Shown here: piece by piece, positions 1-64,000 of the stretch
How positions within the stretch are numbered: the stretch's first letter is position 1
Layout of the letters: each line of letters starts with the position of its first letter
Assembly (NCBI RefSeq): GCF_003790525.1
Contig: NZ_CP033635.1
Strand: one strand, 5' to 3'
Origin: Escherichia coli
Lineage (GTDB): Bacteria > Pseudomonadota > Gammaproteobacteria > Enterobacterales > Enterobacteriaceae
DNA length: 64,000 nucleotides
Notes under the pieces: model-generated
The model's database searches: none
What the model was told of the DNA's origin: nothing
What the model saw: only the letters and a program-made list of their open reading frames with translations
Translations under genes and position numbers: made by a program

Positions 1-3265
<3,265 letters not shown>

Positions 3266-3428
3266 TTAAACGGCTTAACAAAAATCCAGTAATATGGATT
3301 AAAAAGCAGACTAAACCCCAAATATTTCTTATGTTTTACTTTAGACCTATTCACAGCGGTTATTGTGTGCAAATACGCCTCTTGTTACAACCTTAACCCC
3401 AATGACCGATTTTCGGGAGAGCGACACC

Positions 3429-4067
3429 ATGAGTTTATTTGATAAAAAGCATCTGGTTTCCCCCGCCGATGCCCTGCCTGGACGTAACACCCCGATGCCC
3501 GTAGCCACGCTGCATGCGGTCAACGGTCACTCAATGACCAATGTACCTGACGGAATGGAGATTGCCATTTTTGCGATGGGTTGTTTCTGGGGTGTGGAGC
3601 GTCTGTTCTGGCAGTTACCCGGCGTTTACAGCACCGCCGCAGGCTATACCGGCGGCTATACGCCAAATCCGACTTATCGGGAAGTGTGCTCCGGCGATAC
3701 TGGCCATGCCGAAGCGGTGCGCATTGTTTACGATCCATCCGTCATCAGCTATGAGCAGTTGCTACAAGTATTTTGGGAGAATCACGATCCCGCCCAGGGA
3801 ATGCGTCAGGGCAATGACCACGGTACGCAGTATCGTTCAGCGATTTATCCTCTGACCCCAGAACAGGATGCCGCCGCTCGCGCCAGTCTGGAACGTTTTC
3901 AGGCGGCGATGCTTGCCGCCGATGACGATCGTCGCATCACCACGGAAATCGCTAACGCCACACCGTTTTATTATGCCGAAGATGACCACCAGCAATATCT
4001 GCATAAAAACCCGTATGGTTACTGTGGAATTTGCGGAATTGGCGTCTGTCTGCCGCCGGAAGCATAG
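3429..4067 (+). CDS. msrA: Peptide methionine sulfoxide reductase MsrA
   Basis: Internal start [12 protein letters not shown]... gives 212 aa; GCFWG active-site motif; the longer track ORF from 3363 is rejected as a 5' extension. Confidence 0.93.
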
Positions 4068-4107
4068 CGTTACGGGTACAAATGTAGATTGTTGATAAAG
4101 TGCTATT

Positions 4108-4211
4108 TGTCTATGCCGGATGCGGCGTAAACGCCTTACCAGGCCTACAAAATCGTCCAAAATCAATAAATTGTGGGGACTGCGTAGGCCTGTTCGGCAT
4201 AGCGCATCAGC
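4108..4211. repeat. REP/BIME palindromic repeats (two inverted REP units)
   Basis: gccggatgcggcgtaaacgccttaccaggcctac followed by an inverted gtaggcctgttcggcatagcgcatcag unit; typical enterobacterial REP in an intergenic position. Confidence 0.6.
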
Positions 4212-4389
4212 CAGTTTTTCATTTTTCAGCTGTCTGAATTTTAACCCTCTGGCGGCTTTACAGTACCTTACGCTATACTAGCCACTGAAAATGCCGGTTC
4301 ACTTTCTTCGAATCGGCTTTCAATGTGTATTTCACACAAATTAATCAACTTCCCCTTCCGAGGATCTGGCCTGAAAGGTCGGATAAGAT

Positions 4390-5733
4390 ATGTTAAACAG
4401 TATTTTAGTCATACTCTGTTTGATCGCTGTAAGTGCGTTCTTCTCGATGTCCGAGATCTCGCTTGCCGCCTCACGCAAAATCAAACTTAAACTGCTGGCT
4501 GATGAAGGCAATATAAATGCCCAACGCGTTCTGAATATGCAGGAAAATCCCGGCATGTTCTTTACCGTGGTCCAAATCGGTCTGAACGCAGTGGCGATTC
4601 TCGGCGGTATCGTCGGTGATGCGGCATTTTCTCCAGCTTTTCACAGCCTGTTCTCCCGCTATATGTCGGCAGAACTCTCTGAGCAACTGAGCTTTATTCT
4701 CTCTTTCTCGTTAGTGACTGGCATGTTTATCCTGTTTGCGGATTTAACCCCGAAACGCATCGGTATGATTGCGCCAGAAGCTGTGGCTTTGCGTATCATC
4801 AACCCGATGCGCTTCTGCCTGTACGTTTGCACCCCGCTGGTGTGGTTCTTCAACGGACTGGCGAACATAATCTTCCGTATTTTCAAACTGCCAATGGTAC
4901 GTAAAGATGACATCACTTCTGATGACATCTACGCGGTAGTGGAAGCCGGTGCGCTGGCAGGCGTGTTACGTAAACAGGAACACGAGCTGATTGAAAACGT
5001 CTTTGAGCTGGAATCCCGTACCGTTCCGTCTTCAATGACACCGCGTGAAAACGTGATTTGGTTTGATCTCCACGAAGATGAGCAAAGTCTGAAGAATAAG
5101 GTGGCGGAACATCCGCACTCTAAGTTTCTCGTCTGTAATGAAGATATTGACCACATCATCGGATATGTCGATTCTAAAGACCTGCTGAACCGCGTGCTGG
5201 CTAACCAAAGCCTGGCACTGAACAGCGGCGTACAAATTCGCAACACGCTGATTGTGCCGGATACGTTAACCCTTTCAGAAGCGTTGGAAAGTTTTAAAAC
5301 CGCAGGTGAAGACTTCGCGGTGATCATGAACGAGTACGCGCTGGTAGTGGGGATCATCACCCTCAACGACGTGATGACCACGCTGATGGGCGATCTGGTC
5401 GGTCAGGGGCTGGAAGAGCAGATTGTCGCCCGTGATGAGAACTCATGGCTGATTGACGGCGGCACCCCGATTGACGACGTCATGCGCGTGCTGGATATTG
5501 ACGAGTTCCCGCAGTCGGGCAACTACGAAACCATCGGCGGCTTTATGATGTTTATGCTGCGTAAGATCCCGAAACGCACCGATTCGGTGAAATTCGCCGG
5601 CTACAAATTTGAAGTGGTGGATATCGATAACTACCGTATCGACCAACTGCTGGTGACCCGGATCGACAGCAAGGCCACCGCCCTTTCGCCAAAACTGCCT
5701 GACGCTAAAGATAAAGAAGAAAGCGTCGCGTAA
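4390..5733 (+). CDS. ytfL: UPF0053 inner-membrane protein YtfL (CNNM/TlyC-type, CBS domains)
   Basis: 447-aa ORF with N-terminal TM segments and C-terminal CBS-like region; recognised as YtfL. Confidence 0.92.
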   Translation: MLNSILVILCLIAVSAFFSMSEISLAASRKIKLKLLADEGNINAQRVLNMQENPGMFFTVVQIGLNAVAILGGIVGDAAFSPAFHSLFSRYMSAELSEQLSFILSFSLVTGMFILFADLTPKRIGMIAPEAVALRIINPMRFCLYVCTPLVWFFNGLANIIFRIFKLPMVRKDDITSDDIYAVVEAGALAGVLRKQEHELIENVFELESRTVPSSMTPRENVIWFDLHEDEQSLKNKVAEHPHSKFLVCNEDIDHIIGYVDSKDLLNRVLANQSLALNSGVQIRNTLIVPDTLTLSEALESFKTAGEDFAVIMNEYALVVGIITLNDVMTTLMGDLVGQGLEEQIVARDENSWLIDGGTPIDDVMRVLDIDEFPQSGNYETIGGFMMFMLRKIPKRTDSVKFAGYKFEVVDIDNYRIDQLLVTRIDSKATALSPKLPDAKDKEESVA

Positions 5734-5750
5734 CCCCCAGAAACATCAAC

Positions 5751-5778
5751 GGCTCCTGAATCAGGAGCCGTCTTATTA
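5751..5778 (+). terminator. Hairpin terminator downstream of ytfL (possibly bidirectional with ytfK)
   Basis: ggctcctgaatcaggagcc perfect stem-loop followed by a T-rich tract (gtcttatt). Confidence 0.55.
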
Positions 5779-5794
5779 CTGCATAGCACTTTGG

Positions 5795-6001
5795 TTAAGC
5801 CATCTCTGTTTGCAGACGCATAACCTGACGGTTAACTTCGGACATCACTGACAAATGCAGCTTATCCTTCACTTTTGGGATAAGAATCTTACCCTTATCA
5901 AATTCAAAAGCGCCAACGTCCTTGATGTATAACCGTCCACGGAACAGGATCTTTACGTACTTCGCCACCTGAAGTGGGTTGTACCGTTGGAAAATTTTCA
6001 T
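5795..6001 (-). CDS. ytfK: Small protein YtfK (DUF1107)
   Basis: Internal start [17 protein letters not shown]... gives 68 aa; upstream extension in the track ORF rejected. Confidence 0.88.
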
Positions 6002-6325
6002 TGTTATCTCCTGCTGAGTATTACGCCTGTGCGGTGCCACAATCGGCCCAACGATTATGAGGCGCAAATTTTAATGCCTAGTGACTATAGACTATCCGGG
6101 CAATGTTTCCACCGCGTATAACTTTTTTTACCTAAAGGTTACAATTATTCAGAATTATCTTTTTACCGAAGCGCGGTCTTCAGTATAAGCATTCATTTTT
6201 CATATGATTTGTGCGCTTGACCGCAAACTGGCATCACACTTGCGGGAAATTCGATAAATAGCACATATGATTAAAACTCAGACCCAAGTGGTCGGATCAC
6301 CTGCATATCATAAGAAGGAAACACC

Positions 6326-6883
6326 ATGACCCTACGCAAGATTCTGGCACTCACCTGCCTGCTGTTGCCGATGATGGCTTCCGCACATCAGTTCGAAACC
6401 GGTCAGCGAGTGCCGCCGATTGGCATCACCGATCGTGGCGAGTTGGTGCTTGATAAAGATCAGTTTAGCTACAAAACCTGGAACAGCGCGCAGTTAGTGG
6501 GAAAAGTGCGAGTACTGCAACATATTGCTGGTCGCACCTCTGCAAAAGAGAAAAACGCGACGCTGATTGAAGCGATTAAATCAGCAAAGTTACCGCACGA
6601 TCGTTACCAGACCACCACCATTGTTAACACCGACGACGCAATTCCGGGTTCCGGCATGTTTGTGCGCAGCAGTCTGGAGAGTAATAAAAAGCTTTATCCC
6701 TGGTCGCAGTTTATTGTTGATAGCAATGGCGTCGCACGCGGTGCCTGGCAGCTGGATGAAAAAAGTTCCGCTGTAGTGGTGCTGGATAAAGACGGTCGCG
6801 TGCAATGGGCCAAAGACGGGGCGCTTACTCAGGAAGAGGTGCAGCAAGTGATGGACCTGCTGCATAAATTAATTAATAAATAG
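6326..6883 (+). CDS. ytfJ: Periplasmic protein YtfJ
   Basis: 185-aa ORF with signal peptide [20 protein letters not shown]; recognised as YtfJ. Confidence 0.9.
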
Positions 6884-7613
6884 ACACTCTGAACCCCGGA
6901 TTCAGGAACGACTCGCGCGGAGTGTAATCCAGCGGTTTACCCTGCCAGTCGTGAACGTGCGCTCCGGCAGCCGCAGCCACAGCATGACCAGCGGCGGTAT
7001 CCCAAATATTCGTTGGCCCGAAACGCGGGTACAGCTGCGCCTGTCCTTCCGCCACCAGGCAGAATTTCAGCGAAGAGCCGATGGACGTGGTCTGATGTTC
7101 GCCAAGCTGTTGCAGATACTCTTTCAGCTCCGCATCTGCATGGGAACGGCTGATCACCACCAGCGGCGGGCGCGCATCGCGGACCTGAATCTGCTTGCGC
7201 ACACCGCACTCTTCTTTCCAGGCTTTGCCTTCTGCCGCGCTGTACATTACGTTCATTACCGGCGCATACACCACACCTAAAATCGGTTTGCCGTGGTCGA
7301 TGAGCGCAATGTTAACGGTGAATTCGCCATTACGTTTAATAAACTCTTTAGTACCATCCAGCGGGTCTACCAGCCAGTAACGCTGCCAGTGCTGACGGAC
7401 TTCCCAACCGGGAGGATCTTCTTCAGAAAGGACCGGAATATCCGGTGTCAGCGTACGTAAACCGTCCATGATAACGGTGTGTGCGGCAATATCCGCTGCC
7501 GTTACCGGAGAATTGTCCGCTTTGCTGACGACGTCCATCGGTTTCGTCCCGTCGTAGACCTGCATAATGGCATCGCCTGCATTCCGTGCAAGCTGGCATA
7601 CTTGATCTAACAT
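6873..7613 (-). CDS. cysQ: 3'(2'),5'-bisphosphate nucleotidase CysQ
   Basis: 246-aa [23 protein letters not shown]...; inositol-monophosphatase family motifs (WLVDPLDGT). Confidence 0.94.
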
Positions 7614-7802
7614 TTCTCCACCTCGTCTCTGTGAGCGGTGTTAACTTATTGTTTTACTTATACCCTATCGTTAATGAATGCGCCAACTGTGATAGTGTCA
7701 TCATTTTCAAAGCGTAAAATTGTGGCATTCTTCACTGTTCTATAAGTAATACGTTTATTCTCCCTTTTCTTTCGTATTCCCGATGATAAAAGGATGTCCC
7801 TG

Positions 7803-9746
7803 ATGATTAAGTTTAGCGCAACGCTCCTGGCCACGCTGATTGCCGCCAGTGTGAATGCAGCGACGGTCGATCTGCGTATCATGGAAACCACTGATCTGCA
7901 TAGCAACATGATGGATTTCGATTATTACAAAGACACCGCCACGGAAAAATTCGGACTGGTACGTACGGCAAGCCTGATTAATGATGCCCGCAATGAAGTG
8001 AAAAACAGCGTACTGGTCGATAACGGCGATTTGATTCAGGGGAGTCCGCTGGCAGATTACATGTCGGCGAAAGGATTAAAAGCAGGTGATATTCACCCGG
8101 TCTATAAGGCATTAAATACGCTGGACTATACCGTCGGCACGCTTGGCAACCATGAGTTTAACTACGGTCTGGATTACCTGAAAAATGCGCTGGCGGGAGC
8201 GAAATTCCCTTATGTAAATGCCAACGTCATTGACGCCAGAACCAAACAGCCAATGTTTACACCGTATTTAATTAAAGACACCGAAGTGGTCGATAAAGAC
8301 GGAAAAAAACAGACGCTGAAGATTGGCTATATTGGCGTCGTACCGCCGCAAATCATGGGCTGGGATAAAGCTAATTTATCCGGGAAAGTGACGGTGAATG
8401 ATATTACCGAAACCGTGCGCAAATACGTGCCTGAAATGCGCGAGAAAGGTGCCGATGTCGTTGTCGTTCTGGCGCATTCCGGGCTGTCTGCCGATCCGTA
8501 TAAAGTGATGGCGGAAAACTCAGTTTATTACCTCAGTGAAATTCCGGGCGTTAACGCCATTATGTTTGGCCATGCTCACGCCGTTTTCCCGGGTAAAGAT
8601 TTTGCTGATATCGAAGGAGCTGATATCGCGAAAGGCACGCTGAATGGTGTTCCGGCGGTAATGCCAGGCATGTGGGGCGATCATCTTGGTGTGGTCGACT
8701 TACAACTCAGTAATGACAGCGGTAAATGGCAGGTAACACAGGCGAAAGCGGAAGCACGACCGATTTACGACATCGCTAATAAAAAATCCCTCGCGGCGGA
8801 AGACAGCAAGCTGGTAGAAACACTCAAAGCCGATCACGATGCCACACGCCAGTTCGTCAGCAAGCCAATCGGTAAATCTGCCGACAATATGTATAGCTAT
8901 CTGGCACTGGTGCAGGACGATCCGACCGTGCAGGTGGTGAACAACGCGCAAAAAGCGTATGTCGAGCATTACATTCAGGGCGATCCGGATCTGGCAAAAC
9001 TGCCAGTGCTTTCAGCTGCCGCACCGTTTAAAGTTGGTGGTCGCAAAAATGACCCGGCAAGCTATGTGGAGGTGGAAAAAGGTCAGCTGACTTTCCGTAA
9101 TGCCGCCGATCTTTATCTCTACCCCAATACGCTGATTGTGGTGAAAGCCAGCGGTAAAGAGGTGAAAGAGTGGCTGGAATGCTCTGCCGGACAGTTTAAC
9201 CAGATTGATCCTAACAGCACGAAACCACAGTCACTCATTAACTGGGATGGTTTCCGCACTTATAACTTTGATGTGATTGATGGTGTGAATTATCAGATTG
9301 ATGTTACCCAGCCCGCCCGTTATGACGGCGAGTGCCAGATGATTAATGCCAATGCGGAAAGGATTAAGAACCTGACCTTTAACGGCAAGCCGATTGATCC
9401 GAACGCCATGTTCCTCGTTGCCACCAATAACTATCGCGCTTACGGCGGCAAATTTGCCGGTACGGGCGACAGCCATATCGCTTTTGCTTCACCGGATGAG
9501 AACCGCTCGGTGCTGGCAGCGTGGATTGCTGATGAGTCGAAACGTGCGGGGGAAATTCACCCGGCGGCAGATAACAACTGGCGTTTAGCACCGATAGCCG
9601 GCGATAAGAAACTGGATATCCGTTTCGAAACCTCTCCGTCAGATAAAGCCGCAGCGTTTATTAAAGAAAAAGGGCAGTATCCGATGAATAAAGTCGCGAC
9701 CGATGATATCGGGTTTGCAATTTATCAGGTGGATCTGAGTAAGTAA
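7803..9746 (+). CDS. cpdB: 2',3'-cyclic-nucleotide 2'-phosphodiesterase / 3'-nucleotidase CpdB
   Basis: Start at [19 protein letters not shown] (signal peptide) gives 647 aa; calcineurin-like and 5'-nucleotidase motifs (GNHEF). Confidence 0.93.
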
Positions 9747-9789
9747 TACACTTCTTTTTCGGCCTGCAAATCATCAACCGCATCCGGCA

Positions 9790-9874
9790 TTTATTGGCGG
9801 ATGCGATGCTGACGCATCTTATCCGCCCTACAAGCCATGAACCTTAGTCCGGATAAGCGCAGCGCATCCGGCAG
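9790..9874. repeat. REP palindromic repeats
   Basis: ggcggatgcgatgctgacgcatcttatccgccctaca and ccggataagcgcagcgcatccggcag between the cpdB and ytfH 3' ends. Confidence 0.5.
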
Positions 9875-10255
9875 TTATGCCGCACGTTCATCCCGCACCG
9901 CTAACACCTCGGGCAAATTCAACTCAATCCAGTCCGCCAGTGCAGCAACCTTTTCGCTCACCTGCTCGCCCAGCGGCGTGAGGCTATATTCCACATGCGG
10001 CGGCACCACCGGATACGCGATACGGTTAAGAAAACCATCCTGTTCTAATGCCTGTAACGACTGCGCAAGCATCTTTTCACTCACCCCGCCCATTTTGCGC
10101 CGCAGGTCGCTAAAGCGATGAGTACCTTCGCGTAGCGCCACCAGAATCAACACCCCCCAACGGCTGGTGACGTGTTTCAACACCTCGCGCGACGGGCACT
10201 GTTCGGCGAAGAGGTTACCCTCTTTCAGTTGTTGCGACAGGCTAACCTGACTCAT
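9875..10255 (-). CDS. ytfH: HxlR-type transcriptional regulator YtfH
   Basis: Start at MSQVSLSQQLKEGNLFAEQCP... gives 126 aa; winged-helix HxlR family; track ORF 5' extension rejected. Confidence 0.88.
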   Translation of the reverse strand: MSQVSLSQQLKEGNLFAEQCPSREVLKHVTSRWGVLILVALREGTHRFSDLRRKMGGVSEKMLAQSLQALEQDGFLNRIAYPVVPPHVEYSLTPLGEQVSEKVAALADWIELNLPEVLAVRDERAA

Positions 10256-10278
10256 TTCATACTTACCTTTTTGTACGT

Positions 10279-10295
10279 ACTTACTAAAAGTAAGT
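10279..10295. promoter_or_regulatory. Operator-like palindrome in the ytfH/qorB divergent promoter region
   Basis: ACTTAC-TAAAA-GTAAGT (6-bp perfect inverted arms, 5-bp AT spacer) between the divergent starts at 10255 and 10344. Assignment as a YtfH operator is inference. Confidence 0.35.
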
Positions 10296-10343
10296 TTAGG
10301 TGGTAGCGTATTTAAACACAAGACAAACCGATGGAGGCTTCCC

Positions 10344-11204
10344 ATGATCGCAATTACCGGCGCAACCGGCCAACTTGGTCACTATGTTATTGAATCCTTG
10401 ATGAAAACGGTTCCTGCCAGCCAAATAGTGGCTATCGTTCGTAATCCGGCAAAAGCCCAGGCACTGACAGCACAAGGCATTACCGTGCGTCAGGCTGATT
10501 ACGGCGATGAAGCCGCACTGACATCTGCGCTTCAGGGAGTGGAAAAACTACTGCTGATCTCTTCCAGCGAAGTGGGTCAACGTGCCCCGCAGCATCGTAA
10601 TGTTATTAATGCCGCAAAGGCGGCTGGTGTGAAATTTATCGCTTATACCAGTCTGCTTCACGCGGATAAATCTCCGCTCGGCCTCGCCGATGAGCACATT
10701 GAGACGGAGAAAATGTTGGCTGATTCTGGCATCGTTTACACCCTGCTGCGCAACGGCTGGTACAGCGAAAACTACCTCGCCAGCGCCCCGGCAGCACTGA
10801 AACACGGCGTATTTATCGGTGCGGCGGGCGATGGCAAAATCGCCTCAGCAACGCGGGCAGATTATGCGGCAGCTGCGGCACGCGTGATTAGCGAAGCAGG
10901 TCACGAAGGCAAGGTTTATGAACTGGCAGGTGATAGCGCCTGGACACTGACACAGTTAGCGGCGGAACTCACCAAACAGAGCGGCAAACAGGTTACCTAT
11001 CAAAATCTGAGTGAAGCTGATTTCGCCGCGGCACTGAAAAGCGTCGGACTGCCTGACGGACTGGCGGATATGCTGGCGGATTCTGACGTTGGCGCATCGA
11101 AAGGTGGTCTGTTTGATAACAGCAAAACGCTTAGCAAATTGATTGGCCGCCCAACGACAACGTTAGCCGAAAGCGTAAGCCATCTTTTTAATGTTAATAA
11201 CTAG
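10344..11204 (+). CDS. qorB: NAD(P)H:quinone oxidoreductase QorB (YtfG), NmrA-like
   Basis: 286-aa ORF MIAITGATGQLGHYVIESL... with Rossmann GxxGxxG. Confidence 0.92.
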   Translation: MIAITGATGQLGHYVIESLMKTVPASQIVAIVRNPAKAQALTAQGITVRQADYGDEAALTSALQGVEKLLLISSSEVGQRAPQHRNVINAAKAAGVKFIAYTSLLHADKSPLGLADEHIETEKMLADSGIVYTLLRNGWYSENYLASAPAALKHGVFIGAAGDGKIASATRADYAAAAARVISEAGHEGKVYELAGDSAWTLTQLAAELTKQSGKQVTYQNLSEADFAAALKSVGLPDGLADMLADSDVGASKGGLFDNSKTLSKLIGRPTTTLAESVSHLFNVNN

Positions 11205-11311
11205 TTAATTAAAGTGGCATCCTCCCGCATCCTCTCTGATAATGACGGGATGCCGGGAGCAATCATGTCTGCTTCCTGAACTTTCTTCTGACAGATCAAT
11301 GGATGCCAGTA

Positions 11312-12277
11312 ATGATTAGCGGCGTGCTGTACGCCCTATTAGCAGGGTTGATGTGGGGGCTTATTTTTGTCGGGCCGTTGATCGTGCCGGAATACCCGGC
11401 GATGTTGCAGTCGATGGGGCGTTATCTGGCGTTAGGGTTAATTGCGCTACCCATTGCCTGGCTGGGACGCGTGCGTCTGCGTCAGTTGGCGCGTCGCGAC
11501 TGGCTTACCGCCTTGATGCTCACTATGATGGGCAACCTCATCTATTACTTCTGCCTTGCCAGTGCCATTCAACGTACTGGCGCGCCTGTTTCCACGATGA
11601 TTATCGGCACCCTGCCGGTGGTGATTCCCGTTTTTGCCAATCTGCTTTATAGCCAGCGCGACGGCAAACTCGCGTGGGGAAAACTCGCCCCGGCACTGAT
11701 TTGTATTGGCATCGGCCTGGCGTGTGTGAATATTGCTGAGTTAAACCACGGACTCCCCGATTTTGACTGGGCACGTTATACCTCAGGCATCGTGCTAGCG
11801 TTAGTTTCCGTGGTCTGCTGGGCATGGTATGCCCTGCGCAACGCCCGCTGGCTGCGGGAAAATCCCGACAAACATCCAATGATGTGGGCGACGGCGCAGG
11901 CGCTGGTCACGCTGCCGGTTTCTCTCATCGGCTATCTCGTCGCCTGTTACTGGCTGAATATGCAAACGCCGGACTTCTCCTTACCCTTTGGCCCCCGTCC
12001 GCTGGTGTTTATTAGTCTGATGGTTGCGATAGCCGTGCTTTGCTCATGGGTTGGCGCACTCTGCTGGAACGTCGCCAGCCAGCGATTACCGACAGTGATT
12101 CTCGGGCCGCTGATTGTTTTCGAAACGCTGGCAGGTTTGCTGTACACCTTTTTACTCCGCCAGCAAATGCCGCCGCTAATGACGCTGAGCGGTATCGCGC
12201 TGTTAGTGATTGGCGTGGTCATCGCGGTCAGAGCAAAACCAGAAAAACCTTTAACTGAATCTGTCTCAGAAAGTTGA
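11312..12277 (+). CDS. ytfF: Inner-membrane protein YtfF (DMT/EamA-type transporter)
   Basis: Polytopic membrane ORF; start placed at MISGVLYALLAG (321 aa). An ATG three codons upstream (11303) is equally possible. Confidence 0.85.
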   Translation: MISGVLYALLAGLMWGLIFVGPLIVPEYPAMLQSMGRYLALGLIALPIAWLGRVRLRQLARRDWLTALMLTMMGNLIYYFCLASAIQRTGAPVSTMIIGTLPVVIPVFANLLYSQRDGKLAWGKLAPALICIGIGLACVNIAELNHGLPDFDWARYTSGIVLALVSVVCWAWYALRNARWLRENPDKHPMMWATAQALVTLPVSLIGYLVACYWLNMQTPDFSLPFGPRPLVFISLMVAIAVLCSWVGALCWNVASQRLPTVILGPLIVFETLAGLLYTFLLRQQMPPLMTLSGIALLVIGVVIAVRAKPEKPLTESVSES

Positions 12278-12335
12278 CACGCTGGCAGTGAGTTAAATAA
12301 GCCTCTGCTACGTAAGGGTTATAGCTTTTGCCTTA

Positions 12336-12358
12336 AAGATGCATTTAAAATGCATCTT
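12336..12358. promoter_or_regulatory. NsrR operator in the ytfE promoter
   Basis: AAGATGCATTT-A-AAATGCATCTT, a perfect 11-1-11 palindrome about 27 bp upstream of the ytfE ATG; matches the known NsrR box. Confidence 0.8.
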
Positions 12359-12384
12359 ATCTTATTAAGAATGAGGTATCAGCT

Positions 12385-13047
12385 ATGGCTTATCGCGACC
12401 AACCTTTAGGTGAACTGGCGCTCTCTATTCCTCGCGCTTCGGCTCTGTTTCGTAAATATGATATGGATTACTGCTGTGGCGGTAAGCAGACGCTGGCGCG
12501 CGCGGCGGCACGTAAAGAACTGGATGTTGACGTCATTGAAGCCGAACTGGCAAAGCTTGCTGAACAACCGATTGAGAAAGACTGGCGTAGCGCCCCGCTG
12601 GCGGAAATCATCGACCACATTATTGTGCGCTATCACGATCGCCATCGCGAGCAGCTGCCGGAGCTGATCCTGCAAGCGACTAAAGTCGAGCGCGTTCACG
12701 CCGACAAACCAAGTGTGCCAAAAGGGCTGACAAAATACCTGACTATGCTGCATGAAGAGCTTTCCAGCCATATGATGAAAGAAGAGCAAATTCTCTTCCC
12801 GATGATCAAACAAGGCATGGGCAGCCAGGCAATGGGGCCAATCAGCGTAATGGAAAGCGAGCACGATGAAGCGGGCGAACTGCTGGAAGTGATCAAACAC
12901 ACCACCAATAACGTCACACCGCCGCCGGAAGCCTGCACCACCTGGAAAGCGATGTATAACGGCATTAATGAACTGATTGATGACCTGATGGAGCACATCA
13001 GTCTGGAAAACAATGTACTATTCCCGCGCGCGCTGGCGGGTGAGTGA
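12385..13047 (+). CDS. ytfE: Iron-sulfur cluster repair di-iron protein YtfE (RIC)
   Basis: 220-aa [36 protein letters not shown]...; hemerythrin-like motifs. Confidence 0.94.
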
Positions 13048-13054
13048 TTTGTTC

Positions 13055-13090
13055 GATCAACGATCCTGACATGGGCAGGATCGTTGATTA
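13055..13090. terminator. Hairpin between convergent ytfE and the accessory ORF
   Basis: tcaacgatcct-gacatgggc-aggatcgttga stem-loop (11-bp arms) immediately after the ytfE stop; weak T-tract. Confidence 0.5.
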
Positions 13091-13091
13091 T

Positions 13092-14585
13092 TCAGTCATT
13101 CAGTGGAAGTAATTCATTGTTGTAACTGGTGTACTTACCTTCAACGGTAAGCAAACTGCCGTTTTTATCAAGATGCGCCGCATCGAGTTGTCGAGTCTCA
13201 TTACGCCGCTTCGCATCACGTACCAGCCCATCGCCTACGTAATAAATATAGTGGTCATCATGAGCAAAGGTATCTGATAATTGACCATTGGCGTATTTAA
13301 ACCACGTCCATTGGCCTTTCAGTTCAAAATGCTCAACCGTGTCTTCATCAATAAAATACGTATAGCGATCGTCATGTGCTAAATAATTTAATGGTGTGCC
13401 ATCGGGGCTTTTATACCACTGCCATTGCCCATTAATATCAAAAATAGTCACATCATCGCGCGCGATGAAATAAATTTTGTTCCCTACAACATTAGCACCT
13501 TTCTGTAATTCTTGTTGTGGGTCTGGTAAATGTATGACCGACAGCGTTTTTTCGACCGCAGATATATATTTCACCAGATAGAGCGAATCTTTATATTGCG
13601 CCACATTCTCCGTCAGCGGGCGAAAATATTCCGGATCAACATCAGGAATTGTCGCAACCCGGCAGTCATTAGCACGCCTGGAAGCATCACGCGTCATCCA
13701 GGTTACTTTATCCCGCTGTAGGTCAAATATACTTCGGCAGTTTTTACCGAACGCATAACGTTTCTCCCCGTCTTTATCGCGATAAATTAGCAGTGAACCG
13801 GCTATCCAGCGCACAATATGAAAGGTATCCGGATCGGCGTTGATGGCATCTCCATTCACAAAGACCTGCGATTTAGTCCGCCAGATTGTATCCCAGGGTC
13901 CCGGATTACTTTTGCTTTCGCAGCTATTAGGTGAATAAATAATGGGACGACGTGTCCAGGGTTTAATGTCAAGAATAGAATACCCTTGCGCACTACCTAA
14001 CCAGCGCCCCTGAAAGTAAAGATTGCGACGATCTTTCAGCACATCCGCGGAATCAAGTGAATTCATCCTTCCCCCCACCTGTTGCAGCGAATCCATATCG
14101 ACCTGCTTTTCGCCGTGATTATCATCCGTGCGTTCGCCATCAAAATAGAGGCTGTCTTTATCGGCAGCAAAACGCCCCCATGCGCGGAATGTTGCGGCAT
14201 CGACTTTCGGTGTTCCCGGCGGGTTCTGAACTATTTTCCCTGCCCATAAAATATGGCGGCCATCAGTCAACCAGTCGAAACGCCAACCACCGTTGGTTCT
14301 GATATAAGCGCCACCATCCACCCGCACAAAATCATTATTGATATCATCAGGAGAATCATATTCATCATCAGTGCCGTCAGATACACGGCGCAGTTGTTTG
14401 AACCTCACCTGCGGTAAATGAATATCCGGAAAATAGAGTCCGTAACCATCGCTATCTTCAACAATATATTTTGTTCCTTGCCCCCACGGTTGGTAATAAA
14501 AAGAGGCAGATGGTACGCCGGAGCAGGCTATTGAATTGAGTGAAAATAAAGCCAGTGCGAGACAAACGGGTTTAATTGGTAACAT
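13092..14585 (-). CDS. Secreted repeat protein, DKNYY-like (function unknown), longer paralog
   Basis: 497-aa ORF; N-terminal signal peptide MLPIKPVCLALALFSLNSIACSG; motifs VDAATF...FAADKDSLYFDG and ADPDTF...YRDKDGE; C-terminal W-rich tandem repeats; paralogous to the next ORF. Confidence 0.78.
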   Translation of the reverse strand: MLPIKPVCLALALFSLNSIACSGVPSASFYYQPWGQGTKYIVEDSDGYGLYFPDIHLPQVRFKQLRRVSDGTDDEYDSPDDINNDFVRVDGGAYIRTNGGWRFDWLTDGRHILWAGKIVQNPPGTPKVDAATFRAWGRFAADKDSLYFDGERTDDNHGEKQVDMDSLQQVGGRMNSLDSADVLKDRRNLYFQGRWLGSAQGYSILDIKPWTRRPIIYSPNSCESKSNPGPWDTIWRTKSQVFVNGDAINADPDTFHIVRWIAGSLLIYRDKDGEKRYAFGKNCRSIFDLQRDKVTWMTRDASRRANDCRVATIPDVDPEYFRPLTENVAQYKDSLYLVKYISAVEKTLSVIHLPDPQQELQKGANVVGNKIYFIARDDVTIFDINGQWQWYKSPDGTPLNYLAHDDRYTYFIDEDTVEHFELKGQWTWFKYANGQLSDTFAHDDHYIYYVGDGLVRDAKRRNETRQLDAAHLDKNGSLLTVEGKYTSYNNELLPLND

Positions 14586-14617
14586 AGCGTCATCCTGATG
14601 CTGTTAGCGTGAATAGG

Positions 14618-15775
14618 TTATTTAAATAAGGGTTTAAGCCCGCTCGGGGGTTGCTTCACCGATAACCAACCTCCCTTGCCTAAGTTATAACGCAGCCATT
14701 CACCTTGTTGGGCGTGTTCTTTCCCAATTCCAGTCGCTTGTTGAGTGTAAAGCTGCCCGTCTGTTGATATAAACGTGTTAGTTAATCCCCAACTACCCCC
14801 TGCTTCAAGTGAGTCGGAGAGATCCTCTGGCTTGAGATTAACCAACTCACCTTCGCCCAGGGCGTTAATTGTGACTTTATATATTTGGTTCTTATATAAA
14901 CCGGTATTCCGAACAAACAGATAAAAATATTCCGGATCAACTCCCGCCAGCGTTTCATAAATACACTCACTGCCCGCTGGAGTGGCTTCATATTTGAGCC
15001 AGGACACGTTATTCAGACCAATATTAAAAGGTGCACAGCGATAGCTGGTATCCTCCAGCTCATAGTCACGCTCGCCGCTTTTATCGCGATAAACTAAGCG
15101 TTCGCCAGGCATCCAACGTTTAATCTGAAAAGTTTTGCGATCGGCGGGCAGTGGCTTGCCATTAACAATCACCTGCGAATTTGTCTGCACAACAAATTGC
15201 AGGGAGGAATCATGCCGCAGGATTTGAAATCCGTCAGCGCTTCCCAACCAGTGCCCCTTATGCCAAAGACTATTTTTATCACGCAGTAAATTCCAGATGT
15301 CCGTCTCTTCAAGCGTTGACATATCCACCTGCTTATCACCGCTATTATCATCGGTACGCTGACCATCAAAATAGATACTGCGTTTATCAGCAGCGAAAGC
15401 GCCGAATGCCTGAAAACTGGCAGCGTCGACTATAGGTTTACCGGGGGGATTTTTCAGGACTTTGCCAGACCAAAGAACAGAGCGTCCATCGGTGAGCCAG
15501 GCATGTTCGCAATCCCCCTCATCATCGCAATCGAACTTATCGGGATTAAAATCGGACAGTAACCGGGAATCTTGTTTATTGGCTAAATTGGCAATACGCC
15601 AAAGGCGGGAAAAATTAATATCTGGTAATTCGGAGAGGATCTCATCTTTTTCCCCCTTCTGTTCGACAACATAAACCGTGCCTTTCTCCTGCTGGCGGTA
15701 ATAAAAATCCGCGCCCCAGGAAGGTGAAATAGAGGGAGGTAATGCGGCGATTAATAACCAACTGCGCTTAACCAT
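14618..15775 (-). CDS. Secreted repeat protein, DKNYY-like (function unknown), shorter paralog
   Basis: Start placed at MVKRSWLLIAALPPSISPSWGA (signal peptide, 385 aa). The track ORF extends to 16003 but would overlap the cycA 3' end, so that extension is rejected. Confidence 0.72.
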   Translation of the reverse strand: MVKRSWLLIAALPPSISPSWGADFYYRQQEKGTVYVVEQKGEKDEILSELPDINFSRLWRIANLANKQDSRLLSDFNPDKFDCDDEGDCEHAWLTDGRSVLWSGKVLKNPPGKPIVDAASFQAFGAFAADKRSIYFDGQRTDDNSGDKQVDMSTLEETDIWNLLRDKNSLWHKGHWLGSADGFQILRHDSSLQFVVQTNSQVIVNGKPLPADRKTFQIKRWMPGERLVYRDKSGERDYELEDTSYRCAPFNIGLNNVSWLKYEATPAGSECIYETLAGVDPEYFYLFVRNTGLYKNQIYKVTINALGEGELVNLKPEDLSDSLEAGGSWGLTNTFISTDGQLYTQQATGIGKEHAQQGEWLRYNLGKGGWLSVKQPPSGLKPLFK

Positions 15776-15849
15776 AATGAACTCTGCAACGAGTGGCAAA
15801 GATCCACGGTAAGCTCGCGCCTGAGGGCTGTCTATGATGGTAGATTTTT

Positions 15850-15890
15850 TTAGGAATATATAAAGACAAAGGCACCCGCAGGTGCCTTTC
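15850..15890 (-). terminator. cycA terminator hairpin
   Basis: aaaggcacc-cgc-aggtgccttt stem-loop about 20 nt after the cycA stop, followed on the minus strand by a T-rich tract. Confidence 0.6.
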
Positions 15891-15908
15891 AGAGTTATAA
15901 ACGCGGCA

Positions 15909-17312
15909 TTACTTCGCCATGCGTTTTTTACCAATAAACAGCCAGCCCAGCCCCAGCGCGATAAACCACAGCGGGGTAACCAGCAGCGCCTGGCGGGTGT
16001 CATCTTCCAGTGTCAACAACACCAGAACAAACACAAAGAACGCCATACATACCCAGCACATCAGCTTGCCGAGTGGCATCTTGTAGATCGACTTCTCATG
16101 CAGATGAGGACGCTGTTTGCGATACACCAGGTACGAGCAAAGGATAATCGTCCAGACAAACATAAACAGAATCGCGGAAACGGTTGTAATCATCGTGAAC
16201 GCGCCAATCACGCTGGGATTCACATACAACATCACCACGCCGCCGAGCAGACAGATACAAGAGAAGGTCAGCCCTTTCGCGGGTACTGCGCGCTTAGAGA
16301 GTTTAGCGAACGCTTTCGGTGCCACACCTTCCTGGGCCAGACCAAACAGCATACGGCTGGTAGAGAAGACACCGCTGTTAGCGGAAGACGCCGCAGAGGT
16401 CAGCACCACAAAGTTGATCACGCTGGCAGCCGCAGGCAAACCTACCAACACAAACAGTTCAACGAACGGGCTTTTCTCCGGGACTACCGAACTCCACGGC
16501 GTCACGGACATAATCACAATCAGCGAGAAGACGTAGAACATAATGATACGGATCGGAATGGAGTTAATCGCGCGTGGCAGTGATTTCTCTGGATCTTTGG
16601 TTTCCGCAGCGGTGGTACCTACCAGCTCAATCCCTACGAAAGCGAAAACCGCTATCTGGAATCCAGCAAAGAAGCCACTTAAGCCTTTCGGGAACCAGCC
16701 GCCGTCATTCCACAAATGTGCAAATGATGCTTCCACACCGGTCGGTGACTGAAAGTGCATCGCCACCATGACCAGGCCGACAACAATCAGCGACACGATG
16801 GCGACGATTTTGATCATCGCAAACCAGAACTCCATCTCACCGAACATTTTTACCGTGGCGAGGTTTAGAACCAGTAACAGAATGATCACGGATAACGAAG
16901 CAACCCAGTCAGAAAGCCCAGGGAACCAGAATTGCGCATAGGCGGTAATGGCAACCACGTCTGCCATACCGGTTACAACCCAGCAGAACCAGTAAGTCCA
17001 GCCGGTGAAATATCCTGCCCACGGCCCGAGTAAATCGGAAGCGAAGTCACTAAAAGATTTGTATTCCAGATTCGAAAGCAGCAATTCCCCCATTGCCCGC
17101 ATCACGAAAAAGAGCATAAAACCGATGATCATATAAACGAAAATGATCGACGGCCCGGCAAGGCTAATCGTTTTGCCGGACCCCATAAACAACCCTGTAC
17201 CAATGGCACCGCCAATGGCAATAAGCTGAATATGTCGGTTTGTGAGATTGCGCCGTAGCGACTGTTCAGCCGGAGCCTGATCATCGGCAACGACTTTTAC
17301 CTGATCTACCAT
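15909..17312 (-). CDS. cycA: D-serine/D-alanine/glycine:H+ symporter CycA (APC family)
   Basis: 467-aa ORF MVDQVKVVADDQAPAEQSLRRNLTNRHIQLIAIGGAIGTGLF...; amino-acid permease signature. Confidence 0.94.
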   Translation of the reverse strand: MVDQVKVVADDQAPAEQSLRRNLTNRHIQLIAIGGAIGTGLFMGSGKTISLAGPSIIFVYMIIGFMLFFVMRAMGELLLSNLEYKSFSDFASDLLGPWAGYFTGWTYWFCWVVTGMADVVAITAYAQFWFPGLSDWVASLSVIILLLVLNLATVKMFGEMEFWFAMIKIVAIVSLIVVGLVMVAMHFQSPTGVEASFAHLWNDGGWFPKGLSGFFAGFQIAVFAFVGIELVGTTAAETKDPEKSLPRAINSIPIRIIMFYVFSLIVIMSVTPWSSVVPEKSPFVELFVLVGLPAAASVINFVVLTSAASSANSGVFSTSRMLFGLAQEGVAPKAFAKLSKRAVPAKGLTFSCICLLGGVVMLYVNPSVIGAFTMITTVSAILFMFVWTIILCSYLVYRKQRPHLHEKSIYKMPLGKLMCWVCMAFFVFVLVLLTLEDDTRQALLVTPLWFIALGLGWLFIGKKRMAK

Positions 17313-17620
17313 GTTTTTTTCTTCCTGTACCTGTCTGTGTTGTTCAGGCTCTACGGCCTTTAGTCAGTCTATGATACGACGAATCTGTATCGGGACTCAT
17401 CGATATTAGGTAACAATACGCGGGATGAATACTAAGATTTAGATCTAATGTTAATTTTATGTTTAAAGTGAGTGTCATATCACGGTGATAACGCGAAACA
17501 GCTCACAAAAATACACGCTTACGGGGTCTTTGCAACATAAAATAGCGCCGTTTGGCAAACTGAAGGGTTTATTGCTGAATGCCTGCTCCCCTCTGGTTCG
17601 AGGGGAACAGAATGCGCTGC
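17313..17620 (-). promoter_or_regulatory. cycA promoter and 5' UTR
   Basis: 308-bp non-coding region upstream of cycA. The cycA leader is a known GcvB sRNA target, but the site was not mapped here. Confidence 0.4.
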
Positions 17621-18241
17621 TTAGAGGATTTCCAGCAGTTCGACTTCAAACACCAGGGTGCTGAACGGAGGGATGGACGCGCCTGCGCCACGCTCGCCAT
17701 ATGCCAGTTCCTGCGGGATAGTCAGTTCCCATTTAGAACCTACCGGCATCAGAGTCAGTGCTTCAATCCAGCCAGGGATCACGCCGTTAACCGGGAATTC
17801 AGCTGGCTCGCCGCGAGCAACGGAGCTGTCAAACACGGTGCCGTCGATCAGTTTACCGGTGTAATGAACACGAACGCGGTCGGTACGTGCCGGAATTGCG
17901 CCTTCACCCTGGTTGATCACGCGGAATTGCAGGCCAGATTCGGTGCTATTTACACCTTCTTTTTTGGCGTTTTCTTCCAGGTATTTCACACCTTCAGCAG
18001 CCATCGCCTGGAAACGCTGACGACGAACGGCATCGGCGCGTTCGTGGATTTCACGCAGCGCGCGGTGCACCACATCAACCGGAACAGCCGGATGTTTGCC
18101 TTCCAGCGCATCAGCAATGCCTGCAACCAGTGCTTCTGGCAGCAGCCCTTCCAGGCCAGATTCACTCAGTTGTTGCCCTACCTGCAAACCAATGCCGTAG
18201 CTTGCTTGCGCTTCGATGGTGTCAAAAGTTGGGGTGGTCAT
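17621..18241 (-). CDS. fklB: FKBP-type peptidyl-prolyl cis-trans isomerase FklB
   Basis: Start at [20 protein letters not shown] gives 206 aa; track ORF 5' extension rejected. Confidence 0.92.
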
Positions 18242-18458
18242 CGTATTTCCTTTCTTAGGGTATAAAGTAGCGGGCAGCATATCAGCCACACTTCTTTGGG
18301 TAAAACTTTGTCGCGGGAATGATGACAAATCCCGGGGAAAAAGAAACAATAGCAATATCCCGTATGAATATAATAAAGGCGGGTTTACCACGGACATCAT
18401 AGCGTTAGCTTATTCATAGGCTATGATTGAGGAACAAGACGCGGAGCAGGAGGAAACC

Positions 18459-19088
18459 ATGCCCGGGCGCTTTGAACTAAAACCAACCCTGGAGAAAGTC
18501 TGGCACGCGCCGGACAATTTTCGCTTCATGGACCCGCTGCCGCCGATGCATCGCCGGGGAGTCATTATTGCGGCAATAGTGCTGATTATCGGTATTCTTC
18601 TGCCTGGAGATGAAACACGCCAGATGCCTGTTGTCACCCGCGAAGCGCAGTTAGATATGCAATCACCCCCCCCAGGTGAAGCACAGCTACAGGCACATTT
18701 AGTGACGCCGCAAAACGATCCGGATCAGGTCGCCCCGGTCGCGCCGGAACCTATTCAGGAAGGTCAACCTGAAGAGCCACCTGTTGCAGAGACACAATCT
18801 TTCCAACCGGAAAGTGGTATCGATCAACAGTGGCGGACATATCGCGTAGAACCAGGCAAGACCCTTGCCCAGCTGTTCCGCGACCATAATTTGCCGCCTA
18901 CAGACGTGTACGCTATGGCCCAGGTCGAGGGCGCGGATAAACCACTCAGTAACCTGCAAAATGGTCAGATTGTTAAAATCCGTCAAAATGCGAATGGGGT
19001 GGTTACCGGCTTAACCATTGATACGGGAAATAATCAGCAAGTCCTGTTCACCCGCCAACCTGATGGTAATTTCATCCGCGCACGCTGA
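18459..19088 (+). CDS. ytfB: Cell-division protein YtfB (OapA/LysM-like C-terminal domain)
   Basis: Start at MPGRFELKPTLEKVWHAPDNFRFMDPLPP; TM segment then a Pro/Gln-rich linker. The upstream ATG at 18423 is possible. Confidence 0.82.
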   Translation: MPGRFELKPTLEKVWHAPDNFRFMDPLPPMHRRGVIIAAIVLIIGILLPGDETRQMPVVTREAQLDMQSPPPGEAQLQAHLVTPQNDPDQVAPVAPEPIQEGQPEEPPVAETQSFQPESGIDQQWRTYRVEPGKTLAQLFRDHNLPPTDVYAMAQVEGADKPLSNLQNGQIVKIRQNANGVVTGLTIDTGNNQQVLFTRQPDGNFIRAR

Positions 19089-19727
19089 TTACCCACGGGC
19101 AGGGTTCACCAAAAGCCAGCTCAGGATGGTCTCTTTGATCACCCTGCGTCTGGCTTCCAAAGCCTCAGGTGAAACCATGCTAATGTGATAAACCATCCCC
19201 AGTGTGTACTGGTTTATTAAATAATATGCACCCAGTGCGGCGATATTAATGTTGATTTGTAAGGGATCAATATATTTCTTAAAGGTTTTCTGCCGCTGCC
19301 CTTCTTCTAATAATGAAGCCATTGACTGCAAATGTGCATGGTTAATTTCAGCGAGGCGTTTTGATTTTTTATAATGCACACCCTTACTTTGGTTTTCACT
19401 ATGGACAATTTTTAAAAACCACGGGTTATTGATGTAATAATCCCAAGTAAAATCAATTATTTTCTCGATCGCAATAACCGGCGAAAGCCCTGAAATGTCA
19501 AGCTCTCTCTCTTTTTCGCGAATATCGTTCCAGGTATATTCCAGTACTTCAATAAACAAATTTTCTTTATTACCAAAGTGGTGATAAACCGTCTGTTTAC
19601 TGCACCCTGCTGCCTTAACAATATTATCTACTCTGGCCCCTTCGTAACCATATTCGGCAAATTCATTAACCGCGCATAGCAGCAATTTTTCCTTCAGGTT
19701 TTGTGCGTGACTGGTATCAAGATACAT
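19089..19727 (-). CDS. TetR/AcrR-family transcriptional regulator (intact)
   Basis: Start placed at [58 protein letters not shown] (TetR HTH), with a GGGGA-type RBS upstream. Track ORF upstream Met codons lack an RBS. Divergent from the downstream operon. Confidence 0.8.
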
Positions 19728-19848
19728 TCCACTTCCCCACTTCCTCTTCGTGATGGCTATCATAACCGGATTTGATCTCAGCGACAGCAAAAAGGATAAA
19801 AGTCGTAATTTCATTGAGTTATCAAATTACCTGTGATCACTCTCGCAT

Positions 19849-19870
19849 ATCAACCAACTAGATGGTTGAT
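19849..19870. promoter_or_regulatory. Candidate TetR operator palindrome in the divergent promoter region
   Basis: ATCAACCA-ACTAGA-TGGTTGAT (8-bp perfect inverted arms) between the TetR start (19727) and the SDR start (19937). Confidence 0.4.
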
Positions 19871-19936
19871 CTTTTTACCTTCCAGTCGCAAGCTAATCAT
19901 CACTCAAGGAAACAATATTCAAAAGAGGGTCATTGT

Positions 19937-20728
19937 ATGAAATCCACTCGTCCTGTTGCTGTCATCACTGGTGCTGCACGTGGTATTGGAAAGGGTTGTG
20001 CGCTGGAACTTGCTCGTAGCGGGTTTAACCTGCTGATTAACGATCGCCCTGATGCCGACAGCGTAGAAAAACTGCATATCACACAACAAGAATGTATGGC
20101 AGAAGGCGTGGAGGTCATTTGCTTCCCTGCCGATGTTGGCGATCTCTCCCTGCATGAAGAGATGCTCGACGCGGCGCAAAACCAGTGGGGGCGTCTGGAC
20201 TGTCTGCTCAACAACGCAGGGATTTCAGTGAAAAAGCGCGGTGACCTCCTCGATCTCGAGCCAGACAGTTTCGACCAAAACATTGCCATCAATACCCGCG
20301 CGCCGTTCTTCCTCGCTCAGGCATTCAGTAAACGTCTGCTCGCACAGCCGAAACCGGAAGCGGAGCTGCCGCACCGCTCGATTATTTTTGTCAGTTCAAT
20401 CAACGCCATCATGCTGGCGATGAATCGCGGCGAATACACCATTGCCAAAACCGCCGTTTCTGCCGCTGCTCGTCTGTTTGCTGCTCGCCTTTGTAATGAA
20501 CAAATTGGCGTTTATGAAGTGCGTCCTGGTCTCATCAAAACCGATATGACTATTCCGGCAACGGCCTATTACGACGAACTGATTGCCAAAGGTCTGGTGC
20601 CGTGGGGACGTTGGGGTTATCCGGCTGATATTGCTTCCACTGTCCGCGCGATGGCGGAAGGTAAACTGATTTACACCTGTGGTCAGGCGGTCGCCATCGA
20701 CGGCGGCTTAAGTATGCCGCGCTTCTGA
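19937..20728 (+). CDS. Short-chain dehydrogenase/reductase (SDR) family oxidoreductase
   Basis: Start MKSTRPVAVITGAARGIGKG (TGxxxGxG) with AGAGGG RBS; NNAG and YxxxK (YTIAK) catalytic motifs. Confidence 0.85.
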   Translation: MKSTRPVAVITGAARGIGKGCALELARSGFNLLINDRPDADSVEKLHITQQECMAEGVEVICFPADVGDLSLHEEMLDAAQNQWGRLDCLLNNAGISVKKRGDLLDLEPDSFDQNIAINTRAPFFLAQAFSKRLLAQPKPEAELPHRSIIFVSSINAIMLAMNRGEYTIAKTAVSAAARLFAARLCNEQIGVYEVRPGLIKTDMTIPATAYYDELIAKGLVPWGRWGYPADIASTVRAMAEGKLIYTCGQAVAIDGGLSMPRF

Positions 20729-20737
20729 GGCTGAATC

Positions 20738-21580
20738 ATGAGAGATCTGTTACAACGCCCGGATTTATTCAGTATCAATACCGCGACACTGGGCTATAAA
20801 ACGCCGCTGCCCGCCATTATTGATGCCTGCGCCGCACGCGGTATTGGCGCCATTGCCCCCTGGCGCAGGGAGTTGCAGGGTGAAGATCTCCAGCAAATCG
20901 CCCGCCAGCTTGCTGCCAGTAACATAAACGTTTCCGGTTTGTGCCGTAGCACCTACTACACCGCACCGACGCTGGCGGAGCGCAAACTGGCGATTGACGA
21001 TAACCGCCGGGCGCTGGACGACGCCGCTGTACTGAACGCCGCCTGTTATATGCAGGTGGTTGGCGGTCTGCCAATGGGAACAAAAGATCTGTACGAAGCG
21101 CGGGAACAGGTGAAACAAGGGATTCGCCAGTTGCTGCCACATTCGAAAGATGTCGGTGTGCCAATTGCACTGGAGCCACTGCACCCGATGACTGCTGCCG
21201 ATCGTTCTTGTCTGTGCACGTTACGTCAGGCGCTGGACTGGTGTGATGAACTCGATCCCGATGGCGAATTTGGCCTCGGCGTGGCGGTAGATGTCTACCA
21301 TGTCTGGTGGGATCCGGATCTCGTCAGTCAGATCCTGCGTGCCGGAAAACGCATCCTCGCGTTTCATGTTTCCGACTGGTTAGTGCCGACCACCGATCTG
21401 GTCAATGACCGTGGAATGCCGGGAGATGGTGTCATCAATATTCCGTCAATTCGTCGGCTGGTTGAAAACGCCGGATTTAATGGCGCTATTGAACTGGAAA
21501 TATTCTCACCGTATTGGTGGCAGCAAGATATTGACAGCACACTGGATATTAGCGTCGATCGCATCGCGCATTATTGCTAA
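20738..21580 (+). CDS. Sugar-phosphate isomerase/epimerase-like protein (xylose-isomerase-type TIM barrel)
   Basis: 280-aa ORF; family call from overall similarity to TIM-barrel AP-endonuclease-2/xylose-isomerase-like proteins (IALEPLHP region); weaker than a motif-based call. Confidence 0.65.
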   Translation: MRDLLQRPDLFSINTATLGYKTPLPAIIDACAARGIGAIAPWRRELQGEDLQQIARQLAASNINVSGLCRSTYYTAPTLAERKLAIDDNRRALDDAAVLNAACYMQVVGGLPMGTKDLYEAREQVKQGIRQLLPHSKDVGVPIALEPLHPMTAADRSCLCTLRQALDWCDELDPDGEFGLGVAVDVYHVWWDPDLVSQILRAGKRILAFHVSDWLVPTTDLVNDRGMPGDGVINIPSIRRLVENAGFNGAIELEIFSPYWWQQDIDSTLDISVDRIAHYC

Positions 21581-21589
21581 GGAATAATC

Positions 21590-22366
21590 ATGAGTGACCA
21601 ACCCGTTCTGTTCAGCAGAGCGGCGGCTTCTTGCCGCCTGACATTGAACCGTGAAGATAAATGTCATGCTATTAATGAAGAAATGATCGAATCTCTCGAC
21701 CATTATTTAAATGAAATTGAAAACGACACCACATTACGATTAGTCGAATTAACGGCAACCGGCGATAAATTCTTTTGTGCAGGCGGCGATATTAAATCGT
21801 GGTCAGCCTATTCGCCATTAGATATGGGCAGAAAATGGATTAAACGCGGCAATGACGTTTTTAATCGCCTGCGCAATTTACCTCAATTAACGGTTGCGAA
21901 TCTCAACGGTCATACCATCGGCGGTGGTATTGAACTTGCCTTGTGCTGCGATATTCGTATTGCTCGCCCCAGCGCGAAATTCTCTAATCCGGAAGTAATG
22001 CTCGGCATGGTGCCTGGCTGGATGGGCATTGAACGCGTGCTTAATCAGGTCGGTCCGGTGGTCGGTCGCCAGATGCTGATGCTGGGTAAACGCCTGACGG
22101 CGCAGGAAGCTCAGGCGGCGAATTTAATTGATGAAGTGGTAGAAAAAGAACAGGTGGAAAGCTGGATGGCGAATCAGTTAGCGCAGCTGGAAAAATGTGG
22201 TCCGGTGGCGCTTGCACATATTAAGCAACTGATTCTGGCACTGGAAAATAAACATGCCGATTACCCGCACCAGCTACTGGCCGGATTAATGTCCGCCACT
22301 CAGGATTGCCAGCAGGCGACGCGCGCCTTTGCCGAAAAAAGTAGCGTGAGCTTCCATAATCAATAA
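21590..22366 (+). CDS. Enoyl-CoA hydratase/isomerase (crotonase) family protein
   Basis: 258-aa ORF; crotonase-fold motifs (FCAGGDIKSW, GHTIGGGIELALCCDIRIA). Confidence 0.85.
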   Translation: MSDQPVLFSRAAASCRLTLNREDKCHAINEEMIESLDHYLNEIENDTTLRLVELTATGDKFFCAGGDIKSWSAYSPLDMGRKWIKRGNDVFNRLRNLPQLTVANLNGHTIGGGIELALCCDIRIARPSAKFSNPEVMLGMVPGWMGIERVLNQVGPVVGRQMLMLGKRLTAQEAQAANLIDEVVEKEQVESWMANQLAQLEKCGPVALAHIKQLILALENKHADYPHQLLAGLMSATQDCQQATRAFAEKSSVSFHNQ

Positions 22367-22375
22367 GGAAATTGT

Positions 22376-23917
22376 ATGCGTAAGATAACAACCGCCGAGG
22401 CACTGGCGGCGCAAATTCAGGACGGTGCGACTATTGCTATTAGCGGTAACGGCGGCGGTATGGTGGAAGCCGACCATATTCTGGCTGCTATTGAAGCGCG
22501 TTTCCTGCAAACCGGACACCCGCGCGATCTGACATTAATCCACTCGCTGGGTATTGGCGATCGCGACAGCAAAGGCACTAACCGTTTTGCTCACGCCGAA
22601 ATGCTCAAACGCATTATTGCCGGACATTTTACCTGGTCGCCCAAGATGCAGGAACTGGTGAAAAGCAATGCTATTGAAGCCTACTGTTTCCCTGGTGGCG
22701 TGATTCAGGCGTTGCTACGGGAGATCGGTGCCGGACGTCCGGGGCTTTTTACCCACGTTGGGCTGGGATCGTTTGTTGATCCACGCAATGGCGGCGGTAA
22801 GTCGAATGAATGCACTACCACCGACCTGGTAGAACTGATTGAAATCGATGGTGAAACCAAACTTCGTTATCGCCCTTTCAAAGTGGATTACGCGATTTTG
22901 CGTGGCACTTATGCCGATCCTCGAGGCAACGTCAGCCTTGAAGAAGAAGCGATTGATATGGATAGCTATTCCATGGCGCTGGCAGCACACAACAGCGGCG
23001 GCAAAGTGTTCGTACAGGTACGCGATGTGCTGGAAGCTGGCGCGATTGAACCACGTCGGGTCAAATTACCGGGGATTCTGGTTGATGGCATCGTTGAGCA
23101 CCGCGAACAACCGCAAACCTATCTTGGTGGTTACGACCTGACCATTAGCGGTCAACATCGCCGTCTAAGTTCTAACGACGCTATTGAACTGGTTAGTCAT
23201 CCGGTGCGTCGCCTGATTGCCCGTCGGGCAGCACGGGAACTGGTGGCAGGCGCTTCAACCAACTTTGGCTTTGGTATTCCGGGCGGTATTCCAGGCGTAG
23301 CGCTGCGCGAAGGCGTGCCTTATCAAAGTTTGTGGCTGAGTGTAGAACAGGGTGTACATAACGGCATGATGCTGGATGATGCTCTGTTCGGCTGCGCCCG
23401 TAACGCCGATGCCATTATTCCATCACTCGATCAATTCGAATTCTACAGTGGCGGAGGGATCGATATCACCTTCCTCGGCATGGGAGAGATGGATCAGTAC
23501 GGTAACGTCAACGTCTCCCATCTCAATGGCAATCTGATTGGCCCCGGCGGATTTCTCGAAATTGCGCAAAACGCCCGTAAAGTGGTGTTCTGCGGCACGT
23601 TCGACGCCAAAGGTAGCAAGATTGATGTAACGCCAGATGGCTTGCATATCGCCCAGTCAGGTCAAATCCCTAAACTGGTTACCCAGGTGGAAAAAATCAC
23701 TTTTAGCGCCGCCTACGCACAGCAAAGTGGTCAGGAAGTGTTGTATATCACTGAACGTGCAGTATTCCAGTTAACGGCAGAAGGCGTTGAATTAATTGAA
23801 ATCGCACCAGGTGTGGAGATTGAGCGCGACATTCTGCCGTATATGGCCTTCCGTCCAATTATCAATCAGCCACGCCTGATGGAAAGTAGCCTGTTTACGC
23901 CGATGGAGGATGCATGA
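22376..23917 (+). CDS. Family-I CoA-transferase (acyl-CoA:acetate/3-ketoacid CoA-transferase, YdiF-like fused subunits)
   Basis: 513-aa ORF; C-terminal ITERAVFQLTAEGVELIEIAPGVEIERDILPYM closely resembles the YdiF C-terminus (...ITERAVFTL...LIEIAPGVD...) as I recall it. Confidence 0.8.
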   Translation: MRKITTAEALAAQIQDGATIAISGNGGGMVEADHILAAIEARFLQTGHPRDLTLIHSLGIGDRDSKGTNRFAHAEMLKRIIAGHFTWSPKMQELVKSNAIEAYCFPGGVIQALLREIGAGRPGLFTHVGLGSFVDPRNGGGKSNECTTTDLVELIEIDGETKLRYRPFKVDYAILRGTYADPRGNVSLEEEAIDMDSYSMALAAHNSGGKVFVQVRDVLEAGAIEPRRVKLPGILVDGIVEHREQPQTYLGGYDLTISGQHRRLSSNDAIELVSHPVRRLIARRAARELVAGASTNFGFGIPGGIPGVALREGVPYQSLWLSVEQGVHNGMMLDDALFGCARNADAIIPSLDQFEFYSGGGIDITFLGMGEMDQYGNVNVSHLNGNLIGPGGFLEIAQNARKVVFCGTFDAKGSKIDVTPDGLHIAQSGQIPKLVTQVEKITFSAAYAQQSGQEVLYITERAVFQLTAEGVELIEIAPGVEIERDILPYMAFRPIINQPRLMESSLFTPMEDA

Positions 23918-25995
23918 GCCAGCTTGATGACACCCTCCTTGATGCGCTCACACACGTCACTTTTCCAAAGGGTTTTGTGTCAGCAGAGCCAGCGTCAATT
24001 GTCACCGTTGAGGATGTTGATTACCCGATCTGGCAAGTTGATGCGCTGGTCGTTGGTAGCGGCGCAGCAGGATTACGTGCGGCAGTTGAACTTAAACGCC
24101 GCCAGCAAAATGTGCTGATCGCCACCGCCGGGTTATATATGGGGACATCGGCATGTTCTGGCTCTGATAAACAAACACTGTTTACCGCCGCTACCGCGGG
24201 CAACGGCGACAACTTCACCAAACTGGCAGAGGCACTGGCGAGCGGTGGGGCGATGGATCACGACACCGCTTATGTCGAAGCGGTAGGTTCTCTGCACACT
24301 CTAGGCGGGTTGCAATATCTTGGTCTGGAATTACCGGAAGATCGCTATGGCGCGATTCTTCGTTATCAAACCGACCATGACGAAGCCGGGCGTGCAACCT
24401 CGTGTGGGCCGCGTACCTCAAGGTTAATGGTGAAAGTGCTGCTGGAAGAAGTACAGCGTCTTGCTATCCCAATGTTGACCAGTGCAACAGTGATTAAACT
24501 GCTACATCAGCGTGACGAAAACGGCGAAGACCGCGTGGCGGGGGCAATCCTCGCGACCGGTCATCGCGCCCATAACCCATGGGGGCTGGCAATTGTGACT
24601 GCGCCCAATGTGGTACTGGCAACAGGAGGGCCTGGCGAGCTTTATCGCGACAGTGTGTATCCACACAAATGTTTCGGCTCACTGGGGCTGGCGCTGGAGG
24701 AAGGTCTGACGCTCACCAATCTGACCGAAAGCCAGTTTGGTATCGGCACAACGCGCAGCACCTTTCCGTGGAATTTGTCCGGGACTTATGTACAGGTGAT
24801 CCCATATATCTATTCCGTGGATGCCGGGGGTAACGAGTATAACTTCCTCGCGGATTACTATCGCACCACCCAGGAGCTGGCTTCAAACATTTTCCGTAAA
24901 GGCTATCAGTGGCCGTTCCACGCCACGCGGGTAATGGATTTTGGCTCCAGCTTGTTAGATATGGCAGTAGCGCAAGAGCAGCAATCAGGGCGTCAGGTAT
25001 TTATGGATTTCAATCGTAATCCTGAACCTGTGCCGGGTGACCTGCCGTTCTCATTAGATCGACTGGACGACGACGTTCGCGCGTATCTGGAAAATAACGA
25101 CGCTCTGGCACCATCGCCCATCGAACGACTGCAACGAATGAATCCGCTGTCTATCTCGCTGTATAAGATGCACGGTTACGATCTCACCACGCAGCCATTG
25201 CAGTTTGCCATGAATAATCAGCATATGAATGGCGGCATTGAAGTCGATATCTGGGGACAAACATCTCTGCCCGGTTGTTTTGCAGTGGGGGAAGTTGCTG
25301 GCACACACGGCGTCACCCGACCTGGCGGCGCGGCGTTGAATGCCGGGCAGGTTTTTGCTGTTCGTCTGGCACGTTTTATTGGTTGCACGCAAAAGCGGAA
25401 TATTGATGGAGATATAGCACAGCTGGCAGCTCCGGCACTGGCTTCTATAAGAGAGATCATTACTCAGGCGCACGATAACGGGACCGGGATGCCGTTGTCG
25501 GTTGTGAGAGAAAAAATTCAGGCACGAATGTCTGACCATGCGGGATTTATTTGCCATGCCGATAAAGTCCGACGTGCCACTCGTGATGCCCTGCTATTGA
25601 ACGAATTTGTGCAACGACATGGATTGGCAATCAAACATGTGGGTGAAGTTGCCGAGCTGTTTATGTGGCGGCATATGACGCTGACTTCTGCCGCCGTCTT
25701 AACTCAACTGACACATTATATTGATGCAGGTGGTGGTAGCCGGGGAGCACGTATTATTCTCGACAGGGATGGAAATTCTATTCCGCAAACACGAAATGGT
25801 TTTTGTGATGCCTGGCGCTTTCGTTCAGAGCGTACTGAGGATAAAAAAGATAAACTGCTTATTCATTATTGCAACAGTATCTTTCACGTCAGAGAAACAC
25901 CTGTCCGTGAGTTTCCCACTATCCGCGGCATTTGGTTTGAAAAAAACTGGCCTGGCTTTCTTAATGGGACAATTTACCAGCCACAGGATGAATGA
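23914..25995 (+). CDS. FAD-dependent oxidoreductase (fumarate-reductase/succinate-dehydrogenase flavoprotein-like)
   Basis: 693-aa ORF; N-terminal dinucleotide fold VDALVVGSGAAGLRAAVE; ATGA overlap with the upstream CoA-transferase stop. Confidence 0.75.
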   Translation: MSQLDDTLLDALTHVTFPKGFVSAEPASIVTVEDVDYPIWQVDALVVGSGAAGLRAAVELKRRQQNVLIATAGLYMGTSACSGSDKQTLFTAATAGNGDNFTKLAEALASGGAMDHDTAYVEAVGSLHTLGGLQYLGLELPEDRYGAILRYQTDHDEAGRATSCGPRTSRLMVKVLLEEVQRLAIPMLTSATVIKLLHQRDENGEDRVAGAILATGHRAHNPWGLAIVTAPNVVLATGGPGELYRDSVYPHKCFGSLGLALEEGLTLTNLTESQFGIGTTRSTFPWNLSGTYVQVIPYIYSVDAGGNEYNFLADYYRTTQELASNIFRKGYQWPFHATRVMDFGSSLLDMAVAQEQQSGRQVFMDFNRNPEPVPGDLPFSLDRLDDDVRAYLENNDALAPSPIERLQRMNPLSISLYKMHGYDLTTQPLQFAMNNQHMNGGIEVDIWGQTSLPGCFAVGEVAGTHGVTRPGGAALNAGQVFAVRLARFIGCTQKRNIDGDIAQLAAPALASIREIITQAHDNGTGMPLSVVREKIQARMSDHAGFICHADKVRRATRDALLLNEFVQRHGLAIKHVGEVAELFMWRHMTLTSAAVLTQLTHYIDAGGGSRGARIILDRDGNSIPQTRNGFCDAWRFRSERTEDKKDKLLIHYCNSIFHVRETPVREFPTIRGIWFEKNWPGFLNGTIYQPQDE

Positions 25996-26015
25996 TATTG
26001 CAAAGGTTAATCACT

Positions 26016-26492
26016 ATGCGAAATATAATTAGATCTATTAATGCTCTGCTTGCAACATTGAATATTACCATTTTGGCGATCATTGTGGCATGTGTGACAT
26101 GGCAAGTGGTAGCACGATTTATATTTAAAAGCCCCAGTATATTTACGGATGAACTCAGTCGTTTGCTTTTTATTTGCCTTGGCCTTTTTGGTGGTGCCTA
26201 TACCGCGGGGCAGAACCGGCATCTGGCGATTGATCTGCTTCCTATGATGCTGAAAGGAAAAGCCCGGCGTCATTTATTTTTGTGTATTCAGATTATCGTT
26301 ATTATCTTCTCTACCATCATTATGGTATATGGTGGTGGGCTATTAACGCTGGACACATTCGATTCAGGTCAAACCTCACCCGCTTTAGGCTGGCAGATGG
26401 GATATATCTATATGAGTATCCCGATTAGTGGTGTTCTTATTATTATATACACCATAGATATGGTTTTAACAGAACTTAAACAACCACTCTAA
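26016..26492 (+). CDS. TRAP transporter small permease (DctQ family)
   Basis: Four-TM small hydrophobic protein; start placed at MRNIIRSINALLATLNIT with AAGG RBS. An ATG at 25992 overlapping the upstream stop is an alternative. Confidence 0.78.
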   Translation: MRNIIRSINALLATLNITILAIIVACVTWQVVARFIFKSPSIFTDELSRLLFICLGLFGGAYTAGQNRHLAIDLLPMMLKGKARRHLFLCIQIIVIIFSTIIMVYGGGLLTLDTFDSGQTSPALGWQMGYIYMSIPISGVLIIIYTIDMVLTELKQPL

Positions 26493-26534
26493 AGATAATA
26501 AACAACAACCAACCATAGTAGGAATGGAGAAATT

Positions 26535-27836
26535 ATGGATTACTGGTTACCGATTATTGTGTTATTTGGTGCCTTCTTTTTTATGTTGGCATTAGGTGTA
26601 CCTATTGTTTATGCCATTGGTTTATCCACACTGGCATCAATTTCCACACAACTCGATTTCAACTCAGCATTGAGTGTGGTTTCCCAAAAGTTAGCCTCCG
26701 GGTTAGATAGCTTTACATTATTGGCAATTCCATTTTTTATTTTGTCTGGCAACATTATGAATCATGGAGGAATAGCGCGACGATTAATCAACTTTGCCAG
26801 AATTCTTGGCGGTCGACTGCCTGGCTCACTTGCTCACTGTAATATTCTTGCCAATATGCTGTTCGGGGCAATTTCTGGTTCAGCTGTTGCTTCGGCGGCT
26901 GCGATGGGCGGCGTCATGCATCCGCAACAGGTTAAAGAGGGCTACGACCCGGCATTCAGTACTGCGGTTAACGTTGCCTCTGCCCCGACGGGTTTGCTTA
27001 TTCCACCAAGTAATACGTTAATCGTCTATTCACTGGTCAGTGGTGGTACTTCTATTGCCGCACTGTTCCTGGCGGGTTATGTTCCGGGAATTTTGCTGGG
27101 TCTGGCACTGATGGTAATAGCCGGTATTATCGCGGTACGTCGCGGTTATCCAAAGCCAGAACGCCCGACTTTACGCCAGGCTGGCGTTGCGATATGGATG
27201 GCTATCCCCAGTATTTTCCTGATTATTTTAATTATGGGGGGTGTATTAAGTGGTATTTTTACCCCGACAGAGGCCTCCGCAATTGCAGTAATTTATACCC
27301 TTTTCCTTGCACTGGTTCTTTATCGTGAAATCTCAGTTAAAGATTTACCTAAAATATTTCTGGAATCCGTTATTACCACTGCAATTGTCTTGTTATTAAT
27401 TGGTTCTTCGATGGGAATGTCATGGGCGATGTCAAACGCTGACGTTCCCTTCCTGATTCTCGATTTGCTTAACACTATTTCTGACAACCCAATAATAATC
27501 CTGCTTATTATCAATATTATCCTGTTGATTATCGGCACTTTTATGGATATGACACCGGCGGTACTGATTTTTACGCCGATATTTTTACCGGTTGTCACCG
27601 AACTGGGCATGGACCCGATTCACTTTGGTATTGTCATGGTACTGAACATGTGTATCGGTATTTGTACTCCGCCTGTAGGCAGTGTGTTATTTGTCGGTTG
27701 TAGTGTATCTAAATTACCGATTAATAAAATTATCAAACCTATGCTGCCATTTTATGCCGTGATGGTATTGGTGCTGGCAATGGTGACCTATATTCCGCAA
27801 ATCAGTATGGCATTGCCAAGAGCACTGGGTTACTGA
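26535..27836 (+). CDS. TRAP transporter large permease (DctM family)
   Basis: 433-aa polytopic membrane protein MDYWLPIIVLFGAFFFMLALGVPIVYAIGL... typical of DctM. Confidence 0.88.
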   Translation: MDYWLPIIVLFGAFFFMLALGVPIVYAIGLSTLASISTQLDFNSALSVVSQKLASGLDSFTLLAIPFFILSGNIMNHGGIARRLINFARILGGRLPGSLAHCNILANMLFGAISGSAVASAAAMGGVMHPQQVKEGYDPAFSTAVNVASAPTGLLIPPSNTLIVYSLVSGGTSIAALFLAGYVPGILLGLALMVIAGIIAVRRGYPKPERPTLRQAGVAIWMAIPSIFLIILIMGGVLSGIFTPTEASAIAVIYTLFLALVLYREISVKDLPKIFLESVITTAIVLLLIGSSMGMSWAMSNADVPFLILDLLNTISDNPIIILLIINIILLIIGTFMDMTPAVLIFTPIFLPVVTELGMDPIHFGIVMVLNMCIGICTPPVGSVLFVGCSVSKLPINKIIKPMLPFYAVMVLVLAMVTYIPQISMALPRALGY

Positions 27837-27888
27837 TGCGCATTCACTGGCGGCACCTGCCGCCATATTTATTAGAAAAGGAACATCT

Positions 27889-28860
27889 ATGAAAATAAAA
27901 GTATCCGCTGGCATTATCGGTGCTGTTCTTATGTTATCCGCAAGCCAGTCCTGGGCAGTGACATTAAAACTGAGTCATAATCAGGATAAGTCTCATCCTG
28001 TTCATAAAGCGATGGAGTTCTTTGCGAAAAAGAGCAAAGAGTACTCTAACGGTGATATTACTATTCGTATTTATCCAAATGGAACATTGGGTACTCAACG
28101 AGAAACAATGGAGCTGATTCGTTCTGGCGCTATTCCACTGGTAAAAACCAACGCGGCAGAAATGGAAGCATTTGAAAATTCCTATAAATTATTTAGCCTG
28201 CCTTATTTGTTCCGCGATCGTGATCATTATTATCAGGTCATGCAGGGCGATATCGGGAGAAAAATCCTCGACTCAACGAAAAGCAAAGGTTATTTCGGGC
28301 TGACTTTTTATGATGGAGGCGCCCGCAGTTTCTACGGCAATAAACCAGTACTGAAACCAGACGATCTCAAAGGCATGAAAGTCCGTGTCCAGCCAAGTCC
28401 TGGCGCAGTTGAAATGATCAAAGTCATGGGCGGTAACCCGACGCCACTGGATTACGGCGAGTTGTATACAGCCTTACAGCAGGGTGTGGTCGATATGGCA
28501 GAAAACAGCGTGATGGCGCTGACCACCATGCGTCACGGTGAAGTGGCAAAATCCTTCAGCCTTGACGAACACACTATGGTTCCCGATGTGGTTCTGATGA
28601 GCAATGCTGCGTTTGATAAACTTAGCCCGGAAAATCAGGCAGTTATATTAAAAGCAGCTAAAGAATCAATGAGCTACATGAAAGACTTGTGGAGCGAGGA
28701 AGAGAAACAAGAATTTGCAAAACTGGATAAAATGGGCGTGAAAGTCTACCAGGTAGATAAAGCTCCGTTTATCGAGAAAGTACAGCCAATGTACGCAAAC
28801 TTCGCTAAGGACAACCCAGCCCTTGCCCCAATGCTGGCTGATATTCAGGCAGCTAAGTAA
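27889..28860 (+). CDS. TRAP transporter periplasmic solute-binding protein (DctP family)
   Basis: 323-aa ORF with signal peptide MKIKVSAGIIGAVLMLSASQSWA; DctP-type binding protein. Confidence 0.88.
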   Translation: MKIKVSAGIIGAVLMLSASQSWAVTLKLSHNQDKSHPVHKAMEFFAKKSKEYSNGDITIRIYPNGTLGTQRETMELIRSGAIPLVKTNAAEMEAFENSYKLFSLPYLFRDRDHYYQVMQGDIGRKILDSTKSKGYFGLTFYDGGARSFYGNKPVLKPDDLKGMKVRVQPSPGAVEMIKVMGGNPTPLDYGELYTALQQGVVDMAENSVMALTTMRHGEVAKSFSLDEHTMVPDVVLMSNAAFDKLSPENQAVILKAAKESMSYMKDLWSEEEKQEFAKLDKMGVKVYQVDKAPFIEKVQPMYANFAKDNPALAPMLADIQAAK

Positions 28861-28924
28861 TTATCTTCGTAGGGCTGCTTATTGTGGCCCTTATCGATAT
28901 CTGCAAGTGCTCGCTACAAAAGCA

Positions 28925-28951
28925 AAACGCCGACCAATGGTCGGCGTTTTT
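28925..28951. terminator. Bidirectional rho-independent terminator (accessory operon / rplI)
   Basis: aaacgccgacc-aatg-gtcggcgttttt: GC stem flanked by an A-tract on one side and a T-tract on the other, between convergent dctP-like gene and rplI. Confidence 0.7.
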
Positions 28952-28971
28952 ACGTCTCGTTGAATAACGAA

Positions 28972-29433
<462 letters not shown>

Positions 29434-29462
29434 TCAAAGTCGTATTAATGGACCGTGACCGA

Positions 29463-30009
<547 letters not shown>

Positions 30010-30015
30010 CAGAAA

Positions 30016-30429
<414 letters not shown>

Positions 30430-30738
30430 TTATTCAGCCTCCTGTCTGGGTCAGCCGAATCCCGGGGAGGCAAGGAACGTGTTAAAGGTCGGCTGAAAAA
30501 TGACGCGTTATAGTACTGACATACCCCGCTAAACTCAAGGCCAGCCGACAAATAAATCTCATCTTTCACCAAATCGTACTAACACGCTGATTTGAAGTTC
30601 ATCACACTTCATCATGGTGTTTTTTTGAACAACTGCATCAGAAATGGTCACCATCCACTTCTTTATCATTGATTAAAATTAAATCAGAAGATCACCACAA
30701 GAGGAGAGCACACAAAGTCAGCCGTTGAGGAGGTATCT

Positions 30739-31014
30739 ATGTTCAGTCGTGTTTTAGCCCTTCTGGCTGTGCTTTTGCTAAGTGCAAATACATGGGCAGC
30801 CATTGAAATTAATAACCACCAGGCCAGAAATATGGACGATGTGCAAAGCTTAGGCGTGATTTATATCAACCATAACTTCGCCACTGAAAGTGAAGCACGT
30901 CAGGCATTAAATGAAGAGACAGATGCGCAGGGCGCAACGTACTACCACGTGATTCTGATGCGGGAACCGGGGAGTAACGGCAACATGCACGCCAGCGCGG
31001 ATATTTATCGCTAG
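30739..31014 (+). CDS. yjfY: DUF1471-family periplasmic protein YjfY
   Basis: 91-aa ORF with signal peptide MFSRVLALLAVLLLSANTWA. Confidence 0.88.
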   Translation: MFSRVLALLAVLLLSANTWAAIEINNHQARNMDDVQSLGVIYINHNFATESEARQALNEETDAQGATYYHVILMREPGSNGNMHASADIYR

Positions 31015-31054
31015 CACCAGGTATAACCAACGAAACATTGCCATAGTTTGCTTT

Positions 31055-31079
31055 GCCCCCTTCGCAGGGGGCTTTTTTT
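31055..31079 (+). terminator. Rho-independent terminator after yjfY
   Basis: gccccc-ttcgca-gggggc followed by TTTTTTT. Confidence 0.8.
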
Positions 31080-31142
31080 GAAAAACGGCTGCGGAATCAG
31101 ACCAGTTATCTCCCGAAGAAGGAAATTTCCGCAGCGCGTGTT

Positions 31143-31829
31143 TTACTTCTGCCCGTAATAAGCGTTGGGACCATGCTTACGCATGAAGTGTTTATTCATA
31201 AGATAGCTGTCGATGTGATTCAGTTGCGGGTTTATACTGCGCGCAATCCACGCCATTTTCGCCACTTCTTCCATCACCACCGCGTTATGCACCGCATCGT
31301 GGGCATCTTTCCCCCAGGCAAACGGCCCGTGCTGATACACCACAATTCCCGGCGTATGCAACGGCTCGGCGTCACCCAGCGTTTCGATAATCACTTTGCC
31401 GGTGTTCAGTTCGTACTCACCCTGCACCTCTTCTTCGCTTAATCCGCGCGTACACGGGATATCACCAAAGAAGTAGTCGGCGTGCGTAGTGCCTAACGCC
31501 GGGATCGCCAGCCCCGCCTGCGCCCATGCGGTAGCATGAGTGGAGTGGGTATGGACAATGCCGCCAAGCGACGGATAACGACGGTAGAGTTCGAGATGCG
31601 TCGCGGTGTCGGAAGACGGGCGATATTCCCCTTCCACCACCTTGCCGCTCATATCAACCACCACCATATCGGCCGCTTTCATGGTTTCGTAGGCAACGCC
31701 GCTGGGCTTGATCACCACCAGCCCGCGTTCGCGGTCAATGGCGCTGACGTTGCCCCAGGTAAAGGTCACCAGCCCATAGCGCGGCAGATCCATGTTGGCT
31801 TCAAATACCTGCTGTTTTAGCTTTTGCAT
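31143..31829 (-). CDS. ulaF: L-ribulose-5-phosphate 4-epimerase UlaF
   Basis: Start at [29 protein letters not shown] gives 228 aa; start overlaps the ulaE stop. Confidence 0.94.
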
Positions 31830-32683
31830 TATGCCGCCTCCACCATGCCCGCTTTCGCCATGCGCGCTTTCACCCAATCACGCGCTTTCGCCACTTCTGC
31901 TGCCGGGTCTTCCGCCGTTTCGCTCCACATCTCAATCAGGTACGGCCCGCAATAGCCACTCTGTTTGAGCGTTTCGAAGCAACGTTCGAAATCCACTACG
32001 CCTTCGCCAAACGGCACATTTTTGAAGACGCCTGGTTTGGTGTCTTTCACATGCACCGCGACGATATGCCCAATTCCGGCCTGCAATTCCATCTGCACGT
32101 CGTTGTCCCACGCCGACAGGTTGCCGATATCCGGGTAGAGCTGGAACCACGGGTTGTTGAGATAGTGCGCATAGCCCAGCGCCTTGCTGATGGAGTTCAT
32201 CAATGGATAATCCATGATCTCCATTGCCAGCGTCACCTGCGCGCGGCTTGCCATCTCAACGCTCTCTTTCAGGCCGTCACGGAAACGACGACGCGTTTCG
32301 TTATTGGCTTCCTGATAGTAAACGTCATAGCCCGCCAGTTGGATTACGCGAATGCCAACGTCCTGGGCGAACTGGATAGCTTTACGCATAATCTCCAGCC
32401 CCTGCGCCCGTACCGCGTCATCTTCGCTGCCCAGCGGGAAACGACGATGAGCAGAAAGGCACATGGACGGCACGCGCACGCCGGTTTCAACAATCGCATT
32501 CACCAGCGCCAGACGCTGCTCGCGGCTCCAGTCGAGGCGCGACAGGCGATCGTCAGTTTCATCTACCGACATCTCGACAAAATCGAAGCCTAATTTTTTT
32601 GCCAGTTGCAGCCGTTCCAGCCAGCACTCCCCGGCGGGGAGCGCTTTTTCATAGATGCCAAGCGGGATTTGTTTGGACAACAT
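31829..32683 (-). CDS. ulaE: L-ribulose-5-phosphate 3-epimerase UlaE
   Basis: 284-aa [42 protein letters not shown]... Confidence 0.94.
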
Positions 32684-32692
32684 ATCCGCTCC

Positions 32693-33343
32693 TTAACCCC
32701 ACAGTTCGGCGATGGAACGTTTGAACTGACGTGCGGCTTCCACCGGAGAAGCGGCATCACGGATACTACGGCCCGCGATAAAGACGTGAATCGGAATGCC
32801 TTTGAACAGCGGCAGATCTTCCAGCGCCAGGCCACCAGTGACGGTCACTTTGAAGCCCATATCGGAAAGACGTTTGATCGCGGTAATGTCCGCTTCGCCC
32901 CACGCTACGCCTGCGGCCTGTGCGTCACGGCTGCGGTGATAAACCACCTGCTGAATGCCTGCGTCGCGCCACTGCTGCGCCTGTTCCCAGGTCCAGTAAC
33001 CGGTCAGTTCGATCTGCACGTCGCCGTTAAACTCTTTTGCCACGTCCAGCGCACCTTTGGCAGTGTTGATATCCGCACAGCAAATCACGGTCACCCAGTC
33101 AGCGTTGGCTTCGAAGCACATGCGAGAAAGGATTTTGCCTGCATCGGCAATTTTGGCGTCAGCCAGTACGATTTTGTGCGGGTACAGCGCTTTCAGGTCA
33201 CGAACCGCACGCACGCCTTCGCCTACGCAAAGAATGGTGCCCACTTCGATAATGTCGACTTCTTCGGCAATCAGGCGAGTGGTTTCGTAGGCGCTATCCA
33301 TAGTCTGGTTGTCCAGCGCGACTTGCAACATCGGTAATGACAT
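32693..33343 (-). CDS. ulaD: 3-keto-L-gulonate-6-phosphate decarboxylase UlaD
   Basis: Start at [24 protein letters not shown] gives 216 aa; track ORF 5' extension rejected. Confidence 0.94.
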
Positions 33344-33356
33344 TTTCAATTCCTTC

Positions 33357-33821
33357 TTAAGCTGCCGCGTTGGTGCGGTCAATGAGATCCAGTACTTCCT
33401 GCTCGGTACGGCAGGCACGTAAACGGTCGAAATTCTCTTCATCTTCAAACAGGTTAACGATCTGCATGATGCCCACTTCCTGGTGAGTGTTGGCATCGAC
33501 CGCCGCCATGGTGATGAGGATATCCACCGGATCGTTATCTTCGTGGTTGAACTCCAGCGGCTTTTTCAGCGTTACCAGAGAGAAACCGGTTTTCTTAACG
33601 CCCTCTTCCGGACGCCCGTGCGGCATTGCCAGTCCCGGTGCGATAACGAAATAAGGACCAAACTGTTCAACGCCATCCAGAATCGCCTGGTAGTAACGCG
33701 GCTCTACCACATCTGCCGCTACCAGCAGGTCAACACCGATTTTCACCGCTTCCTGCCAGGTATTTGCTTCGGCCTGCAGGCGGATAGATTTATTTTCAGC
33801 CAGCGAATCACGTAATTTCAT
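33357..33821 (-). CDS. ulaC: Ascorbate-specific PTS EIIA component UlaC
   Basis: 154-aa [32 protein letters not shown]... Confidence 0.94.
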
Positions 33822-33830
33822 GGCGCGTCC

Positions 33831-34136
33831 TTACTTCACATCCTGCGGGAAATGCGCTTTGATCACTTCCAGCAGTTTCGGGCCAAAGTCAGCAGGAGAG
33901 AGCATGTTGCGCACGCCAACCACATATTTGTTGCCGGTCACGGTGATTTCGCCCGCAATGTGCGTAGAAGCGATGATGATATCCGCGCCGCTCAACTCGC
34001 TTTTGTATTCGCCAACCGCGCAGCTGTTTACCGTGTGGTCAATGTTTGATTGGGTTAAAAACTGGTCCACTTTCATCTTCATGATCATGGAACTGCCTTG
34101 TCCGTTGCCACACACAGCCAGAATACGTACGGTCAT
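33831..34136 (-). CDS. ulaB: Ascorbate-specific PTS EIIB component UlaB
   Basis: Start at [23 protein letters not shown] gives 101 aa. Confidence 0.92.
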
Positions 34137-34151
34137 AATCAAAACTCCTTA

Positions 34152-35903
<1,752 letters not shown>

Positions 35904-36968
35904 ATGAGTAAAGTGAAAAGTATCACCCGAGAATCCTGGATCCTGAGCACTTTCCCGGAGTGGGGTAGCTGGCTGAATGAAGAAATTGAACAAGAGCAGG
36001 TCGCCCCTGGCACATTTGCGATGTGGTGGCTAGGCTGCACCGGGATCTGGCTGAAATCAGAAGGTGGCACCAACGTTTGCGTTGATTTCTGGTGCGGCAC
36101 TGGCAAACAAAGTCACGGTAACCCGTTAATGAAACAGGGTCACCAGATGCAGCGCATGGCTGGCGTGAAAAAACTGCAGCCAAACCTGCGCACCACCCCG
36201 TTTGTTCTTGATCCGTTTGCGATTCGCCAGATCGACGCGGTACTGGCGACTCACGATCACAACGATCATATCGACGTTAACGTCGCTGCTGCCGTGATGC
36301 AGAACTGTGCTGATGACGTACCGTTCATTGGGCCGAAAACCTGCGTTGATTTGTGGATTGGCTGGGGCGTACCGAAAGAGCGTTGCATCGTCGTTAAACC
36401 GGGCGACGTAGTGAAGGTAAAAGACATTGAAATTCATGCACTTGATGCTTTCGACCGCACGGCACTGATCACCCTGCCTGCCGATCAAAAAGCAGCTGGC
36501 GTACTGCCGGACGGCATGGACGATCGCGCGGTAAACTACCTGTTCAAAACCCCAGGCGGTACCCTGTATCACAGCGGCGATTCCCACTACTCTAACTACT
36601 ATGCAAAACATGGTAATGAGCATCAGATCGACGTGGCTTTAGGTTCATACGGCGAAAACCCACGCGGTATTACCGACAAAATGACCAGTGCTGATATCTT
36701 GCGTATGGGCGAAGCGCTGAATGCGAAAGTGGTTATCCCGTTCCACCACGACATCTGGTCAAACTTCCAGGCCGATCCGCAAGAAATCCGCGTGCTGTGG
36801 GAGATGAAAAAAGATCGTCTGAAGTATGGCTTCAAGCCGTTTATCTGGCAGGTGGGCGGCAAATTTACCTGGCCGCTGGATAAAGACAACTTCGAGTACC
36901 ACTATCCGCGTGGTTTCGATGATTGCTTCACTATTGAACCGGATCTGCCGTTCAAGTCGTTCCTGTAA
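35904..36968 (+). CDS. ulaG: L-ascorbate-6-phosphate lactonase UlaG (metallo-beta-lactamase fold)
   Basis: Start at [23 protein letters not shown] gives 354 aa; HDHNDH metal-binding motif. Confidence 0.94.
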
Positions 36969-36975
36969 TCTGTCG

Positions 36976-37018
36976 TTTATACCGGATAGCGTGGAGTAGT
37001 TCGCGCTATCCGGCGTAG
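36976..37018. repeat. REP-like palindrome / terminator after ulaG
   Basis: accggatagcg...cgctatccggc inverted repeat. Confidence 0.45.
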
Positions 37019-37075
37019 TATTTCCTGGCTATTTCAAATATCATCTAAAAAAATCAAATTTTATCGGAATAGCTC

Positions 37076-37831
37076 ATGACTGAAGCACAAAGACATCAAA
37101 TCCTCCTGGAAATGCTCGCACAATTGGGCTTTGTGACCGTTGAGAAAGTCGTTGAGCGTCTGGGAATTTCGCCTGCCACTGCACGACGCGATATCAATAA
37201 ACTTGACGAAAGCGGCAAACTGAAAAAAGTGCGCAATGGCGCAGAAGCTATTACCCAGCAGCGCCCACGCTGGACGCCGATGAATCTGCATCAGGCGCAG
37301 AATCACGATGAAAAAGTACGTATTGCTAAAGCGGCCTCGCAGCTGGTTAATACGGGCGAAAGCGTAGTCATCAACTGCGGCTCCACCGCGTTTCTGCTTG
37401 GGCGGGAAATGTGTGGCAAGCCAGTGCAAATCATCACTAATTATCTACCGCTGGCAAATTACCTGATCGATCAGGAGCATGACAGCGTGATCATTATGGG
37501 CGGACAGTACAACAAAAGTCAGTCCATCACTTTAAGCCCGCAGGGCAGCGAAAACAGTCTCTATGCCGGGCACTGGATGTTTACCAGCGGCAAAGGGCTG
37601 ACAGCAGAAGGGTTGTATAAAACCGATATGTTGACGGCAATGGCAGAGCAGAAGATGCTGAGCGTGGTAGGGAAACTGGTGGTACTGGTTGATAGCAGTA
37701 AGATTGGCGAACGCGCGGGAATGCTTTTTAGCCGTGCCGATCAAATCGATATGCTGATCACCGGCAAAAATGCTAACCCGGAAATCCTGCAACAACTGGA
37801 AGCGCAAGGGGTCAGCATTCTGCGTGTTTAA
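37076..37831 (+). CDS. ulaR: DeoR-family repressor of the ula regulon UlaR
   Basis: 251-aa [46 protein letters not shown]... Confidence 0.94.
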
Positions 37832-38577
37832 AGATGCTGGCGGAAAAATGTCACGGCAGCATCTAACGCCTCAGGCGTAATGCGGTGACGCACGCCAGGC
37901 TGCCATGAACAGGTTAGCAGTTTATCCCGTCCCGTCTCGCTTAAGGCCTGCTGCAAACGTAGTGATTCGTCGGCAGGCACGACGTCATCGTCAAGGCCAT
38001 GCCACAGCAGTAGAGGTCTGTCACCAAGTTGTTCCAGGTGGTTTGTCGCTTCCCACTCTGCCAGCGGCGCGACAATGTTATTGAATTCATTCTGCTGTGC
38101 TGCCGTTTCAGGTATCAGCGGTGGAAACAGTGAACGGGCGAGCAATGTAAAATAGCCCGATCCCATCATGCTGGCGGTACATTTCACCGTGGGGTGGCGA
38201 GCGGTAATTCCCAGTGCCGTCATCGCGCCCATCGACGCGCCACCGACTGCCAGACGGTCATCAAGCAGCCAGTTTTCTTCGGCTATTGCCGCACGTAAAG
38301 TAGTGAATTCCTGCATACTTTGTAGCAAGATTTGCCAGAATTGATTTAACCGCCGCGCTGCGTCGCCACTAAAACGACTACCGTGATCGGGCGCATCCGG
38401 CATGATCACCCGCAAACCAGCCTGCGCCAGCGCAACGGCAAAATAGCTATACACCAGACTGGACGAAGTAAAGCCGTGATAAAAAATCGCGCACGGTAAC
38501 GGGGTATCTTTTTGCCCGACAGGATAAGCATGAAGAACGGGAATATCTGCCAGCTCGCGTGATTCTATTTCAATCAT
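37828..38577 (-). CDS. yjfP: Esterase YjfP (alpha/beta hydrolase)
   Basis: 249-aa ORF; GASMG nucleophile-elbow motif; 4-bp convergent overlap with ulaR. Confidence 0.92.
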
Positions 38578-38758
38578 CTGTCTCTCCTTTTTGTCTGGTA
38601 TGACATGAAGAAATCCTTAGCACAAGTTTCTGCTGGCGGTATTAGTTCATAATGTTGAGATGTGGGTTACGCTTTCATCACGTTTTCATTCGAAAATCGC
38701 GTACCAGGTAACAATTCGGGAACATTCCCCCAAAGTTAAATTAATAAGGCACTACACT

Positions 38759-39088
38759 ATGGTTAGCAGGAAACGTAATAGCGTTATTTACCGGTTTGCC
38801 AGTTTATTATTGGTGTTGATGTTAAGTGCCTGTAGCGCACTGCAAGGTACGCCACAGCCAGCACCGCCAGTAACCGACCATCCGCAAGAGATTCGCCGCG
38901 ACCAGACGCAAGGGTTACAGCGAATAGGTAGCGTAAGCACGATGGTTCGGGGTTCTCCGGATGACGCATTAGCAGAAATCAGAGCGAAAGCTGTCGCTGC
39001 AAAAGCTGATTATTACGTTGTCGTCATGGTGGACGAAACCATCGTGACAGGACAGTGGTATTCACAAGCCATTTTGTACCGTAAATAA
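38759..39088 (+). CDS. bsmA: Biofilm/stress lipoprotein BsmA (YjfO)
   Basis: Start at MVSRKRNSVIYRFASLLLVLMLSACSALQG (lipobox LSAC) gives 109 aa. Confidence 0.87.
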   Translation: MVSRKRNSVIYRFASLLLVLMLSACSALQGTPQPAPPVTDHPQEIRRDQTQGLQRIGSVSTMVRGSPDDALAEIRAKAVAAKADYYVVVMVDETIVTGQWYSQAILYRK

Positions 39089-39236
39089 ATCAGACAACTT
39101 ACATAGTCAGCTTTACATTGCTTTGCGTCCCTATGCGTTTACCTGTGCACAATAAATTACCGGCTGGAAGCCTGGGCGTTTATTACCGCGATGGAATGCC
39201 CTGCAACATGTGGGGAAACGAAAAATGGAGCTGACG

Positions 39237-39512
39237 ATGAAACAATTACTTGCCTCACCCTCGCTGCAATTAGTGACTTATCCTGCGAGCGCCACGGCAC
39301 AGTCTGCAGAATTCGCCAGTGCTGACTGCGTGACGGGCCTGAATGAAATAGGTCAGATCTCAGTTAGCAATATTTCAGGGGATCCGCAGGACGTGGAACG
39401 TATCGTGGCGTTAAAGGCCGATGAACAAGGTGCGTCATGGTACCGCATTATTACCATGTACGAAGACCAGCAGCCTGATAACTGGCGCGTACAGGCGATC
39501 CTGTATGCGTGA
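39237..39512 (+). CDS. yjfN: DUF1471-family periplasmic protein YjfN
   Basis: Start at MKQLLASPSLQLVTYPASATA gives 91 aa. Confidence 0.87.
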   Translation: MKQLLASPSLQLVTYPASATAQSAEFASADCVTGLNEIGQISVSNISGDPQDVERIVALKADEQGASWYRIITMYEDQQPDNWRVQAILYA

Positions 39513-39536
39513 GTATCATCTACAGCAAATGAACAA

Positions 39537-39574
39537 TGCCGGATGCGGCGCGAGCGCCTTGTCCGGCCTACAAT
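39537..39574. repeat. REP palindromic repeat
   Basis: atgccggatgcggcgcgagcgccttgtccggcctacaa between the yjfN and aidB 3' ends. Confidence 0.55.
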
Positions 39575-39628
39575 TTTAAAATATTTCATTTAGTTAATCG
39601 AAACCAGCGTCGCATCCGTCGTATACGC

Positions 39629-41254
39629 TTACAAACACACTCCTCCCGTCGCCCGCAGCAATAAATCATTCTGGATCTGCTCTGACAACCGTACGCCGCC
39701 GCGCGTATCTAACATCACCTGACACCACGCCTGCGCCATTGGCGGAGAGGCATATTTCAACATTTGCGCACCGCAGCCCAGCAGGAATAGCTGATGAGTA
39801 ATCTCTCGCCCCAATTCTTCAGCTGGCTTACGCAGCTGCTGCTGTAAACGACGAACCGCGCGATCAAAATAGCGATCCTGCCCTTTCACTTCCACAAATG
39901 CTTCCGACAATAAGTCGTATACGCCCGCTTGCTTATTGAGAACGCGCAGCACATCCAGGCACATAATATTGCCGGAACCTTCCCAAATACTGTTTACCGG
40001 CATCTCCCGGTAAAGCCGCGGCAGCTCGCTCTCCTCGCAATAACCAATGCCGCCCAGCACCTCCATCGCTTCGGCCACAAACGGAATACCATGTTTGCAG
40101 ATCACAAATTTCGCCGCAGGCGTAAATAAACGCGCCCACAGAGCTTCTTTGGCATCGGCACGCCGGTCCCACGCTCGCGCAAGACGAAACAGCAACGCCG
40201 TTTGCCCTTCAAGCTGAAGCGCCATGCGACTTAAGACATGACGCATAAGGGGCTGTTGGATCAATGGATTACCAAAAACATGGCGTTGATGTGCATGATA
40301 AATCGCCAGCGAAAATGCACGGCGCATCATGGCATGGCTACCCAGGGCGCAATCAAAACGCGTCATCCCACCCATTTTCAGGATCAGACGAATTCCTTCC
40401 CCTTCCTGCCCCAACAACCAGCCAATGGCATCCTGAAACTCCACTTCGCAGCTGGCGTTAGAGCGATTACCCAGCTTATCTTTCAGCCGCTCGAGGCGAA
40501 TCGCGTTGCGTTGCCCGTCAGGCAAAAAGCGCGGCACAAAAAAGCAGGACAAACCGCCCGTAGTCTGCGCCAGCACCAGATGCGCATCGCTTTGCGGCAC
40601 CGAGAAAAACCATTTATGCCCCACCAGCCGATAAGAGCCATCTTCCAGGCGCTCTGCGCGGGTGGTGTTGCTCATGACATCGGAACCGCCCTGCTTTTCC
40701 GTCATTCCCATGCCAATCAACAAACCGCGTTTTTGCCCACCTGGCAATAAGTGAGAATCGTAGCGATCGCTCAACAGCGGCGTGGTCCAGTCCTGAAACG
40801 GCGCGGGTAACATCTGTAACAGCAATGGCGTGGCGGCAAAGGTCATCGTTATCGGACATAACGACCCAGCCTCAACCTGCGCATGTAACATAAAACGCGC
40901 CGCGCGCGCCACAAATGCGCCGGAGCGAGCGTCTTCTTCCCAGGCAAGATTGTGCACCCGATTGGTACATAGCGCCTGCATCAGCAGGTGCCAGGCGGGG
41001 TGAAAACGCACATCGTCCAGACGGCGTCCTTGCGCATCGTAGCGCAATAATTCAGGCGGATTCACATTCGCCAGCCGCCCCAGTTCAAGGGATTCAGCCG
41101 TCCCTAACTGCTGACCAATACTGGCTAGAAAATCGCTATCCCAGCCAGCACCTTCACGCGTTACCGCTTCGCAGAGCGCGCCATCAGACAGGTATAAATT
41201 GCTGTTATTTAATGGTATAGGTTGATTAAAAACGGTGTGAGTTTGCCAGTGCAC
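39629..41254 (-). CDS. aidB: Adaptive-response protein AidB (acyl-CoA dehydrogenase family)
   Basis: GTG start giving (M)HWQTHTVFNQPIPLNNSNLYLSDGAL..., 541 aa; the ATG six codons upstream is an alternative. Confidence 0.9.
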   Translation of the reverse strand: MHWQTHTVFNQPIPLNNSNLYLSDGALCEAVTREGAGWDSDFLASIGQQLGTAESLELGRLANVNPPELLRYDAQGRRLDDVRFHPAWHLLMQALCTNRVHNLAWEEDARSGAFVARAARFMLHAQVEAGSLCPITMTFAATPLLLQMLPAPFQDWTTPLLSDRYDSHLLPGGQKRGLLIGMGMTEKQGGSDVMSNTTRAERLEDGSYRLVGHKWFFSVPQSDAHLVLAQTTGGLSCFFVPRFLPDGQRNAIRLERLKDKLGNRSNASCEVEFQDAIGWLLGQEGEGIRLILKMGGMTRFDCALGSHAMMRRAFSLAIYHAHQRHVFGNPLIQQPLMRHVLSRMALQLEGQTALLFRLARAWDRRADAKEALWARLFTPAAKFVICKHGIPFVAEAMEVLGGIGYCEESELPRLYREMPVNSIWEGSGNIMCLDVLRVLNKQAGVYDLLSEAFVEVKGQDRYFDRAVRRLQQQLRKPAEELGREITHQLFLLGCGAQMLKYASPPMAQAWCQVMLDTRGGVRLSEQIQNDLLLRATGGVCL

Positions 41255-41337
41255 TGTGTCTCCCTCCATCAATGGCAGTCACCATTAGTATGGTCACTGC
41301 CATGGATTCATGACAGAAAGAGATTGCTAAAACATTC

Positions 41338-42501
41338 TTATCCAGCAATGTAATGCGGAACGAAACGTGAGGTGTCTTTGGTGATCAACGTGTTATCTTC
41401 ACGGATCCCCATTCCGCACGCTTCATCATCGACAATCCAGCTACCGATGAGTGTGTAGCTATCGCCAAATCGCGGCAGAGGTTGAAACGCCTGGTAGATC
41501 ATCGGTTCATCGGCGTAATCACCATCAGCGTGGTCAACGACGTTATTCTGACCGTCGAAAATGGTGACGTTTCCGCCTTCGCGCGAGTAAATCGGTTTAC
41601 GCACATAGCTTTCGCCAGCGGCAATCTGCGGTTTTTCACCCTCAAACCAGGATGCAAGAAGGTTAGGATGACCAGGGAAGAAGCGCCAAAGCAGCGGCAT
41701 TAGCCCTTTATTACTCAAGATACTTTTCCATAACGGCTCCACCCATTGCTCACGACGCTTGCGCAGCAGCGGACCGTTATCGTCACGCATCATCCACTCC
41801 AGCGGATACAGCTTAAATGCACGCTGGATGACATTATCATCAAGATCGGTCAGTACTCCGCCGACGCCCAAACCGAGATCTTCAATGTAGATAAACCGCG
41901 ACTCCTGCCCTGCCTGCTGGGCGCAGTCCTGCAAGTACAGCACGGTACTCCTGTCTTCATCGGTGTCCTGACAGCAGCAAAAATAAAACGGTTCCCGACT
42001 GTAAAGCTCACTAAAGCGCGAAATCAGGCGTTCCTGAATGGCATTGTACTGATCGGCATCACGCGGAATAACGCCGCTGCGCCGGGCATCTTCCAGCCAC
42101 AACCACTGGAAATAAGCCGACTCGTACAATGAAGTTGGCGTATCGGCGTTGTACTCCAGCAACTTAACCGGTGCATTACCACACCAGGCAAAATCCATAC
42201 GGCCATACAACGAAGGATCGCGTGCGTGCCAGCTTTCGGCGATCACATCCCAGTACAACGGCGGGATCGCCAGTTGCGTCAGGATCTCTTCATCTTTAAC
42301 CGCACGATCCACCACCTCCAGGCACATCTGATGCAGTTCCGCAGTCGGTTTTTCGATCTGCTCTTCAATCTGGCGCAAAGTAAAGCGATAAGCCCGACTC
42401 TCATCCCAATAGATTTCATTGTCGATGATATGAAAGTCAAATCCGTTATCGGCGGCAATCCGGTCCAGATCCCGCCGCACAGGAACGTTGTGTCTCAGCA
42501 T
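41338..42501 (-). CDS. yjfC: Glutathionylspermidine-synthase-like ATP-grasp protein YjfC
   Basis: Start at MLRHNVPVRRDLDRIAADNGFDFHIIDNEIYWDE gives 387 aa. Confidence 0.9.
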   Translation of the reverse strand: MLRHNVPVRRDLDRIAADNGFDFHIIDNEIYWDESRAYRFTLRQIEEQIEKPTAELHQMCLEVVDRAVKDEEILTQLAIPPLYWDVIAESWHARDPSLYGRMDFAWCGNAPVKLLEYNADTPTSLYESAYFQWLWLEDARRSGVIPRDADQYNAIQERLISRFSELYSREPFYFCCCQDTDEDRSTVLYLQDCAQQAGQESRFIYIEDLGLGVGGVLTDLDDNVIQRAFKLYPLEWMMRDDNGPLLRKRREQWVEPLWKSILSNKGLMPLLWRFFPGHPNLLASWFEGEKPQIAAGESYVRKPIYSREGGNVTIFDGQNNVVDHADGDYADEPMIYQAFQPLPRFGDSYTLIGSWIVDDEACGMGIREDNTLITKDTSRFVPHYIAG

Positions 42502-42503
42502 GA

Positions 42504-43142
42504 TTAGCCTCCCCAATGCCCACGGGCGCTGGAAGAACGACCATAGCCGCCGCGAGAAACGGTTGACGCTTTTTTGGTGGTAAAGCCGCCCGAAGAGTAA
42601 GACTCTTTTTTGCCAGAACCGGAGCGCCAGGAGTAATCACCGGAAGTGTTGCGCCAGACGGGGCGGGAAGCAAATGAGGATCCGCCGCTGTTATAGACGA
42701 ACGGCTCATCGCGATCTTTACGAATAACCCGGCTTAACAAAAATCCAGAAACGACCGGGATCCAACTCTGTTCAACATTGTCGTAGTAACAATTTTCATA
42801 CTTAGACTGACAATTCTGCTGAGTCATATTCTTCGGAACATCGGCATAAAACGCCGCTTTGGCGTTGTTCCAGCCATGAGCACAGATATCTGAATTATTA
42901 CCGTCATCAATACAATCCTGCACAGTCGAGTAAAACGTTCCGTCGCCGTCGTTATCGACATCGCCACTATCGCCACAACCTTTCAATACGAAAAAAGCGG
43001 CACCGCCCATTAGCGCCAACGTTAAGTATTTTTGTGCGTAGCGATTGCGACGCGGTTCAAAAGGATTATTCGGTCTGCCAATGCGACTGATCGCTCCGTG
43101 ACCAATTTTACTGTTATTTCTTGATTTGCGTTTTCTGGCCAT
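42504..43142 (-). CDS. yjfM: DUF1190 protein YjfM
   Basis: 212-aa ORF MARKRKSRNNSKIGHGAISRIGRPN..., Gly/Ser-rich C-terminus. Confidence 0.88.
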   Translation of the reverse strand: MARKRKSRNNSKIGHGAISRIGRPNNPFEPRRNRYAQKYLTLALMGGAAFFVLKGCGDSGDVDNDGDGTFYSTVQDCIDDGNNSDICAHGWNNAKAAFYADVPKNMTQQNCQSKYENCYYDNVEQSWIPVVSGFLLSRVIRKDRDEPFVYNSGGSSFASRPVWRNTSGDYSWRSGSGKKESYSSGGFTTKKASTVSRGGYGRSSSARGHWGG

Positions 43143-43151
43143 GATCGTCCA

Positions 43152-43550
43152 TTACCATGTCATACAAGCTGCGTTAAAAATACCACCAGCCAGTGCGGCG
43201 GTTCCCATAAACATTCCTGCTGCGGTATTGTGATTAATAATTTTTTCGCTTAATGCGGGCATATAAAGTCTGACGCCAGCAAAAACGAGTAACTGAATCA
43301 CCAGTGCAATCCCGCCCCAGGCGAAATAATCCGGAATACTCACCGCATTGATTGCCGCACTGGATAAGGGGATCACGTAACCCAACAATGTACCGCTGAA
43401 TGCCAGTGACGCCGCGGTATTATTGTTTTTGATTAATTGCCATTCGTTGTGCGGTGTAATTTTGGAGTAGATAAACAGAAAAATAATCACCATAGCCACG
43501 CCAATAAAAAAATAGGCGCTAAAGGCAAGAAGTGAATCCAGTATATGCAT
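43152..43550 (-). CDS. yjfL: UPF0719 inner-membrane protein YjfL
   Basis: 132-aa four-TM ORF. Confidence 0.88.
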   Translation of the reverse strand: MHILDSLLAFSAYFFIGVAMVIIFLFIYSKITPHNEWQLIKNNNTAASLAFSGTLLGYVIPLSSAAINAVSIPDYFAWGGIALVIQLLVFAGVRLYMPALSEKIINHNTAAGMFMGTAALAGGIFNAACMTW

Positions 43551-43567
43551 CGTAAACGTCCTTGTAA

Positions 43568-44227
43568 TTAACCAATAATATGAAGTGATGTCAGTGGGAT
43601 ATCAACACCCAGCGCGCGCGAAAATAACCACTCCGGCTCGCCGAGATCGTTAAAAGATTCCTCACCATTTAACAGTAAATATTCACAGGTATCTTCGGTC
43701 ACCTGCCGTTCATAGCCCATGGTAAAATTATGCACTTCCCATTTGGCGTGGTTTTGATTTTCAACTTTTTCCAGCATATAGACGGGTTCGATATTCCCCG
43801 GTTCTTCGCTGTTAAAAAATCGCTGCCAGCGTTTTTCCTGCCAGTTTAAGGTTATAGCCCCCATCGCTTTGGCGTTGATCGCCTCGCGCCAGTGACTCTC
43901 TTTACTGATACCGTAGCTCTCTTCATAGACAAAGAGCTTGATATCATCAATGTCATCAATATTTTCGCCGCCGGTGGTATTGATTTGCAGAAACTCATCG
44001 CCTGAAGTGTAGTAGCGGAAAATCTGGCTACCGCCGCCCAGATCGATGCGGCTGACGGCGGCTACCGTAAATTCCTCACCCGGCAGCGCAATCAGCAATT
44101 CATCTTCCAGCAAACGAAACGCTAACGTGTCGAGCGTAAAGCCACTATTGAGATGAAGTCCCAGCGGACCACGAGCGATAGCAGGCTTATTATCCTTGCC
44201 AAACAGACGCTGGAAAAAACCAGACAT
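43568..44227 (-). CDS. yjfK: DUF2491 protein YjfK
   Basis: 219-aa ORF MSGFFQRLFGKDNKPAIARGPLGLHL... Confidence 0.88.
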   Translation of the reverse strand: MSGFFQRLFGKDNKPAIARGPLGLHLNSGFTLDTLAFRLLEDELLIALPGEEFTVAAVSRIDLGGGSQIFRYYTSGDEFLQINTTGGENIDDIDDIKLFVYEESYGISKESHWREAINAKAMGAITLNWQEKRWQRFFNSEEPGNIEPVYMLEKVENQNHAKWEVHNFTMGYERQVTEDTCEYLLLNGEESFNDLGEPEWLFSRALGVDIPLTSLHIIG

Positions 44228-44276
44228 ATTTTATCCTTATAATAGTTGCCAGCCTTGCAGTGAGGCTGGCAAAAAA

Positions 44277-44975
44277 TTACTCGCCCTGTTGGCGTTGCAG
44301 TCTTGCTAATACATCCTGGGCGATACTTTTATTGCTACCGCCAATTCCGGCTTCCGCCAGCTTTTCATCGAGATCGCGACCGTCTGCGACTTTTTCCAAC
44401 TGTGCGGCAGCATCCAGGCGAGCCTGACGTTCGGCCTGACGCGTTTGCAGGCGTTTTAAGGATTCTGCCGCTGTCGAAACGCTGGAAGATGCGCCAACGG
44501 TAGAGGTCGTTACAGCCTGTTGTGCACGCTGCATGGCTTCAGTGGCTTTAACGACTTCCATTTGCTGCTCAAACTGAGCGATACGCTGCGCTGTCGCTGT
44601 AACTGCTTTTTCCACGCCATCACGAGAGACTTCCAGATTCGACAACACTTGCTCTTCAGCGGTAATGAGATTCTCAAGGCGCGCGATTTCTTCAGCAACT
44701 TCGTTAATCAACGACGGATTCACGTTCTTGCTTAACGCTTCCAGCGCACGAGCTTCCAGACTGGCTTTGCGCTCACGTAAATCTTTCAGCTTATCGTGAC
44801 TTAATTTCACTCGCGCCAGCAGATCAACGCGAGATTTTCCGGCTTTATCGAGTTCAGCTTTAGCGTCACGAATATGCTGTTCCAGCATGCGCACGCCCTG
44901 GGTTTCTTCAATGGACTCTTCCGCCTGGGAGATAAACGATTTCCCCAGCGTAAATAAACTTTTTAAAATCCCCAT
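44277..44975 (-). CDS. yjfJ: PspA/IM30-family protein YjfJ
   Basis: 232-aa coiled-coil ORF MGILKSLFTLGKSFISQAEESIEETQGVRMLEQHIRDAKAEL... Confidence 0.9.
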   Translation of the reverse strand: MGILKSLFTLGKSFISQAEESIEETQGVRMLEQHIRDAKAELDKAGKSRVDLLARVKLSHDKLKDLRERKASLEARALEALSKNVNPSLINEVAEEIARLENLITAEEQVLSNLEVSRDGVEKAVTATAQRIAQFEQQMEVVKATEAMQRAQQAVTTSTVGASSSVSTAAESLKRLQTRQAERQARLDAAAQLEKVADGRDLDEKLAEAGIGGSNKSIAQDVLARLQRQQGE

Positions 44976-44993
44976 AAATACCCGTCCTTGTAA

Positions 44994-45395
44994 TTAGTGT
45001 GAATATTCTTCTGTAATTTCAGCCAGATCCAATGCGTTATCTACCAGCGAGGTTATCTCAAGCAGAATATCTTCAAGAGAAGATTTAAGCGATAACGCAC
45101 CGAAAACAATGTAATACTCTTCCTGTTGCACGCTGGAGATCCCTACCGATGACAACGGCATCATCTTCTGATTTCTTAATAAGAAGGTATTAAATTCATC
45201 TGGATTGCTGATACTACTTACCGGACAAATAAAGGTTTCGATGATCATTTGGCGGGAAGTAAAAAGAATATTGATTTGCAAATCGCCATAATCATTCATT
45301 TTAATAATTAATGCGCTTTCGCTATTTGTTACATCAATATTTTGTTCAGGTACAGTTTGCAGCGCCGTCGCCAGCGCCAACGGATTCCATGTCAT
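44994..45395 (-). CDS. yjfI: DUF2170 protein YjfI
   Basis: 133-aa ORF MTWNPLALATALQTVPEQNIDVTNSE... Confidence 0.88.
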   Translation of the reverse strand: MTWNPLALATALQTVPEQNIDVTNSESALIIKMNDYGDLQINILFTSRQMIIETFICPVSSISNPDEFNTFLLRNQKMMPLSSVGISSVQQEEYYIVFGALSLKSSLEDILLEITSLVDNALDLAEITEEYSH

Positions 45396-45472
45396 ATATT
45401 ATTCCATATAGATTAAGTTTAAATATTAATAAAATGAATATTTACAGTACGTAATTATCTTACCAGCTATAG

Positions 45473-45505
45473 ACAAAAAAAAACCATCCAAATCTGGATG
45501 GCTTT
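45473..45505 (-). terminator. Rho-independent terminator after rlmB
   Basis: On the minus strand: gccatccagatttggatgg followed by TTTTTTTTT. Confidence 0.7.
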
Positions 45506-45521
45506 TCATAATTCAGAGGAA

Positions 45522-46253
45522 CTAGCTGCGCTGACGAACCGCTTCAAATAAGCAAATTCCGGTTGCAACCGAAACGTTCAGGGAAGAAACACTTCCTGCC
45601 ATTGGGATGCTGATCAACTCATCGCAATGTTCACGGGTCAGGCGACGCATACCTTCACCTTCCGCGCCCATCACCAGCGCCAGGCGTCCGGTCATTTTGC
45701 TCTGATAGAGTGTATGATCCGCCTCGCCTGCCGTACCGACGATCCAGATATTCTCTTCCTGCAACATACGCATGGTGCGCGCCAGATTAGTCACCCGAAT
45801 CAGCGGAACGCTTTCTGCCGCACCACAGGCCACTTTTTTCGCCGTGGCGTTGAGCTGTGCGGAGCGATCTTTCGGCACAATCACCGCATGAACACCAGCG
45901 GCGTCCGCGCTACGCAGGCACGCGCCGAGGTTGTGCGGATCGGTTACGCCGTCGAGGATCAGCAGGAACGGTTGATCGAGCGAAGCGATCAGATCCGGCA
46001 GATCGTTTTCCTGATACTGCCGTCCTGGCTTCACACGAGCGATAATGCCCTGATGCACGGCACCGTCGCTTTTCTCGTCGAGATATTGGCGGTTTGCCAG
46101 CTGGATAACCACGCCCTGGGACTCAAGGGCGTGAATCAGCGGCAACAGACGTTTATCTTCACGGCCTTTTAAAATAAAGACTTCCTGAAAACGTTCAGGG
46201 GCGCGCTCCAGCAGGGCCTGCACTGCGTGGATGCCGTAAATCATTTCGCTCAT
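45522..46253 (-). CDS. rlmB: 23S rRNA (guanosine2251-2'-O)-methyltransferase RlmB
   Basis: 243-aa [35 protein letters not shown]...; SpoU family. Confidence 0.94.
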
Positions 46254-46277
46254 TAATGTACTCGTTGTTTACGTTTT

Positions 46278-46378
46278 GCCTGATGCGCTACGCTTATCAG
46301 GCCTACATGATCCCTGCAATGTATTGAATTTGCGTGATTATGTAGGCCGGATAAGGCGTTCACGCCGCATCCGGCATG
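46278..46378. repeat. BIME (two inverted REP units) between rnr and rlmB
   Basis: gcctgatgcgctacgcttatcaggcctac ... gtaggccggataaggcgttcacgccgcatccggcatg. Confidence 0.6.
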
Positions 46379-46433
46379 AACAAAGCGCATTTTGTCAGCA
46401 ATCTAACCCTCTTCTGTTTGAAGAGGGTAATGA

Positions 46434-48875
46434 TCACTCTGCCACTTTTTTCTTCGCCGCACGCTTCGCTTTGGTCGCTGCGGCTATTTTCTGCGTTTTC
46501 GCCGATGGCTTTTTCGCTTTTCTCGCGTCTTTCTTCGCCGCTTTCGGCTTCGTTTTTTTCTCGCCGCGGAAAGCGCTGTCTGGCTCAAAGTTTACCTTTT
46601 TACCGACCTGACGACGCTTGCCGCCTTTTTTACCTGCATCGCCTTTTTTCGCTTTCTCGCGCGCCGTTTTACCGACGTTGCGCGGTGCGCGTTCGCTGGA
46701 GATCAGGCTAAAGTCGATTTTACGCTCGTCCATATTAACCGCTTCGACGCGAACTTCCACGCGATCGCCCAGGCGATAAGTCTGGCCGCTGGATTCACCC
46801 ATCAGGCGTTGCCCTACCTGGTCAAAGCGATAGTAGTCATTGTCCAGCGAAGAGACATGGACCAGACCATCAATGAACAAGTCGTCCAGACGGACGAAGA
46901 AGCCAAAGCCAGTGACGCTGGAAATTACGCCTTTAAAGACGTTACCTACCTGGTCGAGCATGAAGTCACACTTCAGCCAGTCAGCTACATCGCGTGTTGC
47001 TTCGTCGGCACGACGTTCCGCCATCGAACAGTGCTGACCCAGTTGCAGCATCTCTTCCATCGAATAATGGTAGCCGCCGGTTTCAGTGGTGTTGCCCTGA
47101 TGCCCCTGCTCTTTCGCCAGCAGATATTTAATGGCGCGGTGCAGCGTCAGGTCAGGATAACGACGAATCGGCGAAGTAAAGTGCGCATAGGACTGCAATG
47201 CCAGACCGAAGTGACCACGGTTTTCCGGATCGTAAATCGCCTGTTTCATCGAGCGCAGCAGCATAGTTTGCAGCATTTCTGCATCAGGACGATCGGCAAC
47301 CGATTCCAGTAACTCTGCATAGTCGCGCGGTTCCGGCTTGTTACCGCCCGGCAATTCCAGCCCCAGCTCCGCCAGCACTGAACGGAAAGAGGTAATCGCT
47401 TCGGTGCTCGGCTTGTCGTGAATACGGAACAGTGCCGGTTCTTTGGCTTTCTCAACGAAACGCGCCGCCGAGATATTCGCCAGAATCATGCACTCTTCAA
47501 TTAACTTGTGGGCGTCGTTACGCTGAGTCTGTTCGATACGTTCAATACGGCGTTCAGCGTTGAAAATGAACTTCGCTTCTTCGCTCTCAAATGAGATCCC
47601 ACCGCGTTCTTCACGGGCTTTATCCAGCACTTTATAGAGGTTATGCAACTCTTCGAGATGCTTAACCAGCGGGGCGTACTGCTCGCGCAGATCCTGATCG
47701 CCCTGCAGAATATGCCAGACTTTGGTGTAGGTCAGACGTGCGTGAGAGCTCATTACCGCTTCATAGAATTTGTAGCCAGTCAGGCGGCCTTTCGACGAAA
47801 CCGTCATCTCGCACACCATACACAGGCGGTCTACCTGCGGGTTGAGCGAGCACAGGCCGTTAGAGAGCACTTCCGGCAGCATCGGGATAACCTGCGAAGG
47901 GAAGTACACCGACGTACCACGGTTACGCGCTTCTCTGTCCAGCGGTGTTGGCGGACGCACATAGTAGCTGACGTCGGCAATCGCGACCCATAAACGCCAG
48001 CCGCCGCCGCGTTTTTTCTCACAGTAAACTGCATCGTCAAAGTCACGGGCGTCTTCGCCATCAATGGTGACCAGCGGTAAATCGCGCAAATCGACACGGC
48101 CCGCTTTTGCTTCTTCCGGCACTTCTTCTTTCAGCCCGGCAACTTGTTGCTCAACAGCCTGCGGCCAGATATACGGAATTTCATGGGTACGCAGAGCGAT
48201 ATCAACCGCCATGCCGGTGCCCATATTGTCGCCAAGTACTTCGACGATTTTACCCACCGCTTTGGTACGGCGAGTCGGGCGTTGGGTCAGTTCAACCACC
48301 ACCACAAAGCCCATCCGCGCGCCCATGATCTGATCGGGCGGGATTAAGATATCGAAGCTCAAACGACTGTCGTCAGGAACCACAAAGCCGACGCCCGCTT
48401 CGGTAAAGTAGCGACCAACAATCTGGCTGGTTTTTGGCACCAGTACGCGGACAATACGCGCTTCACGACGACCTTTACGGTCAGCGCCCAGCGGCTGCGC
48501 CAGCACCTGATCGCCATGAATGCAGGTTTTCATCTGCTCGCTGGAGAGATACAAATCATCTTTACGCCCTTCAACCCGCAGAAAGCCGTAGCCATCACGG
48601 TGGCCAATAACGGTACCTTTCACCAGGTCGAGGCGTTCCGGCAGCGCATAGCACTGACGACGAGTGAAGACCAGTTGACCATCGCGCTCCATCGCGCGCA
48701 GGCGGCGACGCAGGCCTTCAAGCTGCTCTTCGCCTTCAATGTGCAGTTCTACCGCCAGCTCATCACGGCTGGCCGGTTTTTCACGTTTGGTTAAATGTTC
48801 GAGGATAAATTCCCGACTAGGGATGGGATTCGCGTATTTTTCAGCTTCGCGTTCCTGGAAAGGATCTTGTGACAT
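46434..48875 (-). CDS. rnr: Ribonuclease R
   Basis: Start at [28 protein letters not shown] gives 813 aa; RNB and S1 regions; Lys-rich basic C-terminal tail. Confidence 0.94.
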
Positions 48876-48913
48876 CTCGGTTCCTCCGTTGTCATCTCTG
48901 ATGAAGATTTTCG

Positions 48914-49339
48914 TCACTCCACCAGCAATAATTTATAAAGCGGTTGATTCTCTTCAACCAAATCGGCAAGCGTGTAGTTATCCAGTTCCGTAAGAAAACT
49001 TTGCACGGCCTTAGAAAGTGCCTGTTTCAACCGACAGGCAGGTGTAATGTGGCAAAACTCACTGCTGCAATTCACCAGCGATAAGGGCTCCAGCTCGCGC
49101 ACCACATCACCAATACGTATCGCACTCGCCGGTTTACCCAGACGAATGCCGCCATTTTTTCCACGAACAGCAGTCACGTAGCCGGCACGACTAAGTTGAT
49201 TGATTATTTTGACCATATGATTACGGGAGACGCCGTAGACGTCAGTCACTTCAGAAATACTGGTCATCCGCCCTTCTGGCAATGACGCCATGTAGATCAG
49301 CGCACGTAATCCGTAATCAGTGAAACTCGTTAACTGCAC
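48914..49339 (-). CDS. nsrR: Nitric-oxide-sensing repressor NsrR (Rrf2 family)
   Basis: 141-aa [52 protein letters not shown]...; three Cys ligands. Confidence 0.94.
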
Positions 49340-49543
49340 ATCAACCTCAAAAGGGAAATCGGGAAAAAATACATTTATATTGATGATAAACCAGCCACAA
49401 GCTGTGTCGCTAATTTATTTCAGTTCGGGGAAGGAAAAAAGCGAGGATTTAACACTGTGTCGGATAGCGTAATGGCTTACCCGACACAGCAATGTATCAC
49501 ACTGTTAGCCCGGCAGGCAAAATATCTGCCAGGCGTACCAGAA

Positions 49544-50845
<1,302 letters not shown>

Positions 50846-50945
50846 TCAAAATCACCGTTTGCTTAAAAATGGATTCTACCATCGCTTTTTCAGAGTTACA
50901 GCACTTTTTGCACTCAAAAATGACCTCGATCAGTCTGTTTTTTGT

Positions 50946-51143
50946 TCAGCCAATCGTTTTCCTCAACATGTAGTAGACCACAACGCCCGCAACCACAAGT
51001 CCACCGCCAAAACGACGTAAAATATTATCGGGCAAATTGGTCATCGCAGAGATCATCTTCTTCCATGCCTTCGGGTAAAGCATCGGCCCTAAACCTTCCA
51101 GTACCAAAACCAGGGCAAGCGCCAGCCAGATTGTCGAATTCAT
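50946..51143 (-). CDS. yjeT: DUF2065 small membrane protein YjeT
   Basis: 65-aa ORF MNSTIWLALALVLVLEGLGPMLYPKAWKKMISAM... Confidence 0.87.
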   Translation of the reverse strand: MNSTIWLALALVLVLEGLGPMLYPKAWKKMISAMTNLPDNILRRFGGGLVVAGVVVYYMLRKTIG

Positions 51144-51157
51144 TCATTATCCTTATA

Positions 51158-51195
51158 GAAAAAGAAAACCACCGACATCCCTGAGGATGCGGTGG
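51158..51195 (-). terminator. Rho-independent terminator after hflC
   Basis: On the minus strand: ccaccgcatcctcagggatgtcggtgg followed by a TTTTCTTTTTC tract. Confidence 0.65.
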
Positions 51196-51224
51196 CTTTA
51201 TTGACCTGTACCGCAGTCGTTATA

Positions 51225-52229
51225 TTAACGCGTTGCGGAGGTCGGCGTCTTCATGTAGCGGAAGAAATCGCTGTCCGGGCTCATGACCATCACGTCCTGA
51301 TTGCCAGAGAAGCTGTTCTCATAAGCACGCAGGCTACGGATGAATGCGTAGAAGTCCGGATCTTTACTGAATGCATCAGCAAACAGTTTGGCTGCTTCGG
51401 CATCGCCTTCACCGCGCATGATGCGGCCCTGACGCTCAGCTTCTGCCAGCGTTCTGGTCACTTCATAGTCGGCAGTTGCACGCAGTTTTTCCGCTTCTTC
51501 CTGACCTTGTGAACGGTGACGACGCGCTACCGCTTCACGCTCGGCGCGCATACGGTTGTAGATCGCTTCAGACACTTCGGTCGGCAGGTTGATCTGCTTA
51601 ATTCGCACATCGACAACTTCAATACCCAGCGCCGCCATACTGTTCGGGTTGATGACCGGAACTTTGCCCTTCGTCTCAGCCGTTACGCGCTCTGCCGCTT
51701 CGGCAATGGCGTTATCTGCCGCCGGGGTAGTAACTTCATCTTCTGTACCCGCAGAACCGGAGTTCAGCGCGTCACGTACTTCGAGGGTCAGACGACCACG
51801 GGAATCGGTGACGATGTCTTTCACGTCCAGGCGACCAATTTCAGAACGCAGACGGTCAGAGAACTTACGTTTCAACAGCACTTCCGCTTGCGAAATGTCG
51901 CCACCGCCCGTTGCCAGGTAGTAACGGCTGAAATCGCTGATGCGCCATTTGATGTAAGAGTCGACGATCAGGTCTTTCTTCTCTTTGGTCACAAAGCGGT
52001 CGGCCTGGTTGTCCATGGTCTGAATACGTGCGTCGAGCATTTTCACCGTTTCAATGAACGGTATCTTGAAATGCAGACCCGGCTCATAAACCAGAGGTTT
52101 GTTGTCATCGTCACGCAGTACCTTACCAAAACGCAGCGTAATACCGCGCTCACCTTCTTTGACGACAAAGACAGACATGTAAAGCACTACCAGCACGATG
52201 ATGATAATCGCGATAACTGACTTACGCAT
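51225..52229 (-). CDS. hflC: FtsH modulator HflC
   Basis: 334-aa ORF MRKSVIAIIIIVLVVLYMSVFVVKEGERGITLRFGKV...; SPFH domain. Confidence 0.94.
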   Translation of the reverse strand: MRKSVIAIIIIVLVVLYMSVFVVKEGERGITLRFGKVLRDDDNKPLVYEPGLHFKIPFIETVKMLDARIQTMDNQADRFVTKEKKDLIVDSYIKWRISDFSRYYLATGGGDISQAEVLLKRKFSDRLRSEIGRLDVKDIVTDSRGRLTLEVRDALNSGSAGTEDEVTTPAADNAIAEAAERVTAETKGKVPVINPNSMAALGIEVVDVRIKQINLPTEVSEAIYNRMRAEREAVARRHRSQGQEEAEKLRATADYEVTRTLAEAERQGRIMRGEGDAEAAKLFADAFSKDPDFYAFIRSLRAYENSFSGNQDVMVMSPDSDFFRYMKTPTSATR

Positions 52230-52231
52230 CG

Positions 52232-53491
52232 TTATTCCCCCTGACGCTGGTAGTCGTTACGCTGCGCGTTGGCGCGGCGTTGGTCCATAATATCGCCCTG
52301 ACTGGTGGACGACGTGTTGCTTGCTCCACTGGTTGTGGAGGAAGAGGCTGGCGGCAGACGCAGCAGATTGCTGGCACCGTTATCGCTCTTCGCCGCAGGG
52401 GCGTTACCACCTTTCAGCATCTGGTCTAACGGCAGAACCATCAGGTTGCCACCTTTGTCGTTAACCAGCACTTTGCGGGTGTTGCCCAACACTTTTTCCA
52501 TCGTCTCGATATACAGACGCTCGCGAGTAATTTCCGGCGCAGCTTTATATTCCGGCAGAAGTTTAGCAAAGCGCGCCACTTCACCCTGAGCTTCCAGGAT
52601 GGTCTGGGCCTTGTACGCACGCGCCTCTTCGAGGATACGTTGCGCCTGACCGTTCGCACGCGGCTGAACTTCGTTGGTATACGCTTCTGCTTCACGAATG
52701 TATTGCTGTTCGTTTTCACGCGCGGCAATCGCATCGTCAAACGCCGCTTTTACTTCTTCCGGCGGACGAGCTGCCTGGAAGTTGACGTCCAGCAGAGTGA
52801 TACCCATATCATACGGACGAATCGTCTCTTCCAGTTCGCGCTGAGTATCGCTACGAATCACGGTACGACCTTCCGTCAGAATGCGGTCCATGGTGTATTT
52901 ACCGATAACCCCGCGCAGGGCGCTGTCGGTAGCCTGACGCAGACTGTCATCCGGGCTGGTCACGCTATACAGATATTTTTCCGGATCGGTGACGCGGTAC
53001 TGCACGTTCATCTCAACGCGCACTACGTTCTCGTCCGACGTCAGCATCACACCAGAAGCGGCCAGTTCACGCACGGCTTCCACGTTCACCGGTTTGACTT
53101 CGTCGATAAACGTCGGTTTCCAGTTCAGACCCGGCTCAACCAGATGGCTGAATTTACCAAAGCGTGTTACCACGCCGCGTTCGGCTTCTTTAATGGTATA
53201 GAAACCACTGGCCGCCCAGATAATGACAATCGCTGCCGCTGCGATGGTAACGACGCGACCGCCAAGCTGCGGGCGCGGGCCTTGCGATGAACTGCCACCG
53301 CCAGATCCGGTGCCTTTACCGCCGCCCAGACCACCGAGCTTTTTGCTCAGTTTGCGGAAGATATCATCTAAATCAGGTGGCCCTTGATCGCGACCGCCTT
53401 TGTTTCCATTTCCCTCAGAGTTGCCGCCAGGTTTGCTGCTTCCCCACGGGTCGCGGTCTTGTCCGTTATTACCGGGCTGATTCCACGCCAT
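52232..53491 (-). CDS. hflK: FtsH modulator HflK
   Basis: 419-aa ORF MAWNQPGNNGQDRDPWGSSKPGGNSEGNGNKGGRDQGPPDLDD...; SPFH domain. Confidence 0.94.
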   Translation of the reverse strand: MAWNQPGNNGQDRDPWGSSKPGGNSEGNGNKGGRDQGPPDLDDIFRKLSKKLGGLGGGKGTGSGGGSSSQGPRPQLGGRVVTIAAAAIVIIWAASGFYTIKEAERGVVTRFGKFSHLVEPGLNWKPTFIDEVKPVNVEAVRELAASGVMLTSDENVVRVEMNVQYRVTDPEKYLYSVTSPDDSLRQATDSALRGVIGKYTMDRILTEGRTVIRSDTQRELEETIRPYDMGITLLDVNFQAARPPEEVKAAFDDAIAARENEQQYIREAEAYTNEVQPRANGQAQRILEEARAYKAQTILEAQGEVARFAKLLPEYKAAPEITRERLYIETMEKVLGNTRKVLVNDKGGNLMVLPLDQMLKGGNAPAAKSDNGASNLLRLPPASSSTTSGASNTSSTSQGDIMDQRRANAQRNDYQRQGE

Positions 53492-53576
53492 GTTTGTGCT
53501 CCATATTTGTTATGCGGTGATCCCTGTTGTCTTTCGACGCCAGAGGATATGACTCCACGCTTCAGACGCTACGCCG

Positions 53577-54857
53577 TTAGATCAGGTAATCGATCAACGC
53601 CGGTTCTTGTTTACAGAGGCGACGCCAGTCAACGATCGGCATACGAACTTGCAGACTTACGCTGCCGTCCTCCTCCATCCACTCTTTTTCTATTGCCTGA
53701 AGCTGATAAAAACGACTTCTCAGACGCCCTTCCTGCGGTGGCAGACGCAATGTATGCTGCGCCACCTCGCCGGAAAGCCGCTCCGTCAAAGCCTGAAAAA
53801 GCTGTGGTATCCCCGCTCCGGTCTGTGCGGAAAGCCAGACACGGATCGGTTTGTTCTCTTCGTCCCGATCAATACGCGGTTCGAAATCTTCCAGCATATC
53901 GATCTTGTTCATCACCAGCAGGGTTGGGATCTCGTGAGCGTCGATCTCTTCAAGAACCGTATTCACCGCTTCGATGTTTTCTTGTACACGTACATCCGCC
54001 GCATCAATGACGTGCAGCAGCAATGTGGCTTGCCGCGTCTCTTGTAACGTGGCTTTAAATGCCGCCACCAGATCGTGCGGCAGGTGGCGAATAAACCCTA
54101 CGGTATCTGCAAGTACGGTTTCACCGACATCTGCAACGTCAATACGCCGCAACGTCGGGTCGAGGGTGGCAAACAACTGGTCTGCCGCGTAGACCCGCGC
54201 TTCGGTGATGCGATTGAAAAGGGTAGATTTACCGGCGTTGGTATATCCCACCAGCGAAACAGTAGGAACGTCGGCTTTGATACGCGATTGCCGCCCCTGC
54301 TCACGCTGCTTTTCAACTCTTTCCAGGCGCGACTGTATCTGCACGATGCGATTACGCAACAAACGACGGTCGGTTTCGAGCTGGGTTTCACCCGGACCAC
54401 GCAAACCTATCCCGCCTTTCTGTCTTTCAAGGTGGGTCCAGCCACGCACCAGGCGCGTAGCCAGATGGCGCAACTGCGCCAGCTCAACCTGCAACTTACC
54501 CTCATGGGTACGCGCACGTTGGGCGAAAATATCTAAAATAAGGCCGGTGCGGTCGATGACACGACACTCGCACAAACGCTCCAGGTTACGCTCCTGCGCC
54601 GGGCTCAGGGCATGGTCAAAAAGAACGACCGAAGCTCCCGTCGCTTTTACGGCTTCCGCAATTTCAACTGCTTTACCTTCACCTACAAAATACTTTGGGT
54701 GCGGCGCTTTACGGCTACCGGTAATCACCTGCAATGCTTCGACACCGGCGGAAGAGACCAGAGATTCAAACTCCTGGAGGTCTTCCATATCTTTGTCTTG
54801 CGTAAAATAGATGTGTACCAGTACCGCCTGCTCACCAGCATCATAACGGTCAAACAA
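53577..54857 (-). CDS. hflX: GTPase HflX
   Basis: 426-aa [33 protein letters not shown]...; G1 motif GYTNAGKST. Confidence 0.94.
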
Positions 54858-54932
54858 GCGTATAACCCTCTAAATAGATCAGCGGGGAACGCAGGATCGC
54901 TGGCTCCCCGTGTAAAAAAACAGCCCGAAACC

Positions 54933-55253
<321 letters not shown>

Positions 55254-55326
55254 TTATATGCTTATTTGTACTTTGAACCTTTCGATTCTGAAAAAATTGC
55301 GCACGATACGTCTCAATTGTACACAT

Positions 55327-56277
55327 TCAGCCTGCGATAGCACCAACAACCTGTAATACTTCGTCACGCGCTTGTTCTGGTTTTTCACTGTCAAGCCAGT
55401 GAACCCCTTCCCAACCACGCAGCCAGGTTATCTGCCGCTTCGCCAACTGTCTCGTGGCGCAAACACCTCGATAAACCATTTCATCGTATGAGATTTCGCC
55501 TTCAAGGTAAGACCACATCTGGCGATAACCCACGCAACGAATGGAAGGCAAATCCGTATGCAAATCTCCTCGGGCAAAAAGCGCCCGGACTTCTGCTTCA
55601 AAACCTGAAGCCAACATCTGATGAAAACGCTGCTCAATTCGTTGATGGAGCAGTTCACGGCTCGCCGGGGCGATGGCGAACTGATGCACCTGATACGGTA
55701 GAGCGTCTCCTGACGTTTGCGTCAGTTCCGTTAAAGTTTTACCCGAAATGAAAAAAACTTCCAGTGCCCGGGAAAGCCTTTGTGGATCATTTGGATGAAT
55801 CCTTGCTGCCGCAACCGGATCGATCTCCTGAAGTTGACGATGCAATGACTCCCAACCTTGCTCTGCCGCCTGTTGCTCAATTCTGGCCCGCACTTCCGGG
55901 TCTGCCGACGGTAGCGGCGACAACCCTTCCAGCAATGCCTTGAAATACAACATCGTACCGCCCACTAACAGTGGGATCCGCCCCGCCGCGGTGATATCGG
56001 CCATTTCCGCCAGCGCATCGCGGCGAAAATCAGCAGCCGAGTAAGCCTGCGACGGATCGCGAATATCCAGCAATCGGTGCGGCGCGGCGAGTAACTCTTC
56101 AGCGTTCGGCTTCGCCGTCCCGATATCCATCCCTTTGTAAATAAGGGCAGAATCAACGCTTATCAACTCTACTGGTAAAATTTTACGCAGCTCAATGGCT
56201 AACGCCGTTTTACCGGAGGCCGTCGGCCCCATCAAAAAAATCGCCTTAGGCAGGCTCGCCTTACTGATATCACTCAT
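55327..56277 (-). CDS. miaA: tRNA dimethylallyltransferase MiaA
   Basis: 316-aa [33 protein letters not shown]... (P-loop). Confidence 0.94.
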
Positions 56278-58117
56278 CTTTCAGGGCTTTTATCGCCGGA
56301 TGTAAATCAACAGATTGTAACAGACCACCCGGCGGCGTTTTCACAAGTTGCGGACATAACCGTTCCACGTCCGCCAGCAGGGTTATGGCCTGTGCCATTG
56401 ACCACTGCGCATGTTCGCTCATCAGATTTCGTGCAATCCACTGCGCAATATTGCCAGGTTCGAATACGGACTGCTTCGCCAGGTAGCCTATCAGTTCAGG
56501 AATCAAGATTTGTAAATTTTGTTGGCGTAAGGGTAAAGGCACGGCCCTGATGGTCACATGCTGCGCATCGGACTGGAAATCAATACCCAATTCCGCCAGG
56601 GCAGACTGCGCTTTTTCTAATGCCGATTTTTCTTCGCCAGAAACTTTTAGCCGCAACGGAATAAGCAGCGGTTGGGCGCAAACTGGCGCTTCACCCGGCG
56701 TCAGTTGCGCCTGACGCAGCCAACGTTCTGCCACTGGCAAGGCTAAAAGTGAAATGTTTCCGTCGCGCTCCAGCAAGGCACAGTCGGAATGGACGATAGT
56801 CAGTACCCGACCAAAACTCTGACTGTTCGCCGCAAGTGCAGGTTCCTGCGGTTCTGGCGCTTTTGGTTTTTGCATCGGCGCGGGCGTTTGCAAAAGCTGG
56901 CGATACACTTCACCTTGCTGTTTCTGGTAACCTGGCTGCGCATTCGGCCAGGGGGCAGCCGGACGACTGCCTGAGGCGGGCGCAGGAGTGTAACGCGGAG
57001 CTACTGGCTCACGAACTGCCGGTTCAGCAAAATGATTGCGCCCCGCCGCCACGCGGTTTTCCGGAATAGCACGCGGTGCAGGTTGGGGTTCATCGTCCAG
57101 CGGTAGCGGCGTTTCCAGTTGCTGTTGTAGCACGCTCAGCACGCCCTGATAGATAAAATCATGCACCAGACGCGACTGATGGAAACGCACTTCGTGTTTG
57201 GCAGGGTGCACGTTGACGTCCACCTGATGTGGGTCGATCTCCAGATACAACACAAATGCCGGTTGCTGATCGGCCCCCAGTTTGTCTTCACAGGCCTGGC
57301 GGATCGCGTGATTGATCAGGCGATCGCGCATCATGCGACCGTTCACGTAGCAATACTGAATTTCTGCCAGGGCGGGCGTGGTGTGATTCGGATCGGCCAC
57401 CCAGCCGCGCAGGGTGAGATCGCCGTGTTGCCATTCAATCGCCAGCGCTTGTTCGAGAAAAGCGGTGCCGCAAATCGCGCCTAAGCGCCGTTCTTTTTGC
57501 CCGCCTTCCGGCACTGCACGGTACTGACGCACAATTTTACCGTTATGCGACAGGTTGATCGTGACGTCGAAACGCGCCAGCGCAATGCGGCGAATAATTT
57601 CATCGATATGGTTAAATTCGGTTTTCTCGGTGCGCAGGAATTTGCGCCGCGCCGGGGTGTTGTAGAACAGATCCAGCACCTCCAGCGTCGTTCCCACCGG
57701 ATGCGCCGCCGGTTTAACCGTCACGTCCATATCGCGCCCTTCGGCATAGGCCTGCCAGGCTTCCTGCTGTTCTGCGGTGCGTGAAGTGAGCGTCAGGCGG
57801 GAAACCGAACTGATACTCGCCAGCGCCTCACCGCGAAAGCCCAGGCTGATAATGGCTTCGAGATCGTCCAGAGAGGCGATTTTACTGGTGGCATGACGAG
57901 CCAGCGCCAGCGCCAGCTCATCTTTTTTGATACCGCAGCCGTTATCACGAATGCGGATAAGTTTCGCCCCGCCACGTTCGATATCAATATCGATACGCGT
58001 CGCACCTGCATCGAGGCTGTTTTCCACCAGTTCTTTGACTACCGACGCAGGTCGCTCGACCACCTCACCTGCGGCAATCTGGTTCGCCAGTTGTGGCGGT
58101 AAGACCTGAATTGGCAT
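56270..58117 (-). CDS. mutL: DNA mismatch repair protein MutL
   Basis: Start at [39 protein letters not shown] gives 615 aa; GHKL ATPase. Confidence 0.94.
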
Positions 58118-58126
58118 CAATCGTCC

Positions 58127-59464
58127 TTAGTTTGGCAGCGTACGATCTGGCGTCGTCACCGTACTGGCAGTTTGTGCCGTTGCACCCTGCGGCGCAGATT
58201 GCATCGGATGCGCAAGGAAATAATTGCGCAGACCTTTATAAATGGCTTCTGCCAGCTGTTGTTGGTAATCGTCGCTCGCCAGCAAACGTTCTTCGCTGTT
58301 GTTGCTGATAAAACCGGTTTCGACCAGTACTGATGGGATATCCGGCGAACGCAGAACGCCAAGGCTGGCGTGTTCTGGTCGACGTTTATGAATTTCGCCA
58401 ATGCGTTGCAACTGACTGATCATACTGGTCGCTACATCATACCCTACCCGCTGGGAATGACCGAACTGTAAATCCAGCACCGCCTGGCTCAAATAGGGGT
58501 CAGACTGACTGTTCGCCAGCACATCGCCCGCTCCGCCCAGTAGCTCCGACTGTTTCTCATGCTGTTCCAGCCAGCTTGCCATCTCGCTGTTTGCACGACG
58601 GTTAGAGAGCACCCATACGGAAGCGCCAGTCGCACTGCGGTTTGGTGCGGCATCAGCGTGAATCGACACGAGGAAATTGGCGTTTTGCTTACGTGCCACA
58701 TCGCTGCGCCCCATCACCGAAATAAAGTAATCCCCGTCACGGGTTAAAACGCCTTTAAACATTGGATCGTCATTGAGCAAAGTACGTAATTTACGTGCGA
58801 TGGCGATGGTGACATTTTTCTCCCGCGTACCACCGGGGCCGATAGCGCCAGGATCCTGACCGCCGTGTCCGGCATCAATAGCGATGATAATTTTATCGCC
58901 AGTGTTAGCCGTCGCGCGCGCTGCCGGACGCGTTACCGTATTACTGCTGATAACACCCGTAGTGCGGTTACTTTCCGTTTTAAACGGATTGCGCGCCGGT
59001 TCGCTGACGCGCGGTGCGCCAACCGCAGGCGTTTCAACGCGTTTCGCAACCACAGGCGGCGGAGGAGGCGGTGGCGGCGCATCGGCGTTAATCGTAAAGA
59101 CGACAGTGTAATTGCTGCCATTCTGCCGCTTCACCGCTTCGGTTTTACCATTTTCGGTAAGATCGACCACCAGCCGTAGCGTTTGTGCATCTTTAGGCGT
59201 TCCAGAGCGAATCGCCTTCACCAGATTATTGCCGCTGAACAACAACGGCAGTCCCTGAATCACGCCCGTTTGTTTGATATCGAGCGCCACGATGCGTTTG
59301 CTTTGATGGCTAAACGCATAATCAGGATCGCCAATAAAACTCAACGTTATCCGCGCCTGTTGGTTGCCGTTAGAAACCTGAATATCAGAGAGCGTCGCGG
59401 CACCCACCTGCGCGCACAGCAGCAGCAACGTCGCTACCAACCAATTTCTGATGCGATACATCAT
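58127..59464 (-). CDS. amiB: N-acetylmuramoyl-L-alanine amidase AmiB
   Basis: Start at [30 protein letters not shown] gives 445 aa; poly-Pro linker; Amidase_3 domain. Confidence 0.92.
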
Positions 59465-59482
59465 CCCGCCACCTTTCAAAGG

Positions 59483-61461
<1,979 letters not shown>

Positions 61462-61463
<2 letters not shown>

Positions 61464-62601
61464 GTCAGAGCCCCTCGATCTCAATCAGTTAGCGCAAAAA
61501 ATTAAACAGTGGGGGCTGGAACTGGGCTTTCAGCAGGTAGGTATTACCGATACCGATCTCAGCGCGTCCGAGCCCAAACTGCAAGCATGGCTGGACAAAC
61601 AATACCACGGCGAAATGGACTGGATGGCGCGTCACGGTATGCTGCGTGCTCGTCCTCACGAATTATTGCCCGGTACGCTGCGCGTGATCAGCGTGCGGAT
61701 GAATTACCTTCCTGCTAACGCCGCATTTGCCAGCACGCTGAAAAACCCCAAACTCGGCTATGTTAGCCGTTATGCGCTGGGCCGTGACTATCACAAACTT
61801 CTGCGCAACCGACTCAAAAAGCTGGGCGAGATGATTCAGCAACATTGTGTTTCGCTGAATTTTAGACCGTTTGTCGATTCTGCGCCTATTCTTGAGCGCC
61901 CGTTAGCTGAAAAAGCTGGGCTCGGCTGGACAGGTAAGCACTCACTTATCCTCAATCGCGAGGCCGGCTCGTTCTTCTTTTTAGGCGAATTGCTGGTCGA
62001 TATTCCGCTACCCGTGGATCAACCAGTCGAGGAAGGATGCGGTAAATGCGTGGCCTGTATGACGATTTGCCCGACCGGTGCCATCGTCGAGCCATATACC
62101 GTCGATGCTCGCCGCTGTATCTCTTATCTCACCATCGAACTGGAAGGGGCGATCCCGGTAGAGTTGCGACCATTAATGGGAAACCGTATTTACGGTTGCG
62201 ATGACTGCCAGCTTATCTGCCCGTGGAATCGCTATTCGCAACTCACTACAGAAGACGATTTCAGCCCGCGTAAGCCGCTACACGCACCGGAACTCATTGA
62301 GTTATTCGCCTGGAGCGAAGAGAAGTTTTTAAAAGTCACGGAAGGTTCGGCGATTCGCCGTATAGGTCACCTGCGTTGGCTGCGTAATATCGCCGTAGCC
62401 TTAGGCAATGCCCCCTGGGATGAAACGATTTTGACAGCGCTGGAAAGTCGTAAAGGTGAGCACCCACTTCTTGATGAGCACATAGCGTGGGCGATTGCGC
62501 AGCAAATCGAGAGGCGAAATGCGTGCGTGGTCGAAGTGCAATTACCGAAAAAACAGCGTCTGGTTCGGGTGATTGAAAAAGGGTTACCGCGTGACGCCTG
62601 A
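61462..62601 (+). CDS. queG: Epoxyqueuosine reductase QueG
   Basis: Start at MSEPLDLNQLAQKIKQWGLELGFQQVG gives 379 aa; 4Fe-4S motifs CGKCVACMTICP and CDDCQLICP. Confidence 0.92.
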
Positions 62602-62870
62602 TTCATCCACAGCTTGTGAATAAAAATAAAAACGCATTGCAATTCAAGCCGGAAAAAATCGTCAAGTGATCGATACGACAAAACGAAATCTTAATTTTTA
62701 ACTTATCTATCAATAGGTTAAAAAAATACTATTCACCGTGCGAAGTTTCTTTGAAATTAAGATTACGGCCTGAGGCTGTGGATAACTCTGTTTACAAGAG
62801 TTTGTCAGAGACAACAAAAACCAGCAATAACGCATCGCGTCGCTGTGGATATTTTATTGAGAGAAGAATT

Positions 62871-62946
<76 letters not shown>

Positions 62947-62981
62947 TTGGGTGGTCTGTGCTTTACAGCACTTTCAAATTT

Positions 62982-63057
<76 letters not shown>

Positions 63058-63214
63058 TTAATCTTCGTCTTTCGAACTGCTACTACCTTGGCTGCCTTCA
63101 CTCACCTTAGTCACTTACTTTTGTAAGCTCCCAAGGATTCGTTCAGTTGCCGCCTTGTCGCAATTCGAAATACTGCGATTGGGTGGTCTGTGCTTTGCAG
63201 CACTTTTCAAATTT

Positions 63215-63290
<76 letters not shown>

Positions 63291-63347
63291 GTACTACTTA
63301 ATTTTGCTTTCGTAATTTTCGCATTTCTGCGTCGTTACGGGAGGCGC

Positions 63348-63375
63348 ATTATACGAGAAATCTTTCCCTCTGCAA
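63348..63375 (-). promoter_or_regulatory. Candidate sigma-70 promoter of the tRNA-Gly cluster
   Basis: On the minus strand: TTGCAG, 16 bp, TATAAT, then the GC-rich discriminator GCGCCTCC; AT-rich UP-like tract further upstream. Confidence 0.45.
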
Positions 63376-63500
63376 CCCCCCTAAAAAATTTTTTTTGAGT
63401 TTTTATCTCAAGTGCTGAAATTATCGGCAAGACGTTCAATTTAGCGTCAAAATCACGCCACCGCAAGTGGATTACGGCGCTTACGTGACCAGGAAAAAAT

Positions 63501-64000
63501 TTACAGCTTGATAAAATGCTCGCGGTAGTAAGCCAGCTCCGCCACCGATTCACGGATATCATCCATCGCCTGATGCGTCCCCTGCTTGGTAAAACCATCA
63601 AGAATTTCCGGCTTCCAGCGGCGCGCCAGCTCTTTCAGGGTGCTGACATCGAGATAACGGTAGTGGAAGTAGGCTTCCAGCTCCGGCATGTATTTAAACA
63701 GGAAGCGACGGTCCTGACCGATGCTGTTACCACAAATCGGCGATTTTCCCGCAGGCACCCACTGTTTTAAGAATTCGAGCGTTGCCAGTTCAGCTTCACG
63801 ATCGCCCATCGTGCTCGCTTTCACGCGCTCCACCAGCCCGCTGGCGGTATGGGTGCGCACGTTCCAGTCATCCATCAGCGCCAGCTGTTCATCGGACTGA
63901 TGTACTGCAATGGTCGGCCCTTCTGCCAGAATATTCAGGTTGGCATCGGTCACCAGCGTGGCAATCTCAATAATGCGATCGCGCTCGGGATCCAGACCGG
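63501..64000 (-). CDS. orn: Oligoribonuclease Orn, C-terminal part (5' end runs off the window)
   Basis: Minus-strand ORF ...[41 protein letters not shown]... ending ...YYREHFIKL; the N-terminus lies beyond position 64000. Confidence 0.92.

What the first reader, a model, noticed from the sequence alone, without database searches (positions are those of the whole stretch)
59049..59080. Poly-proline tract in AmiB encoded by a GGN-repeat (minus-strand CCN) simple sequence
AmiB contains a run of eight consecutive prolines ([11 protein letters not shown]), encoded by a short GC-rich triplet repeat. Such tracts are prone to length variation between strains and may tune the linker between the AMIN and amidase domains.
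Basis: seen in the sequence. Interest (0 to 1): 0.15.

Follow-up and report, generated by a model that had tools for sequence, protein, structure and literature searches.

The report
Known eight-proline tract in AmiB
The eight-proline run in the E. coli cell-division amidase AmiB is real and its length does differ between strains, but it is an already described feature (the longest proline run in E. coli and a known ribosome pause site needing EF-P), so the finding is ordinary.

Summary
amiB (window 58127..59464, minus strand, 445 aa) encodes eight consecutive prolines at residues 130-137 (window 59054..59077), written with mixed codons: CCG CCA CCG CCT CCT CCG CCG CCT.

The tract starts two residues after the last AMIN-domain strand. 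It opens a linker of about 62 residues that is predicted to be disordered and leads to the Amidase_3 domain.

Among 5,425 complete E. coli genomes:
- about 84% have P8;
- about 13% have an interrupted six-codon form, PPSPPP (B2 strains such as Nissle 1917, EC958, ATCC 25922);
- about 2.5% have P6;
- 19 have P5, 14 have P7 (three independent one-codon deletions) and 1 has P11;
- no P9 was found.

Across 79 Enterobacteriaceae species genomes the tract is always present, with 3-10 prolines (mode 8). Its codons are almost fully scrambled, yet only 3 of 561 residues are not proline, so selection acts on the protein. More distant homologues mostly lack it.

The tract is already published as the longest proline run in E. 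coli and a ribosome pause site. Published asymmetry scores rise from about 1 in wild type to 7-10 in Δefp. A role as a stiff spacer is inferred, not shown. Interest is low.

The parts
58127..59464 (-). amiB coding sequence (445 codons plus stop), N-acetylmuramoyl-L-alanine amidase AmiB
   Evidence: ORF. The ATG start at 59464 matches the RefSeq amiB CDS length of 1338 nt in K-12-type records. Pfam Amidase_3 scores 2.8e-48. A 200-nt stretch is 100% identical to amiB of E. coli SMS-3-5.
59084..59395 (-). AMIN domain (aa 24-127), an all-beta septal-targeting and peptidoglycan-binding domain
   Evidence: Pfam AMIN covers 27-112 at 17.9 bits, below the 20.5 cut-off. The AlphaFold model has eight strands from 24 to 127 with pLDDT of about 70-89. 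Foldseek aligns the model to AmiC 4BIN over 408 columns and to the PilQ B2 domain 4aqz at E = 2.9e-4 (that this is an AMIN-type domain is my own knowledge).
59054..59077 (-). Eight consecutive proline codons (aa 130-137): CCG CCA CCG CCT CCT CCG CCG CCT
   Evidence: This is the only proline run of 5 or more in six frames of the window. Published ribosome-footprint peak (PMC4402525). Published asymmetry score of about 1 in wild type against 6.7-10.5 in Δefp (10.1101/2024.04.15.589488, Table S3).
58892..59077 (-). Inter-domain linker (aa 130-191, 62 residues; 13 Pro, 8 Ala, 8 Thr, 7 Val), opened by the proline tract
   Evidence: pLDDT is below 50 for 130-155 and 162-188, with no secondary structure. 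No solved structure covers it, since 8C0J starts at residue 190. PMC10214136 describes the AmiB linker as flexible and left it unbuilt in cryo-EM.
58211..58891 (-). Amidase_3 catalytic domain (aa 192-418)
   Evidence: Pfam hit covers 194-413. PDB 8C0J covers 190-422, and Foldseek gives TM 0.97 to 8c0j_A. H200, E215 and H269 are invariant in the 87-sequence alignment.
58130..58210 (-). Low-confidence C-terminal tail (aa 419-445)
   Evidence: pLDDT is below 50 for 423-445.

Best explanation
This is the known polyproline tract of enterobacterial AmiB.

Shown:
- Eight prolines begin two residues after the last AMIN-domain strand and open a linker of about 62 residues, predicted to be disordered, that leads to the catalytic domain.
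- A proline run at this exact position is kept in every Enterobacteriaceae genome sampled (3-10 prolines, mode 8). The third codon positions are almost completely scrambled, so selection acts on the amino acids and not on a DNA repeat.
- Length changes by whole codons. Within E. coli this happens rarely and mostly as contraction, giving lineage-linked alleles (P8 in most strains, PPSPPP in B2 strains, P6) plus a few sporadic ones (P5, P7 arising three times, P11).
- In K-12, which has the same eight prolines, ribosomes pile up on the tract. Passage depends on EF-P.

Inferred:
- The run forms a stiff polyproline-II segment of about 2.5 nm. This would hold the flexible linker and catalytic domain away from the peptidoglycan-bound AMIN domain while the catalytic domain reaches EnvC and its substrate.
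- The exact number of prolines is only loosely constrained.
- The indels arise by replication slippage between adjacent CCN or GCC units.
For: Position and structure:
- Sequence and codons.
- Domain limits.

Conservation:
- In 79 species genomes the first uninterrupted run is 3-10 long (counts: 3:1, 4:1, 5:12, 6:15, 7:15, 8:29, 9:5, 10:1), and 77 of 79 codon strings are distinct.
- Only 3 of 561 tract residues are not proline.
- 117 of 150 representatives of 50%-identity clusters, mostly 30-60% identical to the query, have no proline run of 3 or more, so the feature is clade-specific.

E. coli census:
- 868 of 5,425 genomes fall in the gapped identity band.
- Six-codon alleles number 846-852, of which PPSPPP is 689-718 and P6 is 128-163.
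- P5 is in 19 genomes and P11 in 1.
- P7 is in 4 + 10 genomes, with three different codons deleted on different backgrounds.
- No P9 was found on either main background.
- The P7 deletions remove one unit of CCTCCT or GCCGCC.

Translation:
- PMC4402525 reports a sharp footprint peak at the eight prolines.
- Table S3 of 10.1101/2024.04.15.589488 gives amiB PPP asymmetry scores of 1.0-1.24 (wild type), 6.7-10.5 (Δefp), 1.0-2.9 (ΔefpL) and 3.8-6.7 (Δefp+EfpL).

Linker flexibility and AMIN relocation: PMC10214136.
Against: - No experiment here or in the papers I could read tests what the tract does for AmiB function.
- The AlphaFold model has pLDDT below 50 over the tract, so it says nothing about a polyproline-II conformation.
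- Lengths from 3 to 11 and an interrupted PPSPPP are all tolerated in nature, so any spacer role is insensitive to exact length.
- Tract length shows no compensation with the rest of the linker.
- Natural deletions of 25-31 residues in the linker exist.
- The census relies on BLAST identity bands plus spot checks of 24 fetched sequences. Rare alleles with unusual codon strings could be missed.
- The ribosome data are for K-12 strains, not for this window's allele.
Confidence: 0.72

Rival explanations
1. The tract is kept mainly as a translational throttle. A long EF-P-dependent pause would couple the supply of AmiB to EF-P activity or growth state, or would give the AMIN domain time for export and folding. 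Lineage alleles (P5 to P11, PPSPPP) would set different throttle strengths.
For: The tract causes a strong pause, and the asymmetry score rises 7-10-fold in Δefp. The proline run is conserved in 79 species while the rest of the linker varies.
Against: No data link AmiB level or function to EF-P. In wild type the asymmetry score is about 1, so with EF-P present little throughput is lost. Run lengths from 3 to 10 between species, and PPSPPP in about 13% of E. coli, argue against a finely set pause. The pause could simply be a by-product of a structural requirement.
Confidence: 0.13
2. The tract is functionally neutral low-complexity sequence in a disordered linker. It would persist through mutational bias and drift, with its length wandering by slippage.
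For: Length varies between species and strains. There is no compensation with the rest of the linker. Large linker deletions occur naturally.
Against: 558 of 561 tract residues are proline in 79 species even though 77 of 79 codon strings differ. Third positions have therefore turned over while first and second positions have not. The run never disappears in the clade. The rest of the linker is far more variable in sequence.
Confidence: 0.13
3. The tract is a hypermutable contingency repeat that switches AmiB properties at high frequency within populations.
For: It is a triplet-patterned, GC-rich stretch, and several length alleles exist.
Against: The longest perfect triplet tandem is 2 units. 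All changes are in frame, so there is no on/off switching. About 99.4% of 5,425 genomes carry one of three alleles, and the P6 and PPSPPP types share flanking SNPs that P8 lacks. Rare lengths total about 34 genomes, and many of those are clonal sets such as the E2348/69 records.
Confidence: 0.02

Closest known systems
E. coli K-12 AmiB polyproline tract (codons 130-137), described in ribosome-profiling studies
   Same: Same gene, same position, same eight prolines, and six of the eight codons are followed by identical codons in K-12. Described as the longest proline run in E. coli with a footprint peak (PMC4402525), and as EF-P dependent (10.1101/2024.04.15.589488 Table S3).
   Different: The window allele differs only by neighbouring substitutions: Ala129 instead of Val, a last proline codon of CCT instead of CCC, and Gly151 instead of Val. 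It is identical over 200 nt to strain SMS-3-5.
EF-P-dependent polyproline stall motifs (XPPX/PPP) in bacterial proteins
   Same: Three or more consecutive prolines. Ribosome density upstream rises when efp is deleted. PPP is among the listed EF-P-dependent motifs in the same table.
   Different: It is much longer than the usual two or three prolines. It sits in an exported protein's inter-domain linker rather than in an active site or a regulatory leader.
AmiC (E. coli paralogue, PDB 4BIN): AMIN domain plus Amidase_3 domain
   Same: Same two-domain plan. The AmiB model aligns to 4BIN over 408 columns.
   Different: I did not examine the AmiC linker here. The proline tract is a property of the enterobacterial AmiB clade: 117 of 150 distant representatives lack any proline run of 3 or more.
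Proline-rich rigid spacers of periplasmic proteins such as TonB (from my own knowledge, not tested here)
   Same: An envelope protein in which a proline-rich segment separates an anchoring part from a working domain.
   Different: The TonB spacer is made of Glu-Pro and Lys-Pro repeats and is much longer. The AmiB tract is a short homopolymer followed by a flexible linker. No structural or functional data exist for the AmiB tract.

Membership tests
AmiB-type cell-division amidase (AMIN + Amidase_3) | Amidase_3 catalytic domain with conserved zinc-binding residues | tested here: met
   Pfam PF01520 scores 2.8e-48, 164.7 bits against a cut-off of 27. H200, E215 and H269 are invariant in 87 sequences; that these are the zinc ligands is my own knowledge. 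TM score 0.97 to the AmiB enzymatic domain 8c0j.
AmiB-type cell-division amidase (AMIN + Amidase_3) | N-terminal AMIN domain | tested here: met
   The Pfam AMIN hit is below its cut-off (17.9 against 20.5 bits). However, the AlphaFold model has an eight-strand beta domain at 24-127, which aligns with full-length AmiC 4BIN and with the PilQ B2 domain 4aqz (E = 2.9e-4; an AMIN-type domain by my own knowledge).
AmiB-type cell-division amidase (AMIN + Amidase_3) | Orthology: the tsaE-amiB-mutL gene order and near-identity to annotated amiB | tested here: met
   The neighbouring ORFs are tsaE-like (59483..59944) and mutL-like (56270..58120). RefSeq records show tsaE directly upstream of amiB. 5,425 of 5,426 E. 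coli genomes match, and the matches are annotated amiB.
EF-P-dependent polyproline stall site | Three or more consecutive proline codons | tested here: met
   Eight consecutive CCN codons.
EF-P-dependent polyproline stall site | Ribosome accumulation at the motif that increases when EF-P is absent | not testable with these tools
   Published evidence for K-12 strains only: a footprint peak (PMC4402525), and asymmetry scores of 1.0-1.24 in wild type against 6.7-10.5 in Δefp. Not measured for this window's allele, although the eight prolines are the same.
Hypermutable simple-sequence (contingency) repeat | A long perfect tandem repeat tract | tested here: not met
   The longest perfect triplet tandem is 2 units in the window and at most 4 in 79 species. 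The TRF score is only 38, with period 9.
Hypermutable simple-sequence (contingency) repeat | Frequent length differences among closely related isolates, giving on/off or graded switching | tested here: not met
   All variants are in frame. About 99.4% of 5,425 genomes carry P8, PPSPPP or P6. The PPSPPP and P6 alleles share flanking SNPs that P8 lacks, and the recognisable PPSPPP strains are all B2. Rare lengths total about 34 genomes.
Polyproline-II rigid spacer | The segment adopts an extended polyproline-II helix, and its function depends on that stiffness | not testable with these tools
   The model gives no secondary structure and pLDDT below 50 over residues 130-137. No solved structure includes the tract. 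The conformation is inferred from the general behaviour of proline homopolymers.

The most novel reading that the evidence does not exclude
The allelic series (P5, P6, PPSPPP, P7, P8, P11) could be natural variation in how strongly AmiB synthesis depends on EF-P. On this reading the interrupted PPSPPP allele, present in every phylogroup B2 strain I recognised (Nissle 1917, ST131, LF82), would relax a translational bottleneck on a septal amidase. That could have consequences for cell separation or envelope robustness when EF-P activity or proline-tRNA supply is limiting.
Probability: 0.08. Interest if true: 0.4.

Novelty: already known. Interest (0 to 1): 0.12.

Why it matters
It matters little beyond housekeeping. 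The tract is already a textbook-style example of an EF-P-dependent pause, and AmiB is a well-studied division amidase.

This work adds three things:
- a census showing that the tract is a conserved protein feature of Enterobacteriaceae AmiB, with loosely constrained length;
- evidence that E. coli lineages carry distinct alleles, in particular that the recognisable B2 strains have an interrupted PPSPPP;
- evidence that length changes are rare, whole-codon and mostly contractions.

This is useful for anyone using amiB as an EF-P reporter or comparing ribosome profiling between strains. It also offers a ready-made allelic series for testing whether polyproline length matters for a periplasmic linker.

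Tried and rejected
- **Synthetic P9 alleles.** I searched on both main backgrounds and found no ungapped match. P9 alleles with unusual codon strings could still hide among P8 hits at about 97% identity.
- **First synthetic P7 query.** It missed the K-12-type P7 class because background SNPs ranked it below P8 hits. That class surfaced only through the P5 query and was then counted directly. This shows the limits of a census based on identity bands.
- **Compensation test.** Tract length against the rest of the linker across 79 species gave no correlation, so it neither supports nor excludes linker tuning.
- **Tandem Repeats Finder.** It returned only a weak period-9 call.
- **Literature.**
  - The Doerfel et al. 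2013 paper (PubMed 23239624) and the PMC id I guessed for Peil et al. 2013 (PMC3780873) are not held. My recollection that AmiB was among the proteins tested in vitro with EF-P therefore stays unverified and is not used.
  - The supplements of PMC4140641 do not mention amiB.
  - The narnavirus preprint hit was a typo, 'amibgrammatic'.
  - A search for AmiB + efp + proline found only an unrelated paper.
- **Considered but not pursued.**
  - G-quadruplex potential of the G-rich plus strand, because there are only two-G runs and no tool for it.
  - Determining the ancestral length in Escherichia. The outgroups disagree: E. albertii has P6, Escherichia sp. MOD1-EC7003 has P5, E. whittamii has P8, Citrobacter has 5-8 and Salmonella has P5.

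Full report
**Observation**

The minus-strand ORF at 58127..59479 encodes AmiB. Using the ATG at 59464, which gives the same 1,338-nt CDS that RefSeq annotates in K-12-type records, the protein is 445 aa. Residues 130-137 are eight consecutive prolines at window 59054..59077, with codons CCG CCA CCG CCT CCT CCG CCG CCT. The string [11 protein letters not shown] spans 59048..59080, so the reported start is one base off.

The repeat is imperfect: the longest perfect triplet tandem is two units, and Tandem Repeats Finder gives only a weak period-9 call (score 38). It is the only proline run of five or more in any frame of the window.

**Where it sits**

- Pfam finds Amidase_3 at 194-413 (2.8e-48) and a sub-threshold AMIN match at 27-112.
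- I built an AlphaFold model from an 87-sequence alignment. It has an eight-strand beta domain from 24 to 127. Confidence collapses (pLDDT below 50) exactly from residue 130 to 188, and the catalytic domain starts at 192.
- Foldseek matches the model to the AmiB enzymatic domain 8C0J (TM 0.97), to full-length AmiC 4BIN over 408 columns, and to the PilQ B2 domain 4aqz, which I know as an AMIN-type domain.
- The tract is therefore the first eight residues of a linker of about 62 residues, rich in Pro, Ala, Thr and Val, that is probably disordered.
- No solved structure includes the tract. PMC10214136 describes the AmiB linker as flexible, left it unbuilt in the cryo-EM map of FtsEX-EnvC-AmiB, and proposes that the AMIN domain relocates on activation.

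**Does the length vary among E. coli strains?**

Yes. A 200-nt query matched 5,425 of 5,426 complete genomes. Of these, 868 fell in a 90-95% identity band, and the sampled members of that band span 194 bases instead of 200. Fetched examples show that the indel lies inside the tract.

I then ran targeted searches with natural and synthetic alleles and checked fetched sequences. Counts are out of 5,425 genomes.

| Allele | Genomes | Notes |
|---|---|---|
| P8 | about 4,540 (84%) | the remainder after all other classes |
| PPSPPP followed by Met | 689-718 (about 13%) | Nissle 1917, ATCC 25922, EC958, JJ1886, LF82, NRG 857C, ABU 83972; I know all of these as phylogroup B2 |
| P6 | 128-163 | |
| P5 | 19 | mainly the O127:H6 E2348/69 lineage |
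| P7 | 14 | three different one-codon deletions on different backgrounds: 3 + 1 + 10 genomes |
| P11 | 1 | strain EC42405 |
| P9 | 0 | not found on either main background |

The six-codon, P5 and P11 classes add to 866 of the 868 genomes in the gapped band, so the large indels are accounted for. The P6 and PPSPPP alleles share flanking SNPs that the P8 alleles lack. They are therefore old haplotypes, not recurrent slippage products. The P7 deletions each remove one unit of a two-unit repeat (CCTCCT or GCCGCC), as expected for replication slippage; the mechanism itself is an inference.

This census rests on BLAST identity bands plus 24 fetched sequences, so rare alleles with unusual codon strings may be missed.

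**Beyond E. coli**

A scan of one genome per species returned 80 loci. One of them was a contaminant fragment, which I excluded.

- In all 79 remaining loci a proline run follows directly after the conserved [ND]AD[AVTE] motif.
- The first uninterrupted run is 3-10 long (mode 8, median 7), and 77 of 79 codon strings are distinct.
- Allowing single interruptions, only 3 of 561 tract residues are not proline.
- Third codon positions have therefore turned over almost completely while the amino acid has been kept, which points to selection on the protein.
- Among the 120 closest database proteins, Citrobacter AmiB is mostly P8, with P4, P6, P7, P9 and P10 forms as well.
- In contrast, 117 of 150 representatives of 50%-identity clusters (mostly 30-60% identical to the query) have no proline run of three or more. 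The tract is a trait of the enterobacterial AmiB clade.
- Tract length does not trade off against the rest of the linker. Total linker length is 54-72 residues, and Spearman's rho is 0.09 with p = 0.43.

**What is already known**

- Supplementary Table S3 of bioRxiv 10.1101/2024.04.15.589488 lists asymmetry scores for each amiB PPP window: 1.0-1.24 in wild type, 6.7-10.5 in Δefp, 1.0-2.9 in ΔefpL and 3.8-6.7 in Δefp with extra EfpL.
- The tract is thus a documented EF-P-dependent pause site in K-12, which carries the same eight prolines.

**Interpretation**

The best-supported reading is that this is a conserved protein feature at the junction between the AMIN domain and the linker. Its translation needs EF-P, and its length drifts slowly by whole-codon slippage. 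That it acts as a stiff polyproline-II spacer of about 2.5 nm is an inference from the general behaviour of proline homopolymers. Nothing here tests it, and the tolerance of 3-11 prolines, PPSPPP and large natural linker deletions shows that exact length is not critical.

The rival readings rank as follows:
- A regulatory translational throttle and neutral filler are less well supported but are not excluded.
- A hypermutable contingency repeat is effectively excluded, because the repeat is imperfect, all changes are in frame, and the alleles are bound to lineages.

**Verdict**

The feature is already described in the literature and behaves as expected for a polyproline linker segment, so interest is low.

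Noticed in passing
window 58916-59008 (amiB aa 153-183); proteins P0007-P0017: Some E. coli and Shigella AmiB proteins are 420 or 414 aa because of in-frame deletions of 25 or 31 residues further down the linker. The deletion borders fall at short GC-rich direct repeats (…GCGCGC…). The P8 tract is retained. This shows the linker tolerates losing up to half of its length.
   Followed up: partly
L019 (Escherichia whittamii), just downstream of the tract: A 10-residue tandem duplication, [20 protein letters not shown], lengthens the linker. The protein is 455 aa.
   Followed up: no
window 59054-59077 and the same tract in L016-L095: CCC makes up 2.4% of tract codons against 9.6% of proline codons elsewhere in the same amiB genes, while CCA makes up 24.8% against 11.1%. 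An internal CCC, which creates a run of five C, occurs in only 5 of 79 species. This may reflect avoidance of frameshift-prone homopolymers or a decoding preference.
   Followed up: partly
L003 (NZ_CP144930.1, strain SCPM-O-B-9504) versus L020 (E. albertii type strain): This record is labelled E. coli, but its amiB segment is only 87% identical to the window. Its tract codons (CCG CCA CCG CCG CCG CCA) are the same as in E. albertii, which suggests misclassification or recombination.
   Followed up: no
L097 (NZ_CP033605.1, 'O157:H7 strain TR01'): It carries the rare P5 AmiB protein WP_032282036.1, shared with strain 14EC033. The other O157:H7 genome sequenced here (MB41-1, L005) has P8, and the O157:H7 rows span the P8 length. 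The strain label or its ancestry looks odd.
   Followed up: no
L071 (Collinsella sp. MAG contig, 1,060 bp) and L062 (Chryseobacterium sp. 18061): A contig binned as Collinsella encodes an E. coli B2-type AmiB (PPSPPPM), and a record labelled Chryseobacterium carries an Enterobacter-like amiB. Both look like contamination or mislabelling in public assemblies.
   Followed up: no
window 59012-59014 (amiB codon 151): The window allele has Gly151 (AVGAPR, GGC) where the other E. coli alleles examined have Val (GTC). The 200-nt stretch around the tract is identical to strain SMS-3-5.
   Followed up: no
E. coli genome search: Two matches to the amiB tract region lie on plasmids, and a few genomes have two places that match.
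   Followed up: no
protein P0230 (distant homologue, 565 aa): It has six prolines directly after a strand resembling the last AMIN strand (LVVDLYDAANEPPPPPPALAP). This may be an independent origin of the same arrangement.
   Followed up: no
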